DNA of 58,636 nucleotides from an uncultured virus (IMG/VR IMGVR_UViG_2061766007_000575) (Duplodnaviria; Heunggongvirae; Uroviricota; Caudoviricetes): IMG/VR virus record IMGVR_UViG_2061766007_000575. The stretch is one strand, 5' to 3'. Of the stretch, positions 1 to 58,636 are shown piece after piece. The first letter of the stretch is position 1. The number at the start of each line of letters is the position of its first letter. The notes beneath the pieces are model-generated. The model saw only the letters and a list, made by a program, of their open reading frames with translations. It ran no database searches and was not told the DNA's origin. Both the position numbers and the translations under genes were made by a program.

Positions 1-415
1 GCGCCGTAGGTCTTCCAAACCTCATTCCATATATGTATTATTTTTGGAAGAAGGACTGCGAAGAAGGATATGCGACAAAAAGTCCAGAATATCACCAGAA
101 ACAGCAAATTCAACGCTTTATCTATGCCATAAATCAGCCCTATGTACGCGATGGTATGCAAAGTGCTNNNNNNNNNNNNNNNNNNNNNNNNNNNNNNNNN
201 NNNNNNNNNNNNNNNNCTATTTGGTGGCGCGCAATTCCCCGATGGTAGTTTTATGATTGATAAGCTTGAAGAAATTTGTGAATTTCAAAAAGTATTTATG
301 GAAGAAGCAGCTGAAATCCGCTCCCATAATATGATGACTTTCCCTGTCTTAACAATTTCACTTTTACGACAGAATGGTAAATTTGCAGATGAAGAATTTG
401 CGCGCTGGGCAATTA
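1..415 (+). CDS. nrdD: Anaerobic (class III) ribonucleotide reductase, internal fragment spanning an N-gap
   Basis: AVGLPNLIPY...QRFIYAINQPYVRDGMQSA...LFGG..FPDG...MMTFPVLTISLL resembles NrdD core; truncated by window edge and gap. Confidence 0.75.
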
Positions 416-426
416 ANNNNNNNNNN

Positions 427-729
427 TACTTGGATAAAAAATTTACACAAGAAGAGAGAAGCAAAGCGTCAAGAAGAACGGAAAGAAGCTCTTAAACCTT
501 TAGTTAATGCATTAGAAGAAATAAAGGCTATAGATACGACACAGAATCAAAAACTTGACAATCTTCTTCAATCAAGTAATGATACTTTAAGAATTGAATT
601 ACTCCGTATGTATTTTAATTATCGTCCCTATAAAAAGATACCTCAATGGGCTAAAGAAGCTGCGGTAAAACTCCATGATGACTATGTAAAGCAAGATGGA
701 AACACCTTCGTCCAAGATTTATGGGTGCA
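427..729 (+). other. Gap-bounded variant copy of part of the 2962..3426 gene
   Basis: Near-identical DNA/protein (KNLHKKREAKRQEERKEALKPL...) between two 10-N gaps. Confidence 0.85.
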
Positions 730-739
730 NNNNNNNNNN

Positions 740-1091
740 TCTTAAAGATTTATTAACTGATTGGGGAGATGTTCCTTTTAAAGAAGTTGAAAAAGATTTA
801 AGAGTTTGGGTTTTTAGCTTTGAACAATTTGGAATACCGACAAAAGATTGTTTCTATTTTATTCATTGTAGAGAACCAAAAGAAATACAAAAATTTGTGG
901 AGCGGATGGGCGCAGAGACCGTACTTATCCGGCGCGAAAGCGTCGAAAATGCGCTTCAGTCAAATCATGCTGATGCAGAAGTTTTTGACTTTGATTATGA
1001 TACTGTTATCGAAAATAATGGAAATTTAAAAGAGTTAAAAGATAGTGCGAAGAAATTTTTAAAAGAGAGAGGATGGAAGAAAAAATGGTAG
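740..1091 (+). CDS. Nucleotide monophosphate kinase-like protein, C-terminal part
   Basis: FIHCREPKEI...SNHADAEVFDFDYDTVIENNG resembles phage dNMP-kinase C-termini; N-terminus lost in gap. Confidence 0.5.
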
Positions 1092-1324
1092 GTTTTGTTG
1101 ATGGAATTGATTGGGTAGACTCTCCAGCAATGAAATATTGGTCATATCCCGCAGGTTATAAAAAGGACTCAAAAACCGAAATTCGNNNNNNNNNNTGAAA
1201 ATGCGCTTCAATCAAATCATGCCGATGCAGAAGTTTTTGACTTTGATTACGATACTGTAATCGAAAATAATGGAAACTTAAAAGAACTAAAAGATAGTGC
1301 AAAGAAATTTTTAAAAGAGAGAGG

Positions 1325-2452
1325 ATGGAAGAAAAAATGGTAGGTTTTGTTGATGGTTATGATTGGGTAAATTCTCCAGCGATGCTTTATTGGTCATATC
1401 CCGCAGGTTATAAAAAGGACTCAAAAGCAGAAATTCGTAACTTTATTTTTAGTGGAGATTACTGCGGCGCCCTCAAAGTAGACGGATACTATCAACGCCT
1501 CATAAAAGATGAAGATGGAAATTGTTTTATGATCGCGCGCAATAAAGATGTAAATGGAAACCCTATTAATAAACTTGAATGGATACCACAAATTAATTCT
1601 TTTATGGAGGCAATACCAAATGGAACAGTCTTCTTCTGCGAAGCATATCTCCCTGGAAATGAAGGTAGCCGTAAAATCACTTCTCTTCTTGGGTGTCTTA
1701 AAGATAAGTGCATACAGCGGCAGCGATCATCTCAGTACCTACATCTATATATTTTCGATGTTGCCGCATTCGACGGGGAAAACTATACCTCTCTTGGCAT
1801 GGAAAAGCGGATTGCAGCCCTCGATGTAATCCATGAGCGTTTTAAAGATGCGTGTGAATATGTAGATTGGGCAACATATTATTGGGGCAAGGAGCTTTGG
1901 GAAAAACTTCAAGAATATCTTGAAGAAGGACGAGAAGGAATTGTTCTTTATAAGAAAGATTGTCCTATTTATTTTAAAAGAACACCTGCACGCATGACAA
2001 TTAAAGTTAAAAAGGAAATTTCACAGACTATAGATTGTTTCTTTACTGGAAAATATCTCGCACCAACTTATAAATATGAAGGTAAAGAAATTGAAACATG
2101 GCCTTATTGGATTAATATGATTACAAAAGAAAAAATAAAAGGCGAAAAATATGTGGATTATTATAATGGCGCGCCAATTGAACCTATTACAAAACCTTTC
2201 TTTAATGATTGGGCGGGTAGCTTAGAGATTGGATTAGTTAAAGGGGATAAGGTTGTTCCGATTGGTTATTTGAGCAATTTAACCGAAGAAATTAAAGCTA
2301 ATCCTGATGAATATAAGGGTAAAGTAATTGAAGTCACTTGTATGGAAATTCAAGAAACTGGTGGTCTGCGCCATGCGAAAATGCTTGGTTTTAGAGACGA
2401 TTTAACTGTGCGCGATTGCACTTGGGAAAAAACCTTCGGAGATGAAAAATGA
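1325..2452 (+). CDS. ATP-dependent DNA ligase
   Basis: Motif I KxDG (ALKVDGYY), YIFDV, EGIVLYK, IKVKK, C-terminal OB fold with LRH...FRDD. Confidence 0.9.
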   Translation: MEEKMVGFVDGYDWVNSPAMLYWSYPAGYKKDSKAEIRNFIFSGDYCGALKVDGYYQRLIKDEDGNCFMIARNKDVNGNPINKLEWIPQINSFMEAIPNGTVFFCEAYLPGNEGSRKITSLLGCLKDKCIQRQRSSQYLHLYIFDVAAFDGENYTSLGMEKRIAALDVIHERFKDACEYVDWATYYWGKELWEKLQEYLEEGREGIVLYKKDCPIYFKRTPARMTIKVKKEISQTIDCFFTGKYLAPTYKYEGKEIETWPYWINMITKEKIKGEKYVDYYNGAPIEPITKPFFNDWAGSLEIGLVKGDKVVPIGYLSNLTEEIKANPDEYKGKVIEVTCMEIQETGGLRHAKMLGFRDDLTVRDCTWEKTFGDEK

Positions 2453-2547
2453 TATTGGATATAAGTTCTTTTATTTTAGGTCTTGTGACTGCTTTTCTTG
2501 TTAGTATTGTAGCAGTTTGGATTAATGAAAATTATCATTCTAAATGA
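2449..2547 (+). CDS. Small membrane peptide (32 aa)
   Basis: MILDISSFILGLVTAFLVSIVAVWINENYHSK; start and stop overlap the neighbouring genes (ATGA coupling). Confidence 0.6.
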   Translation: MILDISSFILGLVTAFLVSIVAVWINENYHSK

Positions 2548-2909
2548 GTTCTTATGAAGATAAAATAGTTCGTGTACTCCGCGCCGGATCCATAAAATTT
2601 GTGCGTGAAAAGACTTTTGAGGACTTGAAAAAAGGTCGCTATCGTTTCGATTTTTATATACCCGCGCGCCGAATACTTATAGAAGTAGACGGACAGTATC
2701 ATTGGAATCCTATTAGAGGTTATCCGGCTCTTCTAAAACAAAAAGAACACGATCGACGGAAAAATTCATATTGTCTGGCGCATAATATACCTCTTTATCG
2801 TGTACCTTATTGGGAAATTGATAATATTAAACAGGTAGGGGATATATTTCAAAAGAAATTTTTAGTAAAAACTAAATTTCATAACGATTTACTTAAAATA
2901 CCAAAATAA
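2544..2909 (+). CDS. DUF559/Vsr-like PD-(D/E)XK endonuclease
   Basis: RFDFYIP...LIEVDGQYH...HDRRKNSYC..HNIPLYRVPY. Confidence 0.8.
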   Translation: MSSYEDKIVRVLRAGSIKFVREKTFEDLKKGRYRFDFYIPARRILIEVDGQYHWNPIRGYPALLKQKEHDRRKNSYCLAHNIPLYRVPYWEIDNIKQVGDIFQKKFLVKTKFHNDLLKIPK

Positions 2910-2961
2910 TATATTCATTTACAAAAATCTCCACTTTTATTTGTACGTGGAGGTGAGTGAA

Positions 2962-3426
2962 TTGTCTATTCAAGACCTTTTGAAGGTAGATAATGTCGCA
3001 GTAATGATAGGAAGCCTATTGGTAATTTTTTGGGGAATATGGCAAATTATTGAAAAAGCTTTTGGAAGTACCACTTGGGTAAAAAATTTACACAAAAAGA
3101 GAGAAGCAAAGCGTCAAGAAGAACGGAAAGAAGCCCTTAAACCTTTAGTTGAAGCACTAGAAGAAATAAAGGCTATAGATACAACACAGAATCAAAAACT
3201 TGACAATCTTCTTCAATCAAGTAATGATACTTTAAGAATTGAATTACTTCGTATGTATTTTAACTATCGTCCCTATAAAAAGATACCTCAATGGGCTAAA
3301 GAAGCTGCAGTAAAACTCCATGACGACTATGTAAAGCAAGATGGAAACACCTTCGTCCAAGATTTATGGGTGCAAATGTCAACGTGGGAAGTAGTTCCTG
3401 GAGAGGAAGATTTAAAAATAGAATAA
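2962..3426 (+). CDS. Single-TM membrane protein (holin-like)
   Basis: GGAGGTG RBS before TTG; N-terminal hydrophobic helix, coiled coil, Y...GN.F C-terminus. Confidence 0.6.
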   Translation: MSIQDLLKVDNVAVMIGSLLVIFWGIWQIIEKAFGSTTWVKNLHKKREAKRQEERKEALKPLVEALEEIKAIDTTQNQKLDNLLQSSNDTLRIELLRMYFNYRPYKKIPQWAKEAAVKLHDDYVKQDGNTFVQDLWVQMSTWEVVPGEEDLKIE

Positions 3427-3446
3427 AGAAAGAAGTAGAGGAGAAA

Positions 3447-3486
3447 TTTGATTTTCTCCTCTATTTTTGTTATAATATATATAGAA
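3447..3486 (+). promoter_or_regulatory. Sigma-A-type promoter TTGA-N~19-TATAAT-ATATATAGAA; recurs at ~7195, 8349, 11024, 17387, 33558, 36030, 38250, 38755, 51997
   Basis: Same motif repeated upstream of many + strand units. Confidence 0.8.
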
Positions 3487-3511
3487 TAAATAATAGGAGT
3501 TTATAGAAAGG

Positions 3512-4498
3512 ATGGAAAATTATGGTATTCTTATTTTACTCCTTTTAGTTTGTTTTATCTTTCTTTATTTATTTAGTAGACAAAAGAAAAAATATCAAGA
3601 ATTAAAGAACTTACAAGACACAGAAATAAAGAAAAGATTTGAAGAAGAAAATAAAACTTTTATTGAAAATTATCGGATAATACAGGATAAAAAGAATAGA
3701 GAGATAGGGCAACTAGAGGAAATAAAACAACAGGTTCAGCGAGAAATTAATGAAAAGCAAAATTTTAATAATTCGCTCTTTAAAGTAAGAGAAGAAGAAC
3801 TAAATCGCTTGATTGAGGAAAAGCGCAAAGAAAAAGAGCAAACAATGTTAGTTTTGCTTGAAAAAGAAAAACAAGAAAAAATAGAGCAATATAATCAAGA
3901 AACGGGCCGGATTATAGCGGATCAGTTAGTTTTAAAGGCTTCTTATCAGGCGCAAGTTGATGAAATTAAGAAAGAATTAGATGAATTTTCTGAAAAACGG
4001 TTAGCTATTAATGAAGCCATACGTAGAGAGCGCGAACTGGAAGAAGCAGAAGATTTTTATAGGATAGATGTGCCGCAAGAAGATCAAGAGGATATTGAAG
4101 TTTTAAATACTATCGCTCCGCGCCTTCGAAACAAAGAAGCTCTCAATAAATTGATTTATTCTGTATTTATACAGCGTCCAATGGATGAAATGATTAAAAG
4201 GATTACAGGTGGGCGCGATATAAGTGGAATTTATAAGATTACTTATTTAAAAACAGGCGAAGCCTATATTGGAAAAACAACAAATATAAAGAAAAGATGG
4301 GGTGAGCATGTAAAATCAGCTCTTGATATAGGGACGATCGCGCACTCCTCTTTCCATAATAGATTAAAGAAGGATGGGCTTTGGAATTATACTTTTGAAG
4401 TTTTGGAAGAAGTACCAAAAGAACAGCTTACAGAACGAGAGAAATTTTATATACAGTTATATGGAACTGATACACAGCTTAATATGAAGGTTGGTTAA
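3512..4498 (+). CDS. Membrane-anchored coiled-coil protein with C-terminal GIY-YIG nuclease domain
   Basis: N-terminal TM; SGIYKITYLKTGEAYIGKT..IKKRWGEH...EREKFYI...LN. Confidence 0.85.
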   Translation: MENYGILILLLLVCFIFLYLFSRQKKKYQELKNLQDTEIKKRFEEENKTFIENYRIIQDKKNREIGQLEEIKQQVQREINEKQNFNNSLFKVREEELNRLIEEKRKEKEQTMLVLLEKEKQEKIEQYNQETGRIIADQLVLKASYQAQVDEIKKELDEFSEKRLAINEAIRRERELEEAEDFYRIDVPQEDQEDIEVLNTIAPRLRNKEALNKLIYSVFIQRPMDEMIKRITGGRDISGIYKITYLKTGEAYIGKTTNIKKRWGEHVKSALDIGTIAHSSFHNRLKKDGLWNYTFEVLEEVPKEQLTEREKFYIQLYGTDTQLNMKVG

Positions 4499-5538
4499 AT
4501 GGAATTTATAAGTGATTTACAAAAAGAAATAATTGAAGCTAAAGATAAAAATATTTGTGTTTTTAGTGTCGCAGCTAGCGGCAAGACAACGGTTTTAACG
4601 GAACGAGTTAAATATTTATTGAAAAATGGTGTTGATCCGGAATCAATTGTCGTCTTTACTTTTACTAATGCGGCCGCAGAAGAAATGAAAAAGAGAATTG
4701 GAGCAGTCGGCGCCAAGTGCTTTATTAATACCGTTCATGCTTACGCTTATTATCTTTTGACTAAAAATGGAATTGATACAAGTACAGCTATAAATGAGGA
4801 AGATTTTGATGAATTCTTTCATTTAATTCAATTACATCCAGAAGTTATTGAACCAGTTGAGCATCTATTATTAGATGAAGCGCAGGATTCAAACTTACTT
4901 CAATTTCAATTCATTCTAAAAATGATAAAACCGGCGCATTGCTTCATAGTTGGAGACGCTCGTCAATCAATCTACGGATTCAATGGCGGCCGACCAGATA
5001 TTTTAGTCGCTATTGCAAATGATTCTAATTTTACTGTTTATGAGTTAAATAAGAATTATCGTAATGGCCCGCGCATTTTAAATTTTGCTAAAAAGATTAT
5101 AAAAGGAAATAGAATCGAAGATACTGATATTGAGCTTTATGATACTTCTGTTTGTATGAAGATGGGTGAATTAGATTTAGTGACTGAAGTTGAGTATTTG
5201 CCTAGTCGAGTTATAAAAGCGATTCAAGATGATCCGCAATATGGTAATTGGTTTGTTTTAACTAGATCTAATGACCAGCTTGATAATGTAATGAGATATT
5301 TAACTAAGGCTGAAATTCCTTGCGATACTTTTAAAAGAAGTCAGCTTAGTTCAACTGAGTTTCAAGAGAAGATGGCGGCGAATACAGTAAAAGTTTTAAC
5401 AGTTCATTCTGCTAAAGGGCTTGAAGCTGACAATGTAATTGTAATTGGTGTTGCAAAATTTAGCATTAATCCAGAAGAAAGACGAGTAGCTTATGTTGCG
5501 GCGACTCGTGCGCGCAAGAAATTAATTTGGATGAGGAC
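4499..5538 (+). CDS. UvrD/Rep-like SF1 helicase (C-terminus seen in variant copy 6850..7189)
   Basis: AASGKTT, TFTNAAA.EM, LLDEAQD, VGDARQSIYGF, NYRN, TVHSAKGLE, YVAATRAR. Confidence 0.92.
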
Positions 5539-5639
5539 NNNNNNNNNNNNNNNNNNNNNNNNNNNNNNNNNNNNNNNNNNNNNNNNNNNNNNNNNNNNNN
5601 NNNNNNNNNNNNNNNNNNNNNNNNAAAAAGGAGAAAAAG

Positions 5640-5843
5640 ATGAGAAATATAGCAAGAATTCCTCATGTTTGTAATAAAATTGCCGATCTTTGGATTAATA
5701 ATTGTCCAGATTGGCGTTTTATGCAGTTTATAAGTAATTTTATGCGTTGGCTTGGTAGTGACGGTTTCTATCTTGAAGATGATAAACTTATTGAAATGAT
5801 GGAACTTTTTATAAAGGAGTTGAATGAAGATGGGTCTCGATAA
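5640..5843 (+). CDS. Hypothetical protein (67 aa)
   Basis: GGAG RBS; MRNIARIP...PDWRFMQ. Confidence 0.7.
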   Translation: MRNIARIPHVCNKIADLWINNCPDWRFMQFISNFMRWLGSDGFYLEDDKLIEMMELFIKELNEDGSR

Positions 5844-5893
5844 CTCTAATTTTATTATGGGATGAAAATTATCGAATCCCATATTTAATTTCT

Positions 5894-5908
5894 TACTTAT
5901 AAATAGAA
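5894..5908 (+). promoter_or_regulatory. Putative phage late-type promoter motif TACTTWTWWWTAG (also 8651, 13485, 15726, 17698)
   Basis: Recurs just upstream of RBSs of both homing-type nucleases and of virion-type genes; no sigma-A -35/-10 there. Confidence 0.5.
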
Positions 5909-5926
5909 AGAAAAAGGAGGTTAAAT

Positions 5927-6676
5927 ATGGGAAAATTCATAGATATGACTGGTTGGCATATGTGGGAGCATGGTCAACCAAAGAGTCATATAACTGTATT
6001 AAAAAGAGATACCGAGTTTGATAAAAAACGAAACGGCCGCCCCATCCGTTGGATTTGTAAATGTGAATTGTGCGGTACAATTAAATCAATTGAAGGTGCA
6101 GAACTACGTCGCACTAAAAAACCTACTTTATCATGTGGATGTGAAGCAGAAAAGAAACATAAAGAATTTGGAAAAGTTACTTTTAGAGATTTGACGAATC
6201 AACGATTTGGAAATCTAATTATTATATGTAAAGTTGGAACTAATAAATATGGGTATGCTCTTTGGAAATGTCAATGTGATTGTGGTAATTCTTGTATTGT
6301 ATCAAGTAGAGAATTATTAAATAAAGAAACTACATCTTGTGGATGTTTAAAAAATTCTACTCGTGAATTTTATATAAATAAATGGTTAAATGAGCATAAT
6401 ATAAAGTATATACCAGAATATTCATATTATGACCTTAAAGATAAATTACCTTTAAGATTTGATTTTGCTATTCAAAAAAATGGGCAGATTATTGCCTTAA
6501 TTGAACATCAAGGAAGACAACATTATGAAGGTAACTGGTGTACAGAAACATTACAATTGCATGATAACATGAAAAAGGAATATTGTTTAAATCATAATAT
6601 CCCTTTATATGAAATTAAATATAATGAAAACTATTTAGTACGGTTAGAACAGATTTTTCAAGAGATTGGTTATTAA
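5927..6676 (+). CDS. Free-standing homing-type endonuclease (two Cys-rich Zn repeats + DUF559-like nuclease)
   Basis: WICKCELCG..SCGC and WKCQCDCGN..TSCGC repeats; LRFDFAI..LIEHQGRQHY; absent from the variant haplotype at 7190-7260. Confidence 0.75.
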   Translation: MGKFIDMTGWHMWEHGQPKSHITVLKRDTEFDKKRNGRPIRWICKCELCGTIKSIEGAELRRTKKPTLSCGCEAEKKHKEFGKVTFRDLTNQRFGNLIIICKVGTNKYGYALWKCQCDCGNSCIVSSRELLNKETTSCGCLKNSTREFYINKWLNEHNIKYIPEYSYYDLKDKLPLRFDFAIQKNGQIIALIEHQGRQHYEGNWCTETLQLHDNMKKEYCLNHNIPLYEIKYNENYLVRLEQIFQEIGY

Positions 6677-6849
6677 AGGCGGTGTTGACTTATCGGACTT
6701 GACAATGGTTTTGTAGTTAAAAGCAATAAAAGAAAAATTACAAGAGACGATCTCCCTTCTGAAATTTTATATCCTTTTGACGAAGATTTTAATGATAGTC
6801 CAGAAATTCTCTATTGGCGAAAAAACTGGGGACTTCGAGNNNNNNNNNN

Positions 6850-7189
6850 CCCGCAATATGGTAATTGGTTCGTTTTAACCAGATCTAATGACCAGCTTGA
6901 TAATGTAATGAGATATTTAACTAAAGCTGAAATTCCTTGCGATACTTTTAAAAGAAGTCAGCTTAGTTCAACTGAGTTCCAAGAGAAGATGGCGGCGAAT
7001 ACAGTAAAAGTTTTAACTGTCCATTCTGCTAAAGGGCTTGAAGCTGATAATGTAATTGTAATTGGTGTTGCAAAATTTAGTATTAATCCAGAAGAAAGAC
7101 GAGTTGCTTATGTTGCGGCGACTCGTGCGCGCAAGAAATTAATTTGGATGAGGACACAAAAGAAGAAAAAGTTTGAGCGTTGGGAGTAA
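6850..7189 (+). CDS. Variant copy of UvrD helicase 3' end with true stop
   Basis: Near-identical to 5233-5538; ends KKKFERWE*. Confidence 0.85.
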
Positions 7190-7267
7190 TAAATTTGCAA
7201 TTTTAAAAAATTTTTGATATAATATATATAGAATTGAAAAGGAGAAAAAGAAAGGCGGTGTTGACTT

Positions 7268-7681
7268 ATCGGACTCGATAATGGTATTGTTGTAAAAAGC
7301 GATAAAAGAAAAATTACAAGAGACGATCTTCCTTCTGAAATTTTATATCCTTTTGACGAAGATTATAATGATAGTCCAGAAATTCTCTATTGGCGAAAAA
7401 ACTGGGGACTTCGAGGCTTTATTGTTCATTATTTAAATGCTATAGGCAATAAGGTTGAAGAAGGTATATATGTTATAGAAACCTATTATGAAATCTTTGA
7501 TATAGTAGATATAATTTTTCACTTCTTAGATAAAGAAGTCTGGGAAGAAGAAGGCGAATCAATTTGGGAATATGAAGAAGTAAAAGAGCGTCTTCAAAAT
7601 GATATTGTGAACTTGGTTCTCATGATTCCTTTTATGAAGGAAAACCCTGATGTTTATCTTGAGTTTTATGACTCATATTAA
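7268..7681 (+). CDS. Hypothetical protein with probable ATC start (partial copy at 6692..6839)
   Basis: 137-codon open frame (I/M)GLDNGIVVKSDKRK...YWRKNWGLR...FYDSY*; SD AGGCGGTG 7 nt upstream; in-frame TGA two codons before ATC. Confidence 0.75.
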   Translation: MGLDNGIVVKSDKRKITRDDLPSEILYPFDEDYNDSPEILYWRKNWGLRGFIVHYLNAIGNKVEEGIYVIETYYEIFDIVDIIFHFLDKEVWEEEGESIWEYEEVKERLQNDIVNLVLMIPFMKENPDVYLEFYDSY

Positions 7682-7695
7682 GTGAGGTGAGTTAG

Positions 7696-7995
7696 TTGGC
7701 GCGAACTGTTATAGATGAAGAAACAAAGATTAAAATTAATGAACTTTACTTAAAAATTGGAACTTATAGTGGTGTCGCTAAAGAGATAGGCTGCGCGCCG
7801 ACTACAGTCAAGAAGTACATAATTCCAAATTTTGTGCCGCGGGCGGAAATTCAGAAGAAAATATTTCAACGAGAGGATCTGCCGGAATTTTCAGTTGAAG
7901 GTCTTAAAAATATTGAAAACTGGGGCAGTCTTTGTTTACTTTCTGATGAAGAAAAAGAAGAAATTCATGAACTTTGGAAGGAGCTGATAATTTAA
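7696..7995 (+). CDS. HTH DNA-binding protein
   Basis: GTYSGVAKEIGCAPTTVKKY HTH. Confidence 0.7.
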   Translation: MARTVIDEETKIKINELYLKIGTYSGVAKEIGCAPTTVKKYIIPNFVPRAEIQKKIFQREDLPEFSVEGLKNIENWGSLCLLSDEEKEEIHELWKELII

Positions 7996-8393
7996 TGAGA
8001 AAAGTCTTTTATATGGATGAATCAGCTACCAACCCCGGAAAATATCTCATAAGAGTTAATGTAGATTTGATTCCTTTTAAAACTACAATAGGAAGCCTTG
8101 CCGTATTGCCCGCGCGCCTTCTAAACTTGTCTTATGCACAGTATCTGCGTTTTTGTAGGGATATAGTTGGCGCAGAGATTCATGGAAAAAATTGTTTATA
8201 TCCTATTGCTTATTTTAAACGCGATATGGTTTTTGAACAGTTGATAAAGCTTTTAAATGCACGAACTGAATTTGTGCTTTGGGAAGATGAACACCCTAAC
8301 TATCAGGAGCATGAGCGTGCACTTCGTGATTTTGATAGAAAGAGAAATTTGAAAAATTTAGAAAAATCAGATATAATAAATATAGAAAGTTGA
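7995..8393 (+). CDS. Hypothetical protein
   Basis: ATG overlaps upstream stop; open frame. Confidence 0.7.
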   Translation: MRKVFYMDESATNPGKYLIRVNVDLIPFKTTIGSLAVLPARLLNLSYAQYLRFCRDIVGAEIHGKNCLYPIAYFKRDMVFEQLIKLLNARTEFVLWEDEHPNYQEHERALRDFDRKRNLKNLEKSDIINIES

Positions 8394-8607
8394 GAGAGAG
8401 AAGTTATTTCTTATTCCTTTCTTTTCAAACTTCTCTCTCTTATCCTTAAATGTAAACCTACGCATCGCGGTTCCAAGTCCGCAGGTAGAATGGTGAGGAC
8501 AGTTAAGGGTTACTGAATAATTCTGGGTGGAGTAGCTGGCCATCAGTACATAAATACCAGCTCTTTTTATTTGCCGCTGTGGTGGAATAGGCAGACACTG
8601 CAGACTT

Positions 8608-9344
8608 CAGGCAGAGGCATTAAAATTTTATATTTAGTCTTCCAAAAGATTACTTATAATTAGAAGTCAAAAAGGAGGTTCTAATTATGAGTAATAAAGC
8701 AAAGTGGAGAAATTTTTCTAAAGAAGAATTACAACAATTCGTATTAGATTCTATTTCTTTTAGAGAATTGGCTGGAAAATTAGGTTATGTTAAAGATGGA
8801 GGGGGAACTATTACTTCTTTACATAAAATGTGTGAAGAATATGGTTTTGATACTTCTCATTTTAAAGGGCAATCTTGGAATAAAGAAAACTATGACTATT
8901 CTTTATTTACAAAAGATTCAATAAAAAAGAATGGTATAACCACTTTAAAGCCTTTAATCAAATTAAGAGGTAGAAAATGTGAATGTTGTGGTTTGGAAGA
9001 ATGGTTAAATCAACCAATTAATTTAGAAATACACCATATTAATGGTGACCGAACGGATAATTCTTTAGAAAATTTACAATTACTTTGTCCTAATTGTCAT
9101 TCTTATACTGATAATTGGAGAGGAAGAAAAGGTGCTAATGCTACGGAGCACTAGGATAGGAAACTTCCTATGTGAATGCTGGCTAATTCGGTGAAAGCCT
9201 TACTGAGGTAACGCCGAGCTAAATTCAATAAATGTTGATAAATGTGTAGAGACTATATACCAGCCACCTAAACAGAAATGCATGGTGAAGACATAGTCCA
9301 GACTACAACGGAGTAATCCGGCTATGGTGACATAGAGTAGTAAG
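8608..9344 (+). mobile_element. Group I intron (IC3/trnL-like) carrying an HNH ORF
   Basis: 5' exon ends in U, intron ends in G; P AATTCGGTGAAA, Q AACGCCGAGC, R GTGTAGAGACTA, S AAGACATAGTCC; IGS GGAG at ~9145 pairs with CUU|C. Confidence 0.92.
8687..9154 (+). CDS. Intron-encoded HNH homing endonuclease
   Basis: CECCG...LEIHHINGDRTDNSLENLQLLCPNCHS; AAGGAGG RBS. Confidence 0.92.
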   Translation: MSNKAKWRNFSKEELQQFVLDSISFRELAGKLGYVKDGGGTITSLHKMCEEYGFDTSHFKGQSWNKENYDYSLFTKDSIKKNGITTLKPLIKLRGRKCECCGLEEWLNQPINLEIHHINGDRTDNSLENLQLLCPNCHSYTDNWRGRKGANATEH

Positions 9345-9718
9345 AAAATCTGCTGCCCATTAGGGCGTGCCGGTTCGAGTCCGGCCAGCGGCACCAAATG
9401 ACCTATTCCCAATAAGCGATAAGCCGTAGGTCAGAACTAAAAAATCTTAAATGTAGAAAACGAGAAGGAATAATCTTACATTTAAGTAATCGTTAATGAT
9501 TTTAGGAGTGCTATACTCCGAGGTACCCTTCGAGGATTGGAGCAACGAAGGTAAAAATAAAGTCCCCAAGATGTTTTTCGGTATCAGGACTAAACCGACG
9601 AAAGAGCCGAAGTGTTCGGTGGTATGGATCATGGCTAATATAGCTATAAGCCTACAATAATGACATTCTTTGAAAGTCGGCGAAAAAGAAAAAACCACCT
9701 TTTTAAGGAGAGAATAAA

Positions 9719-9859
9719 ATGAAATTTAGTGAAATACCCAATGGATTATTTAGATTTAAAGGATTAGTTTACACGAAAATTAGCGAATCCCAAGCAGTTT
9801 TAATTACTTCTGGAAAGATCGTGGACTTCGCGCTGGATGATGAAGTTGAAAAGTTTTAG
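9719..9859 (+). CDS. Small hypothetical protein (46 aa)
   Basis: AAGGAG RBS; MKFSEIPNGLFRFKG... Confidence 0.6.
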   Translation: MKFSEIPNGLFRFKGLVYTKISESQAVLITSGKIVDFALDDEVEKF

Positions 9860-9868
9860 GAGGATTTT

Positions 9869-10009
9869 ATGGTTCGTTCTGAGTTACATTATGAAAACAG
9901 AATTAATTTGCTGAAAAATCGGCAGAAAGAAAATCAAAAAATCATACAGAAATTGGAGAGAAGTCTCCGAAAAATTCGGAATGAGCCAATAACTCAGTCG
10001 GAAGAGTAA
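9869..10009 (+). CDS. Small basic protein (46 aa); 3' end overlaps tRNA-Lys
   Basis: AGGAGG RBS; MVRSELHYENRINLLKNRQKEN... Confidence 0.55.
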   Translation: MVRSELHYENRINLLKNRQKENQKIIQKLERSLRKIRNEPITQSEE

Positions 10010-10058
10010 CTGCCTTTTAAGCAGTAAGTCGTGGGTTCAAGTCCCACTTGGCTCACCA
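9983..10058 (+). tRNA. tRNA-Lys(UUU)
   Basis: Cloverleaf, ACTGC-CTTTTAA-GCAGT, CCA. Confidence 0.95.
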
Positions 10059-10062
10059 ATAT

Positions 10063-10138
10063 AGGGGCGTGGCCAAGCGGTGAAGGCGCGGGACTTTGAC
10101 TCCCGTATTCGTAGGTTCGAATCCTGCCGCCCCTGCCA
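10063..10138 (+). tRNA. tRNA-Gln(UUG)
   Basis: CGGGA-CTTTGAC-TCCCG, GGTTCGAATCC, CCA. Confidence 0.95.
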
Positions 10139-10141
10139 TTT

Positions 10142-10218
10142 AGACCAGCAGCTCAGGTGGTTTGAGTGCACGACTGATAATCGTGAGATCGTTGGTTCAA
10201 GTCCAACCTGGTCTACCA
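10142..10218 (+). tRNA. tRNA-Ile(GAU)
   Basis: CACGA-CTGATAA-TCGTG, CCA. Confidence 0.93.
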
Positions 10219-10221
10219 TTT

Positions 10222-10309
10222 GGAAGAGTGTCCGAGGGGTTTAAGGTGACAGTCTTGAAAACTGTTGGCGTGAGAGCGCCCGTGGGTTCAAATCCTACCT
10301 CTTCCGCCA
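10222..10309 (+). tRNA. tRNA-Ser(UGA)
   Basis: ACAGT-CTTGAAA-ACTGT, long variable arm, G73, CCA. Confidence 0.95.
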
Positions 10310-10312
10310 ATT

Positions 10313-10400
10313 GGAGGATTGGAGAAGTTGGTATCTCAATGGATTGCTAATCCATCCTACCTTCTGGGTAGCACAGGTTCAAGTCCTGTATCCTCCGCCA
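10313..10400 (+). tRNA. tRNA-Ser(GCU)
   Basis: ATGGA-TTGCTAA-TCCAT, long variable arm, G73, CCA. Confidence 0.92.
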
Positions 10401-10405
10401 AATAT

Positions 10406-10481
10406 GCCTCCGTAGTCCAGTCGGTAGAACAGCGGACTGTTAATCCGTATGTCGTTGGTTCGAGTCCAACCAGAGGCGCCA
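10406..10481 (+). tRNA. tRNA-Asn(GUU)
   Basis: GCGGA-CTGTTAA-TCCGT, CCA. Confidence 0.93.
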
Positions 10482-10580
10482 ATTCCACCACCCAATACTG
10501 AATGTTGTTATAGTGGACTTAATAAAGTTGGGGAACTCCAGAGGAAACCTCTGCAAGGCGGGTTGAGCCGCCATTTATAT

Positions 10581-10665
10581 GGGGAATTAGAGAAGTGGCA
10601 TCTGAATGGTCTGATCAACCATCTGCTTTATAGCGGCGCAGGTTCGATTCCTGCATTCCCCACCA
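10581..10665 (+). tRNA. Atypical class II tRNA with GAU anticodon (identity uncertain)
   Basis: GGGGAAT/ATTCCCC acceptor, ATGGT-CTGATCA-ACCAT, variable stem CTGCT-TTAT-AGCGG, GGTTCGATTCC, A-CCA. Confidence 0.85.
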
Positions 10666-10668
10666 AAT

Positions 10669-10744
10669 GCTGGTGTGGCGCAATCGGTAGCGCAAGTCAC
10701 TTGTAATGACTGGGTTGGGGGTTCAAGTCCTCTCGCCAGCTCCA
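10669..10744 (+). tRNA. tRNA-Thr(UGU)
   Basis: AGTCA-CTTGTAA-TGACT, CCA. Confidence 0.95.
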
Positions 10745-10768
10745 CTTAAAAAAAAGAAAGGTGATTTT

Positions 10769-11017
10769 ATGTCTTACTATAGAAAGCAAGAGGATAAACA
10801 CCGATTAAATAAACTTTATAATAAAACGAAAAACGGATACGGCGCCGGAGCCTATTATGATGACAGAAAGGATCGCTTAATTCGATATAGTTGTCATGAT
10901 AAAAATTGGAAGGCGCGCTGTAGACGTACAACTAGACGAAGACTTAAAAAAATGGAGTTTCATTGTTCTGGTTGTACTTATAAAAAGTTTTATGAATATT
11001 GGTGGCAAATACTATAA
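10769..11017 (+). CDS. Small basic hypothetical protein
   Basis: AAGGTGA RBS; MSYYRKQEDK..., Arg/Lys-rich. Confidence 0.7.
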   Translation: MSYYRKQEDKHRLNKLYNKTKNGYGAGAYYDDRKDRLIRYSCHDKNWKARCRRTTRRRLKKMEFHCSGCTYKKFYEYWWQIL

Positions 11018-11059
11018 GAAAATTTGATTTTTTCTGAAAATTTAGATATAATATTTATA

Positions 11060-12005
11060 GAAAGTTGAGAGAGGCTTTGGAAATTAGCCCATGTAAGTAG
11101 TTGCTTCTTATCGTAATAACCTCTTCTATTCAATAGGCTCGTTCCGCCAACCGAACGGAACCTTGATTAGTGACGACAAGGATGAGTTGCGCAGTAGAGG
11201 GCCTTGCGACGAGTGACTAAATAATGTTTTTGGGACGCCTTTAACGAATAAGTCACACGGGAAACCGCTCAGTAAACCTATTGAAACTTTCTTTTATATA
11301 GGGGCCTTTGCCCCGTGGCGCCAGTATGGACAGCCTTCACGCGGCGGTGCTGATTTCGCTAATTTTAGTCCATTAGTCAGTTTATTATATATCTCGGTGA
11401 AGAGCAAAAGCCATTGTGCCGAGAGCCTAACCGCTCGAAGAGAGTGGTCTAGAATGGGAATGTTAGAGGATACCCTAACAAACCCTAGATGGCTCTTATT
11501 GTGAGATAAGAGTTGCCTGCGCCTAAAGGTGTGGCTAGAGGTTAGGTGTGCTGACAAAATCGCAACCAAAGATACTGTCTCATCGCATCCGCAATAGAAG
11601 TTGAGCGTTAAAAGCGTGAACTGAAGCCAAGTTAGAGTCCAGTGTGGCAACTGGGGTAGACCTTGGTAAAGCCAATAAGGATGTTTGTAGTGATGTCATG
11701 GTAACATGACTATAAGATGAGGTCAAGGTACGAGTAGCCTAATACAGGGACATATGGTAAAAAGAATATTTTTGAAGATTATTATTTTACTTCTTGTCTG
11801 AATGGTGGGTGAAAGTTAGAGGTAGACAATCCTCTCAAGCAAAGATATGAAGAATATCTAAGAGCGTAGAGTGCGCTTGAAGGCAAGAAGTTATAAGGTC
11901 GCTCCTTATGGCTCAGACTTGTTTTCGCTTGTGGTTGAATATGGTTGAAGGTTTAACAGTTGGTAGGGCGAAGGTCCATATAATAGTTACTGATTTATAG
12001 GTGAG
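11060..12005 (+). ncRNA. Large structured ncRNA, ROOL/GOLLD-like (boundaries approximate)
   Basis: ~950 bp without a credible ORF between a promoter (11024-11052) and a hairpin/tRNA; many helices and long-range pairs (11325-31/11974-80; 11790-99/11881-90); lies in a phage tRNA cluster. Confidence 0.65.
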
Positions 12006-12048
12006 TTTTATTGTCTTCTTACCTTTATACCAAAAAGACAATTTTTAT

Positions 12049-12122
12049 AGAGGATGTGGTGTAATAGCAGCACACAACATTTGGGATGTTGAGGCGCCGT
12101 GCAAATCGGACATCTTCTACCA
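12049..12122 (+). tRNA. tRNA-Pro(UGG), atypical (8-bp acceptor, short T-stem)
   Basis: CAACA-TTTGGGA-TGTTG; AGAGGATG/CATCTTCT; T-loop TGCAAAT; A-CCA. Confidence 0.8.
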
Positions 12123-12489
12123 AAATTAAATAGGGTCGCCGCTGGCATCTCAATTATCCGAGAAAAATGTACATTGACTCTATTTAAGATAACTCTCTAG
12201 GAGGTAGATGCCTATGAAAATGGTAAAAACTTCCCTTAGCGAGAGAAATCCAAATATTTGGGTTTGACGTTCGCTTAGCGTCGGTAAATAAATAAGGTTA
12301 TTGTGGTTCTTTGGATGACTTTCTACCATACTAAAAAAAAGAAAAACGCAGCGTTAACACGGATTTTTTAATCTTTTTAAACTACCACCGGCACTCAACC
12401 TCGGTGTCCTTGAGATATGCGGGTCAGTGATATGTGGCTTGGCGGCAAACGCTATAAAAGAAGGCGAAGTAAAAAAGATTTTCATATAT

Positions 12490-12563
12490 GGCGGGTTGGT
12501 GTAAAGGTAGCATAGCAGACTCATTATCTGCTGATTTGGGTTCGACTCCCAAGCCCGTAACCA
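12490..12563 (+). tRNA. tRNA(CAU), Met/Ile2, atypical (G1:A72 mismatch, U37)
   Basis: GCAGA-CTCATTA-TCTGC, GGTTCGACTCC, A-CCA. Confidence 0.85.
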
Positions 12564-12700
12564 ATTAACTACTTGTACCCACCTCCTTTAGTCGAGTTTT
12601 CCAGTTTTCGAGACTTTAAATCTAATCTGGTTACACGGAAGAGTGCGCCCGCACGTGGTAAAAAGGGGCGCATTTTTATTAAATAAAAGGGGTAAATAAG

Positions 12701-12994
12701 GTGTCTGAAAAGAAAATTGAAGAAATATTAGATTTTATACATCGTCGTTTTCCTTCGGATTGTAACTGGACAAATGGAAATTGCTTTTGGTTTGCTTCTA
12801 TTTTAAGAGCGCGATTTCCAAATCTTTCCATTTATTATCTTCCCATAACAGGTCATTTTATAGCCGGCGCGCTGAATACGTATTTCGACTGGACAGGACA
12901 GATCGTTCCAGAAGAAACTCCGCTTCTTTTAGACGAAATCTGTAAAAATGATGATGGATGGGGTTGGCGCCTTCTGCGTGATTGCGTCCTTTAA
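12701..12994 (+). CDS. Hypothetical protein (possible papain/transglutaminase-like Cys-His-Asp)
   Basis: GNCFWFA...GHF...YFDWTG. Confidence 0.65.
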   Translation: MSEKKIEEILDFIHRRFPSDCNWTNGNCFWFASILRARFPNLSIYYLPITGHFIAGALNTYFDWTGQIVPEETPLLLDEICKNDDGWGWRLLRDCVL

Positions 12995-12997
12995 TAT

Positions 12998-13078
12998 GGG
13001 GCATTGATGGGTATCGACTGCGGTTAAAGCCGACGAGCACTCCGTAGGACACGAGTTCAACTCTCGTATGCTCCACCA
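12998..13078 (+). ncRNA. Minimal tmRNA-like RNA (tRNA-like domain only)
   Basis: 5' GGGGCATTGATGGGTATCGAC and 3' GGACACGAGTTCAACTCTCGTATGCTCCACCA match tmRNA ends; G3-U70, A73; no D-stem, no anticodon arm. Confidence 0.85.
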
Positions 13079-13130
13079 AGAGAACAATAGGATGTTCTCT
13101 AATTTTTGTTTTCAAAAGGAGGAAAACATA

Positions 13131-13433
13131 ATGATTCGTTACTATTCAGATTTGACGAAGAAATTCTATGACGAAGCCAAGGAATGTGAAAAAGCCGAAG
13201 AACTCTTTAAAGAAGAAAAGGCTAAGAAAGAAGCTGAAGCGCTTCAGAAATCGAACGCGCGCAAAGAAGCCTCCAAAAAGGTGGATGAAGCACGTGAGAA
13301 ATTAATAGCCGCCCGTGATGAATATCAAAAAGTTCTCTCGGACTTCTGCAAAGACTATGGTTACTATCACGTTTCGCTCGACAAAAACAATATTGCCGAT
13401 TGGATAGATAGTTTTTGGGAGCGTTGGTTCTAA
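13131..13433 (+). CDS. Coiled-coil hypothetical protein
   Basis: AGGAGG RBS; followed by terminator AAAGCTCTCA/TGAGAGCTTT (~13447-13482). Confidence 0.8.
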   Translation: MIRYYSDLTKKFYDEAKECEKAEELFKEEKAKKEAEALQKSNARKEASKKVDEAREKLIAARDEYQKVLSDFCKDYGYYHVSLDKNNIADWIDSFWERWF

Positions 13434-13537
13434 TCTAACGAAAAATAAAGCTCTCACTTTTTTATAATGAGAGCTTTATTTTTTTACTTTTAAATAGCTT
13501 CTTCTTTTACTTTTTTCAAAAATAAAAGGAGGTTTTT

Positions 13538-14164
13538 ATGAAAAATTTAAGAAAAATAGCAATCCTTGTTTTAGTTATTGTGATGGCATTCGCGCTGTGT
13601 ACGCCAGCATTAGCCGCTTGGACGACAAAACAAGAAAAAGCACATGAGATTGCAGAGATTGCTCGTTCTATTGGTCTCCCAGAAGATGACCCAATAATTG
13701 AGCGAGCGCGCACTATTTGGTGGGATGAATACTATAGAGTAATGGCGCAACCAGCCCCAATCGAAAAAACCTACAACATTCCACAAGAAGAAATAGATGC
13801 TTTGGCGCGTACTATATGGGGCGAAGCGCGCGGTGTACCAAGTAAGGCAGAACAGGCGGCTGTTGCTTGGTGTGTGTTGAATAGGGTAGATGCTGGTTAT
13901 GGTGCTACAGTTTTAGAAGTAGTTAGCGCGCCAGGGCAATTTACTGGCTATAGTATTTACTATCCAGTTACAGATGAATTAGCTGAATTAGCAAAAGATG
14001 TTTTAACTCGTTGGTATAGAGAAAAAGATGGAGAAATCGATGTTGGCCGCACCCTTCCTTCTGACTATTACTATTTTAATGGAAGTGGCGGGCGCAACTG
14101 GTTCCGTAAAGAATTTAGAAGTTCAACTTATTGGGATTGGTCATTACCGGATCCTTATATTTAA
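13538..14164 (+). CDS. Cell wall hydrolase, SleB/Hydrolase_2 family, with signal peptide
   Basis: ALARTIWGEARG...AAVAWCVLNRV...VVSAPGQF. Confidence 0.88.
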   Translation: MKNLRKIAILVLVIVMAFALCTPALAAWTTKQEKAHEIAEIARSIGLPEDDPIIERARTIWWDEYYRVMAQPAPIEKTYNIPQEEIDALARTIWGEARGVPSKAEQAAVAWCVLNRVDAGYGATVLEVVSAPGQFTGYSIYYPVTDELAELAKDVLTRWYREKDGEIDVGRTLPSDYYYFNGSGGRNWFRKEFRSSTYWDWSLPDPYI

Positions 14165-14190
14165 AAGAATTTCCTTGAAAAAGGAGGCAG

Positions 14191-14811
14191 ATGATGGAAG
14201 ATACATTCGTTATTAACATTCCAGAAGAAGCTAATTTACAACTTCCTACTCCAGAGCTTTTAACTTACTACAAAGGTTTAAAAGAGCGTGAATATTGGAT
14301 TGAGGGAGAAATTACAGAAGATACTTTAGAATTAGTTAGACTTATTATAAATTGGAATAAAGAAGATTTTAATTTGCCACCAAGTGATCGCAAACCAATC
14401 AAAATTTTCTTTAATAGTCCCGGCGGCGCTCTTGACGTAGCCTATACCCTTTACGATACGATTCGTATTAGCAAAACTCCAATAATTGGAATAAATGTAG
14501 GTTATTGCGCCAGTGCTGCTGCGTATATTTTTATAGCTTGTCATCAGAGAAAGATGAACGTACATGGTTACTTTATTTTCCATCAAGGCTCTCTTTCTAA
14601 TCTTAGCGGTGAATATAAACAAATTATTGCTTCGATAGAAGACTATCAAGCACAAGTAGAAGAACTCTCTGCTTTAATAAAAGAACGAACCCTTTATACG
14701 GACGAAGAAATTGCCAAAAATATAATTGGTGAATGGTATGTTCGTCAAGAAGAAGCTTTAGAAAAAGGAATAGTTCAATCTATTATTAATAGCATAGAGG
14801 AGGTTCTTTAA
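14191..14811 (+). CDS. clpP: ClpP-like protease subunit
   Basis: PIKIFFNSPGG, CASAAA (catalytic Ser), FIFHQG (His), EEALEKGIV. Confidence 0.85.
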   Translation: MMEDTFVINIPEEANLQLPTPELLTYYKGLKEREYWIEGEITEDTLELVRLIINWNKEDFNLPPSDRKPIKIFFNSPGGALDVAYTLYDTIRISKTPIIGINVGYCASAAAYIFIACHQRKMNVHGYFIFHQGSLSNLSGEYKQIIASIEDYQAQVEELSALIKERTLYTDEEIAKNIIGEWYVRQEEALEKGIVQSIINSIEEVL

Positions 14812-14813
14812 GC

Positions 14814-15632
14814 TTGGAGACTGGCTATAAAATAGTTAATTTAACAGATGAAGAAATGGGTAGGTTTTACGTCGATGGCGTCCTGCCCATTCAGCTTATG
14901 GAAAACCAGTTTTTGGTTTTAGAAGATTTAGATGGTAAAATAATTGATAAATTTAAATTTCAAAATGGTGAACTGAAAAAAGTTAATTTCCAAATAATCA
15001 ATTCTACTTATATAGGTAAGATAAAGCCAAAGACTTTTGAGCAAGAGTTAGCATTAGACTTATTGTCTGATGAAAAAATTCCTGTAAAAATTATCCGAGG
15101 TGTCTATGGCGCCGGAAAGGATATGTTAATGTTTGGAAAGGCTCTTGAATTTATAGAAAAAGGCTCTTATCAAAAAATTATTTATATAAGACCAAATGTT
15201 ACTTTAAAAGATGTGCCAGAAATTGGCTATTTGCGTGGAGGAGTTGAAGACAAATTGTCTTGGACTCTTGGCCCGCTTTATGATAAAGTAGGTGGAAAAG
15301 ACGCAATTGATTCTTTAATTGAACAAGGAAAATTAGAAATGATGCCACTTCTTTTTATTAGAGGTAGATCTTTTGAAAATTCCATTGTTTATGTAACAGA
15401 AGGTCAAAATATTACTAATGAGATTGCTAAGTTATTACTCGGACGAATTGGACAAAATTCAATTCTGATGATAAATGCGGATAATCATCAAACTGATAAT
15501 CGTATCTATGATAAAGATAATGGAATTATTCAAATGATTGAAAAATTAGAAGGAAATTCCTTATTTGGATATGTTTATTTGAGTAAAACTCTTCGGAGTG
15601 ATACCGCAAACTTAGCAAACTTATTAGATTAA
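14814..15632 (+). CDS. phoH: PhoH-like ATPase
   Basis: GVYGAGKD, IGYLRG, FIRGRSF, EGQN, LLGRIG, RSDTANLA. Confidence 0.9.
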   Translation: METGYKIVNLTDEEMGRFYVDGVLPIQLMENQFLVLEDLDGKIIDKFKFQNGELKKVNFQIINSTYIGKIKPKTFEQELALDLLSDEKIPVKIIRGVYGAGKDMLMFGKALEFIEKGSYQKIIYIRPNVTLKDVPEIGYLRGGVEDKLSWTLGPLYDKVGGKDAIDSLIEQGKLEMMPLLFIRGRSFENSIVYVTEGQNITNEIAKLLLGRIGQNSILMINADNHQTDNRIYDKDNGIIQMIEKLEGNSLFGYVYLSKTLRSDTANLANLLD

Positions 15633-15755
15633 TCTATCCAGCGGCCGCTCTCGACGTATTGCGACCAGCTGTTTATATATACCGTAGGACTTTTCTATTT
15701 TGATAGAGAAGTCCTACTTTTTTTCTACTTTTTATTAGAAAAGGTGGTGAGAGAA

Positions 15756-17390
15756 ATGGCAATTGGATCTTATACTGATATTTATGATTTAGATGATTAT
15801 ATAGAACGGGTTGATTTAATAAAAAATGAAGCTAAAGCTGCATATAATTTTAATTATGTAACACAATCAAAAATAAAAGTTTATAGTCAAATTAAAATGT
15901 TAGAAGAAAGAGAGAGTCGAATTTTTGAGATATTAGGAATAAGAGGAAAAGATCGAAAAGCTAAAATAGATATTTTAAATCAAAGAGTTCAAGAGTATGA
16001 TGCAGCAGTTCTAAATTTATCAGGAGCAGAGCTGCGACAAACTTTTTTAAATATACTTGAATGGGAAAATGGACAAGAATTTTCAGCCTTTGAAAGAGAT
16101 GTAAATGATTGTGTTAATGAATTATTACAAGAAAAAGGTGAAGGAAGTATCTATGAAGTTGGAAGAGATACAGCAGTAGAAACTATAATAAATTTTTTAA
16201 ATACTGATTTTAATGTTTCAGATAAATTTAAATTTAGCTCAAGTCGAGGAATTAAAGAGGGCGGCAATGAAGGATTAGAAGTTGGAAAATTTACAAAACA
16301 TCAAAAAGAAAGATGGAAAGTTTTATTGGCTCAAAGAGGATATCCTGGTTGGTCTATTGATTCAAAAACTGGAAAAGGTGTCTATAATATGGATTTAGAT
16401 GTTCGAGGTAATTCAATAACAGCAGCCTTTTCTTGGAATGATATTACTGAAAGAATGACTTCAAAACAAGCTAGAACAAAAGACTCAACTAAGATACAAG
16501 ACATTAATAATAAAATAAAAAATGAAATTTTAGCTAAGACTAATAACCCTCAAGTTTTAGGCCCAATTATAGACCATATTTTAAATACTAAAATATTAAA
16601 TGAAGGAGGAGAAATTGATGAAATAGGTAAGTATGCTTTTTTTGTAGGAAAGAATACTTATGAAATTACTGGTATTTTAGGAGAAATAAAAGGTTTATAT
16701 TATTTATCAATGATTTTAGGTGGAAATTTTACTGAAGCATTAAAATGGTATGGCGGCACGCATGAAGGAGAAAGTGGGAAAAAACCTCACCGCGATATTT
16801 TATTAAAAGATACTTTTGGTATTCAAATTAAAAATACTAGTAAAGAAGATTCTTCTAATATGGAAGTTGGCTTTGCTAATGCAAATATTAAAACGATTTT
16901 AGATAGATTAGATATTTCTCTTGATATGAAAAATTTATTTGAAAATTATTTTGGAACTTTAAGTTTTAATGTGCCATATGTTTATGAACCCGAAAATAGT
17001 GAAGGCAATAAATATGTAAGAGGAACTCCATTAGGAGAAGGTGGCAAAAGCTTTTTAGCTTCTAGAAATACTTTAATTTCGGTTGGAGAAGATATAGATA
17101 AAATTTTAAGTTTTTTTGCAGCAACTCTTATGTATATGAATATTTATGAAGAATTTGAAAAATATGATGCTAATTTTCTTTATTTAATAGGAAAAGTATT
17201 TTTTACTGCTTCTCAAATATTATCAGATATTTTGTTGCAACTTGAAAAAAATGATTTAAGATTTCATGTTAAAGGCTCTCTAGAAAATGGGAAAAATATA
17301 ATTACAGCTTTGAATATGAAACGTAGAGACCCTGATTTTACTTCTGTTGTTTTAAAAGATTTAGCGTTAACTTCTACTTATAGATTTTGA
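15756..17390 (+). CDS. Large hypothetical protein, possible PD-(D/E)XK-like motif
   Basis: 544-aa ORF; GILGE...RDILLKDTFGIQIKN. Confidence 0.6.
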   Translation: MAIGSYTDIYDLDDYIERVDLIKNEAKAAYNFNYVTQSKIKVYSQIKMLEERESRIFEILGIRGKDRKAKIDILNQRVQEYDAAVLNLSGAELRQTFLNILEWENGQEFSAFERDVNDCVNELLQEKGEGSIYEVGRDTAVETIINFLNTDFNVSDKFKFSSSRGIKEGGNEGLEVGKFTKHQKERWKVLLAQRGYPGWSIDSKTGKGVYNMDLDVRGNSITAAFSWNDITERMTSKQARTKDSTKIQDINNKIKNEILAKTNNPQVLGPIIDHILNTKILNEGGEIDEIGKYAFFVGKNTYEITGILGEIKGLYYLSMILGGNFTEALKWYGGTHEGESGKKPHRDILLKDTFGIQIKNTSKEDSSNMEVGFANANIKTILDRLDISLDMKNLFENYFGTLSFNVPYVYEPENSEGNKYVRGTPLGEGGKSFLASRNTLISVGEDIDKILSFFAATLMYMNIYEEFEKYDANFLYLIGKVFFTASQILSDILLQLEKNDLRFHVKGSLENGKNIITALNMKRRDPDFTSVVLKDLALTSTYRF

Positions 17391-17446
17391 CTTTTTCTAA
17401 AAATTCTGTTATAATATAATTAGAAATAAGGAAAGGAGCCTTTTTA

Positions 17447-17650
17447 ATGACTAATAAAGAATTAATACTTCGCGCGCTTTCTGAGTACTCTTGTGTTACA
17501 ACTAAAGAGCTTTCTAATTATATTAAACGAACTTATAAAGAAGATATATCACCTTCTTCCATAGCTGGCGCGCTGAGAACATATATAAAAGAGGGAAAAG
17601 TTGGAAAGTCTGACTGCGGCATTGGAACGCATTATTGGGTTGTACATTAA
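17447..17650 (+). CDS. Small winged-helix protein
   Basis: Own promoter and RBS; TTKELS...SPSSIAGALRTYIKEGKV...THYW. Confidence 0.65.
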   Translation: MTNKELILRALSEYSCVTTKELSNYIKRTYKEDISPSSIAGALRTYIKEGKVGKSDCGIGTHYWVVH

Positions 17651-17791
17651 ACTTTTTTCATCTCTCTTAAACTTTTATACTTAAAAAGAAAAGACTCTAC
17701 TTATTTTTAGTGGTATTAAGCCAAAAGGAGTCTTTTTAGGATATAGGGAAGACTCCATTTTGGAGTCTTCTTTTTTTTATAGGAGAGAGAA

Positions 17792-18121
17792 ATGGGAATT
17801 AAAGTTTATGCAGAAACTGGAAAGTTAATACATATAGGACGAATGGGTGAAAATCTTGCGACGACAGTTGTATTTGATGTAAGTTCGCAGCTTCAGAGTT
17901 TAGGAAGTGGAGGAGATTTCACTCTTTTAGTTCTTCAAGACAAAGAACTTACGGAAGTTGAGTTAGAATTAGCTGAAAATACCACATATTTAGAATGGGA
18001 TATTACTTCTGATTATACTCCCAAAGAAGGAAAAGGAAAATGTCAGTTAATTTATGAAGTAGGTGAAAAAATTTCAAAAACTGATATTTATGAAATAATA
18101 GTCACCTTTGGTTATATATAA
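17792..18121 (+). CDS. BppU-like baseplate/fibre N-terminal domain protein
   Basis: Paralogous to N-terminus of next gene (GR.GENLATTVVFDVSS, G.GKC.L.Y). Confidence 0.6.
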   Translation: MGIKVYAETGKLIHIGRMGENLATTVVFDVSSQLQSLGSGGDFTLLVLQDKELTEVELELAENTTYLEWDITSDYTPKEGKGKCQLIYEVGEKISKTDIYEIIVTFGYI

Positions 18122-18133
18122 GGAGATGAATGA

Positions 18134-20128
18134 ATGGCTATTGAAGTTCCTGCGGTAGCAGGTAAAATTATAAATTTGGGGCGCGCAGGTGAAAATTTAG
18201 CCACCACTGTCGTCTTTGATGTGAGTAGTTGGATTGAAGAGTTTGGGGCGAATGGGACTTTTAGCTTATTTGTTCAACAAGGGACAAATGAATACTATTT
18301 ACAAACTGTGACTGGTCCTTTAAATGGAAAAGTTAAATGGAATATTACTAATAATAATACAGCGATAGTTGGTCTTGGAAAATGTGAATTAAGCTATACA
18401 AAAACTAGCGGCCAAGATGATATTGTAGTAAAATCAATGATCTATGATATTATGGTTACTAATGCTTTAGATATTGGAGAAGAGGGTGAAATGCCTGATC
18501 CAATTCAAAGTTGGATAAATGAAGCCAATGAAGTTCTGGCTGAAGTTCAAGATACAGCCGATTGGGTAGTTGGACCTGGAGGCACTCCAGTTGAGCCTTC
18601 TTCTACTAATAATGCTCAATATTATATGGGCCAAGCTTCTGGTTTTGCAACAGCAGCTAATAGTGCGAAAAATGATGCGGTATCAGCAAAAAATAGTGCG
18701 GTATCAGCGAAAAATGATGCAGTATCAGCAAAAACTGCGGCAGAAACCGCGGAAAATAATATAAAAAGTTTAAATGGTACTCAAACTGTTATAGAAACAA
18801 ATGCAGGAGCTAATCCTTCGGTAACTCTTAATACTTCTACGACCCCTTATAAGTTTGAATTTACTCTTCCAAAAGGAAGTCAGTGGTTTACTGGAACTGG
18901 AAATCCCACAACAATTAGTGGAGCAAAAACAAATGATTATTATTTAAATACTACTAATGGACAAATTTGGAAATGTACAAATAATAACGGTGGTAGTTGG
19001 AGTAGTGTTGGTAATATAAAAGGAACTTCTGGCGATAATGCACCGGAAATAACAAATATAGCGATAAATCAGAGTAATTATCATATGATTATTACTTTAT
19101 CAGATGGTAGTTCTTATGATGCAGGTTATTGTCGTGGGACTCCAGGTCAAGATGGTACTGGTGCAGGTACTGTAACTAGCGTTGGGATTAGTAATGCTAC
19201 CAATGGTGGATTAACAGTAAGCGGTGGACCTATTATAAATAGTGGTACTATTACAGTTGGACATACAAATATTTTAACAAGTGCTCAAGATACTCAAGCA
19301 GTATACCCAATTAAAATAGACAAAAATGGTCATATAAAAGCTTACGGTAGTGCAGTAACTATACCTACAGCTGCTGATACTGCGCCTTTAATGGATAGTG
19401 CAACTGCAGTAGTAGGTACAAGTACAGACTATGCTCGTGAGGATCACGTTCACCCTACTGATACTAGTAGAGCCGCATCGAGTCATACACATGGTAATAT
19501 TACAAGTAGTGGTGATATTACTGCGACTGCTCCTACTATAGCAAGTGGAGACCAAATTATTATTAATGATCACAGCGCAAGTAAGATAACAAATGGTCCA
19601 ACTTTTGACGGTAGTACAACAACTAAATATTTATCACAAAAAGGAACATGGGAAAGTATTCCAAGTGTACCATCTCCTGCTGACGCTATGCCTTTAATGG
19701 ATGGTAGCACTGGTGCGGTTGGCACAAGTACTGATTATGCAAGAGAAGATCATAAACATCCTTCTGATACAAATAAGCAAGATAAAATAACTGCTTCAGG
19801 TATTCTTAAAGGTAATGGATCTGGCACAGTTAATGCGGCGACGGCAGGAACAGATTATATTGCTCCACCTTCTTCACCATCTAATGGAAATGTTCTTACC
19901 TATAATGGAACAAATTGGGTAGCATCCGCGCCTGCTACTGGATTACCGAGCCAAACAGACAATTCTGGAAAATTTTTAACAACTAATGGTACTACTGCGA
20001 GTTGGGCAGCTTTAAGTGGAATAGTTAGTGCGCAAGGTAGTTCACCTGAAATAGTAAGTATTATGGCAGGAACTGATGATCCTAGTACTTTATCACAAGG
20101 TGTAGTTTATTTAGTATATGAGGAATAA
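18134..20128 (+). CDS. Tail fibre protein
   Basis: BppU-like N-terminus, AVSAKN repeats, two GTSTDYAREDH repeats, LPSQT..SGKFLTTNGT repeat. Confidence 0.8.
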   Translation: MAIEVPAVAGKIINLGRAGENLATTVVFDVSSWIEEFGANGTFSLFVQQGTNEYYLQTVTGPLNGKVKWNITNNNTAIVGLGKCELSYTKTSGQDDIVVKSMIYDIMVTNALDIGEEGEMPDPIQSWINEANEVLAEVQDTADWVVGPGGTPVEPSSTNNAQYYMGQASGFATAANSAKNDAVSAKNSAVSAKNDAVSAKTAAETAENNIKSLNGTQTVIETNAGANPSVTLNTSTTPYKFEFTLPKGSQWFTGTGNPTTISGAKTNDYYLNTTNGQIWKCTNNNGGSWSSVGNIKGTSGDNAPEITNIAINQSNYHMIITLSDGSSYDAGYCRGTPGQDGTGAGTVTSVGISNATNGGLTVSGGPIINSGTITVGHTNILTSAQDTQAVYPIKIDKNGHIKAYGSAVTIPTAADTAPLMDSATAVVGTSTDYAREDHVHPTDTSRAASSHTHGNITSSGDITATAPTIASGDQIIINDHSASKITNGPTFDGSTTTKYLSQKGTWESIPSVPSPADAMPLMDGSTGAVGTSTDYAREDHKHPSDTNKQDKITASGILKGNGSGTVNAATAGTDYIAPPSSPSNGNVLTYNGTNWVASAPATGLPSQTDNSGKFLTTNGTTASWAALSGIVSAQGSSPEIVSIMAGTDDPSTLSQGVVYLVYEE

Positions 20129-20131
20129 AAA

Positions 20132-21784
20132 ATGAGTATTTATTTAGGAGTTTCCGTTTATGGAACGGCTTTAACCGATTTACTTAATAACAATAATACT
20201 TGGACTGTACAAAATGGCACTTTAACTGAAATTAGCGGGGAAGGGTGTTATCAATTAACAGCTTCTTCAACTAATACTTGCTACAGTTATAAAAATTTAA
20301 ACGCACCGGTTCCTCCGTCTGGAATAGGAACTGCTGGAAACACACAATATCTCTATGCTCGAGCGAAAGTTTGGTCTAATACTTCTAATACTGGGTATCC
20401 ATTATTTTCAGATTTTTATTATACTAGTAGCAGTAGTAGTAGTGGTACATCAGGTAGAATAACTCAAAGTTACATCGTAGGAGAAACTACTGCTATAGAC
20501 GCAACCTTTCCAAAGGGAAGATGGTGTACTATAAGTTGTATTATACCTACCTATTTAGGATCTACTGGATATAGGGAAGCTGCAGTTGGCGTGCAAATGT
20601 ATAAAAATGCAAAAAATGATTATATAAAATTTAAAGATCTTTTTTGTGTAGAGGTTACTTCCCTATTTAATGGTGTACCTACTAGACAAGAATGTGATAA
20701 AAAAATTAGTTTTTATAATAATAATGTATATTTAGAAAATGATAATGGTACAACTACTATTTTAAATAATAAATTAATAACTAATATATATATTGGTAAT
20801 TCTAATAATACTGCTAAAAGAGTTATATCAGGATATATTGGAGATGTAAATAATACTCCAAAAATATTTTTTGATAATCGTGGAGTAAAGAAATTTTTTG
20901 AAAGTCTTGCTGTGGTAACTGATATTAGTAGAAATAGAACTGCTGCAAGCTCTTTATCATTAACTTATTCTGATTATACTTCAGGATTATATTATTTATT
21001 TTCAGTATATTACGGTCGATTAAAACTTTATAAAGTAAAAAATGATACATTAACTTTAACCCCACTTAATACCCCAGGAACTGAGGGTAGTGTATATAAA
21101 AGGACACTTTACTCTACTTGGAATTTATCTACAGATGGTTCTAGCGTTGCTTCAGTTTATGGAGGAGCCTTGGTTTTAACTACTTCTAATCTTTCTGAAG
21201 ATTACATTGATTCTTTATTAGAAAATATTGTTACTTATCCACTAAATGGATATGATTATTCTCAACTTGCAACAGTAAGCTATATTACTCAAAATTCTGC
21301 AATAAATTACTTTTTACCAGTTAGATTTGGAAATATAGGAGATACTGGTAGTGTTTCAAACCGCACAGGTTTTTCGCTTTGGGATAAAAATGGGAATAAA
21401 ATCATGCAATTAAATAATAGTTATTTAGGTGCCACTTATTCAAATGGTACCTTAAGCATAGGAGATGTATATGGAGGAAGCATTATTGGTTTTAGAGAAG
21501 TATTTACTTATAAGACAGCTAAAATAAAAACTTCAGCCAATGGTACACCAATTGACTTTTATTTTCCAGCTGGAGAAACTTGGAATCTTTTTGTTATTAG
21601 TAGTGTAAATTCAGATAGCTTGTTTGCTTTTGAAACTTCTACGTTTGGACAAACCAGTAGTAGCGATAGATTAAAATATAACGGAACTGTTGTTAAATAT
21701 AATAATTCTAATATAACACGAGGAAGTTATGCTGAAATTCAAGAATTTGATGCAACAACACAAAATTATTATACTACTTATTAA
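20132..21784 (+). CDS. Putative fibre tip / receptor-binding protein
   Basis: Ser/Thr/Asn/Tyr-rich beta-type protein in fibre cluster. Confidence 0.55.
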   Translation: MSIYLGVSVYGTALTDLLNNNNTWTVQNGTLTEISGEGCYQLTASSTNTCYSYKNLNAPVPPSGIGTAGNTQYLYARAKVWSNTSNTGYPLFSDFYYTSSSSSSGTSGRITQSYIVGETTAIDATFPKGRWCTISCIIPTYLGSTGYREAAVGVQMYKNAKNDYIKFKDLFCVEVTSLFNGVPTRQECDKKISFYNNNVYLENDNGTTTILNNKLITNIYIGNSNNTAKRVISGYIGDVNNTPKIFFDNRGVKKFFESLAVVTDISRNRTAASSLSLTYSDYTSGLYYLFSVYYGRLKLYKVKNDTLTLTPLNTPGTEGSVYKRTLYSTWNLSTDGSSVASVYGGALVLTTSNLSEDYIDSLLENIVTYPLNGYDYSQLATVSYITQNSAINYFLPVRFGNIGDTGSVSNRTGFSLWDKNGNKIMQLNNSYLGATYSNGTLSIGDVYGGSIIGFREVFTYKTAKIKTSANGTPIDFYFPAGETWNLFVISSVNSDSLFAFETSTFGQTSSSDRLKYNGTVVKYNNSNITRGSYAEIQEFDATTQNYYTTY

Positions 21785-21811
21785 AAAACTAACAATGGGG
21801 GGTGAGTCAAA

Positions 21812-22153
21812 ATGGTCGAATGTTGCAAAAAACCGAAACCTCAATCAATTCGAAGGGCAACAACACCCAAACAAACTTTTACACTTGATTTAGAAAATGT
21901 TGCAGATCTTTCAGAAATTTTAATTACCTACGCGCAGCGAGGCATTATTATGATTGAGCGTACAAAGGACTCTATGACAATTGAAGATAATAAAGTTTCA
22001 TTCCGGTTAACACAAGAAGAAACACTTTCTCTTCGGGACAATATCCCAGTTGAAATTCAAGTAAGAGTTTTTACCTCTGATAACAATGCACTCGCCAGTG
22101 ATATTTTTGAGGTTTCAGTCGGGCGGGTTCTTGATGATGAGGTGTTTGAATGA
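21812..22153 (+). CDS. Baseplate/tail-associated protein
   Basis: IRRATTP..TF..., LTQEETL, VEIQVRV; context. Confidence 0.55.
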   Translation: MVECCKKPKPQSIRRATTPKQTFTLDLENVADLSEILITYAQRGIIMIERTKDSMTIEDNKVSFRLTQEETLSLRDNIPVEIQVRVFTSDNNALASDIFEVSVGRVLDDEVFE

Positions 22154-22452
22154 AGCTGAAAGTTAAATTTGATACAGAAAATGATTTAAGGTTTTGTTTT
22201 AATGGAGATAATGATTTTGGACTCGATATGGGTTCAGTTATTGAAATAAAAGAAAATGACCATGACAAGTTAATTAATAGGGACTTGCCAGACCAACACC
22301 CAATTAGTGCGATAACTGGATTACAGGATATATTGAATAATGTTCCTTTAACGAGTGATCTCGCGCCCGTTGCGTTTTCAGGTGCTGCTGAAGATTTAAT
22401 TTGGCCTGAACCATTAATACTTTATTGCGGCACTGCCACGGAGGTAGTTTGA
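22150..22452 (+). CDS. Tail-associated protein
   Basis: HDKLINRDLPDQHPISAITGL, LAPVAFSG motifs common in fibre proteins. Confidence 0.6.
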   Translation: MKLKVKFDTENDLRFCFNGDNDFGLDMGSVIEIKENDHDKLINRDLPDQHPISAITGLQDILNNVPLTSDLAPVAFSGAAEDLIWPEPLILYCGTATEVV

Positions 22453-22835
22453 TGGTTGATGCAAGAATTAGATTAAAACGAGATACTACTGCAAATTGGA
22501 ATAATGCGAGAGGATTTGTTCCAATGGCGGGCGAGGTCATAATTTATGATGACTATCAAGTAAAAACTTGGCAAGTTGAAGAATATGGAGAAATAGTTAC
22601 AAAAACTGAAAATATTCCAGGAATTAAAATTGGAGATGGGCAAGCTTATGTACAAGACTTGCCATTTGTTGATAAAGATCTAAGAGAAAAATTAATGAAT
22701 CATATTAATAATATTGATATTCATACCACATTAGCTGAAAAAGCTTTTTGGAATAATAAAGTAAATGTTGATGATGCTTACGAGCAGATTCACGATGAAC
22801 TCGAAGATGAAACCTTAATTATAAATAGAAACTAA
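22452..22835 (+). CDS. Mtd-N/hyaluronidase N-terminal-like fibre protein
   Basis: RIRLKRDTTANW....P..GE...KIGDG....DLPF. Confidence 0.7.
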   Translation: MVDARIRLKRDTTANWNNARGFVPMAGEVIIYDDYQVKTWQVEEYGEIVTKTENIPGIKIGDGQAYVQDLPFVDKDLREKLMNHINNIDIHTTLAEKAFWNNKVNVDDAYEQIHDELEDETLIINRN

Positions 22836-22853
22836 AGGAGGAAGAGATACTAA

Positions 22854-24452
22854 ATGGCAGATATTAGTAAAATAACCTTGCCATCTGGCAATACTTATGA
22901 TATTAAAGACGCTGTCGCACGTGCTGCTATTGCGGGCGGTGTATCATTTATTATTGCTTGGGATGGAACTTCTACTCCAGTTGTTGCAGATATTCCAGCT
23001 GGTGTGGTAGTTAAATATAATAATGTTGATTATACTGGTACTTTAAGTGCTGACAATGCAGTAGTTGGCGCCTTCTATTTGGTTAAATCAGCAACTCAAA
23101 TAGGACTTGATGTTTATGATGAATATGTACCAGTAGGAACAACACCAAAATCTTGGGAGAAAATTGGTGATACTCAATTAGATTTAACTGATGTTGTTAC
23201 TAATGTTACTTTAAATAAACAGACTGATACAGTTATTGGTTCTGATGCAACTTTTACTATAACTCAACCAACAATTGCTTTATCTACTGGCGCGACAGCT
23301 GGAAGCGGAGTTATTAGTGTTGCTACCGGAATTAGTTCAGTAACTCAACCGACAGTTAATTTATCGGCTGAAAATTCATCTGCTACTGGTCGCGCTCAAT
23401 TCGTACAAAGTCTAAATACTAGAAGAATAGGAGCTAGAGCAGATGGTGTAGGTGTTGATTGGTCTTCAAAAGATCAAAAAACAGTTCTCACTGGTGTTCA
23501 AGTTACTGCCCAACCAACAGTAACTTTAAGTGGTAGCGCTTCTGGTACTGGACCTACTTATGTAGAAGCTCAAGGTACTGCTACAACTACAAAAATTAAA
23601 GCAACTGCAGATATTACAGGAAAAACAGGTAGTGCGGCGAGTTCAGTTACTCCAACCACAAAAAAATTAGTAACAACAACTATTACTGGAGTAAGTGGAA
23701 GCACTAATATTACTCCAGTTGAATCAAGAACTTCGCAAACAACTGCAACTGGTGGATGGACTGCTGTTACCGCTAGTTCAACAGATGGTAATAGTAATGG
23801 AAATCCTGATGTTAATGAAAATTTATTAGCAAATATCAGCGTAAGTAATGAAACATTAACAATAGGAGCCGCTACTTTAAATACACAGACAACCTATTCA
23901 GCCGGTGCACCAAGAGCAAGCTTAGCTGTTCCTACTGCCGCGGGAAGCGCGACAAGAGTCGCAACCGGTAGTGTTAATACAACAGATTCTAATGGTGCAG
24001 ATATAGTTACCGATGTAGCAGTTGGGGATACAATTACTGTTGTTACAGCAGCGCCAACTGTTACAATTTCTAGTGGTTCAACTGGTGATATTACTGTTGC
24101 TACTGGAATTGGTGCAGCAACTACAAAATACTTAAGTGCAACTGCAACTGGAACTACTGTTGGGGCAGCTCCAAATGGAACCGCAGAAGTAATTGGTAGT
24201 AATGCAACATTTAGTGTCACACAACCTGATATTGAATTATATAAAGATGCCGATGAAGGCGTGGGCATTGAGATGGTTGATGGTGGTACAATTAAATATA
24301 TGGCGGCAACTGCTTCTGGCACTGCAGTTACACCAACAACAACTAATGTTAAGGCCACTGCTACCGGTGCGAATACTGCTTGGAATAATAAAGATCAAGT
24401 TACGGCTCTTACAAGTGCTACAGATGTGTCAGTTACAAAAGGTAATAGCTAA
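22854..24452 (+). CDS. Thr/Ala-rich fibre protein (variant 3' allele at 24544..24924)
   Basis: MADISKITLPS start, internal TQPT and KYM.A.A.GT repeats. Confidence 0.75.
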   Translation: MADISKITLPSGNTYDIKDAVARAAIAGGVSFIIAWDGTSTPVVADIPAGVVVKYNNVDYTGTLSADNAVVGAFYLVKSATQIGLDVYDEYVPVGTTPKSWEKIGDTQLDLTDVVTNVTLNKQTDTVIGSDATFTITQPTIALSTGATAGSGVISVATGISSVTQPTVNLSAENSSATGRAQFVQSLNTRRIGARADGVGVDWSSKDQKTVLTGVQVTAQPTVTLSGSASGTGPTYVEAQGTATTTKIKATADITGKTGSAASSVTPTTKKLVTTTITGVSGSTNITPVESRTSQTTATGGWTAVTASSTDGNSNGNPDVNENLLANISVSNETLTIGAATLNTQTTYSAGAPRASLAVPTAAGSATRVATGSVNTTDSNGADIVTDVAVGDTITVVTAAPTVTISSGSTGDITVATGIGAATTKYLSATATGTTVGAAPNGTAEVIGSNATFSVTQPDIELYKDADEGVGIEMVDGGTIKYMAATASGTAVTPTTTNVKATATGANTAWNNKDQVTALTSATDVSVTKGNS

Positions 24453-24943
24453 TTAATATGGGGGTGTGATTATGGCAGATATATCAAAAATCACCCTGCC
24501 TAGTAATGATGAATATAATATAAAAGATACTACNNNNNNNNNNGTTACAATTTCTAGTGGTTCTACTGGTGATGTCACTGTTGCTACTGGAATAGGTAAT
24601 GCAACGACAAAATATATGAGCGCAAGTGCAAGTGGTACTACGGTTGGTTCTAATGGAACAGCAACTGTTATCGGTTCAAGCTCAACATTTACTGTAACAC
24701 AGCCAACAGTTACATTAGCTACTGATGCAAATGGTGATATTACAATTGCAACAGGCGGAACAACTAAATATATGGCAGCAACTGCTTCTGGCACTGCAGT
24801 TACACCAACAACAACTAATGTTAAGGCTACTGCAACTGGCGCGAATACTGCTTGGAATAATAAAGATCAAGTTACTGTTCTCACAAATGCTACAGATGTT
24901 TCTGTTACAAAAGGCAATAGCTAATTAAGCAGGGGGTGTAATT

Positions 24944-25942
24944 ATGGCAGATATTTCAAAAATCACCCTGCCTAGTAATGATGAATATAATATAAAAGAT
25001 ACTACTGCAAGGGCAGGTCTTGCTACTAAGCAAGACACCCTCGTCAGTGGGACTAATATAAAAACAATTAATAATGAGTCTCTGCTTGGTTCTGGTAATA
25101 TTACAATCCAGGGAGGCGGAGACTCATTACCGGATCAAACGGGACATAGCGGAGACATTCTTACAACTAACGGTACGGCCGCCAGCTGGATGGATGTGTC
25201 TGAGGCTTCTTCAGTTAGTATTGATACTTCTATTAGTTCTAGTTCGACAGATAATACTATTCCTTCATCAAAAGCTGTATGGGATGCACTTTCTAATGTA
25301 GATGCTTTACCAGATCAGACAGGACATAGTGGAGAATACCTCACTACAACTGGATCAACTTCATATTGGGCTAATTTACCAAAGGAAATATTTTGGTGTG
25401 CTTATGGTTCAACTAGTTTTTTAGAAATTCAAGAAGCTTTCCAATCTTTTAATCAACTCTGTACTTTAGATTATCTAGGTAAAATATATATTTATACATA
25501 TGGAGATTATGGAAATTATAGTTATCACTATTTTATTAATGTTACCGGTAATGAAATTAATAAAATAACAGTAAGTGATGAGAATTCATGGTCTGGACCC
25601 GTTTCAACAACAATTGATAGTCTTCCTTCTCAAACAGGAAATTCTGGAAAATATCTTACAACTAATGGAACAGCTGCAAGCTGGGGAGCGGCTTCTGCAA
25701 CTAGTACAAAGTCTATAGATAGTTCTCCAACTAGTGCGAGTTCTAATTTAGTTACTAGTGGTGGTGTTTATACTGCTATTAACAACAAAGTTAATAGAAC
25801 AACTGCAGTTAATGTGGCGGACACTAATTATACTACATTAATGGCACGAGGGGTTAAATTAATGGATGCAACTTCATATGATGCAGTAAGTGATTGGAGT
25901 TCTGAATTGGTAAATGGCGCGATTGCTTGGAGGTATGAGTAG
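24944..25942 (+). CDS. Fibre protein
   Basis: MADISKITLPS start, KQDTLVSGTNIKTIN, three LP.QTG.SG..LTT.G repeats. Confidence 0.75.
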   Translation: MADISKITLPSNDEYNIKDTTARAGLATKQDTLVSGTNIKTINNESLLGSGNITIQGGGDSLPDQTGHSGDILTTNGTAASWMDVSEASSVSIDTSISSSSTDNTIPSSKAVWDALSNVDALPDQTGHSGEYLTTTGSTSYWANLPKEIFWCAYGSTSFLEIQEAFQSFNQLCTLDYLGKIYIYTYGDYGNYSYHYFINVTGNEINKITVSDENSWSGPVSTTIDSLPSQTGNSGKYLTTNGTAASWGAASATSTKSIDSSPTSASSNLVTSGGVYTAINNKVNRTTAVNVADTNYTTLMARGVKLMDATSYDAVSDWSSELVNGAIAWRYE

Positions 25943-26826
25943 TGAGTTTAGTTTTAGAAAAAACAAGTGTTACTGGATATACTTTAAGATACACTTTAAC
26001 AAGTAATATTTCTGCACATTATACCTCTATAAGTAGTGAACCAACTCAGTTTTATAATACAGCTAGTTGGTCTCTTTTAAATTCTGGAAATTTAGTAAAA
26101 TTAGATGGTGATGTACTTGTTGAATTAACATGTAGTGTAACAGTTCAAGATGGAGTAACCGGCGAAGCTGGTGTAGAATTTAATATATCTAATAATGGAG
26201 CAACAAGAGCTATTGGTAATGATTGTTATGAATTTAATGGTGATGGTAAAGTTGCTTATGGAAGAAGATATTTTTGGTTAAAAGATGGATATAAATATCA
26301 ATTTAATATGACGGGTACGGGAACACAAGGAAAATGGAGGACCGTTCTTGTTACTATAACTACAAATGAACTTCAAGATTTTCTTGGAAAAACAATGATT
26401 AATGGAACTTCTTATTCAATTACTCAAGGAATTACCGTAATTAATGGAATTGCTTATACTATTAATAAAGGCAAATTTAAAACTGGTGGAACTGTATATT
26501 CAACAGGGGCAGTAGCTGGGAATCAACTTCAAAAAACTGTTCCTGTTACTATAAGTGGTATTGGTAATTATGCAGCAGTATATAGATTAGAACAACATCT
26601 TTCTTCTACATCTGTTCCAGTCGGTGAATTACTTGTGCTCCATATTTATAGTGAAAATAGAAATGGCAGTGGATATATATATGTTAATAATGTATCAAAA
26701 TTACATGTAACTGGATTTTATCAATATTATTATTATTATTATATTCCATATGATGTTTCAAGTATATCAATTACTTGTACTAATACTAGTTCACAAGGTA
26801 CAATTTATGTTACTGAAACAGCTTAA
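25942..26826 (+). CDS. Putative fibre tip protein
   Basis: Coupled to upstream gene; beta-rich. Confidence 0.55.
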   Translation: MSLVLEKTSVTGYTLRYTLTSNISAHYTSISSEPTQFYNTASWSLLNSGNLVKLDGDVLVELTCSVTVQDGVTGEAGVEFNISNNGATRAIGNDCYEFNGDGKVAYGRRYFWLKDGYKYQFNMTGTGTQGKWRTVLVTITTNELQDFLGKTMINGTSYSITQGITVINGIAYTINKGKFKTGGTVYSTGAVAGNQLQKTVPVTISGIGNYAAVYRLEQHLSSTSVPVGELLVLHIYSENRNGSGYIYVNNVSKLHVTGFYQYYYYYYIPYDVSSISITCTNTSSQGTIYVTETA

Positions 26827-26853
26827 AATAAATTTTAATAAGGAGGATTAGTA

Positions 26854-27183
26854 ATGATATATGTAAAAATTAATGATACACTTTTCCCTGCTTCAATTAG
26901 TGGTCGCATGAATGACCATGATTGGGGAGGAAGAAGTTCAAAAACAATTCGTCTTACAATGAGTGCAGCAAATGCAGCCTCTCTTTTTATAAATGACGTG
27001 CAATGGTCAATTGTAGAGGAATATGTTGATGATCAAGAACAAACAACTACGGTTGAATATGATAATTCGGAATATTGCGTAGCTGGTGACATTACAGATC
27101 ACCGTGATGGAACAGTTTCTGTAAAGATGGGTAAAGCTACTGATAGAGAATTAATTGAAATAATGACTGGAGGTAATCAATAA
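26854..27183 (+). CDS. Fibre-associated hypothetical protein
   Basis: AGGAGG RBS; GDITDHRDGTVSVKMGK. Confidence 0.65.
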   Translation: MIYVKINDTLFPASISGRMNDHDWGGRSSKTIRLTMSAANAASLFINDVQWSIVEEYVDDQEQTTTVEYDNSEYCVAGDITDHRDGTVSVKMGKATDRELIEIMTGGNQ

Positions 27184-27626
27184 TGACAAGAGCTGAGGCA
27201 ATTAGATTTAGAAATCAAATTAATACTGTTATTGAAACTCTTGACGACGAGGCTGCTTTAGAAGTTCCAGATTTATTCTTACCTTGGAGCGGCGCCGGAG
27301 TCCAGTATTATGGTCCAGACGATCCGAGTGGTAATCCACAATCTAGAGTTCATTATAATGCGACTCTTTATAAATGTATTACAACTCACATATCCCAAGA
27401 AGCTTGGAATCCTGTTGATGCTGCCAGTATTTGGGCGCGCATGGATAATCCAGCTGAAGAGTGGCCTGAGTGGGTACAGCCTCTTGGCCCACAAGATGCC
27501 TATGCATTTGGCGCGAAAGTAAGCCACAATAATAAACATTGGATTTCTAATTATGACGGAGCTAATGTTTGGGAACCAGGTGTCTATGGTTGGGATGAAG
27601 TTCCTATTAATGGAGAAGAAGAATAA
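27183..27626 (+). CDS. Trp-rich carbohydrate-binding (CBM5/12-like) fibre-associated protein
   Basis: LYKCITTHISQEAWNP, EWVQP....AY..GAKVSHN..HW.S, NVWEPGVYGW. Confidence 0.7.
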   Translation: MTRAEAIRFRNQINTVIETLDDEAALEVPDLFLPWSGAGVQYYGPDDPSGNPQSRVHYNATLYKCITTHISQEAWNPVDAASIWARMDNPAEEWPEWVQPLGPQDAYAFGAKVSHNNKHWISNYDGANVWEPGVYGWDEVPINGEEE

Positions 27627-27639
27627 TTAGGGTGATAAT

Positions 27640-28362
27640 ATGAGTTCTGTTTTAACCCTTAATGGAAATGTTTTAACAGCTAATAATTCAGCTTTAAATG
27701 GAGAAATTAGTACTGTAGCTTTACAACCAAATAAAGCATATACCGTGTCGTCCGGAGGTAGTATAACAATATCTCCGGACACCGGCTATGGTGCGATGGA
27801 AGAGGTAGCTCTAACTGTCCCTTCAAAATCTGCGGCAACTTATACTCCAACCACTTCAAATCAAACAATCGCCGCAGGTCAATGGTTAAGTGGTGCGCAG
27901 ACAATTGTGGGAGATGTGAATCTTACTTCTGAAAATATTAAAAAAGATGTAAGTATTTTTGGTATTCCAGGCTCCCTTCAAGCAGGAGTCCCGCGCCTAA
28001 TCACAAATGATACTTCTATAACTCCTTCTGGTACTTATGCAACTTCAACCTATTATAATACCACTTATGGAGTAAAAATTGGTTATATGTATGGCGGAAA
28101 TATTATCTTATCAATGCAAGGTGGTACTTCAACGTCATATGAGTACTTATATTTTCAACTTGGTACGGTTCCGTCAGGAGTAACTTTAGCAAATGTTTTC
28201 AATCCAACAGCTAGCTCTAGTTATGTAACAGGATATCCTGGTATTATTTACGCTTGTGTTATTTCTGGACTTACATCAACTGCAACAATGAGTATAGCTA
28301 TGAATGGTAGAAATGGTACTTATGACTATACTACTGTAACAATTAATATTACGGCTAGTTAA
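27640..28362 (+). CDS. Fibre/adhesin protein
   Basis: MSSVLTLNG start; TPTTSNQTI...NL..ENIKK..SIFG module. Confidence 0.7.
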   Translation: MSSVLTLNGNVLTANNSALNGEISTVALQPNKAYTVSSGGSITISPDTGYGAMEEVALTVPSKSAATYTPTTSNQTIAAGQWLSGAQTIVGDVNLTSENIKKDVSIFGIPGSLQAGVPRLITNDTSITPSGTYATSTYYNTTYGVKIGYMYGGNIILSMQGGTSTSYEYLYFQLGTVPSGVTLANVFNPTASSSYVTGYPGIIYACVISGLTSTATMSIAMNGRNGTYDYTTVTINITAS

Positions 28363-28377
28363 AAGGAGGGTGATTAA

Positions 28378-29901
28378 ATGAGTTCAGTTTTAACCCTCAA
28401 CGGTGGAGTTTTAGTATCAAATGGAGTTGCCGTTTCACACGAAGGCGGCAGCTCTGCCAATATACAAGAAGATAAAACTTACACAGTATCAGCAAGTGGT
28501 AATCAAACCATTTCACCTGATAGTGGATACGATGCAATGGATGCTGTCGCGCTGAGTGTACCAGCGGGTTCTGCAGGGACTCCGTCCGCGACTAAAGGAA
28601 CTGTATCAAATCATGCAGTTTCAGTTACTCCTTCTGTTACAAATACTACTGGATGGATTACAGGTGAAATAAAAAGTGGCACAGCGGTTTCAGTTTCTGC
28701 AAGCGAGTTAGTAAGTGGAACTTATTCTGTTACTTCAAGTGGTACTAAAGATGTAACCAACTATGCAAGCGCATCTGTGCCAAGTGGCACAGCGACGGCG
28801 CCGGCTTCAATTTCTGGAACGTCAGCTTCAGTTTCAACTGGCACAAATACTTTAACCTTATCAAAAACAGTTTCGGTTACACCAAATGTTTCAACTGCTG
28901 GCTATATTTCAAGTGGCACAGCAGGCAATAGTTCAGTTAGCTTAACAGCAGATGTAAATATACAATCAGGTATGCTTTCGTCATATGCTCCATCAACTAC
29001 TGCACAAACTATTTCTGCAAATACTTATTTACCAAATACTGTTACGTTCTTACCTGTTACGACCACTAATTTAATTGCAGATAATATAAAAAAAGGTACT
29101 AATGTAAAAGTAGGATATTCAGCTAATGCTGGCTATATTGCAAATATAACCGGTACATATGAAGGTTCTGGCGGTACGACTACCCTTAAAATGGGCGTTG
29201 TTCGTCCTGATGCAGAACTCTTGCAAACTTGGAGTGCTGACTATTTGCTTCATGCTGATAAAAATATCACAATTCCGTCATATTCTACGACTGCTACGAC
29301 ACTGCTTACTGGTGGTACAGCTCTTACGCCAACGGTAACATTGTCAAACGCCAACTATAGATATTATTTACTTCAAAGATTTTTGACGATTCCACAATAT
29401 AGTATTACCACACTTGCTAAAGGTCGTCAGGAATATACCGCGATGTCAATGTGCTATGAAATCGTCGCTTACCCGGCCAATACTTTTTCCGCGTTAATTA
29501 ATACGACAAAATATGCGTCTAGAAATACTGCGATGATACCTGCTGGTAACGCATTTGTAAGAAACATTTATTGGAGTTCCGCTTCAGCACTTAGTGTTTA
29601 TACGGCAAATACGTATGGATGTGCCCAGACGATACAAACTGCCCCAGCAATTTCTTCGGGTACAGCGGCGTCTCCTACACTAACCGTTTATACTCCAAAT
29701 GCAACTATTCGTGGAAGCACTACGTATTTAGTTAACACATTTTATAATGCAATTACAGATATTAGATGTCAGTACGTAATTGAGTTATATAGAGTACCCG
29801 CCAGCACGGCTTCTACCTATGGCATAGATGGCTGGGGACATTATACTCAGATGTTACATAATATTACTTGTGCTCAAAGTTCGACACATAAATTAAGTTA
29901 A
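28378..29901 (+). CDS. Fibre/adhesin protein
   Basis: MSSVLTLNG start; modules shared with 27640 and 30364 genes. Confidence 0.7.
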   Translation: MSSVLTLNGGVLVSNGVAVSHEGGSSANIQEDKTYTVSASGNQTISPDSGYDAMDAVALSVPAGSAGTPSATKGTVSNHAVSVTPSVTNTTGWITGEIKSGTAVSVSASELVSGTYSVTSSGTKDVTNYASASVPSGTATAPASISGTSASVSTGTNTLTLSKTVSVTPNVSTAGYISSGTAGNSSVSLTADVNIQSGMLSSYAPSTTAQTISANTYLPNTVTFLPVTTTNLIADNIKKGTNVKVGYSANAGYIANITGTYEGSGGTTTLKMGVVRPDAELLQTWSADYLLHADKNITIPSYSTTATTLLTGGTALTPTVTLSNANYRYYLLQRFLTIPQYSITTLAKGRQEYTAMSMCYEIVAYPANTFSALINTTKYASRNTAMIPAGNAFVRNIYWSSASALSVYTANTYGCAQTIQTAPAISSGTAASPTLTVYTPNATIRGSTTYLVNTFYNAITDIRCQYVIELYRVPASTASTYGIDGWGHYTQMLHNITCAQSSTHKLS

Positions 29902-29913
29902 TGGAGGACAAAG

Positions 29914-30141
29914 ATGATAGTAGAACAAATAATAGATGAAAATACTGTCCTTCATTTTTCTGATCAAGAGATGAAAATCCGACAAATTGAAACTGGATTT
30001 TTATTTGATGAAGCTGGAGACTTCATCCCTTGTGAATATACTTATGAAGAGACAAATATTCCTATTGATATTCCTCAACCCGAAGAAGAAGAAATAGATT
30101 TTGAAGAAGCATTAAATATAATAATGGGAATAGGAGGTTAA
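29914..30141 (+). CDS. Small acidic protein, putative fibre chaperone
   Basis: Paralog of next gene (H.SD...KIRQIETG.L.DEA.D..PC.YTYEE). Confidence 0.6.
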   Translation: MIVEQIIDENTVLHFSDQEMKIRQIETGFLFDEAGDFIPCEYTYEETNIPIDIPQPEEEEIDFEEALNIIMGIGG

Positions 30142-30144
30142 AAA

Positions 30145-30360
30145 ATGGCAATCAAAACACAACAAATTAGCGAAACTCAAATTCGTCATTATTCTGATGA
30201 AAATTTTAAAATAAGGCAGATAGAAACAGGAATTCTTTATGATGAGGCAGTAGATGTAGTTCCTTGTAGATATACTTATGAAGAATCTAGCGAACCTATT
30301 GAAGATTATGAATTAACTTCTGATGAAGCTTTGGAGATAATAATTGGACAGGAGGCATAA
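30145..30360 (+). CDS. Small acidic protein, putative fibre chaperone
   Basis: Paralog of previous gene. Confidence 0.6.
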   Translation: MAIKTQQISETQIRHYSDENFKIRQIETGILYDEAVDVVPCRYTYEESSEPIEDYELTSDEALEIIIGQEA

Positions 30361-30363
30361 TAA

Positions 30364-31623
30364 ATGGCTTCTATTGTAAAGGTAATACAAAATAATGTAG
30401 AAAAAATTGTTACAGTAGATGGGCAAATACTCCAAGCGCCTGCTGGAGCCGGTGATTCAGCTATTTATAATTCTCCATTAGCTACCAAAGGGTCTGTATC
30501 TAGTCATAGTATTAATATTACTCCTTCTTTTACAGTAACTTCTGCAGGTAATATTAATACTGGAACAATAACTGGCACACCAGTTACAGTTCAGGCTAGT
30601 GAACTAGTTAGTGGAACTAAATCTATCAGCTCTAATGGAACTAATATTGATGTAACTGACTACTCTATGGTAGATGTTAATGTTCCAACAAGTGGTGGTA
30701 ATATCCAAACCAGCAAATCCTATACTGTCTCAAATTCTGGCGCGCAAACAATTAATCCAGATTCTGGGTATGACGGAATGGCAGAAGTAAATTTAAGTGT
30801 CCCAGCTGGAGTAGCAACATCCGCTTCTTCTATTACTGCTTCATCCGCAACAATATCAACTGGAACAAATACGATTACATTAAGTAAATCAGTTTCAAAT
30901 ACTCCACGAATTACTACTGCTGGTTATATTTCTAGTGGAACAGCTGGCAACTCTTCAATTTCTCTTTCAGCTTCAGTTACGACAAAAGCCGCAGCAACTA
31001 TAACTCCTGGAACGACAAATCAAACAATTTCAAGTGGAACTTATTTAACTGGTATGCAAACAATTAGTGGAGATGCAAATTTAATTGCAAGCAATATAAA
31101 AAATGGAGTTCCAATTTTTGGAGTAACTGGAAATTATACAGGAACAGGAACAGGATGGACACTTTTAGATTATAAAGATCTTACTGCTAATGTAACTAGT
31201 ACAGACGCAATAGTACTCGAATCTTTTGAAAATATTTCTAATTTTTCATGGACTTCCGAAAAAATATTTTGGGTAAAGATTCGAGATAAGGCAGGCCCGA
31301 GAAATGGATATTTTACAGGTTCTGATGCTATATATATATTACATGAGCCTCTTGAAGGAACGATTCATTATACCACAAAAGTAATAGGGTATTGTTATAG
31401 TAAAAATAGTAGTGGTACCATTATTAAAGATTCTTATAATAGTACAACAACTGGTTATGGTGTATATCCTACTCTTTTATATGATTCTAGTAAAGTTGGA
31501 ATTTCAGGAAGATATAATAGTGCTCATTCATTTACCATAAATGGAACTTATCGAATAGAAGTGTATTCTCTTGATTACCCTCCAAATCAAGGTAATCCTT
31601 TTAATTATTCTGCTTTTAATTAA
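30364..31623 (+). CDS. Fibre/adhesin protein
   Basis: Shares STGTNT.TLSK.VS.TP...TAGYISSGTAGNSS module with 28378 gene. Confidence 0.7.
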   Translation: MASIVKVIQNNVEKIVTVDGQILQAPAGAGDSAIYNSPLATKGSVSSHSINITPSFTVTSAGNINTGTITGTPVTVQASELVSGTKSISSNGTNIDVTDYSMVDVNVPTSGGNIQTSKSYTVSNSGAQTINPDSGYDGMAEVNLSVPAGVATSASSITASSATISTGTNTITLSKSVSNTPRITTAGYISSGTAGNSSISLSASVTTKAAATITPGTTNQTISSGTYLTGMQTISGDANLIASNIKNGVPIFGVTGNYTGTGTGWTLLDYKDLTANVTSTDAIVLESFENISNFSWTSEKIFWVKIRDKAGPRNGYFTGSDAIYILHEPLEGTIHYTTKVIGYCYSKNSSGTIIKDSYNSTTTGYGVYPTLLYDSSKVGISGRYNSAHSFTINGTYRIEVYSLDYPPNQGNPFNYSAFN

Positions 31624-31970
31624 GGAGGTCTTCAAATGAAAGAAAAAGTCATAACCGAAAAAGAATTCCAGAAACTTCAAAAAGAAGGAAAGCTTCCTTC
31701 TTCTATTAACGAAGAATTTTCTAACAATAAAGGAGAAGATGAATAATGGCATTTACAAACAGTCCTTTAGTAGATTTTACTCGTTATAGTCCTAACAACT
31801 CCGGCCAGCGCAACCACAACATAGATACAATCTCCATCCATTGCATGGCTGGAAATCTCTCTGTCGAGAGNNNNNNNNNNTGAAAAAGAATTTCAGAAAC
31901 TTCAAGAAGAAGGAAAACTTCCTCCTTCTATCAATGAAGAACTTTCTAACAATAAAGGAGAAGATGAATA

Positions 31971-32765
31971 ATGGCATTTACAAATAGTCCTTTAGTAGAT
32001 TTTACTCGCTATAGTCCTAACAACTCCGGCCGGCGCAACCACAATATAGATACAATCTCCATCCATTGCATGGCTGGAAATCTCTCTGTCGAGAGCTGTG
32101 GCGCCTTGTTCGCAGATCCAGATCGCGAAGCTTCTTCAAACTACGGCATTGGTTCAGACGGCCGCATTGGCCTCTATGTTGATGAAGCTAATCGTTCTTG
32201 GTGTACTTCATCTTCTTCCAATGATAATCGCGCCGTAACGATTGAGGTTGCTAATATTGAAACAAAAGAACCCTACCGTATTACAGAGAAAGCATGGGAT
32301 TCTTTAATAGCTCTTTGCGCTGACATCTGCAAGCGCAATGGTATTAAGAAACTTCTTTGGCAAGCTGATCCCGATTTAATTGGTCAGGTTGACAAACAAA
32401 ATATGACAGTTCATAGATGGTTCGCAAATAAATCCTGTCCTGGTAATTGGCTTTATGCTAATCAAGGTCGCATTGCTGATGAAGTAAATGAACTTTTAGA
32501 GGAGGGAGAAGAAGAAATGACACAAGAACAATTCAATGAAATGTTTAAAGTTGCTATGGCTTCTTATCGTAAAAGTCTTCAAGACAATGATGCTAGCGGC
32601 TGGTCTAAAGATGCGCGGGAATGGGCTGTTAACTCCGGCTTAATTCAAGGTGGCAATCCATTACCAAGCGGCTTACCGAACTTTATGTGGGAAGATTTAT
32701 TAACTAGAGAACAAATGGCTACCTTACTTTATCGTTTTAAAAATTTAGAGAATCTTCCTAAATGA
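31971..32765 (+). CDS. Endolysin: N-acetylmuramoyl-L-alanine amidase (Amidase_2) with SLH-like C-terminus
   Basis: ISIHCMAG, ASSNYGIG, VTIEVAN, VHRWFANKSCPG; WS..A..WA...GLI.G...LTREQMAT.LYR. Confidence 0.9.
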   Translation: MAFTNSPLVDFTRYSPNNSGRRNHNIDTISIHCMAGNLSVESCGALFADPDREASSNYGIGSDGRIGLYVDEANRSWCTSSSSNDNRAVTIEVANIETKEPYRITEKAWDSLIALCADICKRNGIKKLLWQADPDLIGQVDKQNMTVHRWFANKSCPGNWLYANQGRIADEVNELLEEGEEEMTQEQFNEMFKVAMASYRKSLQDNDASGWSKDAREWAVNSGLIQGGNPLPSGLPNFMWEDLLTREQMATLLYRFKNLENLPK

Positions 32766-33079
32766 AAGTAAAAAAAGAAAAGAAAAAAATTGACCATTCA
32801 AAGAAGCTGACTAATGATATAAGGTCACTTCTTTGGTTAGTCACAATTGGCGGAATCGCTTTAGCCTTTTATTGCATTTATAAAGGCTATAGCGGTTCTT
32901 TGCCGTGGATTGGCGCAATGGTAGGTTTACCATGGACAGCGCATGGTACTGTTTGTTCTTTTTATTTAAATATGGCTAAGTCAGACCACTCAGAAGGCGG
33001 CATTACCTATGAAGTTGCAAAAGCTAATGGATTTGCGGAAGAGCCAGAAGAAGAAAATTGGGAGAGTCCGGCAATTTAA
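32762..33079 (+). CDS. Two-TM membrane protein of lysis cassette
   Basis: Two hydrophobic segments; adjacent to endolysin. Confidence 0.65.
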   Translation: MKVKKEKKKIDHSKKLTNDIRSLLWLVTIGGIALAFYCIYKGYSGSLPWIGAMVGLPWTAHGTVCSFYLNMAKSDHSEGGITYEVAKANGFAEEPEEENWESPAI

Positions 33080-33091
33080 GGAGGAAACAAA

Positions 33092-33502
33092 ATGGATATG
33101 TTCTTACAAGTTATCATTCAATACGCGGCGGAAATTATAGCATTAATAGTAATTTCAGCTATCGGTATTTTAGGAACTTTTATTCTTAATAAGATTAACA
33201 AAAATCAGAATTTAAAGAATATTGGGGAAGCAACTTATCAAGTTATAGAAGCGGCGCAAGAGACAGTGCGGCGCCTTCAACAAACAATGGTTGAGGGTAT
33301 GAAAGAGCTGGCTGAAAATGGGAAGTTAAGTCCGGAGCAGATCGCGCAGCTTAAAGAGGAAACTCTTCGTATTACACTTGAGAATTTAGGCTCACCAATT
33401 TTAGATTTATTACTAGCAGCGAAAGTTGATGTAGCTGGTCTGATTACTAATGCAGCAGAAGCTTATATCCATGAAATGAAGAATGGGCTGGCCGCCGAAT
33501 AA
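33092..33502 (+). CDS. Holin (LL-H-like)
   Basis: N-terminal TM, V..A.Q..V..L.QT.V..K...GKL pattern; terminator follows (~33515-33548). Confidence 0.65.
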   Translation: MDMFLQVIIQYAAEIIALIVISAIGILGTFILNKINKNQNLKNIGEATYQVIEAAQETVRRLQQTMVEGMKELAENGKLSPEQIAQLKEETLRITLENLGSPILDLLLAAKVDVAGLITNAAEAYIHEMKNGLAAE

Positions 33503-33615
33503 GTAAAAATATAGGGAGAGAGGGGATAAAAACCCCTCTCTTTTTTTTATAAAGAATTTGAAATTTTTCAGAATTTTTGTTATAATATATATAGAATAAG
33601 AGAAGGAGTAAAATT

Positions 33616-33846
33616 ATGAAGTATCCTACTATTGCTAAAGTTACTTATTTTGATGACTTTGATGAGAAGTCAAGAACTAAACAGATTTTTCTGTATTCAG
33701 AAGGCGCGAAAGACGCTGTTGATCAGATCTGTGACTGGTTTGGCGAAGATGCGATTGAAGCTTTTTCTATTAAGATGTTTGAAGACGGACTGATTGAAGT
33801 CGATGATGCTTTTGTTGAGAATCTGGAAAGAGGTATTATTAAATGA
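33616..33846 (+). CDS. Small acidic protein (family with 35778 and 36091 genes)
   Basis: Promoter + RBS; similar core pattern. Confidence 0.7.
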   Translation: MKYPTIAKVTYFDDFDEKSRTKQIFLYSEGAKDAVDQICDWFGEDAIEAFSIKMFEDGLIEVDDAFVENLERGIIK

Positions 33847-34100
33847 AGCTTAATGAAATCGTTTTTTCAAGAGGAAAAGATGAAACTAAAGAAGAACTCT
33901 TTCAGCGTGTAGGTGAACAGCTGAAGCTTCTTCTTGAAGCGGGGTATCTCGCAGTTGTTCGATATGATGAACCGGGACTTGGTATAGTCGCGATTGATTT
34001 TGAACACGATGATACTTTTGAAAGTTGGGGTTGTGTTCAGCCGATGTGGGTAACTCCAGAAGAAGCAGAAGAGATTCTTGACATGAGGGAAAGAGAATGA
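33843..34100 (+). CDS. Hypothetical protein
   Basis: Coupled ORF. Confidence 0.7.
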   Translation: MKLNEIVFSRGKDETKEELFQRVGEQLKLLLEAGYLAVVRYDEPGLGIVAIDFEHDDTFESWGCVQPMWVTPEEAEEILDMRERE

Positions 34101-34276
34101 AGAGTAAAAGTGAAGTAAAACCTGGTGACATCATTCACATTTACCAGATGATTGGCGAGCCGCAGTATTCTGGTAAGGAAGGTGTGGTTCGCTCGATTGA
34201 TGCCATCGGGCAGATTCATGGAAGTTGGGGCGGTTTAGCCCTGCAGTACGATGATGACTGGGAAATCATCGGTTAA
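34097..34276 (+). CDS. DUF4314-like small protein (59 aa)
   Basis: VKPGDII.I..M....YSG.EG.V..IDAIGQIHGSWGGLAL...DD. Confidence 0.7.
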   Translation: MKSKSEVKPGDIIHIYQMIGEPQYSGKEGVVRSIDAIGQIHGSWGGLALQYDDDWEIIG

Positions 34277-34392
34277 TACGGCGCGATTGATGCCCAAGTT
34301 TGTGCGCGAGGGTCGTGTTTGTAAATACACGAGCAACCGGCGCGCAGGATACATACGACATAAAAATATTATTGACACAAAGGAGCCTTAAA

Positions 34393-34752
34393 ATGGGGTA
34401 TTATACAAGTTATAATCTTTCCGTAGTAAACGAAACTAGTTTTACTGAAAATCAGCTCAAGGAAGTTTCTAGTAAACTTGCTCGTCGCCTTGATGAAGAT
34501 GATGAATATCTTTTCCAGAAGAATATTCTTAATCCTTTTGAATGGATCAGCTATGACACCCGCAAGTGGTATGAACACGAAGAGGATATGATGCAACTCT
34601 CTCGTGAATACCCCGACATGATTTTCCTGCTTGAAGGTTGGGGAGAAGAGTGTGATGATGTCTGGCGCAAATACTTTAAAGATGGAAAAATAAAAATCTG
34701 TAATCGGCATTATTTTTGGGATGAAGCTCCCGAATGGGCACTAAGAGGTTAA
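34393..34752 (+). CDS. Hypothetical protein
   Basis: AGGAG RBS; MGYYTSY...KWYEHEEDM..LS..YP...F.L.G.GEE. Confidence 0.75.
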   Translation: MGYYTSYNLSVVNETSFTENQLKEVSSKLARRLDEDDEYLFQKNILNPFEWISYDTRKWYEHEEDMMQLSREYPDMIFLLEGWGEECDDVWRKYFKDGKIKICNRHYFWDEAPEWALRG

Positions 34753-35013
34753 AATGAAGAAAAGTTTTTACAGCGATTGGGACGATGGATGCTATTGCAA
34801 GAGCTGTGGCAAAGAGATAACAACCTACGAAGAGCTTAAAAACGGCGTTTGTAGCGATTGTATGAGAAAGAAGCAAAATGATAANNNNNNNNNNGGGTTG
34901 GGGAGAAGAGTGCGATGATGTCTGGCGCAAATACTTTAAAGATGGAAAAATGAAAATCTGTAATCGGCACTATTTTTGGGATGAAGCTCCCGAATGGGCA
35001 CTAAGAGGTTAAA

Positions 35014-35211
35014 ATGAAGAAAAGTTTTTATAGCGATTGGGACGATGGATGCTACTGCAAGAGCTGTGGCAAAGAGATAACAACCTACGAAGAACTTAAA
35101 AACGGCGTTTGTAGCGATTGTATGAGAAAGAAGCAAAATGATAAGCACCGGCGCTATGTACGTCGGAGAGGTAAGACAGATAAAGACTATATTGAAGAGA
35201 TTGGAGAATAA
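35014..35211 (+). CDS. Small Zn-finger protein
   Basis: CKSCG...CSDC. Confidence 0.65.
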   Translation: MKKSFYSDWDDGCYCKSCGKEITTYEELKNGVCSDCMRKKQNDKHRRYVRRRGKTDKDYIEEIGE

Positions 35212-35212
35212 A

Positions 35213-35785
35213 ATGAATTATTACGCAGTAATTTTTGAAGGAACCCCGTATCGTGAATATGTTTATAAATCAATTTTTGATCTGCCGCTTGGTGCAAAAG
35301 GAAAAATAACTGCTGATGGTGAGACCACTTATCATAATCAGGTAACAATAGCTCGAAAACTCAGCACACAGGAAGGTCACCAGATCTTTGCGAAGCTTGG
35401 TGGTCTTAGAGAGATAACTAGCTTTCAGGTAACACATGGCGCGCCGAAGCCGAACGACCGCATTAAGAANNNNNNNNNNAGTCGAAAACTCAGCGCGCAG
35501 GAAGGTCATCAGATCTTTGCGAAGCTTGGTAGTCTTAGAGAGATAACAAGCTTTCAGGTAACACATGGCGCGCCGAAGCCGAACGACCGCATTAAGAATG
35601 TGTACTTCAATAAGGAAAAAGGTACGACTTGTGTTCTTTGGGACGACGGCAAGAAAACGATTGTTCATTGCCAGCCTGGCGATACTTGGGACAAGGAAAA
35701 GGGTCTGGCGCTGTGTTATATGAAGAGGGTTCTGGGAAACAGAGGTAGTTTTAATGAAGCCCTCAAGAGGTATTGCGATGAATGA
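35213..35785 (+). CDS. Hypothetical protein (apparent internal repeat is a gap artefact)
   Basis: KGTTCVLWDDGKKTIVHCQPGD.WDKEKGLA.C..K. Confidence 0.7.
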   Translation: MNYYAVIFEGTPYREYVYKSIFDLPLGAKGKITADGETTYHNQVTIARKLSTQEGHQIFAKLGGLREITSFQVTHGAPKPNDRIKXXXXSRKLSAQEGHQIFAKLGSLREITSFQVTHGAPKPNDRIKNVYFNKEKGTTCVLWDDGKKTIVHCQPGDTWDKEKGLALCYMKRVLGNRGSFNEALKRYCDE

Positions 35786-35999
35786 TCTAAGATTTTTTGA
35801 GTGCCAAGTAGTAACTGAAATGGATAGTATTGGCAATCTTGAAACTATTAATCTTATAACGGCTGGCGCCAACTATGCAGAAGCAGCTGCGCGCATTGAA
35901 AAACATTATGGAGACAGCCTTGTCTCTTTTCGAATTCAAGACTGTCTTATTTTTGACTGTTATGAGACTGGCGATTGTATAGAGTTTCATTTTGAATAA
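35778..35999 (+). CDS. Small acidic protein
   Basis: GANYAEAAARIEKHYGDSLVSF, paralog of 36091 gene. Confidence 0.7.
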   Translation: MNDLRFFECQVVTEMDSIGNLETINLITAGANYAEAAARIEKHYGDSLVSFRIQDCLIFDCYETGDCIEFHFE

Positions 36000-36090
36000 A
36001 AGAAAGAAAGGCAAATTAGAGAAATCTAATTTGCTTTTTTTTCAAATTTTTGTTATAATATATATAGAATAAAAAAGGAGGTTTCTTGTA

Positions 36091-36318
36091 ATGAAGTGCT
36101 TTGAATGCTATGTAGAGTGGGATTATGAAAATACTATCAGAACCGATCGAGTGGTAACTTTCGGTGAGAACTATGCAGAGGCTGCTTCTCATCTTGAAGA
36201 GGACTACGGGAATGACCTTGTTAGTTTCTCTATCATGGAATTTGAAGGCTGTTCCACCTATGTCTTCGATGAGCAGGAGAGCTTTAAGTGGGAGCCGGCA
36301 CATTACAAGGAGAAATAA
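36091..36318 (+). CDS. Small acidic protein
   Basis: GENYAEAASHLEEDYGNDLVSF; own promoter and AGGAGG. Confidence 0.75.
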   Translation: MKCFECYVEWDYENTIRTDRVVTFGENYAEAASHLEEDYGNDLVSFSIMEFEGCSTYVFDEQESFKWEPAHYKEK

Positions 36319-36319
36319 A

Positions 36320-36661
36320 ATGTTTGAAAATGAACTTGATAAACTGCGCGCGATGCTAGATGAAGCAGAGATTCCTTATGACTCAATTCAAAAAGAATGG
36401 CATGAAGATATAAAGAAAATTTTCCCTGACTATTATGAGGGGAATAATAGGTTTGTGAAGAATCAGGTTATCTACGGGGCGGCGCCGGATGTGTCCAGCT
36501 GGAAACTGGATGGAATCTGTCAGATGGGCAGCTACGGCGCGAGTGAAGGTCTGATTGAAACTTATGGACCTTTGGGAACTGATGCGGAAGGTGACCCGCT
36601 TGTACTGCGCGCAGAGGATGTTTTCCAGATTATTAAGGAAGATTGGGAGAACAGAAAATGA
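36320..36661 (+). CDS. Hypothetical protein
   Basis: AAGGAG RBS; GSYGASEGLIETYG. Confidence 0.75.
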   Translation: MFENELDKLRAMLDEAEIPYDSIQKEWHEDIKKIFPDYYEGNNRFVKNQVIYGAAPDVSSWKLDGICQMGSYGASEGLIETYGPLGTDAEGDPLVLRAEDVFQIIKEDWENRK

Positions 36662-36796
36662 CAGCTTGGGAAAGAGTTTTAAATCTATACTTCATTCTAA
36701 TTCATTTGAGCGTTGCAGCCGTTTTGGTGGGTCTGGCGCTGGAGATGTGGAAGGCTTGGATTGAGGATAAGAGAGAAAAGAAAAAGGAGAAAGACG

Positions 36797-36970
36797 ATGA
36801 CTAACGCCGACCGCATCAGAGCTGTGACAGATGAAGAATTAGCAGAATGGGAATGTGACCGTTCTTGTATGCTTTGCCCGATTAAAGGCTGCGAAGGACG
36901 AATGGAAGAAGGTCGAGAAAAATGCAAGCAACATTGGCTCGATTGGCTTAAACAGGAGGTAGACGAGTGA
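36797..36970 (+). CDS. Small Cys-containing protein (MTNADRIR module)
   Basis: Shares MTNADRIR..TDEELA...WLK.EVD with next gene. Confidence 0.7.
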   Translation: MTNADRIRAVTDEELAEWECDRSCMLCPIKGCEGRMEEGREKCKQHWLDWLKQEVDE

Positions 36971-37251
36971 TGGCTGATTGCAACAAATGTGCCAATAAAA
37001 AGTTGCCGTCATACTCCGCAACTTGTGTTGAATGCGGGTTGGTGAGAAAGGGTTTTAAACCTATGACTAATGCAGACCGCATTAGAACCATGACGGATGA
37101 AGAATTGGCAGATTTTATCCTAAAACGAGATATTGGAATTGTGGATAGGTTGTCACAATTGCAAGTGTTTATATACAATTTTGATGTAGAAAAAGGGAAA
37201 AAAGATTTACTTGCTTGGCTCAAACGGGAGGTAGACGATGAGACTAATTGA
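36970..37251 (+). CDS. Small protein (Zn finger + MTNADRIR module)
   Basis: CNKC..CVEC; shared module. Confidence 0.7.
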   Translation: MADCNKCANKKLPSYSATCVECGLVRKGFKPMTNADRIRTMTDEELADFILKRDIGIVDRLSQLQVFIYNFDVEKGKKDLLAWLKREVDDETN

Positions 37252-37495
37252 TGCTGACGAAATAAAACTTCTACAAGGCTTTTTTGAGAAAATTGATAAT
37301 GTGCCGAAGTTTTACGAATGGCTTGACGAACAACCGACAGTAGATGCTGAACCTGTGAGACATGGGTATTGGATTAATGAACCCGATCGCTACTTTCACT
37401 GGCACTGTAGTGAATGTGGATATGTGATCAGCGGGCCGCACAGAGAATTTAATTACTGCCCTAAATGTGGAACGAAAATGCATGGTGATAAATGA
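37238..37495 (+). CDS. Phage Zn-ribbon protein
   Basis: MRLIDAD...PTVDAEPVRHG.W...CSECG...YCPKCG.KM. Confidence 0.8.
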   Translation: MRLIDADEIKLLQGFFEKIDNVPKFYEWLDEQPTVDAEPVRHGYWINEPDRYFHWHCSECGYVISGPHREFNYCPKCGTKMHGDK

Positions 37496-37851
37496 TGGCT
37501 AAACATAGAAAAACAACTTATTTTAAATATGCCGACGAATTAAAAAAAATTCTTTTACAAGATGATATTAAAATCTTAAAAGTATATGGTGATGATGACA
37601 CTTGTATTGAATATAAACGAGTTGTATATGGGTGTTGGGATGATACTATAACAGGTGAGGATGGACTTTATTGCTGTTCTGCTTGTAAAAATTTTGAAAC
37701 TGTTGATGGCGGTCTTAACTTCTGTCCTAATTGTGGAGCAGATATGAGGGATAGTGAACATATGGTAATTTGCTCGATATGTGATAAGGAAGCTTTTTTT
37801 GGGAAAACTGACCACTGCTCTAACTGCGGAGAAGACATTTGTCCCGAATAA
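37492..37851 (+). CDS. Zn-ribbon protein
   Basis: CSAC, FCPNCGADM, CSIC, CSNCG. Confidence 0.7.
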   Translation: MMAKHRKTTYFKYADELKKILLQDDIKILKVYGDDDTCIEYKRVVYGCWDDTITGEDGLYCCSACKNFETVDGGLNFCPNCGADMRDSEHMVICSICDKEAFFGKTDHCSNCGEDICPE

Positions 37852-37894
37852 TATACAAAATTAGGGACAAAATAATAGGGAAGAGGTATAATAG

Positions 37895-38197
37895 ATGAAC
37901 TTCTTTAAAATATATTACATACTTGGTTGTATTGTTCTAGCTGGAATAATAATCTACATAACTATCCGTGGAATTAAAAATCGAAAACTTCCTCTTTGTC
38001 TCAGCTGTAAATATCTCGCACAATATAGAGGTCCTCATTGGCGCTATACTTGTGAAAGAAAATGGTCCGGAAGCAGCTTTGATAAAGCCCCTAAATACTG
38101 CAAATTTTATGAACCCCTAATTCCAGAAAATAAAACTATAACAGTTGCTCCCGATGGATCAAAGACTATAATCATAACTCAGCGCGACCGCTATTAA
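37895..38197 (+). CDS. TM-anchored Cys-rich protein
   Basis: N-terminal TM, CLSCKY..C..C. Confidence 0.7.
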   Translation: MNFFKIYYILGCIVLAGIIIYITIRGIKNRKLPLCLSCKYLAQYRGPHWRYTCERKWSGSSFDKAPKYCKFYEPLIPENKTITVAPDGSKTIIITQRDRY

Positions 38198-38342
38198 AGA
38201 AATTTAAGGCAGTCGCGCCTTTTTCGTTTATCCTTCCTCCAAAAGAAACTTGAAAAATTCTGAGAAATTATATATAATATATATAGAAAATGAGAAAAAA
38301 AGTATACTTTTGAGCTTGTTGAGAAAGAAGCGGAGGGTAAAA

Positions 38343-38684
38343 ATGACAAATATTGAAAACATAATTCTATTAATATTAATTATATTCCAGCCATTTTTAG
38401 CTCTACTCACTGCATTGCGAGGATATTATGATGGTTTTATTGGCGACTCTCTCATAGTTACAAAAGAAAGTTTTAAAATGCCTATCGCTTTACATCTACA
38501 CGTTTGGTCTGATACAGAAGAAAAGCTTAATCATGCTGGCAGAGTAATTTTATTAATACTAATGTCGCTAGTATGTCTTCCAGAAATCATTTTATTATAT
38601 ACAACATTAATAATATTGAGCTTTTTAACTTTCTTTGCAAAGATTTACTCTTGGGTCTTCAGAAAAAGAGAAAAAGTAAACTAA
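38343..38684 (+). CDS. Membrane protein
   Basis: Own promoter; 2-3 hydrophobic helices. Confidence 0.65.
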   Translation: MTNIENIILLILIIFQPFLALLTALRGYYDGFIGDSLIVTKESFKMPIALHLHVWSDTEEKLNHAGRVILLILMSLVCLPEIILLYTTLIILSFLTFFAKIYSWVFRKREKVN

Positions 38685-38808
38685 ATAACCTTCTTTGGCG
38701 CGATTGTTTCTAGGCAGTCGCGCCTTCTTTGTTTATCCTCCCATAAAAAGAAACTTGAAAAATTCTGAAAATTCGTATATAATATATATAGAAAATGAGA
38801 AAGGGAGT

Positions 38809-39465
38809 ATGAATATGGATATCGAGGAACTCAGAATCGCTTATAGACAGATTCTTGACGACTGTTTTGAGTCTTCTGGGGACTTTTCAAACTTTGTCGG
38901 ACCTGACCATGATTCGATAGGGTACAGTTTCCCCGACTATATTCACTATGCTTACGGCGCCACCAAAGCAGTTCTGTGGGAAGACACTCTTCCCTATGTT
39001 ATCAAGATACCTCTTGAGCTTTATATGGAGAGAGACTACTGCAAGCGTGAAGTTAAAAACTACAAGCTGGCGCAGAACTGCCCGCAGATTACAAAGTGCT
39101 TTGCGTGGTGCGACTTTCTCTTTTACTACTATGATATGCCTATCTATATAATGGAAAAAGCAGACTGTGATGAAGATGAGATTTACAGTAGTGCTTTTGA
39201 AACTGCTCTTTCAGAATCCTGCGAAAGCAACAATGTTGAAAAAGGTAGCGAAGACTACGACGATTATTGCGAAAGTTTTTCTGACGAGTGGGAATGGATG
39301 GATGGTACTGAACAGATAGGCTATCTTTATTATAAGCAGTGGGGAATTGAAACCGCAACACTTTTTGAAGAGTTTTGCGATGAGAATGGTATCAACGATC
39401 TCCACTCTGCTAACTGGGGTTATATTAATGGTCGGCTAGTTGTTGTAGACTATTCAGGCTTCTAA
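38809..39465 (+). CDS. Protein-kinase-like (PKL fold) protein
   Basis: YGATKAV (G-loop), VIKIP (Lys), C.RE (alphaC), YIMEK, DLHSANWG (catalytic loop), VVDYSG (DFG-like). Confidence 0.75.
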   Translation: MNMDIEELRIAYRQILDDCFESSGDFSNFVGPDHDSIGYSFPDYIHYAYGATKAVLWEDTLPYVIKIPLELYMERDYCKREVKNYKLAQNCPQITKCFAWCDFLFYYYDMPIYIMEKADCDEDEIYSSAFETALSESCESNNVEKGSEDYDDYCESFSDEWEWMDGTEQIGYLYYKQWGIETATLFEEFCDENGINDLHSANWGYINGRLVVVDYSGF

Positions 39466-39487
39466 AAGAAAGGAGATTTTCTAGAAA

Positions 39488-39790
39488 ATGTTTGAACTAA
39501 GATTTTGGAAGAAAGGTGTCAATATTAGAGTCGCAGGTCGCTATTCCCATACTTTTTCCCACTTCGAAGATGCGTGGAACTTCGCGCAGGTATTTCTCTC
39601 TGAAGCCTATCTCAAAGGCGCCGACGGCATCGACATTAATAATGAGTTCTATCCCATCTTTGATGATGAAGAAGAAGACGATGGTGACTATGACCGCATA
39701 CTGGAAGATCTCGACGATGCTGACTACTACGAACATATAATGGAAGATCTCGACAACTGGCACAGTCGTTTAGAGGAGGGTGAAAGATGA
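39488..39790 (+). CDS. Acidic hypothetical protein
   Basis: AGGAG RBS; Asp/Glu-rich C-terminus. Confidence 0.7.
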   Translation: MFELRFWKKGVNIRVAGRYSHTFSHFEDAWNFAQVFLSEAYLKGADGIDINNEFYPIFDDEEEDDGDYDRILEDLDDADYYEHIMEDLDNWHSRLEEGER

Positions 39791-39963
39791 GTCTCCGAAA
39801 AAATACCCCGTGTGATTGTGACGGAATCTGCCCCTACGATGCTACCTATGGACACGATTGTGAATACTGGTGCGGCGCAGAGGAGCCGCAGGATTATCCA
39901 GACGACTGGGACAGATGGGAAATTGAGCCATCTCGTGATGACTGGGACGAGGAGGAAGATTGA
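39787..39963 (+). CDS. Small Cys-rich, acidic protein (58 aa)
   Basis: MSLRKNTPCDCDGICPY...CEYWCG...DDWDEEED; coupled to neighbours. Confidence 0.7.
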   Translation: MSLRKNTPCDCDGICPYDATYGHDCEYWCGAEEPQDYPDDWDRWEIEPSRDDWDEEED

Positions 39964-40124
39964 TGACTTCGTTAGAAGCGCGCAGGATTTTAGTGACTAT
40001 ACTTTCTAGGCTTGAGAATGAGAGCGGAAATATTCCAGAAATTCTCATCCACACCAATGAGAAAAATTCCTATGAAGATCTGCGGTTAGAATTAAATCGC
40101 TGGATTTCAAATATATCGCATTAA
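39963..40124 (+). CDS. Small hypothetical protein (53 aa)
   Basis: Coupled via TGATG; GAGGAGG upstream. Confidence 0.55.
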   Translation: MTSLEARRILVTILSRLENESGNIPEILIHTNEKNSYEDLRLELNRWISNISH

Positions 40125-40372
40125 AAGCTAAAGGTTTTTATTTAATAGCTGGTGCAACGCATAGTTATTTAACTATATTTGAGGTTACTTTNNNNNNNNN
40201 NGTGGGACGAAGAGTCCTAAATAAAATTCCAAAATTCAAAGGGTGGTATGGAGTAAAGGGTTTACTTAATAGCTGGTGCAACGCATAGTTATTTAACTAT
40301 ATTTGAGGTTACTTTAGTAAAGCTGTTGTTAAATGGAGTTTGATGAACAGCCAGCTATTTTATACTCCCAAA

Positions 40373-40671
40373 AAAAACTAAAAAGAGAACTTGCCGAAGT
40401 ACAAGGTTCACGATTTCAGGTAGAACTGCACAACCGAATTGTTGATGTGCTATTACCAGAGCAAGTATAGGGAGTCATGACCCTACTAAAGTTGACGAAT
40501 AAAAAGTAGACTGNNNNNNNNNNCTCACGATTTCAGGTAGAACTGCACAACCGAATTGCTGATGTGCTATTACCAGAGCGAGTATAGGGAGTCATGACCC
40601 TACTAAAGTTGACGAATAAAAAGTAGACTGGGGCGTTTAGGACAGAAATCGTAGGTTCTCTTTTAGTTTTT
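40373..40671. ncRNA. Putative structured RNA, ~180 nt after removing gap duplication
   Basis: 17-bp terminal inverted repeat AAAAACTAAAAGAGAAC/GTTCTCTTTTAGTTTTT plus nested helices. Confidence 0.45.
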
Positions 40672-40739
40672 AAATAAATCGAAGAGTCGGGCGCTGAATG
40701 CGTCCGACTTCTTTTTTTTCGGAAAATTCGATATACTTA

Positions 40740-41720
40740 TTCAGCGCGCACTGCATCGGTGCATAGTTTTTTCCAGAAAATCCATGGGTCCGGCGCTGAA
40801 GACGTATTAACTTCAAAATTATTTTCTAGAAATTCCAAAAAATTGCAGAAACTGAAGAGAAAAAATTTTCCAGAAATCTCCCCACTCGCAATATTTTCCA
40901 GAAAACCACAGAGAAAAAATTCTAAAAATAAAATTTACTTTTTTTTGTAGAGTGTCTAGCAGAAAAAGATACTTTTTATCAGAAGCTGGGGGAACCAAAC
41001 GGAAGGGGGCGTAAACGTCTGTCACAAACCCAGCGCCCCGATGGCGAACGAAGTGAGCAACCTCTTCTCCAAATCCGACCCCGAGTCCAGCTCCCCACCC
41101 AAAAAAAAGGCTCAAAAAAAGTCTAACTGGCGGTACGCGCCCGAAGGGCGGTACGCGCCCGCGCCGGCGACNNNNNNNNNNTCCCGATGGCGAACGAAGT
41201 GAGCGACCTCTTCTCCAAACCCGACCCCAAGTCCAGCTCCCCATTCAAAAAAAAGGGTTGAAAAAAATCTAACTGGCGGTACGCGCCCGAAGGGCGGTAC
41301 GCGCCCGCGCCGGCGACGCGGCGACTTTCCCCCGAAGGGGGAAAGCGGAAGAGGGGGAGCGAATAGTCCGAGACCCCTTGGCGTTAAGCAGAACGTATAC
41401 GTAATACGTATACGTATAAGGTCTATCCGCGGAGCAATGGATAGTGCACGTCGAGGGGATGGCTAGCTTTTGTGCGATGGGAAAGGAGTAGTCGTTTGGT
41501 GAAGAGGTTGAGCGTTGTGGAGAAGGATAGGAAAGGGTAGGGGAAAATGGAAGAGAGTAGAAGAGAGTGGAATAATGCCTGGCCCGATTTTCACAGCGTT
41601 TCAAATTTTCTTTTTGCTTAAATTTCGAGCTTTCCCCGTCAAATTTTGGCCCAAAACAATAAAAAAAATTTTTCGCAGCTCAAAATTTGATTTTTTTACG
41701 TCAAATTTTGCCGCCGCACG
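40740..41720. repeat. Non-coding convergence zone with TTTTCCAGAAA-like repeats, GC-rich tandem GGCGGTACGCGCCC and purine tract
   Basis: Direct reading; no credible ORF; lies where + and - transcription converge. Confidence 0.6.
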
Positions 41721-41756
41721 CTAAAAAAAGAGAGGACTTTCGTCCTCTCTCTTCTT

Positions 41757-42265
41757 TTAGGCTCTGGTGTAGCCCTTGCAAGTGCCCTTGCCCTTGATCT
41801 TCACGTCGTGAGAGATCGCCTTGCCGTCCTTAACGGCGGCGCGGAGCAGAGCAGAAGCTTTCTGAACCTTTACGCCCATCGGGGTCGCGAGGTCGCTAGC
41901 GGTCTGCGGCTCGTCACCGAGCATCTCAACGATCTGCGCAATCAGCGGAGCGTTCTCGACAGCGGTCTTCGAGGGCTTCGCAGCTCTCTTCGCGTTGGTC
42001 TCGTCGATCTTCTCGAGGGAAGCCTGCGCGAAGGCACGCAGCTCGTCGGACAGGGTCTCAGCGTTCATGATAGCGGTGAAGAANNNNNNNNNNCGAGCGG
42101 AGCGTTCTCGACAGCGGTCTTCGAGGGCTTCGCGGCACGCTTAGCGTTGGTCTCATCGATCTTCTCGAGAGAAGCCTGCGCGAAAGCACGCAGCTCGTCG
42201 GACAGGGTCTCAGCGTTCATGATAGCGGTGAAGAAGTCTCTGCGAGTCATAGAAGTGTTGGTCAT
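41757..42265 (-). CDS. Winged-helix DNA-binding protein (~118 aa once gap duplication is removed)
   Basis: TASDLA..MGVKVQKASALLR..VKDGK; strongly biased codons; paralog of 44446 gene. Confidence 0.75.
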
Positions 42266-42850
42266 GATATTTTCCTTTCTGCGCTAATGCGCGACGGCGT
42301 CGGTCGCCACCCAAGTTTTTTTGAAGTAGGAGAGTTACTCTCTCTCTCACTTTCTATATATATTATAGCGGAATTTTATGAATTTCTCAAATTTTCGCAG
42401 CTTTTAAATTTCGCAGCTTTTAAATTTCGCAGCTTTTTAAAATTTGATTTTTTTAAGTCAAATTTTCAGGTCCCAACGCAGCTGCAGCTGCTATTAAAAT
42501 TTGACAGCGGCCGGATCGCAGCTTCTGCAGCTTTCGCAGCTGCCAAGTCGCAGCTTGTATGGAAATTTGACACCCTGGGAAATTTTGGAAGCCCGGGCAA
42601 AAATTTGACGCCGCCAAAATTTGACGACGTAAAGAAGTTGACATAATGTAGTGTTATGTAAACCGCCCGGGCAGATCCGGTATGATCCGGGACAGATCGG
42701 AGTGATCCGGGACTAAGATTGAAGTGATTCGGTCGCCCGGGCAACTGTCAGATCGTACAATTGATCCGGCAATTTTTGGTTATATTGACTATTGCATTTT
42801 AGGTTGGTTTATGTTATATTACTTATAGAAAAAGAAAGGAGAAAAAAGAA

Positions 42851-43027
42851 ATGTGGGATTTCTTATTTGAAGATGTGGAAACAGGCGAACAGTTTTTCGT
42901 AGAAACTACGAATCTTTCGCAAGCAGAAGTGATTCTACAGATGAGTGGATTCGAGAAAGAGCAGTACGAATTCCTTGGGAAGTACACTGTAGAAGAAGCA
43001 GATATTCTTGGTTATGATACTTATTGA
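42851..43027 (+). CDS. Small acidic protein (58 aa)
   Basis: Promoter ~42793-42820, AAAGGAG RBS; MWDFLFEDVETGEQFFVE...GYDTY. Confidence 0.75.
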   Translation: MWDFLFEDVETGEQFFVETTNLSQAEVILQMSGFEKEQYEFLGKYTVEEADILGYDTY

Positions 43028-43040
43028 GAGGAGAAAGAAA

Positions 43041-43217
43041 ATGTCTGAGGAAATCATAGAAATTTTACGTCATATTTTTAATGCTCGTATTGACCACGCA
43101 AGTGACAATTCGGCTTATATTGCTTGGACGAGTGCAAGAGATATTGTTGAATATGCACTTGCTGATAATATTGAATGTTTAAAAGAGTATGATTATCTTC
43201 CTACAATGGACGAGTAA
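43041..43217 (+). CDS. Small hypothetical protein (58 aa)
   Basis: GAGGAG RBS; terminator GGACGAG/CTCGTCC. Confidence 0.7.
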   Translation: MSEEIIEILRHIFNARIDHASDNSAYIAWTSARDIVEYALADNIECLKEYDYLPTMDE

Positions 43218-43298
43218 AACTCGTCCTCTTTATTTCACTAAAGTACCCGGGCGCCGAGTTAGCCTCGGCTAACTAACACCCAAAAGAAAGGGCGGAGA

Positions 43299-43631
43299 TT
43301 AACTCTCCGCCTTCTCCCTTCTCGCCTTGTCTTTGGCGATTTTCTTGGCCTTGGCCTCTTCGGCCTTGGCCTTCTTCTCGGCCTTCTCCTGAAGGTCAAG
43401 GGCATAGGACTGACGGCGACCGTAACCGTCATACTCCTCGTCTTTCGTGCCCTTCGGCACTTTGACGACGACCTCAACCCAACCTTCCTCGCCGTCCTCG
43501 CTGACGGTGGGGAAGTTGATAGCATTGGAAGCTATCATCCCGACATCCTCGCCTTTGTCGGTGAGGAAGTCAGAGAACATGCGCACGAACTGCGCGCGAA
43601 TGGCATTTGCGTTTGCGAGTTTCATAAACAT
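43299..43631 (-). CDS. Hypothetical protein, paralog of 48397 gene
   Basis: GEDV....SN...FP.V.EDG...WV..VVKVP.G..DE..YDGYG; Lys/Ala-rich tail. Confidence 0.8.
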   Translation of the reverse strand: MFMKLANANAIRAQFVRMFSDFLTDKGEDVGMIASNAINFPTVSEDGEEGWVEVVVKVPKGTKDEEYDGYGRRQSYALDLQEKAEKKAKAEEAKAKKIAKDKARREKAES

Positions 43632-43657
43632 CGCTCCTTTCTTTTCTTACTGTAGTC

Positions 43658-43686
43658 ATTATAGCACCTATAGACCCCTTTGTCAA
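43658..43686 (-). promoter_or_regulatory. Consensus sigma-A promoter (TTGACA-N17-TATAAT, T-tract UP element); similar ones precede most minus-strand cassettes
   Basis: Reverse complement TTGACA AAGGGGTCTATAGGTGC TATAAT; others at ~44325, 44915, 45011, 45153, 45975, 46546, 47195, 47592, 48266, 48756, 49595, 50421, 51125, 51759. Confidence 0.85.
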
Positions 43687-43799
43687 CCCCTTTTTGTACT
43701 TTTTTTTGGACAGATCGGCAGATCTGAGATCTTTTGAGTTAGCCACCCCTAACTCGGCGCCCGGGCGAGTTAGGGGTAGGTAACTACCCCAACTTTTAA

Positions 43800-44081
43800 T
43801 TACCAAATATAGATTAAAAGCATACCTTTCGGCTCAATTATCAAACTATATCCGTATTCCCTTTCTAACTCTTTAGCAAGATTAAGCAAAGATTCGAAAT
43901 CAGTTCTAACCTTTGTGTCATCGGTATAACGCATTATTATTTTAGTAATCTCTGAAGGTTTATAAAGTTCGCCTTCTTCTTCACATATTCTGCGGTCTCT
44001 TTCTTCAAGAGTTTCAGGACCGTCACAATCGGCGATTCTTATATTTTCAAATTTGGTAGTCTTTGTTTTTATCTTTTTCAT
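43800..44081 (-). CDS. Hypothetical protein
   Basis: GAGGAG RBS; MKKIKTK... Confidence 0.7.
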   Translation of the reverse strand: MKKIKTKTTKFENIRIADCDGPETLEERDRRICEEEGELYKPSEITKIIMRYTDDTKVRTDFESLLNLAKELEREYGYSLIIEPKGMLLIYIW

Positions 44082-44095
44082 TTTTCTTTCTCCTC

Positions 44096-44266
44096 TCAAT
44101 CGCAATCTAATTCAATTAGTTCATTTTCATCTATAATGTATTCTTCTATCCATTTAAGATTTCTTGTGGGGCAATCGTCAAGTGCCTTTTGCACCTTATT
44201 TTTATTTCCACCAATAAAAACTGCATGAGCATAGTCACCTAAAATATATCCGACATAGATTATCAT
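44096..44266 (-). CDS. Small hypothetical protein (56 aa)
   Basis: Promoter + GAGGAG RBS; MIIYVGYILGDYAHAVFIGG... Confidence 0.65.
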   Translation of the reverse strand: MIIYVGYILGDYAHAVFIGGNKNKVQKALDDCPTRNLKWIEEYIIDENELIELDCD

Positions 44267-44445
44267 TTTTTCTCTCCTCTCTTAATTACAGTTAGATTAT
44301 AACAGATAAAACTAAAACTGTCAACCGTTAATCTATACAAAAATAAGCCTTGTTTTTGTGCAGATCGCCGGCCGCCCGGGCGCGAGTTAGCATCGGCTAA
44401 CTCGCCCTCAAAAAGAAAAGGGGAGATTTCTCTCCCCTTTTCGGC

Positions 44446-44799
44446 TTACTTCGCCACGAAATAAGCCTTACGCTTGCCAACCTTGGGAATCTTGACTTCC
44501 TCAACGCTGACCTTGCCTTCAGCAACCAACTGACGGACAAGAGAACCTGCCTTGTTGTGCGTGGACTCAATCACTGCACCAAGTTCGGCTTCGGTGAACT
44601 TGCCATCGTTCTCTACAAGGTAGTTGTAAATGGCTTCCTTGAAAGGAGCATTAGCAAGAGCAACCTTGGAAGGCTTGGAAGTACGCTTTGCGTTGCGAGC
44701 ATCCATCTTCTCAATCTGACCCTTTGCCCATTCCTGAATGTCGGCATCAAGAGTTCCGTTTACGATTGCGGTAAGGACTTCACGAGTGTTGGTATACAT
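44446..44799 (-). CDS. Winged-helix DNA-binding protein, paralog of 41757 gene
   Basis: EKMDARNAKR.SKPSK...FTEAELG....HNKAGSLVRQLVAEGKV; three tandem promoters upstream. Confidence 0.75.
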   Translation of the reverse strand: MYTNTREVLTAIVNGTLDADIQEWAKGQIEKMDARNAKRTSKPSKVALANAPFKEAIYNYLVENDGKFTEAELGAVIESTHNKAGSLVRQLVAEGKVSVEEVKIPKVGKRKAYFVAK

Positions 44800-45267
44800 A
44801 ATTTTTTCCTTTCTGCCTTTCGGCTAACAGTGTCGGTCACTACCCTTTTTTTATCTGTAAGAGGTTCCTGTCCTCTTTACATTCTTATTGTAGCACATCT
44901 TTTTGAGTTTGTCAAGTCTTTTTTTCAACTTTTTTTATTTTTTTTCTTAACTCTCTCTTGTCTCTCTCTTTCTTACATTCTCATTATAACAGACTTTTTT
45001 GAGTTTGTCAAGGGGTTTTTAAAACTTTTTTCAGTTCCCTTTGTTCTTCTATAACTCAAGTGCCACTTGAGCAAGACTCTTGGGTTAGGAGAGTGGCTAA
45101 CTCTCTTTCCCCTTGACAATTATTATTATAAACCTACTTTTTAAATTTGTCAACCCCTTTTTTAAAATTTTTTTCGGTTAGCATCGGCTAACCCGGCGCC
45201 CGGGCGAGTTACCCTACGCTAACTCAACGATCCGGCGCGCTGTATAAGTATGCAAAAAGTGGGATGA

Positions 45268-45915
45268 TTATTCATCCCACAATCTGCCATCTATATCCCC
45301 TTTCTGTTTAATACAGTAAAGGAAAATTTCTTTTTCTATCAGAACATCTTCAAGTCCTGTGTGACTTTCAGTAAATTCATTGTCACCTTTTAAGAACCTA
45401 TACAGAATTTCGGCTGTATATCTTCTCTGACCTCTTTTCGTTAGATAGTCATTCTGATAACAAAACTCCCCATATTCAATTGACTTGCTGAAAATCTCCC
45501 TTGACATTTTTAGACTATCCCACATTTCAACCCCATAAGGGAAAAACCATCTATATTTTGATGAGGTTAAAAATCTTTGTGTTATCTGAAGTGAGAGATA
45601 ATCAAATCGGCAATTGTGGGCAACTATCTTTTTAACTTCATAAGTCTTACAGACTTCTCTAAAGATTTTCCGTATATTAGAAAATCGCTTGAGAATCCTT
45701 CCACCTTTTCGGATTTCTTCCCAATATTGCGGTATCTTCTCTTTGAAGTAGGCACTTGACATTAGTTCCTCATCAAGAAAAATATCGGCAACTACGAAAG
45801 AAAACCTTTCAAAAATTTCGCCGTCCGTATTCATGACGATAAAACCAACATCATAAACAATAGGACATTCAATATCGTTAGTGGTTTCAGTATCAAGTAT
45901 AATTATGTTCTCCAT
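45268..45915 (-). CDS. DEDDh 3'-5' exonuclease
   Basis: ILDTETT, VAHNCRFD, WDSL, HTGLEDV. Confidence 0.88.
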   Translation of the reverse strand: MENIIILDTETTNDIECPIVYDVGFIVMNTDGEIFERFSFVVADIFLDEELMSSAYFKEKIPQYWEEIRKGGRILKRFSNIRKIFREVCKTYEVKKIVAHNCRFDYLSLQITQRFLTSSKYRWFFPYGVEMWDSLKMSREIFSKSIEYGEFCYQNDYLTKRGQRRYTAEILYRFLKGDNEFTESHTGLEDVLIEKEIFLYCIKQKGDIDGRLWDE

Positions 45916-46100
45916 TTTCTTTTTTCCTTTCTTTTGATTACATCTTGATTATAGCAAATAGATTTAGATTTGTCAATACATCAAAATGCACAAAAGTGGA
46001 CGATCTGCCTTGTGCAGATCGACGGCCGGCGTCGGGCAAGAGTTAGCACATGCTAACTAATACCCAAAAAGAAATCGTTCCTTTTACAGAACGATTTCAT

Positions 46101-46283
46101 TTACTTCTCTTTTTCTATCTGATTGAGATATTTGTTACGAACCTTATTAAGTTCATTAATGAAATCTCTCCATTTCTTTTCGTTTTCTAAGGTGTCATTA
46201 CTAATGTAACATTTCCCACCCCATCCATCATTAATAGACATTGGATAGTTTTCATCATATTCATTTAGAAAAGCCATATTCAT
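46101..46283 (-). CDS. Small hypothetical protein
   Basis: AAAGGAG RBS. Confidence 0.65.
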   Translation of the reverse strand: MNMAFLNEYDENYPMSINDGWGGKCYISNDTLENEKKWRDFINELNKVRNKYLNQIEKEK

Positions 46284-46297
46284 TTTCTTTTCTCCTT

Positions 46298-46489
46298 TCA
46301 GTTATAAAAAGTAATCGTTCCGTTTTCATACTCAGCGAGGACTTCGCCCGTAAGTCCGTCCGTCATTACAACATATTCAACATCAATCGCCTGAATGAAA
46401 GAGTTAAAATGGAAGTATGCGTAATTCGGCTCGATAATCTTGTATTCCTTTTCATATCCGCAATGGGTTCTTACAGTTACAATAAACAT
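46298..46489 (-). CDS. Small hypothetical protein
   Basis: Promoter + AAAGGAG RBS; TDGLTGEVL. Confidence 0.7.
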   Translation of the reverse strand: MFIVTVRTHCGYEKEYKIIEPNYAYFHFNSFIQAIDVEYVVMTDGLTGEVLAEYENGTITFYN

Positions 46490-46664
46490 TTTCTTTTCTC
46501 CTTTCTTTTACTATAATCATTATAGCACACTTTTAAAAAATGTCAACCCCTTTTTAAAAAAATTTTCAGTTAGCATATGCTAACTCGGCGGCCCGGGCAG
46601 ATCAGTTAGCAATGGCTAACTATTAGGGAAAGAAAAGGAGAGGGCACTCGCGCGCCCTCTCGGT

Positions 46665-47135
46665 TTACATAATTTTCTGACATTCACTTGCGAAGTATCT
46701 CGCTCCATACTGATTACAAATGTCGGTGACTTTTCTCGTTTCGTTCTGTGTTGCACAGTAGAAGTTGAAAACTGTGTGCTTGTCACTCAAACGAATATAA
46801 CTATGTGGGACTTCTCTCAAATCAAAGTCAACTGCATCACAATATCTTGTGGGGATTGTTACTTCAACTTTCCACATCTTGTCTTTTCTCATCTTTTCCT
46901 CAATCAGTTTGACGATAAAGACTCCGATTACATTACATCCGAAAGTTATAACGCATTTCTGCCACATCGGAAAGTCCATTACTGTATAAATCAGCATTAT
47001 GTTATAGAAAGCGAAGTAACCACCACTTATTATACTTGCGACAACTTTTCCACTCTTAATAGTGGTAATGCTCCGAATGGTAGAAAAGATAACATTTACG
47101 ATTGAAAGAATTATGAATATGATAATGAGGTTCAT
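46665..47135 (-). CDS. Membrane protein (DUF5698/UPF0316-like)
   Basis: Three TM helices (NVIFSTIRSI.TIK.GK..AS) plus soluble C-terminal domain. Confidence 0.65.
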   Translation of the reverse strand: MNLIIIFIILSIVNVIFSTIRSITTIKSGKVVASIISGGYFAFYNIMLIYTVMDFPMWQKCVITFGCNVIGVFIVKLIEEKMRKDKMWKVEVTIPTRYCDAVDFDLREVPHSYIRLSDKHTVFNFYCATQNETRKVTDICNQYGARYFASECQKIM

Positions 47136-47274
47136 TTTTAAATCTCCTTTCCTTTTCTCTATAAGTATATTACCATAAACAAGGCAACTTGTCAACCCCT
47201 TTTTAAAAAAAATTTTTTGAGTAGATCGGGGATCTTGAGTTAGCATTGGCTAACTCGGCGCCCGGGCGGCCGCC

Positions 47275-47563
47275 ATGTTAGCAAGTATATGTCCGTAAAC
47301 ATATACCCCAATTAAGAATGCTAACATGGTGGCCGAATTTTGGCTCTGCTCCGTCCATCCGCACTAGTGGGTGTCTCAGTTTTATCCCCCGAAGCCGTGT
47401 GCGGCATCCTAAGTCTACTTATTTGTAACGCGGGTGGCCGTCTTACTGACTCACATGGGTCAACGCTCTCAACTATCTTTCAAGTTCTATTGAGTTCTGC
47501 GGCTCTGCGGAGAGTGACCGAATTACCCCGCGGGTTTTGAGTTTTCCTTCTCTCTTACGGTCT
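47275..47563 (-). ncRNA. Putative early ncRNA cassette 1
   Basis: Promoter at ~47563-47592, no ORF/RBS, GC-rich, ends in long hairpin; 5' end ATAAGACCGTAAGAGAG shared with 49818 element. Confidence 0.55.
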
Positions 47564-47675
47564 TATAATATCATATATTCGCCTTTTTGTCAATAGTTTT
47601 TTTTAAAGTTTTTGAAATTTTTTTTCGGCGTCCGGGCCAGTTAGTGTATGCTAACTTAAGAGAAAAAGAAAAGGA

Positions 47676-48203
47676 TCATGCGACCCTTTTCTGATACTCC
47701 TTATAGAGATTTCGCATTGTAACTTCTGTAGTTACTGTTGCATTGCAGTATTTGCACTGTATATGCTCATCATTTACGATGATATCGCCACTATCAATGC
47801 ACTTGGCACACTTATTTTTAACCTGTTCTCCGTCCATGACTTCGGCACAAAGTCTTTCAAAGATATGTCCGCGATTGTTGTTTCCGCGATTGCCATTGAT
47901 TGCATATTCTCTTTCCATATAATCAACAGTGCAAATATCTATTACTTCTCTTGCGTAAGTTTTAAGAATTTCGGTTGTCTGCTTTCTTGCCCAAATTCTA
48001 ACTCCCCAAACCGCGCCGTGACTTTCTGCCTGTTTTTCGGCATAAGTAATAAGGGGAAGTATGCTATCTGCATTTTCGATTATGGCGGCTTTGATTATTT
48101 TATTTTCTACAAAACCGATTGCATAAGTGTGAGTATACTCAATTTCAAAAAGGGTATTCAGGATAATATCTCTGATTTCGGGGTTGACTTTCTTTTCTCT
48201 CAT
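47676..48203 (-). CDS. PD-(D/E)XK-like (D..QxK) nuclease, paralog of 51248 gene
   Basis: NRGHIFERL...SGDIIVNDEHIQCKY..AT. Confidence 0.6.
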   Translation of the reverse strand: MREKKVNPEIRDIILNTLFEIEYTHTYAIGFVENKIIKAAIIENADSILPLITYAEKQAESHGAVWGVRIWARKQTTEILKTYAREVIDICTVDYMEREYAINGNRGNNNRGHIFERLCAEVMDGEQVKNKCAKCIDSGDIIVNDEHIQCKYCNATVTTEVTMRNLYKEYQKRVA

Positions 48204-48396
48204 TTTTTTTGACTTCCTTTCTTTTTCTTTCTATATTTATTATACCAAATTAAATCCGGAAGTCAACATGGTATTTTCACCAAAGAAAACCCGATCTCTT
48301 TGTGCAGATCGCCGGTGCCGGGCACTTTACCACACTAAAGTGCTAAAGTGTTATAGAAAAAAATAAGGGGAGATTTCTCTCCCCAAATTTTAGGAA

Positions 48397-48699
48397 TCAT
48401 TTTCTTTTTTTTNNNNNNNNNNTTTCGGCTTCTTTCTTTTTTTCTTCCTTTTCTTTGAGTTTCATTTTGTAACTCTCGGCTACTCCGTAACCATCGTAAC
48501 CATCTTCATCCCTACCACCTGTAGGAACCTTTACCACAATCTGAACCCACTTATCATTTCCATCTTCATCTACTATCGGAAAAGCGAGTTCATTTGAGTT
48601 TGTCTGAACGACATCCTCTCCGTTTTTCTCAAACATTTCCATAAGGGTTTTGAGGAATCTTTCACGGATTTCATTATCAAGTTTTCTGTTAGTTGCCAT
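48397..48699 (-). CDS. Hypothetical protein, paralog of 43299 gene (3' end in gap)
   Basis: Shared GEDV...FP.VDEDG..WV..VVKVP.G...YDGYG. Confidence 0.75.
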   Translation of the reverse strand: MATNRKLDNEIRERFLKTLMEMFEKNGEDVVQTNSNELAFPIVDEDGNDKWVQIVVKVPTGGRDEDGYDGYGVAESYKMKLKEKEEKKKEAEXXXXKKRK

Positions 48700-48933
48700 T
48701 TTTTTATCTCCTTTCTTTTTCTACTATAATTATATCAGATTTTTAGGGTTTGTCAAGTACTTTTTAAAAATATTTTTTCTTTTCTCAATTTCTATATTTA
48801 TTATAACATAAAATTTTTAATTTGTCAAATTCTTTTTCTCTTTACCACTTTACTTCGCTAAAGTCCCCGGGCAAGATCCCATGATCAGATCGCCCGGGAG
48901 CGGGACTTTACCACAGTAAAGTGGTAAAGTCCG

Positions 48934-49083
48934 TCAGAAAGAAAGAGAAAGAAAACAGAAAGAAACAACCATAAAGGCTCGTAGAATCAAATCCAAAATG
49001 TTAATTTTTTCCTTTATTAACTCAACCATAAAGTCAATGACAAGGACGAGAACAAAAATAATTAATACTATTGTCTTAAACAT
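48934..49083 (-). CDS. Small two-TM peptide
   Basis: GAGGT RBS; hydrophobic 49 aa. Confidence 0.55.
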   Translation of the reverse strand: MFKTIVLIIFVLVLVIDFMVELIKEKINILDLILRAFMVVSFCFLSLSF

Positions 49084-49537
49084 TTTTAACCTCTCTTTCA
49101 AGTCCTTTGAGAACTTCAAGGATGTTGTTTACATCATAAGCAATTCCGTTCCATTCGTTCCGATTGTTGATTTCATCATCAAACAGAATCGCATTTTCAT
49201 CATTCATTACGATTGATTTCGGCGTTCCGTATTCAATAACTTTGATTGCGGAAAACTCAACGCTTGCAAGGTGTTTCTTTAACCAATTCTTTTTTACTTC
49301 GGCAACTTTTTTATTGTATTCAATCGTTCCGTTTTTGGAAGTCCAACTTACAATTCCGATTGCCCATCCGTTTTTTATGAGCCTATTGAGGACACGAGCG
49401 AGAACCTGCATATTGATGAGAGGACGAGCCACAGCGTAGGGTCTGATATCCTCATTTATAAGGTCATTAAGCCATCCATCTACACCGTAAAGATTTGCGA
49501 TTGTTCCGTCCATATCAAACCAAATTTCTCTTTTCAT
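49076..49537 (-). CDS. HAD-family 5'(3')-deoxyribonucleotidase-like protein
   Basis: WFDMDGTIA (DxDGT), IVSWTS, K..WL..HL, ILFDDE..N. Confidence 0.8.
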   Translation of the reverse strand: MKREIWFDMDGTIANLYGVDGWLNDLINEDIRPYAVARPLINMQVLARVLNRLIKNGWAIGIVSWTSKNGTIEYNKKVAEVKKNWLKKHLASVEFSAIKVIEYGTPKSIVMNDENAILFDDEINNRNEWNGIAYDVNNILEVLKGLEREVKNV

Positions 49538-49817
49538 TTTCTGAACTCCTTTCCTCTTTCTATTATCATTATAGCACAATTTTTGGATTTGTCAACCCCT
49601 TTTTTAAAAAATTTTTTTTGGAGAGCGGCACTTTATCGCTTTACTTCGCTAAAGCGCCCGGGCACTCCACTACTTTACATCGGTAAAGCGGCGGTCGATC
49701 TAATCCGGTGACCCGGAGACCCGGCGGGATCTGATCCGATGATCTTGTCGGCGCACCTAAAAAATTTTTTTTATTTTTTTAAAAAAAGTGTTGACAAAAG
49801 ATCCGATCTGTGGTATT

Positions 49818-50085
49818 ATAAGACCGTAAGAGAGAGGGAGACCTCCCCAAGGCGAGAGTGAGGCAACCCTAAGGGGTGACCCACGAGAGTCTGTAAGACC
49901 TCACTCCAAGACCCTTACCGCGCGGAGTCCTGTTGCGCGGTATATAAATGTGAGCCAAGCGCCAAGAACGCAACCCTCGACCTTTGGAATGGGGACGGCA
50001 GGACAAGGTCACCGCGAGTCCGCGGTATAGAAGAGAGGACAAAAGGTGTGGGGATCACCTTAGATTAAAAACTCCCCACTTTTTT
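49818..50085 (+). ncRNA. Putative early ncRNA cassette 2
   Basis: TTGACA-N17-TATTAT promoter at 49791-49819, hairpins GAGTGAGG/CCTCACTC, TACCGCGC/GCGCGGTA, ACCGCG/CGCGGT, terminator GTGGGGA/TCCCCAC-T6; no ORF. Confidence 0.65.
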
Positions 50086-50215
50086 AATGGGATGAGTTAG
50101 CAGTGGCTAACTTCGGCTTGATCCGGCGCCGGATCGACTTTAGCACTCTACTTCGCTAAAGTGCCCGGGCGTACCGGTCCGGCCGATCATGGAATAAAAA
50201 AATCGCCTTTGGGAC

Positions 50216-50344
50216 TTAGTCCCAGAGGCGACCGTGAGAGGCGGCGTAATCCGCCTCCATGAGGAGGAGGTCATCCTCTTCGGCGAGGATGGCGGAGAGG
50301 GTCTCATATTCGCCCTCATGAACTTCCCAGTACTCTTTGAACAT
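50216..50344 (-). CDS. Small acidic protein (42 aa)
   Basis: Promoter + AAAGGAG RBS; MFKEYWEVHEGEYETLSAILAEEDDLLLMEADY... Confidence 0.7.
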   Translation of the reverse strand: MFKEYWEVHEGEYETLSAILAEEDDLLLMEADYAASHGRLWD

Positions 50345-50782
50345 ATTCAAGACTCCTTTCAGTTTTGAGGGTCACTCCCTCTCTCTGATATTATAATAAC
50401 ATAAACCGGGCAGAATGTCAACCCCTTTTTAAAAATTTTTTTTGTTGGGTGATCCGGTAATCCGGCGCACGATCCCGCCGGCCGATCCGGTGGTACTTTA
50501 GTACTTTACTTCGATGGAGTGCCCGGGCAGACGGCCGCGCGCTCAACCTACTACAGTTAGTCGTTGTTAACCAACTGATCCGGTTGATCCGATTCGATCC
50601 ATCTCAATCGGTTGTATCCATTCAATCCGATCTGATCCGATTCACTGCAACCGGCCGACTCGATCCACCGAACCGGCCGATCCAGTCCGGCCGCACTCTA
50701 CTACACTAATTCATTAAAGAGCGGGACGATCCGGCGCGATCGGCCGGAAACATTCTACTAATAAAAAAATCTTCCTATGACA

Positions 50783-51061
50783 TCAAATATCATAGGAAGC
50801 ATATCCGACCTGAACCTTAAACCCATCAAAGAGATAGGTCGCGTAGAAGTCACCTTCTTTGGTCACGCACTCACGCTCGAGCATCTCGATGAAAGCATCA
50901 ACCGCATCCTCATCGTCATACTCACGCATGACCTCGTCCCAATCATCATCGAATCCATCGAAGTCTTCAATGGTCACATCAAGCATATCATCGTGAATCC
51001 AAAGGGTAGCATCATCGCCGAGGTCTTCAATTGCTTTCTTCATCATTTCGTAAGTCATCAT
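50783..51061 (-). CDS. Highly acidic protein, DNA-mimic candidate
   Basis: Promoter + AAGGAG RBS; EDFDGFDDDWDEVMREYDDEDAVD. Confidence 0.75.
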   Translation of the reverse strand: MMTYEMMKKAIEDLGDDATLWIHDDMLDVTIEDFDGFDDDWDEVMREYDDEDAVDAFIEMLERECVTKEGDFYATYLFDGFKVQVGYASYDI

Positions 51062-51247
51062 TTTCTTTCTCTCCTTTTCTTTTCTCTTTCTGTCATTATA
51101 ATATCACAGGTTTAGCTTATTGTCAAGCTCTTTTTTAATTCTTTTTAAGCTTTTAATTAGCTAAGCGGTTAAGTAGCTGAGTCGTTAAGTATTCAGCGTA
51201 TAGCTGGTAAGTGAGGAGCGGCTGAGGAGTGGCAGAGCTGAGCGGGC

Positions 51248-51697
51248 TTATCTAGCCCGCATATCCAGCATCTGCTTCTCGGTGAGGAATGTCGCTCTTT
51301 CATACTTTATCTGATAGGAGACTCCATCGATTACGATGTCGCCAGCCTTGTAGAAGGGCACATTGTCTTTCTTCCAAGTCTGTCCGTACATCTCAGTAAC
51401 GAGCTTTTCAAAAATCTCACCTCTGTTGTACTTGGAAGTCTTGAACAGGTGTTCAAGCTCAGCGGTGGAACAAACCACCTCAGCGCCCAGGGCAATGAGT
51501 GCTATGCGCTGGTCGTTGTTCGGTCTGAACTTCAGAGCCGAGCCAGCGCCACGGCTCGCATCGTCTAATGTTAGCTGATAGGGAAGTACATCAGACTCAG
51601 CGCGGACGGCGTAAACAGTGCCCTTATAAGACACGCCAAAGATATAATGGTGAGTATAAGAATGTTCATTGTAGAAGTCTATCATTGTTTTTTTCAT
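51248..51697 (-). CDS. PD-(D/E)XK-like (D..QxK) nuclease, paralog of 47676 gene
   Basis: NRGEIFEKL...AGDIVIDGVSYQIKY..AT. Confidence 0.6.
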   Translation of the reverse strand: MKKTMIDFYNEHSYTHHYIFGVSYKGTVYAVRAESDVLPYQLTLDDASRGAGSALKFRPNNDQRIALIALGAEVVCSTAELEHLFKTSKYNRGEIFEKLVTEMYGQTWKKDNVPFYKAGDIVIDGVSYQIKYERATFLTEKQMLDMRAR

Positions 51698-52076
51698 TTG
51701 GGGTCTCTCCTCTCTCTTAATTACACCTAGATTATACAGTATAGAATCGGATAAGTCAATCGTCATTTTCACAAAAAATAACGGCCTCAACTTGTGCAAT
51801 ATGACAACGGTCGCCCGGGCGGGGCGGGCCGACTGGGGGCCAGTTTCGGCCGACGATACCGCCTTTTAAAAACCCACTAACCTAGTAGGTAGGGGAACTT
51901 TTGAGGAAATGCCCCACCAGTTAGCACCGGCTAACCGGGGCCTGGAAAATTAGTTCCACGAAATAATTTTTCAATCTTAGTCTACGAAGTGAAAATTTGA
52001 CTTCCTCCCCAATCCATGATATAATAAAAATAGAAGGGGAGAAAAAACCCCTATCCCACGCAAAGAGGTAACCAAA

Positions 52077-53447
52077 TTGAAGAATCGACTTAATTTAGAC
52101 TGGACGCTCTCAACTGCAACAGAACGTTCTGCCTTTTTACAACAATATATGGAAGAGGACATTTTCGCGAAGCGACCCCCAACCGAAGAGGAACTCGAAA
52201 CTATGGCAAACTATTTGCTGTGGGGACAAGATGAAGACGGTTTAAATCCCGATCAGCGTAAAGAAATTCAACTTCCTCGCAAAAACGCAACCTGGGCTTC
52301 GCAAAACATCGAGTCACTTGATGAACTTTTAGAGAGTCCAACTTTTTCGGAGAACTCAATCTATGAGTTTGGGGCTGCCGCACCCAAAAAGGTTAGGGAG
52401 GTTTTTTCGAGGGAAGAACTTCGGACAAAACTAAGCCCCGCACAACTCCAACCTTTTGAGGATTTGTGGGATGAGATTGATCGGATTGAGATAATTATTA
52501 ATTTTTTTGAGTTGGAAAAGGGGAAAAGGACAAAACCACCAAGAAATGAACTTTTGGGGAGATTTTCAAAAGAAGAAATTGAAACGTTGGAGGCGCGAAG
52601 CCAAAAACTTACTCAATTTAGATATTTGAAGTTGAGGCATTTATTGGTAGAACTGCGCCGGCAGCAGTATACGTTGCGCGACTCGGTGCTGCCGCGCATT
52701 TTAGGGTCTACAGACGCTCCGGCGCCTTCTACGTTTGAAAAAAACGAGAATAATTTTGATATAGATGTGCCGGTCTTTCCACTTGGAATTCAAGAGAAGT
52801 TGATTTTTAGAGATTTTGAGGAATTAGTACCAGGAACCTTTAAAGAAGAAGAACTTAAGATTATTTCAGATCTCTATTGGGAGAAAAAAGATGAGGAAAA
52901 ACGTGTACAGCGCGAAAGCAAACCTTACTTTGATTTTAGAGATTTAGAAATGGTTTATCAATTATTTTTGGATTTGGAGGAATTCGCGGCTGACCAAGAA
53001 GGAGAAGACGACTTTTTAAAAACAGGATCGAAGTTATTAGATGCGCTTTGGTTCTATGTGCGCCAGGCCGACCTTCCGCTAATTCAGAGAAAAATTTTGG
53101 ATTTGAAAATTAAGAAGGTTAAGAATCAAGATATAGCGACGATAGTAAATCAGGAATTTGGGAAGAGTTATACGACAAACTACATCAGTACAATTTTTAG
53201 ACAAAAGATTATTCCAACGATTAATGAGGCCGCTATCTACCACGAGAAAATAATTGGAAGTATTTTCTTTGAAGAAGATTTTAAAGTCTGCTCAAAGTGT
53301 GGTCGGCTTTTACTGCGCGACTCCATTAATTTTGTGCGAAGGACTAGGGCGAAGGATGGATTAAGCAATCATTGTAAGAAATGTGATAAAGAAGAAAGAG
53401 AAAAAAAGAAAGGAGGTATTATTAGGTTAGATGGAGATAGGAATTGA
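52077..53447 (+). CDS. Hypothetical protein with C-terminal HTH and Zn finger
   Basis: KNQDIATIVNQEFGKSYTTNYISTIF; CSKCG...CKKC. Confidence 0.7.
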   Translation: MKNRLNLDWTLSTATERSAFLQQYMEEDIFAKRPPTEEELETMANYLLWGQDEDGLNPDQRKEIQLPRKNATWASQNIESLDELLESPTFSENSIYEFGAAAPKKVREVFSREELRTKLSPAQLQPFEDLWDEIDRIEIIINFFELEKGKRTKPPRNELLGRFSKEEIETLEARSQKLTQFRYLKLRHLLVELRRQQYTLRDSVLPRILGSTDAPAPSTFEKNENNFDIDVPVFPLGIQEKLIFRDFEELVPGTFKEEELKIISDLYWEKKDEEKRVQRESKPYFDFRDLEMVYQLFLDLEEFAADQEGEDDFLKTGSKLLDALWFYVRQADLPLIQRKILDLKIKKVKNQDIATIVNQEFGKSYTTNYISTIFRQKIIPTINEAAIYHEKIIGSIFFEEDFKVCSKCGRLLLRDSINFVRRTRAKDGLSNHCKKCDKEEREKKKGGIIRLDGDRN

Positions 53448-53667
53448 ACGTTTTCAGCGCCAACTCCTCGAGTTAGAACCAGTTGAGTTCTTAGGAGTAG
53501 CGACTATTTTAGGAGTTAAAGTTGTAAGTGAAAACGAAGAAAAAACTCCCCTTTCTTTTGAAGAAGTTTTTGTTAACGTGCTTGAAAGCTATCGAAGGCT
53601 TTCGCGCCGGAAACGCAAAAATCTTCACCGACTTCTAGAAGCGGCGGTGAAAAAAGAAAATGATTAA
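53431..53667 (+). CDS. Hypothetical protein
   Basis: Coupled ORF. Confidence 0.65.
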   Translation: MEIGIERFQRQLLELEPVEFLGVATILGVKVVSENEEKTPLSFEEVFVNVLESYRRLSRRKRKNLHRLLEAAVKKEND

Positions 53668-54425
53668 AGGAAGTAATAATATAAAGCCTCCAAAAGACTT
53701 TTTAATTAAGCAGTGCGCCCGATGTGGTGGAAATTTTGGACCAGAAAATTTCTCAAAGACTAAAAGTTGGTTCTATCCAGATGGATATTTACCAGTTTGT
53801 AATGATTGTTTAAAGGCTTATTTGCAGCACTATGAGTTCAATTGGACTTCAGTCAATAAAATTTGTCAATATGCTGATATTCCTTTTATTCCGACCAAAT
53901 GGGAGGAATTGCGCGAGATGAATGGAGATGANNNNNNNNNNGGATCAGGCTATTAAGCTCTGTAAGATTTCTTATGAAATAGATTGTTATATTAGAGAAG
54001 GAAGTCCTGTTGATAAGTTATTAGCTAGTTATGATAAACTAGTTAAGACAGCAGAATTTACTCCGAAAAACGTCAAAAGCGCGAGTGACTTCGATTCTGT
54101 TGGAGAGCTATATAGATGGCTTGAAAAAAGAGGTTGGCGCAACAAGTATTATGACGGAGTGCCGCAAGATATAGTTGACGAAACCATTCAAACTATTGAA
54201 AATTACAATCAACGCTTATATACTAATGAGAGTGGTATTGGCGATGAAATTACGCATAGAATTGAGAATTTAAAACTTGCTAAAGAAATAGAAGAAAAGA
54301 GCTATTACGGAACTAACGAAAAAGAATATGACTTAGACAATTATGATAATGCGGGCTATGAAGGTTTGTTTAAAGATCAAGAAGATGAAGAATTTGATGC
54401 TGAGGTAGATGATTTAGATGTCTAA
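53660..54425 (+). CDS. Zn-finger protein directly upstream of terminase (small-subunit candidate); middle supplied by variant copy 57848..58636
   Basis: CARCG..PVCNDC; acidic C-terminus; position. Confidence 0.55.
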
Positions 54426-56663
54426 AAGAATTTTCAAAGAGAGGAATAAATTAGACGAATCACTTCTACAGCGCGGACAGCGTGAAGGTATTGAAATTGA
54501 GAAAGGGGCTGTTTTAACAGTTCCCTATCTTGAAAAGAATGAAGCATTGTTTCGGAAATATTGCCAGTTCTTTAGTGCTTATCCAGATGTTTTTTTGGAT
54601 ATAATTAAGCCTTCTAGTTCTAATTTTGTTCTTTTCTTTTATCAAAGAATTGTGCTGCGCGCGATTATGCGGTATAAGGAAGTTTATGTTGTGGCCTGTC
54701 GTGCGTTTTCAAAGAGCTTTTTAACAATTCTAGCCATGTTTTTACAATGTGTTTTTATTCCTGGTACTAAACGATTTATTTGCGCCCCTGCAAAGAATCA
54801 GTCGGCGCAGATAGCGCGAGAGAAGATTTTTGAGATTTATACCAATTGGCCACTATTGCGCCGAGAGGTAGTGGGTGGAGATATTACAGATACACCAGGT
54901 AACTTTGGTAAGGATTATGTAACTCTAAAATTTAGAAATGGGTCGCAATTTGACGTTGTCGGCGCCTTAGATAGCCAGCGTGGCGGTCGTCGTAATGGCG
55001 GCCTTATAGATGAAATTCGTGACCACGATGAGGTTGCATTAAACGAAATTGTTCTACCACTTTTGAATGTTTCGCGCCGTCTACCAGATAATACAGTTAA
55101 TGATAAAGAACCAAACCAACAAACTGTNNNNNNNNNNAGCGCAGATAGCGCGAGAGAAAATATTTGAGATTTATACCAATTGGCCGCTATTGCGCCGAGA
55201 GGTTGTAGGTGGAGATATTACAGACACACCAGGTAACTTTGGTAAAGATTATGTAACTCTAAAGTTTAGAAATGGGTCGCAGTTTGACGTCGTCGGCGCC
55301 TTAGATAGCCAGCGTGGTGGTCGTCGTAATGGCGGCCTTATAGATGAGATTCGTGACCATGATGAGGTTGCATTAAACGAAATTGTTTTACCACTTTTGA
55401 ACGTTTCGCGTCGTCTACCAGATAATACAGTTAATGATAAAGAACCAAACCAACAAACTGTTTTTTGTACTAGTGCGGGCAATAAAATTAGCTTTGCTTA
55501 TGATAAATTAATAGATGTTTTTGAAAATGCAATCATTGATCCAAAAAATTCCTTTGTAATGGGTTGTGATTATAGAGTTCCAGTTTTACATGGACTTATT
55601 GATAAGAATTTTATTAATAAATTAAAGTCTTCTCCGGCTTATAATGAAGAGTCATTTGCGCGCGAGTACCTCTCAATTTGGAGTGGTAGTTCGGCAGATT
55701 CTTGGTTTAATTATGATAAGTTGCAGAAGTATCGCAAAATAAAAAATCCGGAAACGCATTTTTCTAATAGAGTTGGGGAGAAACAATTCTACTTATTATC
55801 AGTAGACGTAGGTCGTCTTAATGACCAAACTGTTTGCTGTGTCTTTAGAGTTAATCCTGTTCAGGGTAAGTATATGGCTACCCTGGTTAATTTATTTGTG
55901 CTAGGGCGCACAACTGAAACAAAGCCTTTTGCGATTCAGGCGCGCGACTTAAAAAAGATAATTCAAAACTTCAATCCAAAAGAAGTTGTTATGGATATAA
56001 ATGGTCTTGGTATCGGTCTTGCTGATGAAATGATTAGAAGTCAGATGGATGAAAATGGTAATATATTGCCGCCGTATGGCTTCACAAACTACGATGACTA
56101 TAAGAAGATTCAGCCCAAAGATGCAATTTGTATTCTTTATGGAATAAAGGCTAATGGACCACTTAANNNNNNNNNNCAATATATTGCCGCCGTATGGCTT
56201 TACAAATTATGATGACTATAAAAAGATTCAACCTAAAGATGCAATTTGTATTCTTTATGGAATAAAGGCTAATGGACCACTTAACTCTCAAATTCATGGC
56301 AATGCTTATTCAAGATTAACTAGTGGTAAGGTTCGTTTCTTAATAAAAGAACAAGAAGCAAAAAGTGCTTTACTTGCTACTAAAGCTGGTCAAAAAATGA
56401 CAGTTGAGCAAAGAGTGCGCCGATTGATGCCGCATGAAATGACAACTCGTCTTTTTGAAGAAATGGCTAATTTGCGTTTACGGCGCGCGGGTGCTTCATT
56501 AGATATTGTTCTTGAACATATTAATACGAGGTATCCGGATGATAAATATTCTGCTTTTGCCTATGGTTTGTGGCGAATTAATGAACTCGAAATCGAGGAA
56601 TATAAGCGAGCGCAAAATCGAACTGGTGTGCGCAAGCTAATCTTTTTTACAGGAGGAAGATAA
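54418..56663 (+). CDS. terL: Terminase large subunit (across two gap duplications)
   Basis: YQR, VVACRAFSKS (Walker A-like), GGLIDEIRD (Walker B), FAREYLSIW, LSVDVGR (RNase H), DDKYSAFAYG. Confidence 0.88.
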
Positions 56664-56666
56664 TTA

Positions 56667-57837
56667 GTGGAAGAAAAAGAACTAGAAAGAGTGTCTTCCT
56701 TTTCAAAGACCTTTAAAGAAATGATCGCTAAAAATAATGATACCACAAAATATAAAAATTGGATTTATATAGGACGGTCTCGTCCTTATACTGAGGAAGA
56801 AATCGCGCAAATAATTAGCGGCAGTTCTTTAGAATCTAAACAGAAATTATCCCGAGATTATTTTAACAAGGACGNNNNNNNNNNGATAATACCACAAAAT
56901 ATAAAAATTGGATTTATATAGAACGATCTCGTCCTTATACTGAGCAAGAAATCGCATTAACAATTAGCGGCAATTCTTTAGAATCTAAACAGAAATTATC
57001 CCGAGATTATTTTAACAAGGACGGCTTTTATAAAAGACTTATCATCTATTATGCCACGCTATTAAAATATCAAGGCGTTTTAATACCTAATCCAAGTTTT
57101 GGTCAAGAACTCTCCACTTCTTACATCCAAAAACGATATTTTAATGCGATGAATTTTGTTGATGAGTTAAAGATTCCTGTAGTGGCGACTAACTGCGCGC
57201 TGAAAGCGCTTGTAGAAGGTTGTTATTATGGAATTTTTCAGGTAACTGAAAAAGGTCATGTTTATTTCATTGACCTTCCTACTGCTTATTGCCGGACTCG
57301 TTTTACTGATTTTGCGGGTAATGATATAATAGAATTTAATATAAGTTATTTTGACACGATTATTGACGAAGACGATAGAAAACTTTATTTATCTGCGTAT
57401 CCGAAAGAAGTTCAATCTGCTTATAGAAAATATAAGAAGAACAAATTACGCAATAAATGGGTTATGCTGTCAACCGAATTTACAATTTGTATACCGTTTT
57501 TCTTAGATGGCGGCCCGCTCTTTTTATCTACAATTGAAGATATTGAAAAATATAAAGATGCTGTAGATAATGAGTTAGAACGCGATTTAGAAGAAATTCG
57601 GAAGATAATTGTACAACATATGCCGCATATGCAAGATGGGCGTCTTGTTTTTGAGCCTTCTGAGGCAGAAGAGATGCACGCTGGTGCTGTGGGTATGTTA
57701 AAGGGGAATCCAAATATTAGTGTTTTAACTACTTATGCTGATGTTGAAGCGATAGTTTCTAAAACTTCATCTGATACAGCACACAACAATATTGAAAAAA
57801 TGTTACAGACTGTTTATAATAACGCTGGAACAAGTAG
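56667..57837 (+). CDS. Portal protein (partial, across gap)
   Basis: Directly follows terminase; long helical ORF continuing via 56990-57837. Confidence 0.6.
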
Positions 57838-58636
57838 NNNNNNNNNNACCAAAGGATTTTTTAATAAAACAATGCGCCCGATGCGGCGGAAATTTTGGAC
57901 CAGAAAATTTTTCGAAGACTAAAAGTTGGTTTTATCCAGATGGATATTTGCCGGTTTGTAATGATTGCTTAAAGGCTTATTTGCAACACTATGAGTTCAA
58001 TTGGACTTCAGTCAACAAAATTTGTCAATACGCTGACATCCCTTTTATTCCGACCAAATGGGAGGAATTGCGCGAGATGAATGGAGATGATGTTTTTCCA
58101 ATTTATGCGCTGGTTTTCTTTGGAGAGGAATTTGAAGACTTAGGATGGGGCGATTATTTTGAGGAATTCAAAAGACTTAAAGAGGAAAAAATAATAGAAG
58201 ATGAATTGCCAGGACTGCGCGAAGAGAAGATTCGTAAACTTCAAGAAAAGTGGGGCGCTAACTACGACGAAGAAGCCCTTACTTACTTAGAAAATTTATA
58301 TAATGGTATCTTACAGACACAAAATGTTAATGGCGCCCTTCAAGGTGACCAAGCTATTAAACTCTGTAAGATTTCTTATGAAATAGATTGTTATATTAGA
58401 GAAGGAAGTCCTGTTGATAAGTTATTAGCTAGTTATGATAAATTAGTTAAGACTGCAGAATTTACTCCGAAAAACGTCAAAAGCGCAAGTGACTTCGATT
58501 CTGTTGGAGAGTTATATAGATGGCTTGAGAAGAGAGGCTGGCGCAATAAGTATTATGATGGAGTGCCGCAGGATATAGTTGATGAGACCATTCAAACTAT
58601 TGAAAATTACAATCAACGCTTATACACCAATGAGAG

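Follow-up and report, generated by a model that had tools for sequence, protein, structure and literature searches.

A predicted theta-like ribozyme fused to the 5' end of a ROOL RNA in the tRNA island of an uncultured phage from cattle gut/rumen sequencing runs

ROOL is among the largest non-coding RNAs of bacteria and phages, and the structure of its cage has been solved. Kretsch et al. 2025 (PMC12286853) described ROOL as assembling into a hollow homo-oligomeric RNA cage and GOLLD, another large ornate phage RNA found near tRNAs, as likewise cage-forming, and counted 1,596 non-redundant ROOL loci and 806 of GOLLD. The two RNAs are distinct in sequence and fold. RNAs fused to the 3' end of ROOL were displayed radially and left the octamer undisturbed (commentary on Ling et al., PMC12515178). 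Theta ribozymes were introduced by Kienbeck et al. 2024 (PMC10879173) as minimal HDV-like ribozymes from gut Caudoviricetes that lack P4, are cut at G1, and have the first base of J4/2 as their catalytic C; the study comprises 1,753 + 7,704 sequences. Cutting in vitro was reported in that study for four pairs of tRNA and ribozyme, one of them with an elongated J4/2, and the function of the 'isolated' theta ribozymes was left open by its authors. A 5' ribozyme or leader on ROOL is not mentioned in the available portions of Weinberg et al. 2017 (PMC5737381) and Kretsch et al. 2025 (PMC12286853), the word 'ribozyme' being confined in the latter to the reference list, and ROOL and GOLLD go unmentioned in the main text of Kienbeck et al. 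(PMC10879173). Our literature search found no publication that links ROOL with theta or HDV-like ribozymes; each of the two is known, and their fused arrangement was not found in print.

The locus described here lies in a 58.6-kb window, by which we mean the whole stretch of DNA that was analyzed, and the sequencing runs containing it carry the label cattle gut/rumen. The genes of the window include DNA ligase, helicase, homing endonucleases, PhoH, head protease, endolysin, and large terminase (terminase, protease, and endolysin by PHROGs), and no close relative of the window was found among the deposited phages of the phage collection. The ROOL is surrounded by a tRNA island with 10 Rfam tRNA matches and 9 ARAGORN tRNAs. 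The features of the locus are as follows.

9126-9321: group I intron in the tRNA island (Rfam cmscan)
10744: end of a tRNA-Thr, the nearest tRNA upstream of G11317, 573 nt away
11024-11052, + strand: sigma-70-like promoter, with TTGATT at 11024-11029, a 17-nt spacer, and TATAAT at 11047-11052 (10/12 positions)
11059-11316, + strand: leader of 258 nt, a candidate RNA, with conserved blocks at 11059-11140 and at 11270-11285 (CAGTAAACCTATTGAA)
11301-11314, + strand: GGGGC-CUUU-GCCCC, a GC-rich hairpin at the leader 3' end, with 2 nt between it and the predicted cut
11317-11373, + strand: putative minimal P4-less HDV-like 'theta' ribozyme of 57 nt, predicted cut 5' of G11317
11369-11998, + strand: full-length ROOL RNA (cmscan RF03087, Rfam 15)
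12010-12047, + strand: AT-rich hairpin, ATTGTCTT at 12010-12017 with AAGACAAT at 12035-12042, then TTTTT at 12043-12047
12050-12118: tRNA-like gene immediately 3' of the hairpin and U-run
12998-13078: short tmRNA-type match in the tRNA island

The ROOL part adds one more ordinary member to a known family, since it has a full-length Rfam match and lies in a phage tRNA island. When the whole window was scanned with cmscan, RF03087 was matched over model positions 1-574 of 574 with 315.4 bits, against a gathering score of 99.1 (E 9.4e-72). The first-pass annotation, which was made from the letters alone, had guessed at ROOL from three 3' motifs and had proposed the Rfam ROOL model as a check, and the guess is supported by this match; in the cmscan alignment the three motifs are ROOL consensus motifs, and the local hairpins it had pointed out (GAGG/CCTC and ATAAGG/CCTTAT) are consensus ROOL helices. 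Because the Rfam match exists, its clause on a new large-RNA class, meant for the case of no hit, falls away, and the GOLLD and OLE models that it had also put forward gave no match in the window at gathering score and none at E<=5 in 10740-13300. Its statement that the region holds no credible ORF agrees with our count, the longest + strand ORF within 11060-12005 being at most 35 aa. Like the described ROOL RNAs (RF03087; PMC5737381, PMC12286853), the present one covers the model from end to end, has every consensus helix and motif, and shares with the family the cattle-gut origin, the phage context, and the tRNA-adjacent place. It differs from the Rfam ROOL model in that a predicted 57-nt HDV-like ribozyme is fused 5' of P1, with the 258-nt leader before it; the 5' strand of ROOL P1 begins at 11375, one base past the end of ribozyme P2 (11373). 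Parts of 11328-12000 also occur in contigs from the RNA libraries of four cattle-gut studies (11535-11733 and 11722-11969, for instance, each with 0 mismatches), these being assembled contigs in which RNA ends are invisible and DNA carry-over is possible.

No Rfam family matched 11060-11368, even at E<=5, and the folding energy of the 5' 315 nt gave no signal against shuffles (z = +0.13 on the + strand, +0.18 on the - strand). For these two reasons relatives were gathered. A related phage contig (L001, 92% identity over 10667-12000) was reached via an 82-aa ORF just upstream, ROOL motif patterns gave 83 viral loci, and 11 viral and 30 metagenome loci came from a further pattern for the sub-clade. 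Of 20 viral loci checked with Rfam, 19 had a full-length ROOL, mostly among tRNAs; a second Rfam check found ROOL in 12/12 loci (8 complete, 4 cut at the locus end), and among the odd loci that were checked 8/14 had full-length ROOL. The ROOLs of the relatives L001 and L003 scored 333 and 332 bits.

As judged from its pairing pattern, the block before ROOL has an HDV-like nested double pseudoknot fold in minimal form. The predicted segments read GGCGCC-AGT-ATGGAC-A-GCC-T-TC-ACGC-GGC-GGTGCT-GA-TTTCG-CTAATTTTA-GTCCAT in the window and are assigned as follows.

11317-11322 with 11346-11351, + strand: P1
11323-11325, + strand: J1/2
11326-11331 with 11368-11373, + strand: P2
11332, + strand: bulged A
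11333-11335 with 11343-11345, + strand: P3
11336-11342, + strand: L3
11337-11338 (UC) with 11352-11353 (GA), + strand: P1.1
11354-11358, + strand: L4
11359-11367, + strand: J4/2, which opens with the candidate catalytic C11359

G1 forms a G-U pair at the base of P1. There is no P4, as only 5-6 nt (UUUCG or UUUCGA) separate P1.1 from the C of J4/2. The window copy is atypical in its J4/2 of 9 nt (4-5 in the catalogue rows examined), in the bulged A between P2 and P3, and in a P2 of only 6 bp. It is unique in the 58.6-kb window, where the module profile (E 2e-8) and the descriptor each gave a single match, and no Rfam family matched the module (in the window, even at E<=5).

The fold was compared across alignment A2, which holds 19 distinct relative sequences. 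P1 had at least 6 bp in 19/19 of them, compared with 25/318 swapped partners. For P1 together with the hairpin inserted in L3, 95.4% of cells pair (35-47% when slid), the covariation score is 0.726 (slid controls at most 0.162), and both sides change in 48 cells (3-9 slid); this inserted hairpin, which covaries and has a GAAUA loop, belongs to the L021-type relatives. P2 had at least 6 Watson-Crick bp (range 6-8) in all 19 sequences and in 13 versions, with a Fisher p of ~3e-12 versus shuffled tails; the test used was restricted to Watson-Crick pairs, and shuffles that tolerated G-U gave a weak single-sequence p (median 0.06). P3 was 3 bp in 19/19 (GCC/GGC 7, ACC/GGU 11, GCC/GGU 1), and P1.1 occurred as UC/GA in 15, GC/GC in 3, and AC/GU in 1. 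G1 is present in 19/19, the first L3 position is U or C throughout, and the column of C11359 is invariant in the alignment and followed by UAA, as in the CUAA of the catalogue. A residue-swap control of the descriptor (C 41, A 41, U 37, and G 3 matches) was uninformative, because the flexible lengths of L4 and J4/2 let a neighboring base substitute. The descriptor found no second ribozyme 3' of ROOL in the window or in any of the collected loci, and a 65-nt insert behind ROOL in L001 gave no HDV-like parse by eye.

Compared with the published theta ribozymes (PMC10879173), the module has the same conserved letters, [A/G]CC-U-(C/U/G)C-NCGY-GG[U/C] and then GA-UUUCGA-CUAA, the segment pattern of the published rows such as ribo_nr 1846, and the same gut-phage hosts and tRNA-island setting. 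P1.1 is CC/GG, UC/GA, or GC/GC in the published theta rows (PMC10879173), and the relatives here share UC/GA and GC/GC. Indeed, the module of one relative (L009) is letter-identical to ribo_nr 7261, an 'isolated' (non-tRNA) entry of the catalogue (PMC10879173). The window copy was not found in the searched part of the theta catalogue (PMC10879173), which fits its longer J4/2, as 9 nt probably exceeds the RNArobo descriptor of the authors; it departs from the catalogue ribozymes by this J4/2 and by the bulged A, and the L021-type relatives by their L3 hairpin. The tRNA-associated subgroup is defined by a cleavage site no more than 5 nt to either side of a tRNA 3' end, whereas the predicted cut here lies 573 nt from the nearest upstream tRNA, and because of this distance the window ribozyme belongs with the 'isolated' group. 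Unlike the tRNA-associated theta ribozymes, it heads a large non-coding RNA rather than following on a tRNA. A comparable layout is known from the RNAs of R2-type retrotransposons, in which a 5'-terminal HDV-like ribozyme cuts at its own 5' edge; whatever was co-transcribed upstream is removed, and the ribozyme remains attached to the functional RNA downstream, at its 5' end. R2-type elements are eukaryotic and have a full P4, and their downstream RNA is messenger and template, with no cage.

The link between the module and ROOL is close to fixed in position. Among 139 sources, 44 matched the module profile and 41 of the 44 adjoin ROOL within -6 to +15 nt; of the other three, one is truncated where its contig stops and two match the pattern by chance. 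A pattern of the module only found 6 places in viral contigs, five with ROOL directly behind and the sixth cut, and its 5 matches in bacterial genome contigs, all from high-GC bacteria that lack ROOL, are due to chance. ROOL does not need the module, since in a sample not chosen by sub-clade only 7 of the 67 ROOL loci whose 5' end was intact possess it. Most ROOLs in 63 distinct 5' contexts begin immediately behind a tRNA or a few bases past a promoter, and a minority, all near the ROOL of the window, have a block of 55-70 nt directly before P1. The module starts ~10-30 nt past a TATAAT box in L120, L105, L126, L104, and L111 and after tRNAs in other loci, and this varied upstream context fits an element that sets the ROOL 5' end whatever precedes it. 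In a separate locus (L036), ribo_nr 1754, the most frequent ribozyme of the catalogue, lies 255 nt upstream of ROOL; this case was not counted as a fusion because a promoter stands between the two.

Upstream of the ribozyme, the promoter of its own that the first-pass annotation had claimed was borne out, with 10/12 matches and conservation in L001, L091, and L003; L001 and L091 retain the two hexamers, and L003 agrees in the promoter and in the first bases of the transcript. From the promoter spacing, transcription would start at ~11059-11060. The extra 5' part that had been noted does exist, but it comes to ~310 nt and not ~200 nt, and the earlier choice between a 5' extension and a second RNA was close to what we propose, a ribozyme fused to ROOL together with a 258-nt leader that is putatively cut off separately. 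The leader profile matched only three lineages among 138 loci (the window, the L001 contig, and the L091/L096/L100 contig), in which the leader length is kept at 254-259 nt; between the window and L091 the 5' block is 74% identical and the core 40%. An invariant 9-bp helix, TTCAATAGG at 11129-11137 with CCTATTGAA at 11277-11285, encloses the variable core. The terminal hairpin reads GGGAC-UUUU-GUCCC in L001, where G-C has become A-U with both sides changed, and another 6-bp hairpin (GAGGUC...GGCCUC) stands at the same place in L091. In the RNAalifold structure of the leader, 96% of cells pair compared with 35-46% slid, and 17 pairs change on both sides compared with 0-4 slid, both figures coming from the same three sequences from which the structure was derived. 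The folding energy of the leader core gave no thermodynamic signal in the three lineages (z +0.5, +0.2, and -1.1). Together the comparisons weakly suggest that the leader has a conserved structure of its own, and the chance that it is a functional separate RNA seems to us about even at best. Some RNAalifold helices were rejected: helix 1, between the leader 5' end and ribozyme L3/P3, was equaled by 29-168 of 200 shuffles, and helices 13 and 14 clash with the P1/P2 pseudoknot that is backed by 19 sequences.

Leader contigs were present in the RNA libraries of two studies, at 11104-11283 and 11095-11294, with 1-2 mismatches and depths of 17-24, these again being assemblies in which DNA carry-over is possible. 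Among the matches listed, no RNA-library contig spans 11295-11327, and contigs from two studies begin at 11328 and 11332 without loose ends. Such a gap would fit a cut near 11317; we gave it no weight, because contigs hide RNA ends and strain variation at 11293-11322 also breaks assemblies.

We consider it probable, from sequence comparison, that promoter, 258-nt leader, 57-nt theta ribozyme, and ROOL form one unit that cuts itself at 11316/11317. A single precursor would run from the promoter at 11024-11052 through the leader (11059-11316), the ribozyme (11317-11373), and ROOL (11369-11998). The ribozyme would fold as a nested double pseudoknot and cut 5' of G11317, between U11316 and G11317, and the leader would be freed with a 2',3'-cyclic phosphate end and the GC hairpin at its 3' end. 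The ribozyme would remain stacked on ROOL P1, with the 5'-OH end of ROOL presumably defined whatever lies upstream, and ROOL would then assemble into the hollow homo-oligomeric RNA cage known for it. The ribozyme would probably be outside the cage and point outward, because P1 joins both ROOL ends and 3' fusions are radial.

The first-pass annotation had instead drawn long-range pairs that would make the whole 950 nt one giant RNA, in which the 5' 310 nt would be docked on the 3' region of ROOL. Every string that it quoted was found where it had been placed, and its four long-range pairs are true complements, but as structure they lack comparative support, and three of the four occupy segments of ROOL P1 or of the ribozyme. 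In TCAGTAA/TTACTGA (11269/11987), TTACTGA is the 3' strand of ROOL P1 and has its partner at 11375-11390; in L091 11375-11390 changes together with the 11987 strand, and the 11269 block does not. In TATGGAC/GTCCATA (11325/11974), TATGGAC has a nearby partner in GTCCAT (11368-11373), with which it forms ribozyme P2 (19/19, 13 versions), and in CCTTCA/TGAAGG (11334/11946), CCTTCA is ribozyme P3/L3. The pair CTTCTTGTCT/AGGCAAGAAG (11790/11881) did not covary, the mean being 5.83 bp with own partners and 5.92 bp when partners were swapped, in 18/21 ROOLs (3 dropped without an anchor), a test in which the 3' segment was mis-extracted in some rows. What speaks for docking is that the pairs 11269/11987, 11325/11974, and 11334/11946 exist as complements, that a duplex of 11269-11285 with the ROOL 3' end reaches -10.1 kcal/mol, and that six- and seven-nucleotide complements slightly exceed those in shuffles. 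Against this, the partners are already engaged in supported helices (ROOL P1 or ribozyme P2 and P3), the P1 strands of L091 change jointly with the 11269 block fixed and leave a duplex of only -6.3 kcal/mol, and most ROOLs have no such extension. Moreover, six- and seven-mer complements are common here, as 37 seven-mer complements were counted and ~26 are expected by chance (25.7 +/- 6.4 in 200 shuffles). We therefore regard one giant RNA as very improbable. Practically no credence can be given to the idea that a protein from the minus-strand 118-aa ORF (11294-11650) caused the conservation, which had been named as a finding that would overturn the RNA reading: the frame is open in the window, but it has a TTG start and is broken in all three relatives checked, by a stop in L001, a stop in L003, and stops and frame changes in L091, and the 315-bit ROOL match on the other strand explains the same bases.

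Two further readings keep the module and the leader as they are and differ in what these would do. The HDV-like fold may no longer cut, and serve as a stable knotted cap that guards the ROOL 5' end against 5' exonucleases or aids the formation of P1. The deviations of the window copy (long J4/2, bulged A, 6-bp P2) are in keeping with this, as is the L3 hairpin of the L021-type, which probably falls outside the published descriptor, and in several loci little needs removing, because the module lies 10-30 nt from the promoter. A mere cap, however, would not need the catalytic residues, and G1, P1.1, the opening C of J4/2, and the U or C at which L3 begins are conserved across 19 diverged sequences; further, the L009 copy passes the authors' own descriptor, and a ribozyme with an elongated J4/2 was active (PMC10879173). 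We hold the loss of cutting to be unlikely. Closer to an even chance, though somewhat below it, is that the 258-nt leader is a lineage-specific spacer between promoter and ribozyme, cut off and degraded without yielding a functional RNA. Only 3 lineages among 138 loci contain it, the window and L091 share 40% identity in the core, shuffled sequences fold as stably as the leader, Rfam gave no match for it, and there are relatives whose ribozyme comes directly past the promoter without a leader. On the other hand, a mere spacer is at odds with the kept length of 254-259 nt, with a 5' block, a closing helix of 9 bp, and a compensating terminal hairpin that are all retained, with the contigs from two RNA-library studies that cover 11095-11294 at depths of 17-24, and with the paired fraction of 96% versus 35-46% slid, the structure being taken from the same three sequences.

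If the unit is cut as we predict, a 5' ribozyme in one ROOL sub-clade would offer a testable account of how the ROOL 5' end arises, and some of the theta ribozymes that their discoverers left as 'isolated' would gain a role. Ribozyme-based processing in phage tRNA islands would then extend from tRNAs to large structured RNAs. For the design of constructs, the locus suggests that a natural ROOL can bear a folded 5' domain of 57-69 nt. A bolder extension, which we think has a small chance of being right, is that some 'isolated' theta ribozymes process cage RNAs, and that the products here are a ROOL with a knot-capped 5'-OH end outside the cage and an equimolar 258-nt RNA that acts together with the cage, for instance as its partner or cargo.

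At the other end of the unit, the AT-rich hairpin (12010-12042) is kept in L001 with changes in the loop only. The terminator scan made no call at 12010-12047, because the stem holds 2 G-C pairs only, and this element is possibly a weak terminator-like element and 3' protective hairpin. Either this hairpin with its U-run (12010-12047) or RNase P, acting on the tRNA-like gene that begins at 12050, may set the 3' end of ROOL.

The ROOL gene in the window has neighbouring elements both on its upstream side and behind it:

9126-9321, group I intron match, 58 bits
10769-11017, Cys-rich ORF of 82 aa, between tRNA-Thr and the ROOL promoter
12050-12118, tRNA-like gene, 43.5 bits (Rfam)
12998-13078, tmRNA-model match of 81 nt, 52.7 bits (cut-off 47)

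The group I intron match lies upstream of the tRNA array; it starts inside an HNH endonuclease ORF (8687-9154), 29 nt short of where that ORF ends. The protein encoded by the Cys-rich ORF is 100% identical to its copy in L001, a related phage contig, despite 3 silent base changes, and a search of PHROG gave no match for it. The tmRNA-model match runs from model position 1 to 374, so that the bulk of the model is skipped, and the same short form is found in L001 (6564-6644) and in a second relative locus, L003 (1871-1951); behind the ROOL of another locus, L009, there is a tmRNA of 302 nt. At the tRNA-like gene ARAGORN made no call, and the matching place in L001 is occupied by tRNA-Pro(tgg). 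Suppressor-type tRNAs were seen adjoining ROOL in the relatives L003 (976-1050, anticodon CTA) and L013 (upstream region, extract positions 78-150, anticodon TTA). An association of theta ribozymes with recoded phages is drawn in the 2024 paper (PMC10879173).

Other loci also hold ROOL together with ribozymes. On a single 402-kb viral contig, the source of both L032 and L045, there are two distinct ROOL genes, each headed by a ribozyme, at a distance of about 200 kb from one another. In L036, a theta ribozyme (781-835, ribo_nr 1754) follows a stretch that is not a tRNA. A ROOL lies 255 nt downstream of this ribozyme, with a promoter between the two, and the ribozyme may generate the 3' end of a further non-coding RNA. 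In the published catalogue, ribo_nr 1754 is the commonest "isolated" theta ribozyme, with 1271 occurrences (PMC10879173). We also observed a metagenome contig, L115, with tRNAs and a ribozyme-headed ROOL, in which positions 1-123 partially matched OLE RNA at its 3' end (66 bits, cut-off 50; the match is cut by the locus end) and positions 597-633 matched abiF RNA.

On the 3' side of ROOL, L001 has a 65-nt insert (5200-5265) between the ROOL 3' end and the terminator-like hairpin; the window lacks this insert, and a related contig assembled from an RNA library (X5) continues past 12000 into letters similar to it. Further downstream, between the tRNA-like gene and tRNA-Met, the stretch 12132-12480 looks non-coding and had no match in Rfam; within it, RNA-library contigs give high-depth coverage of 12209-12339 (depth 40 in X5) and of 12144-12335 (depth 78 in X10). 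By-eye comparison suggested that L003 300-560 resembles this stretch. A tiny ORF also lies in the stretch, behind a GGAGG box, and the peptide of this ORF appeared, again by eye, to be conserved between the window and L003 (..KTSLSERNPNIWV vs ..KTSWSEKSPDIWK).

Follow-up and report, generated by a model that had tools for sequence, protein, structure and literature searches.

A phage mini-tmRNA consisting of the tRNA-like domain alone: a recurrent short form that probably diverts the host rescue-and-tag system

The stretch of DNA analysed here (the window) comprises 58,636 nucleotides of an uncultured virus of the Caudoviricetes (IMG/VR record IMGVR_UViG_2061766007_000575) and is probably about half of a phage genome; the completeness of a 32.9-kb sister contig is put at 27%. 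DNA of this phage is present in cattle-gut metagenome runs of several studies. No close relative was found among 50,697 isolate phage records, which gave tRNA-sized matches only. The RNA gene of interest, an 81-nt mini-tmRNA, closes a tRNA/ROOL RNA cluster (Table 1) with nine tRNA genes called by ARAGORN between positions 9983 and 12563; ten tRNA hits and a group I intron are listed upstream overall. It is followed, in order, by an ORF of unknown function, a cell-wall hydrolase gene (460 nt downstream), a gene for a ClpP-family protease and a PhoH gene. The YunG-like ORF that ends just before the mini-tmRNA is presumably co-transcribed with it. A weak match to the cow-rumen-4 RNA model (27.1 bits versus a gathering score of 48.5 bits) overlaps the terminator. 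Pfam searches of the 83 window ORFs revealed no SmpB, peptidyl-tRNA hydrolase, RF-1/ArfB domain, AlaRS or integrase, and neither a separate tag-coding piece nor a full tmRNA was found in the 58.6 kb of the window, that is, in probably about half of the phage genome. Among four cattle-gut RNA libraries, run X15 yielded one 166-nt contig of a relative that covers 12959-13121 with 10 differing letters at a depth of 5.3, from an RNA library that may contain DNA. The assembled contigs examined from two size-fractionated RNA runs and from run X16 include none on the mini-tmRNA gene.

Table 1. Positions of the mini-tmRNA, its structural elements and its neighbours in the window
Feature	Position	Strand	Remarks
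Group I intron	9126-9321		Upstream of the RNA
ROOL RNA	11369-11998		315 bits; upstream of the RNA
YunG-like ORF	12701-12994	+	Pfam PF24591, 4.5e-10; stop codon 3 nt before G1
Mini-tmRNA (TLD-only tmRNA) gene	12998-13078	+	81 nt, CCA encoded; RF00023 match, kept in sister contig L144
Acceptor 5' strand GGGGCAT	12998-13004	+	G1, G2 and G3 are AlaRS identity positions
D-loop TGATGGGTATCGAC	13005-13018	+	No D stem; ends UCGAC, tmRNA-typical
Helix P2 C-TGCGG / CCGTA-G	13018-13023 and 13042-13047	+	6 bp
Loop TTAAAGCCGACGAGCACT closed by P2	13024-13041	+	18 nt
GGAC junction	13047-13050	+	Partner of GAC 13016-13018; conserved GGAC of the Rfam consensus
T arm ACGAG-UUCAACU-CUCGU	13051-13067	+	5/5 pairs
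Acceptor 3' strand AUGCUCC	13068-13074	+	7/7 pairs with 12998-13004, including G3-U70
Discriminator A73	13075	+	Read in the sequence
Encoded CCA	13076-13078	+	Read in the sequence
Intrinsic terminator AGAGAAC-loop-GTTCTCT and T-run	13079-13112	+	Hairpin 13079-13100, directly 3' of CCA; terminator scan
ClpP-family protease gene	14191-14811	+	206 aa; PF00574, 1.2e-18; 1.1 kb downstream

Positions 12998-13078 are confirmed as a real phage gene for a tmRNA that consists of the tRNA-like domain (TLD) only. The sequence-only reading had described an acceptor with G3-U70, A73-CCA, an unpaired D-loop, a helix and a T arm, all of which were found where it had placed them. Its identification of the RNA as a tmRNA TLD with AlaRS determinants and without the mRNA/tag domain is backed both by the sequence and by the Rfam tmRNA model RF00023, which matches exactly 12998-13078 with 52.7 bits, above its gathering score of 47, and with an E value of 6.1e-18 over the whole window. 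The match spans model positions 1-374, but only the two ends of the model are aligned, with 14 nt standing in for 308 internal positions. This is the end-only match that had been expected of tmRNA covariance models, scoring above the gathering score and aligning at the model ends alone. The D-loop aligns to the conserved GGaUUCGAC of the RF00023 consensus, and the GGAC junction corresponds to the SmpB side of the TLD known from the structural literature. The mRNA-like domain (resume codon, tag reading frame and stop codon) is absent from 12998-13078, where the P2 strands are separated by the 18-nt loop alone. Pseudoknots PK1-PK4 are likewise absent from a sequence too short to hold them.

The element is neither a tRNA nor part of a two-piece tmRNA. 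It has no D stem and carries a 6-bp helix with an 18-nt loop at the 'anticodon' position, and within the Rfam clan the tmRNA model outscores the tRNA model (RF00005) at 12998-13078. Its gene order is standard and not permuted as in two-piece tmRNAs (RF04321, RF01849-51), and no tmRNA_permuted or clade-specific two-piece model reaches its gathering score anywhere in the 58.6-kb window. ARAGORN makes no call at 12998-13078. The MFE is -23.6 kcal/mol (z -0.67), with 42 of 200 shuffles folding equally well or better. Given this unexceptional fold energy, the case for a gene is built on the covariance model and on comparison with relatives.

The IMG/VR contig L144 shares 83-92% DNA identity with the window and has the same gene order, namely the YunG-like ORF, mini-tmRNA, unknown ORF, hydrolase, ClpP-like gene and PhoH. 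Its mini-tmRNA is identical at 77 of 81 nt. Two of the four differences lie in the T-loop, while the remaining two are compensatory, converting the T-stem pair 13054:13064 from A-U to G-C. The terminator stem likewise has two A-T pairs replaced by G-C, with the hairpin retained. As the proteins flanking the mini-tmRNA are only 75-77% identical between the window and L144, the RNA is conserved above its neighbours and evolves by compensation, and this conservation with compensatory changes excludes an assembly collapse at the window site.

Three pattern scans of viral contigs recovered many further short forms. Scan 1 used the pattern GGGG…TCGAC, 15-45 nt, GGAC, T-loop, CTCCA and gave at least 120 matches. 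The matches listed, together with the window, make 121 elements, 120 of them with a 7/7 acceptor, and 97 distinct sequences. Pairs were counted by anchoring on the fixed motifs; a MAFFT alignment staggered the 5' G-runs and was left unused for the counts. Among these 97 sequences from the matches listed, all T-stem pairs (100%) are canonical and four of the five positions show 3-5 pair types, acceptor pairs 5-7 are 99.7% canonical, and the first five P2 pairs are 94% canonical versus a shuffle mean of 44% and a shuffle maximum of 50.5%. Because scan 1 fixed the acceptor ends, scan 3 imposed only GGTTTCGAC, GGAC and the T-loop and left the acceptor free, again giving at least 120 matches. A full T stem and acceptor are present in 89 of 95 distinct sequences among the matches listed. 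Every one of these 89 relatives, among the matches listed, has G1-C72, G2-C71, G3-U70 and A73, while three to five pair types occur at each of the variable pairs 4-7; the CCA is part of the gene in 23 of the 89. Since scans 1 and 3 imposed TCGAC, GGAC and TTCNANT, conservation of these motifs is not independent evidence. Scan 2, based on the window RNA's own loop motif, returned 51 matches, of which 9 are real elements and 42 are chance; all nine have G3-U70 and A73, even with position 4 not G.

Taken together, the three scans yielded at least 155 distinct validated short forms in at least 291 loci, so the proposed search of phage sequences for the same short form succeeded. These data establish the identity and conservation of the RNA and selection both on its structure and on its alanine identity set. 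Together with its relatives, the window element shows that the short form recurs in phages as a gene under selection whose alanine identity set is invariant, and the TLD-only form proves common in phages.

In place of the pseudoknots and the tag ORF, the window insert folds as CUGCGG / UUAAA / GC-CGACGA-GC / ACU / CCGUAG, with an inner hairpin of 2 bp only. A P2 helix, an A-rich internal loop and a small hairpin are predicted for 104 of 144 distinct inserts (relatives among the matches listed). The 5' side of the internal loop reads AAAG, AAA or UUAAA, and the 3' side A, AA, AG or ACU. Three elements in tRNA arrays, L040, L063 and L068, have the 5' UUAAA in common and related 3' sides (ACU, CACU, GAAU), and in L040 a ROOL RNA adjoins the mini-tmRNA. 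The loop sequence UAAAnCC was compared with the Rfam consensus stretch after PK1 (CGUAAAuAaaccgcc), and homology was rejected as the resemblance is too short and A-rich.

The ClpP-like gene had led the sequence-only reading to suggest a module that rewires ribosome rescue and proteolysis. This suggestion proved weak, as the ClpP neighbours in five related loci are capsid-maturation proteases. The best PHROG for the window protein is a head maturation protease (phrog_94), and its serine and histidine align with the active-site motifs of solved ClpPs; its scores for ClpP and for ClpP-related head-maturation protease are far below all NCBIfam cut-offs, so that its assignment to one or the other is ambiguous. 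Across the 3-kb flanks and the window, recurrent neighbours of the mini-tmRNA are an S78 prohead protease (16 loci), a portal protein (15 loci) and an exonuclease (8 loci). The large terminase gene ends about 85 nt upstream of the mini-tmRNA in 12 loci, where the element stands just before the portal gene. A ClpP-family protein is encoded directly downstream in six loci including the window, and in the other five it is a head-maturation protease of about 350 aa (phrog_133, 1.4e-76) followed by the major head protein. Because head-gene neighbours recur in this way, the ClpP adjacency reflects placement in or near the head (late) module. Moreover, a tag-directed protease would be of no obvious use to a tag-less RNA.

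A complete phage genome of 99 kb (direct terminal repeats, CheckV 100%) also carries the short form. No full or permuted tmRNA above the cut-off and no SmpB was found in this genome or in four partial records. For carrier phages lacking both, the partner SmpB must be the host's. A scan of 185,579 species genomes gave 72 loci matching the pattern, of which 71 were parsed; most are ordinary tmRNA 3' ends. Clean short forms, defined by a 7/7 acceptor, a 5/5 T stem and at least 4/5 P2 pairs, make up 15 of the 71 and come from cyanobacteria, actinobacteria, Bacillota, Saccharibacteria and others. Contigs of a Christensenella MAG (Bacillota) carry an element identical to the viral L068. Five bacterial genomes with a short form each also have a normal tmRNA of 367-397 nt; in all five, this tmRNA and the short form have different sequences in the acceptor, the D-loop and the T arm. 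The coexistence of a normal tmRNA with a different TLD sequence indicates that the short forms are accessories and not replacements, and the sequence difference shows that they are neither recent deletions of the host gene nor attP copies of its 3' end. A full-tmRNA ancestor was also sought at the same spot, but 17 more distant loci encoding relatives of the downstream hydrolase gave no ARAGORN tRNA/tmRNA call and no Rfam hit at gathering score, and thus no ancestral form.

The window RNA is a well-supported example of a published and barely studied kind, the DS6A type. The entry 'Mycobacterium phage DS6A (TLD only)' appears in Hudson et al. (2014; PMC4131195), and the tmRNA database paper of 2025 mentions the DS6A form together with CDS-less plastid genes of about 65 bp from Mallomonadaceae (PMC11915505). 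No account of widespread phage TLD-only tmRNAs was found in the literature searched, where the form is mentioned only in passing and for one phage, DS6A. An acceptor/T-arm scan located the DS6A gene at positions 28478-28560 of JN698994, whose GenBank record leaves it unannotated. Like the window RNA, it is about 80 nt long, with a 7-bp acceptor containing G3-U70, A73, an unpaired D-loop ending TCGAC, a short P2 helix and a T arm; the tag frame and pseudoknots are absent in both. In the window RNA, as is typical of the DS6A type, the TLD halves are joined in standard order by a short stem-loop with no coding part, an arrangement shared by the at least 155 distinct viral sequences. The DS6A P2 is capped by an A-rich stretch and a small hairpin (…GAAAACC-GCAC-GCGG…), a layout found also in the window RNA and in most relatives.

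The two RNAs are nevertheless unrelated at the BLAST level. DS6A has GCAC where the window RNA has GGAC, and CCA is encoded in the window RNA but not in DS6A. No Rfam model reaches its gathering score in DS6A, whereas the window RNA passes. DS6A, a temperate actinophage whose record annotates no tRNA gene, has its mini-tmRNA between gp33 and a DNA polymerase III gene, unlike the cattle-gut phage, in which it closes a tRNA/ROOL RNA cluster. At the level of the family, the facts to emerge are the at least 155 sequences, the invariant alanine set, the A-rich loop and hairpin, and the frequent placement in the head module.

Several other tmRNA forms share the TLD. Full-length tmRNA (RF00023; for example Mycobacterium phage Bongo gp92, 403 nt) matches the window RNA at the conserved TLD positions but also has a resume codon, tag frame, stop codon and PK1-PK4, all of which the window RNA lacks. 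Two-piece tmRNAs (Pseudomonas phage SM1, Xanthomonas phage Rb1; RF04321) have the same TLD elements in reversed gene order, along with a coding piece, whereas the halves of the window RNA stand in standard order, joined by 28 nt. Engineered TLD fragments, such as the T. thermophilus TLD with a UUCG loop (PDB 2CZJ), follow the same design of 5' and 3' tmRNA parts linked by a short hairpin. They bind SmpB and support mRNA-free polyalanine synthesis (Shimizu and Ueda 2006, as described in PMC3929946). These are laboratory constructs, however, while the natural family has a longer P2 and a conserved A-rich internal loop with a hairpin. The CDS-less tmRNAs of organelles (jakobid mitochondria, Mallomonadaceae plastids) are likewise natural tmRNAs cut down to the TLD, and according to the database paper are thought still to function with SmpB on incomplete mRNAs (PMC11915505). 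The organellar form is the sole tmRNA and has a dedicated imported SmpB, whereas the phage form is an accessory beside a normal host tmRNA. This coexistence makes competition between the two possible.

Bacteria rescue stalled ribosomes and exert quality control mainly through trans-translation, which is a drug target, and to our knowledge the dealings of phages with it are almost unstudied. The mini-tmRNA probably lets the phage divert this host rescue-and-tag system. The roles suggested by the sequence-only reading (SmpB sequestration, a block of trans-translation or tag-free release) coincide with those proposed in the literature for the DS6A form. The transcript is proposed to come from the end of the phage tRNA/ROOL RNA cluster, stopping at the terminator after the CCA, with its 5' end cut by RNase P. 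Host AlaRS would then charge it with alanine via G3-U70, A73, G1-C72 and G2-C71, and host SmpB would bind at the D-loop/GAC-GGAC side. All three partners, AlaRS, EF-Tu and SmpB, are reported to bind the TLD, and the TLD with SmpB to imitate a complete tRNA in both the A site and the P site (PMC3929946). EF-Tu would deliver the charged RNA to stalled ribosomes with an empty A site, where it would take over the nascent chain. With no resume codon or tag frame, the chain would not receive an ssrA degron, and the tmRNA elements that recruit RNase R are missing as well. By competing with host tmRNA, the mini-tmRNA would make rescue tag-free, possibly with the addition of one or a few alanines, and the chain would subsequently be released through drop-off and peptidyl-tRNA hydrolase, through ArfB or in a further rescue round.

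We infer charging, SmpB binding, ribosome entry and a benefit to the phage. That the alanine identity set does not vary speaks for the importance of charging, and charging in turn for delivery by EF-Tu and action on the ribosome. Our preferred reading, which we consider reasonably likely, is that alanyl-mini-tmRNA and host SmpB together enter stalled ribosomes, where the RNA would accept the nascent chain and, for want of a template, escape tagging, in competition with host tmRNA. A bolder version, possible yet on balance doubtful, is that the family constitutes a distinct and widespread class of phage RNA whose alanine-charged form works on the ribosome with host SmpB and drives untemplated, mRNA-free addition of one or several alanines to stalled chains. 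If so, a phage-run tag-less or 'alanine-tailing' rescue would outcompete host tmRNA and free ribosomes late in infection, phage proteins and non-stop mRNAs would be spared from ClpXP and RNase R, and the A-rich internal loop with its hairpin would be a functional ribosome or SmpB contact beyond mere closure. The family raises a testable question, namely whether host tagging is blocked during phage infection, circumvented, or exchanged for the addition of alanine.

A simpler way of interfering would be a pure SmpB sponge, in which off-ribosome titration of host SmpB, and perhaps of AlaRS or EF-Tu, shuts down trans-translation irrespective of charging. No SmpB was found among the 83 window ORFs or in five related records. 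Inhibition of tmRNA is known only for an engineered or DS6A-like TLD molecule, which has a strong effect in E. coli (Mao et al. 2009, cited after PMC4131195 and PMC11915505). This engineered TLD is described as inhibitory whether chargeable or not, perhaps through titration of SmpB (PMC4131195), so that a simple sponge would work too. We regard a pure sponge as unlikely all the same, since it needs no AlaRS identity set, yet that set is invariant in all 89 relatives among the matches listed while neighbouring pairs vary. Strict keeping of the full set is equally unexplained if the RNA acts as a decoy or shield against host nucleases or defences that act on tRNA or tmRNA or use tmRNA-SmpB-RNase R. 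Large phage tRNA arrays often counter tRNA-targeting defences, and the mini-tmRNA lies in or beside such arrays in the window and in 7 of 60 related loci (six or more tRNA genes; any tRNA gene within 3 kb in 10 of 60). In addition, RNase R engagement is reported to depend on tmRNA elements (PMC4176180). However, the surrounding 3 kb are free of tRNA/tmRNA gene calls in 48 of the 60 related loci, defence or anti-defence genes are not consistent neighbours of the element, and a decoy role is in our view distinctly unlikely.

The remaining explanations would do without trans-translation. The tRNA-like fold might serve as a processing signal for 'punctuation' cuts of a polycistronic transcript by RNase P and RNase Z, its likeness to tmRNA being incidental; the upstream ORF ends 3 nt before G1, and in 12 related loci the element stands between large terminase, about 85 nt behind it, and portal. 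This seems very improbable, as any tRNA-like fold would do, while tmRNA-specific features and the alanine set are kept across diverse phages, and in the window the terminator that follows leaves no downstream message to separate. Harder still to credit is a non-functional remnant, whether a decaying full-length phage tmRNA, an attP relic of ssrA integration or an assembly collapse. Phages do carry full tmRNAs (Bongo; in two pieces SM1 and Rb1), and many prophages integrate into ssrA (PMC10865867, PMC9004378). Against a remnant stand the presence and pairing of both TLD halves, conservation of the RNA above its flanks with compensatory changes, covariation among at least 155 distinct sequences that come from many separate assemblies, differences from the resident host tmRNA 3' ends in five of five genomes, and the lack of an integrase among the 83 window ORFs. 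Next to no weight, finally, is given to the mini-tmRNA as an alanine donor for a non-ribosomal reaction (cell-wall cross-bridge formation, or lipid or protein aminoacylation), in which a tRNA-like carrier would avoid decoding. Some bacteria have special tRNAs that serve cell-wall synthesis and take no part in decoding, and the invariant alanine identity set and the cell-wall hydrolase gene 460 nt downstream would fit such a role. No Fem/MurM, MprF or L/F-transferase was found among the 83 window ORFs or the recurrent neighbours, however, and the tmRNA-type D-loop and GGAC features point instead to SmpB.

Curated tmRNA pipelines are described as rejecting truncated forms (PMC11915505), and the present family gives annotators a reason to stop discarding short forms as truncated tmRNAs. 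Rfam scores above the gathering score at the short form in 15 of 18 viral loci tested and misses three. Short-query BLAST is unsuited to the family: neither the 81 nt of the window nor the L039 element has a match in the 50,697 phage records, and for the L026 element only 31-35 nt of T arm and acceptor matched, in 32 records, three of which were inspected and are full-length or permuted tmRNAs. ARAGORN called none of 60 elements tested as the short form. It made 'tmRNA' calls at two of the 60 related loci, L012 and L065, which were rejected as artefacts that join the 3' end of the short form to far-upstream 5' ends and carry atypical 'tags' of 24-25 aa.

Many small phage contigs in IMG/VR (for example L072, L019 and L020) carry the mini-tmRNA gene in the gap that separates the large terminase gene from the portal gene; a prohead protease is encoded approximately 1.1 kb downstream of it. 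The terminase-portal gap is a preferred site of the mini-tmRNA within the late head operon. In another related viral locus, L040, a ROOL RNA directly adjoins the mini-tmRNA. Short forms are also present in two bacterial genomes, G009 and G010 (loci L386, L389, L387, and L390), a Pseudonocardia assembly and a Leptolyngbya assembly, each of which contains two differing mini-tmRNA genes alongside a normal tmRNA.

ARAGORN reports 'tmRNA' genes in two of the related viral loci, at 2593-3079 in L012 (487 nt) and 3000-3395 in L065 (396 nt). Both calls take their 3' end from the short form while placing the 5' end far upstream, and the tag peptides they predict are atypical, at 24-25 amino acids. These calls are probably artefacts, and calls of this kind would give short-form loci the wrong labels under automatic annotation.

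In the window, the stretch following the mini-tmRNA (13079-13128) weakly resembles the cow-rumen-4 RNA motif (27.1 bits, below the gathering score of 48.5). The matching segment takes in the terminator hairpin together with the ribosome-binding site that belongs to the following ORF.

Within the tRNA cluster, the intergenic stretch at 12147-12451 is flanked by the Rfam-detected tRNA and a tRNA-Met, both listed in the table below. Each of the four cattle-gut RNA libraries, which may contain DNA, has contigs over this stretch, and the summed contig depth reaches approximately 170 in one run. An ORF scan of the stretch found none of at least 60 amino acids, the longest being 56 amino acids on the minus strand; an Rfam search gave no match, and the fold z-score is only -1.38. 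It may represent a phage RNA that has not been described before, or be no more than a piece of the RNA-gene transcript. The ROOL RNA of the same cluster is spanned by a 695-nt contig with a depth of 82 in a size-fractionated RNA library.

RNA and endonuclease features of the window
Feature	Position	Score	Remark
HNH endonuclease ORF	8687-9154		3' end overlapped by group I intron
Group I intron	9126-9321	58.1 bits	
Second tRNA-Ile(gat)	10581-10665		ARAGORN; 85 nt, length unusual for isotype
ROOL RNA, full-length	11369-11998	315 bits	within tRNA cluster
tRNA	12050-12118	43.5 bits	Rfam; absent from ARAGORN calls
tRNA-Met	12490-12563		

A UvrD-like helicase is apparently split, with a homing-endonuclease gene located between its N-terminal and C-terminal parts; the region comprises 4499-5674, 5927-6676, and 6908-7189. 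The C-terminal motif set of the helicase occurs twice: the first ORF ends with it, and the short second ORF contains it as well.
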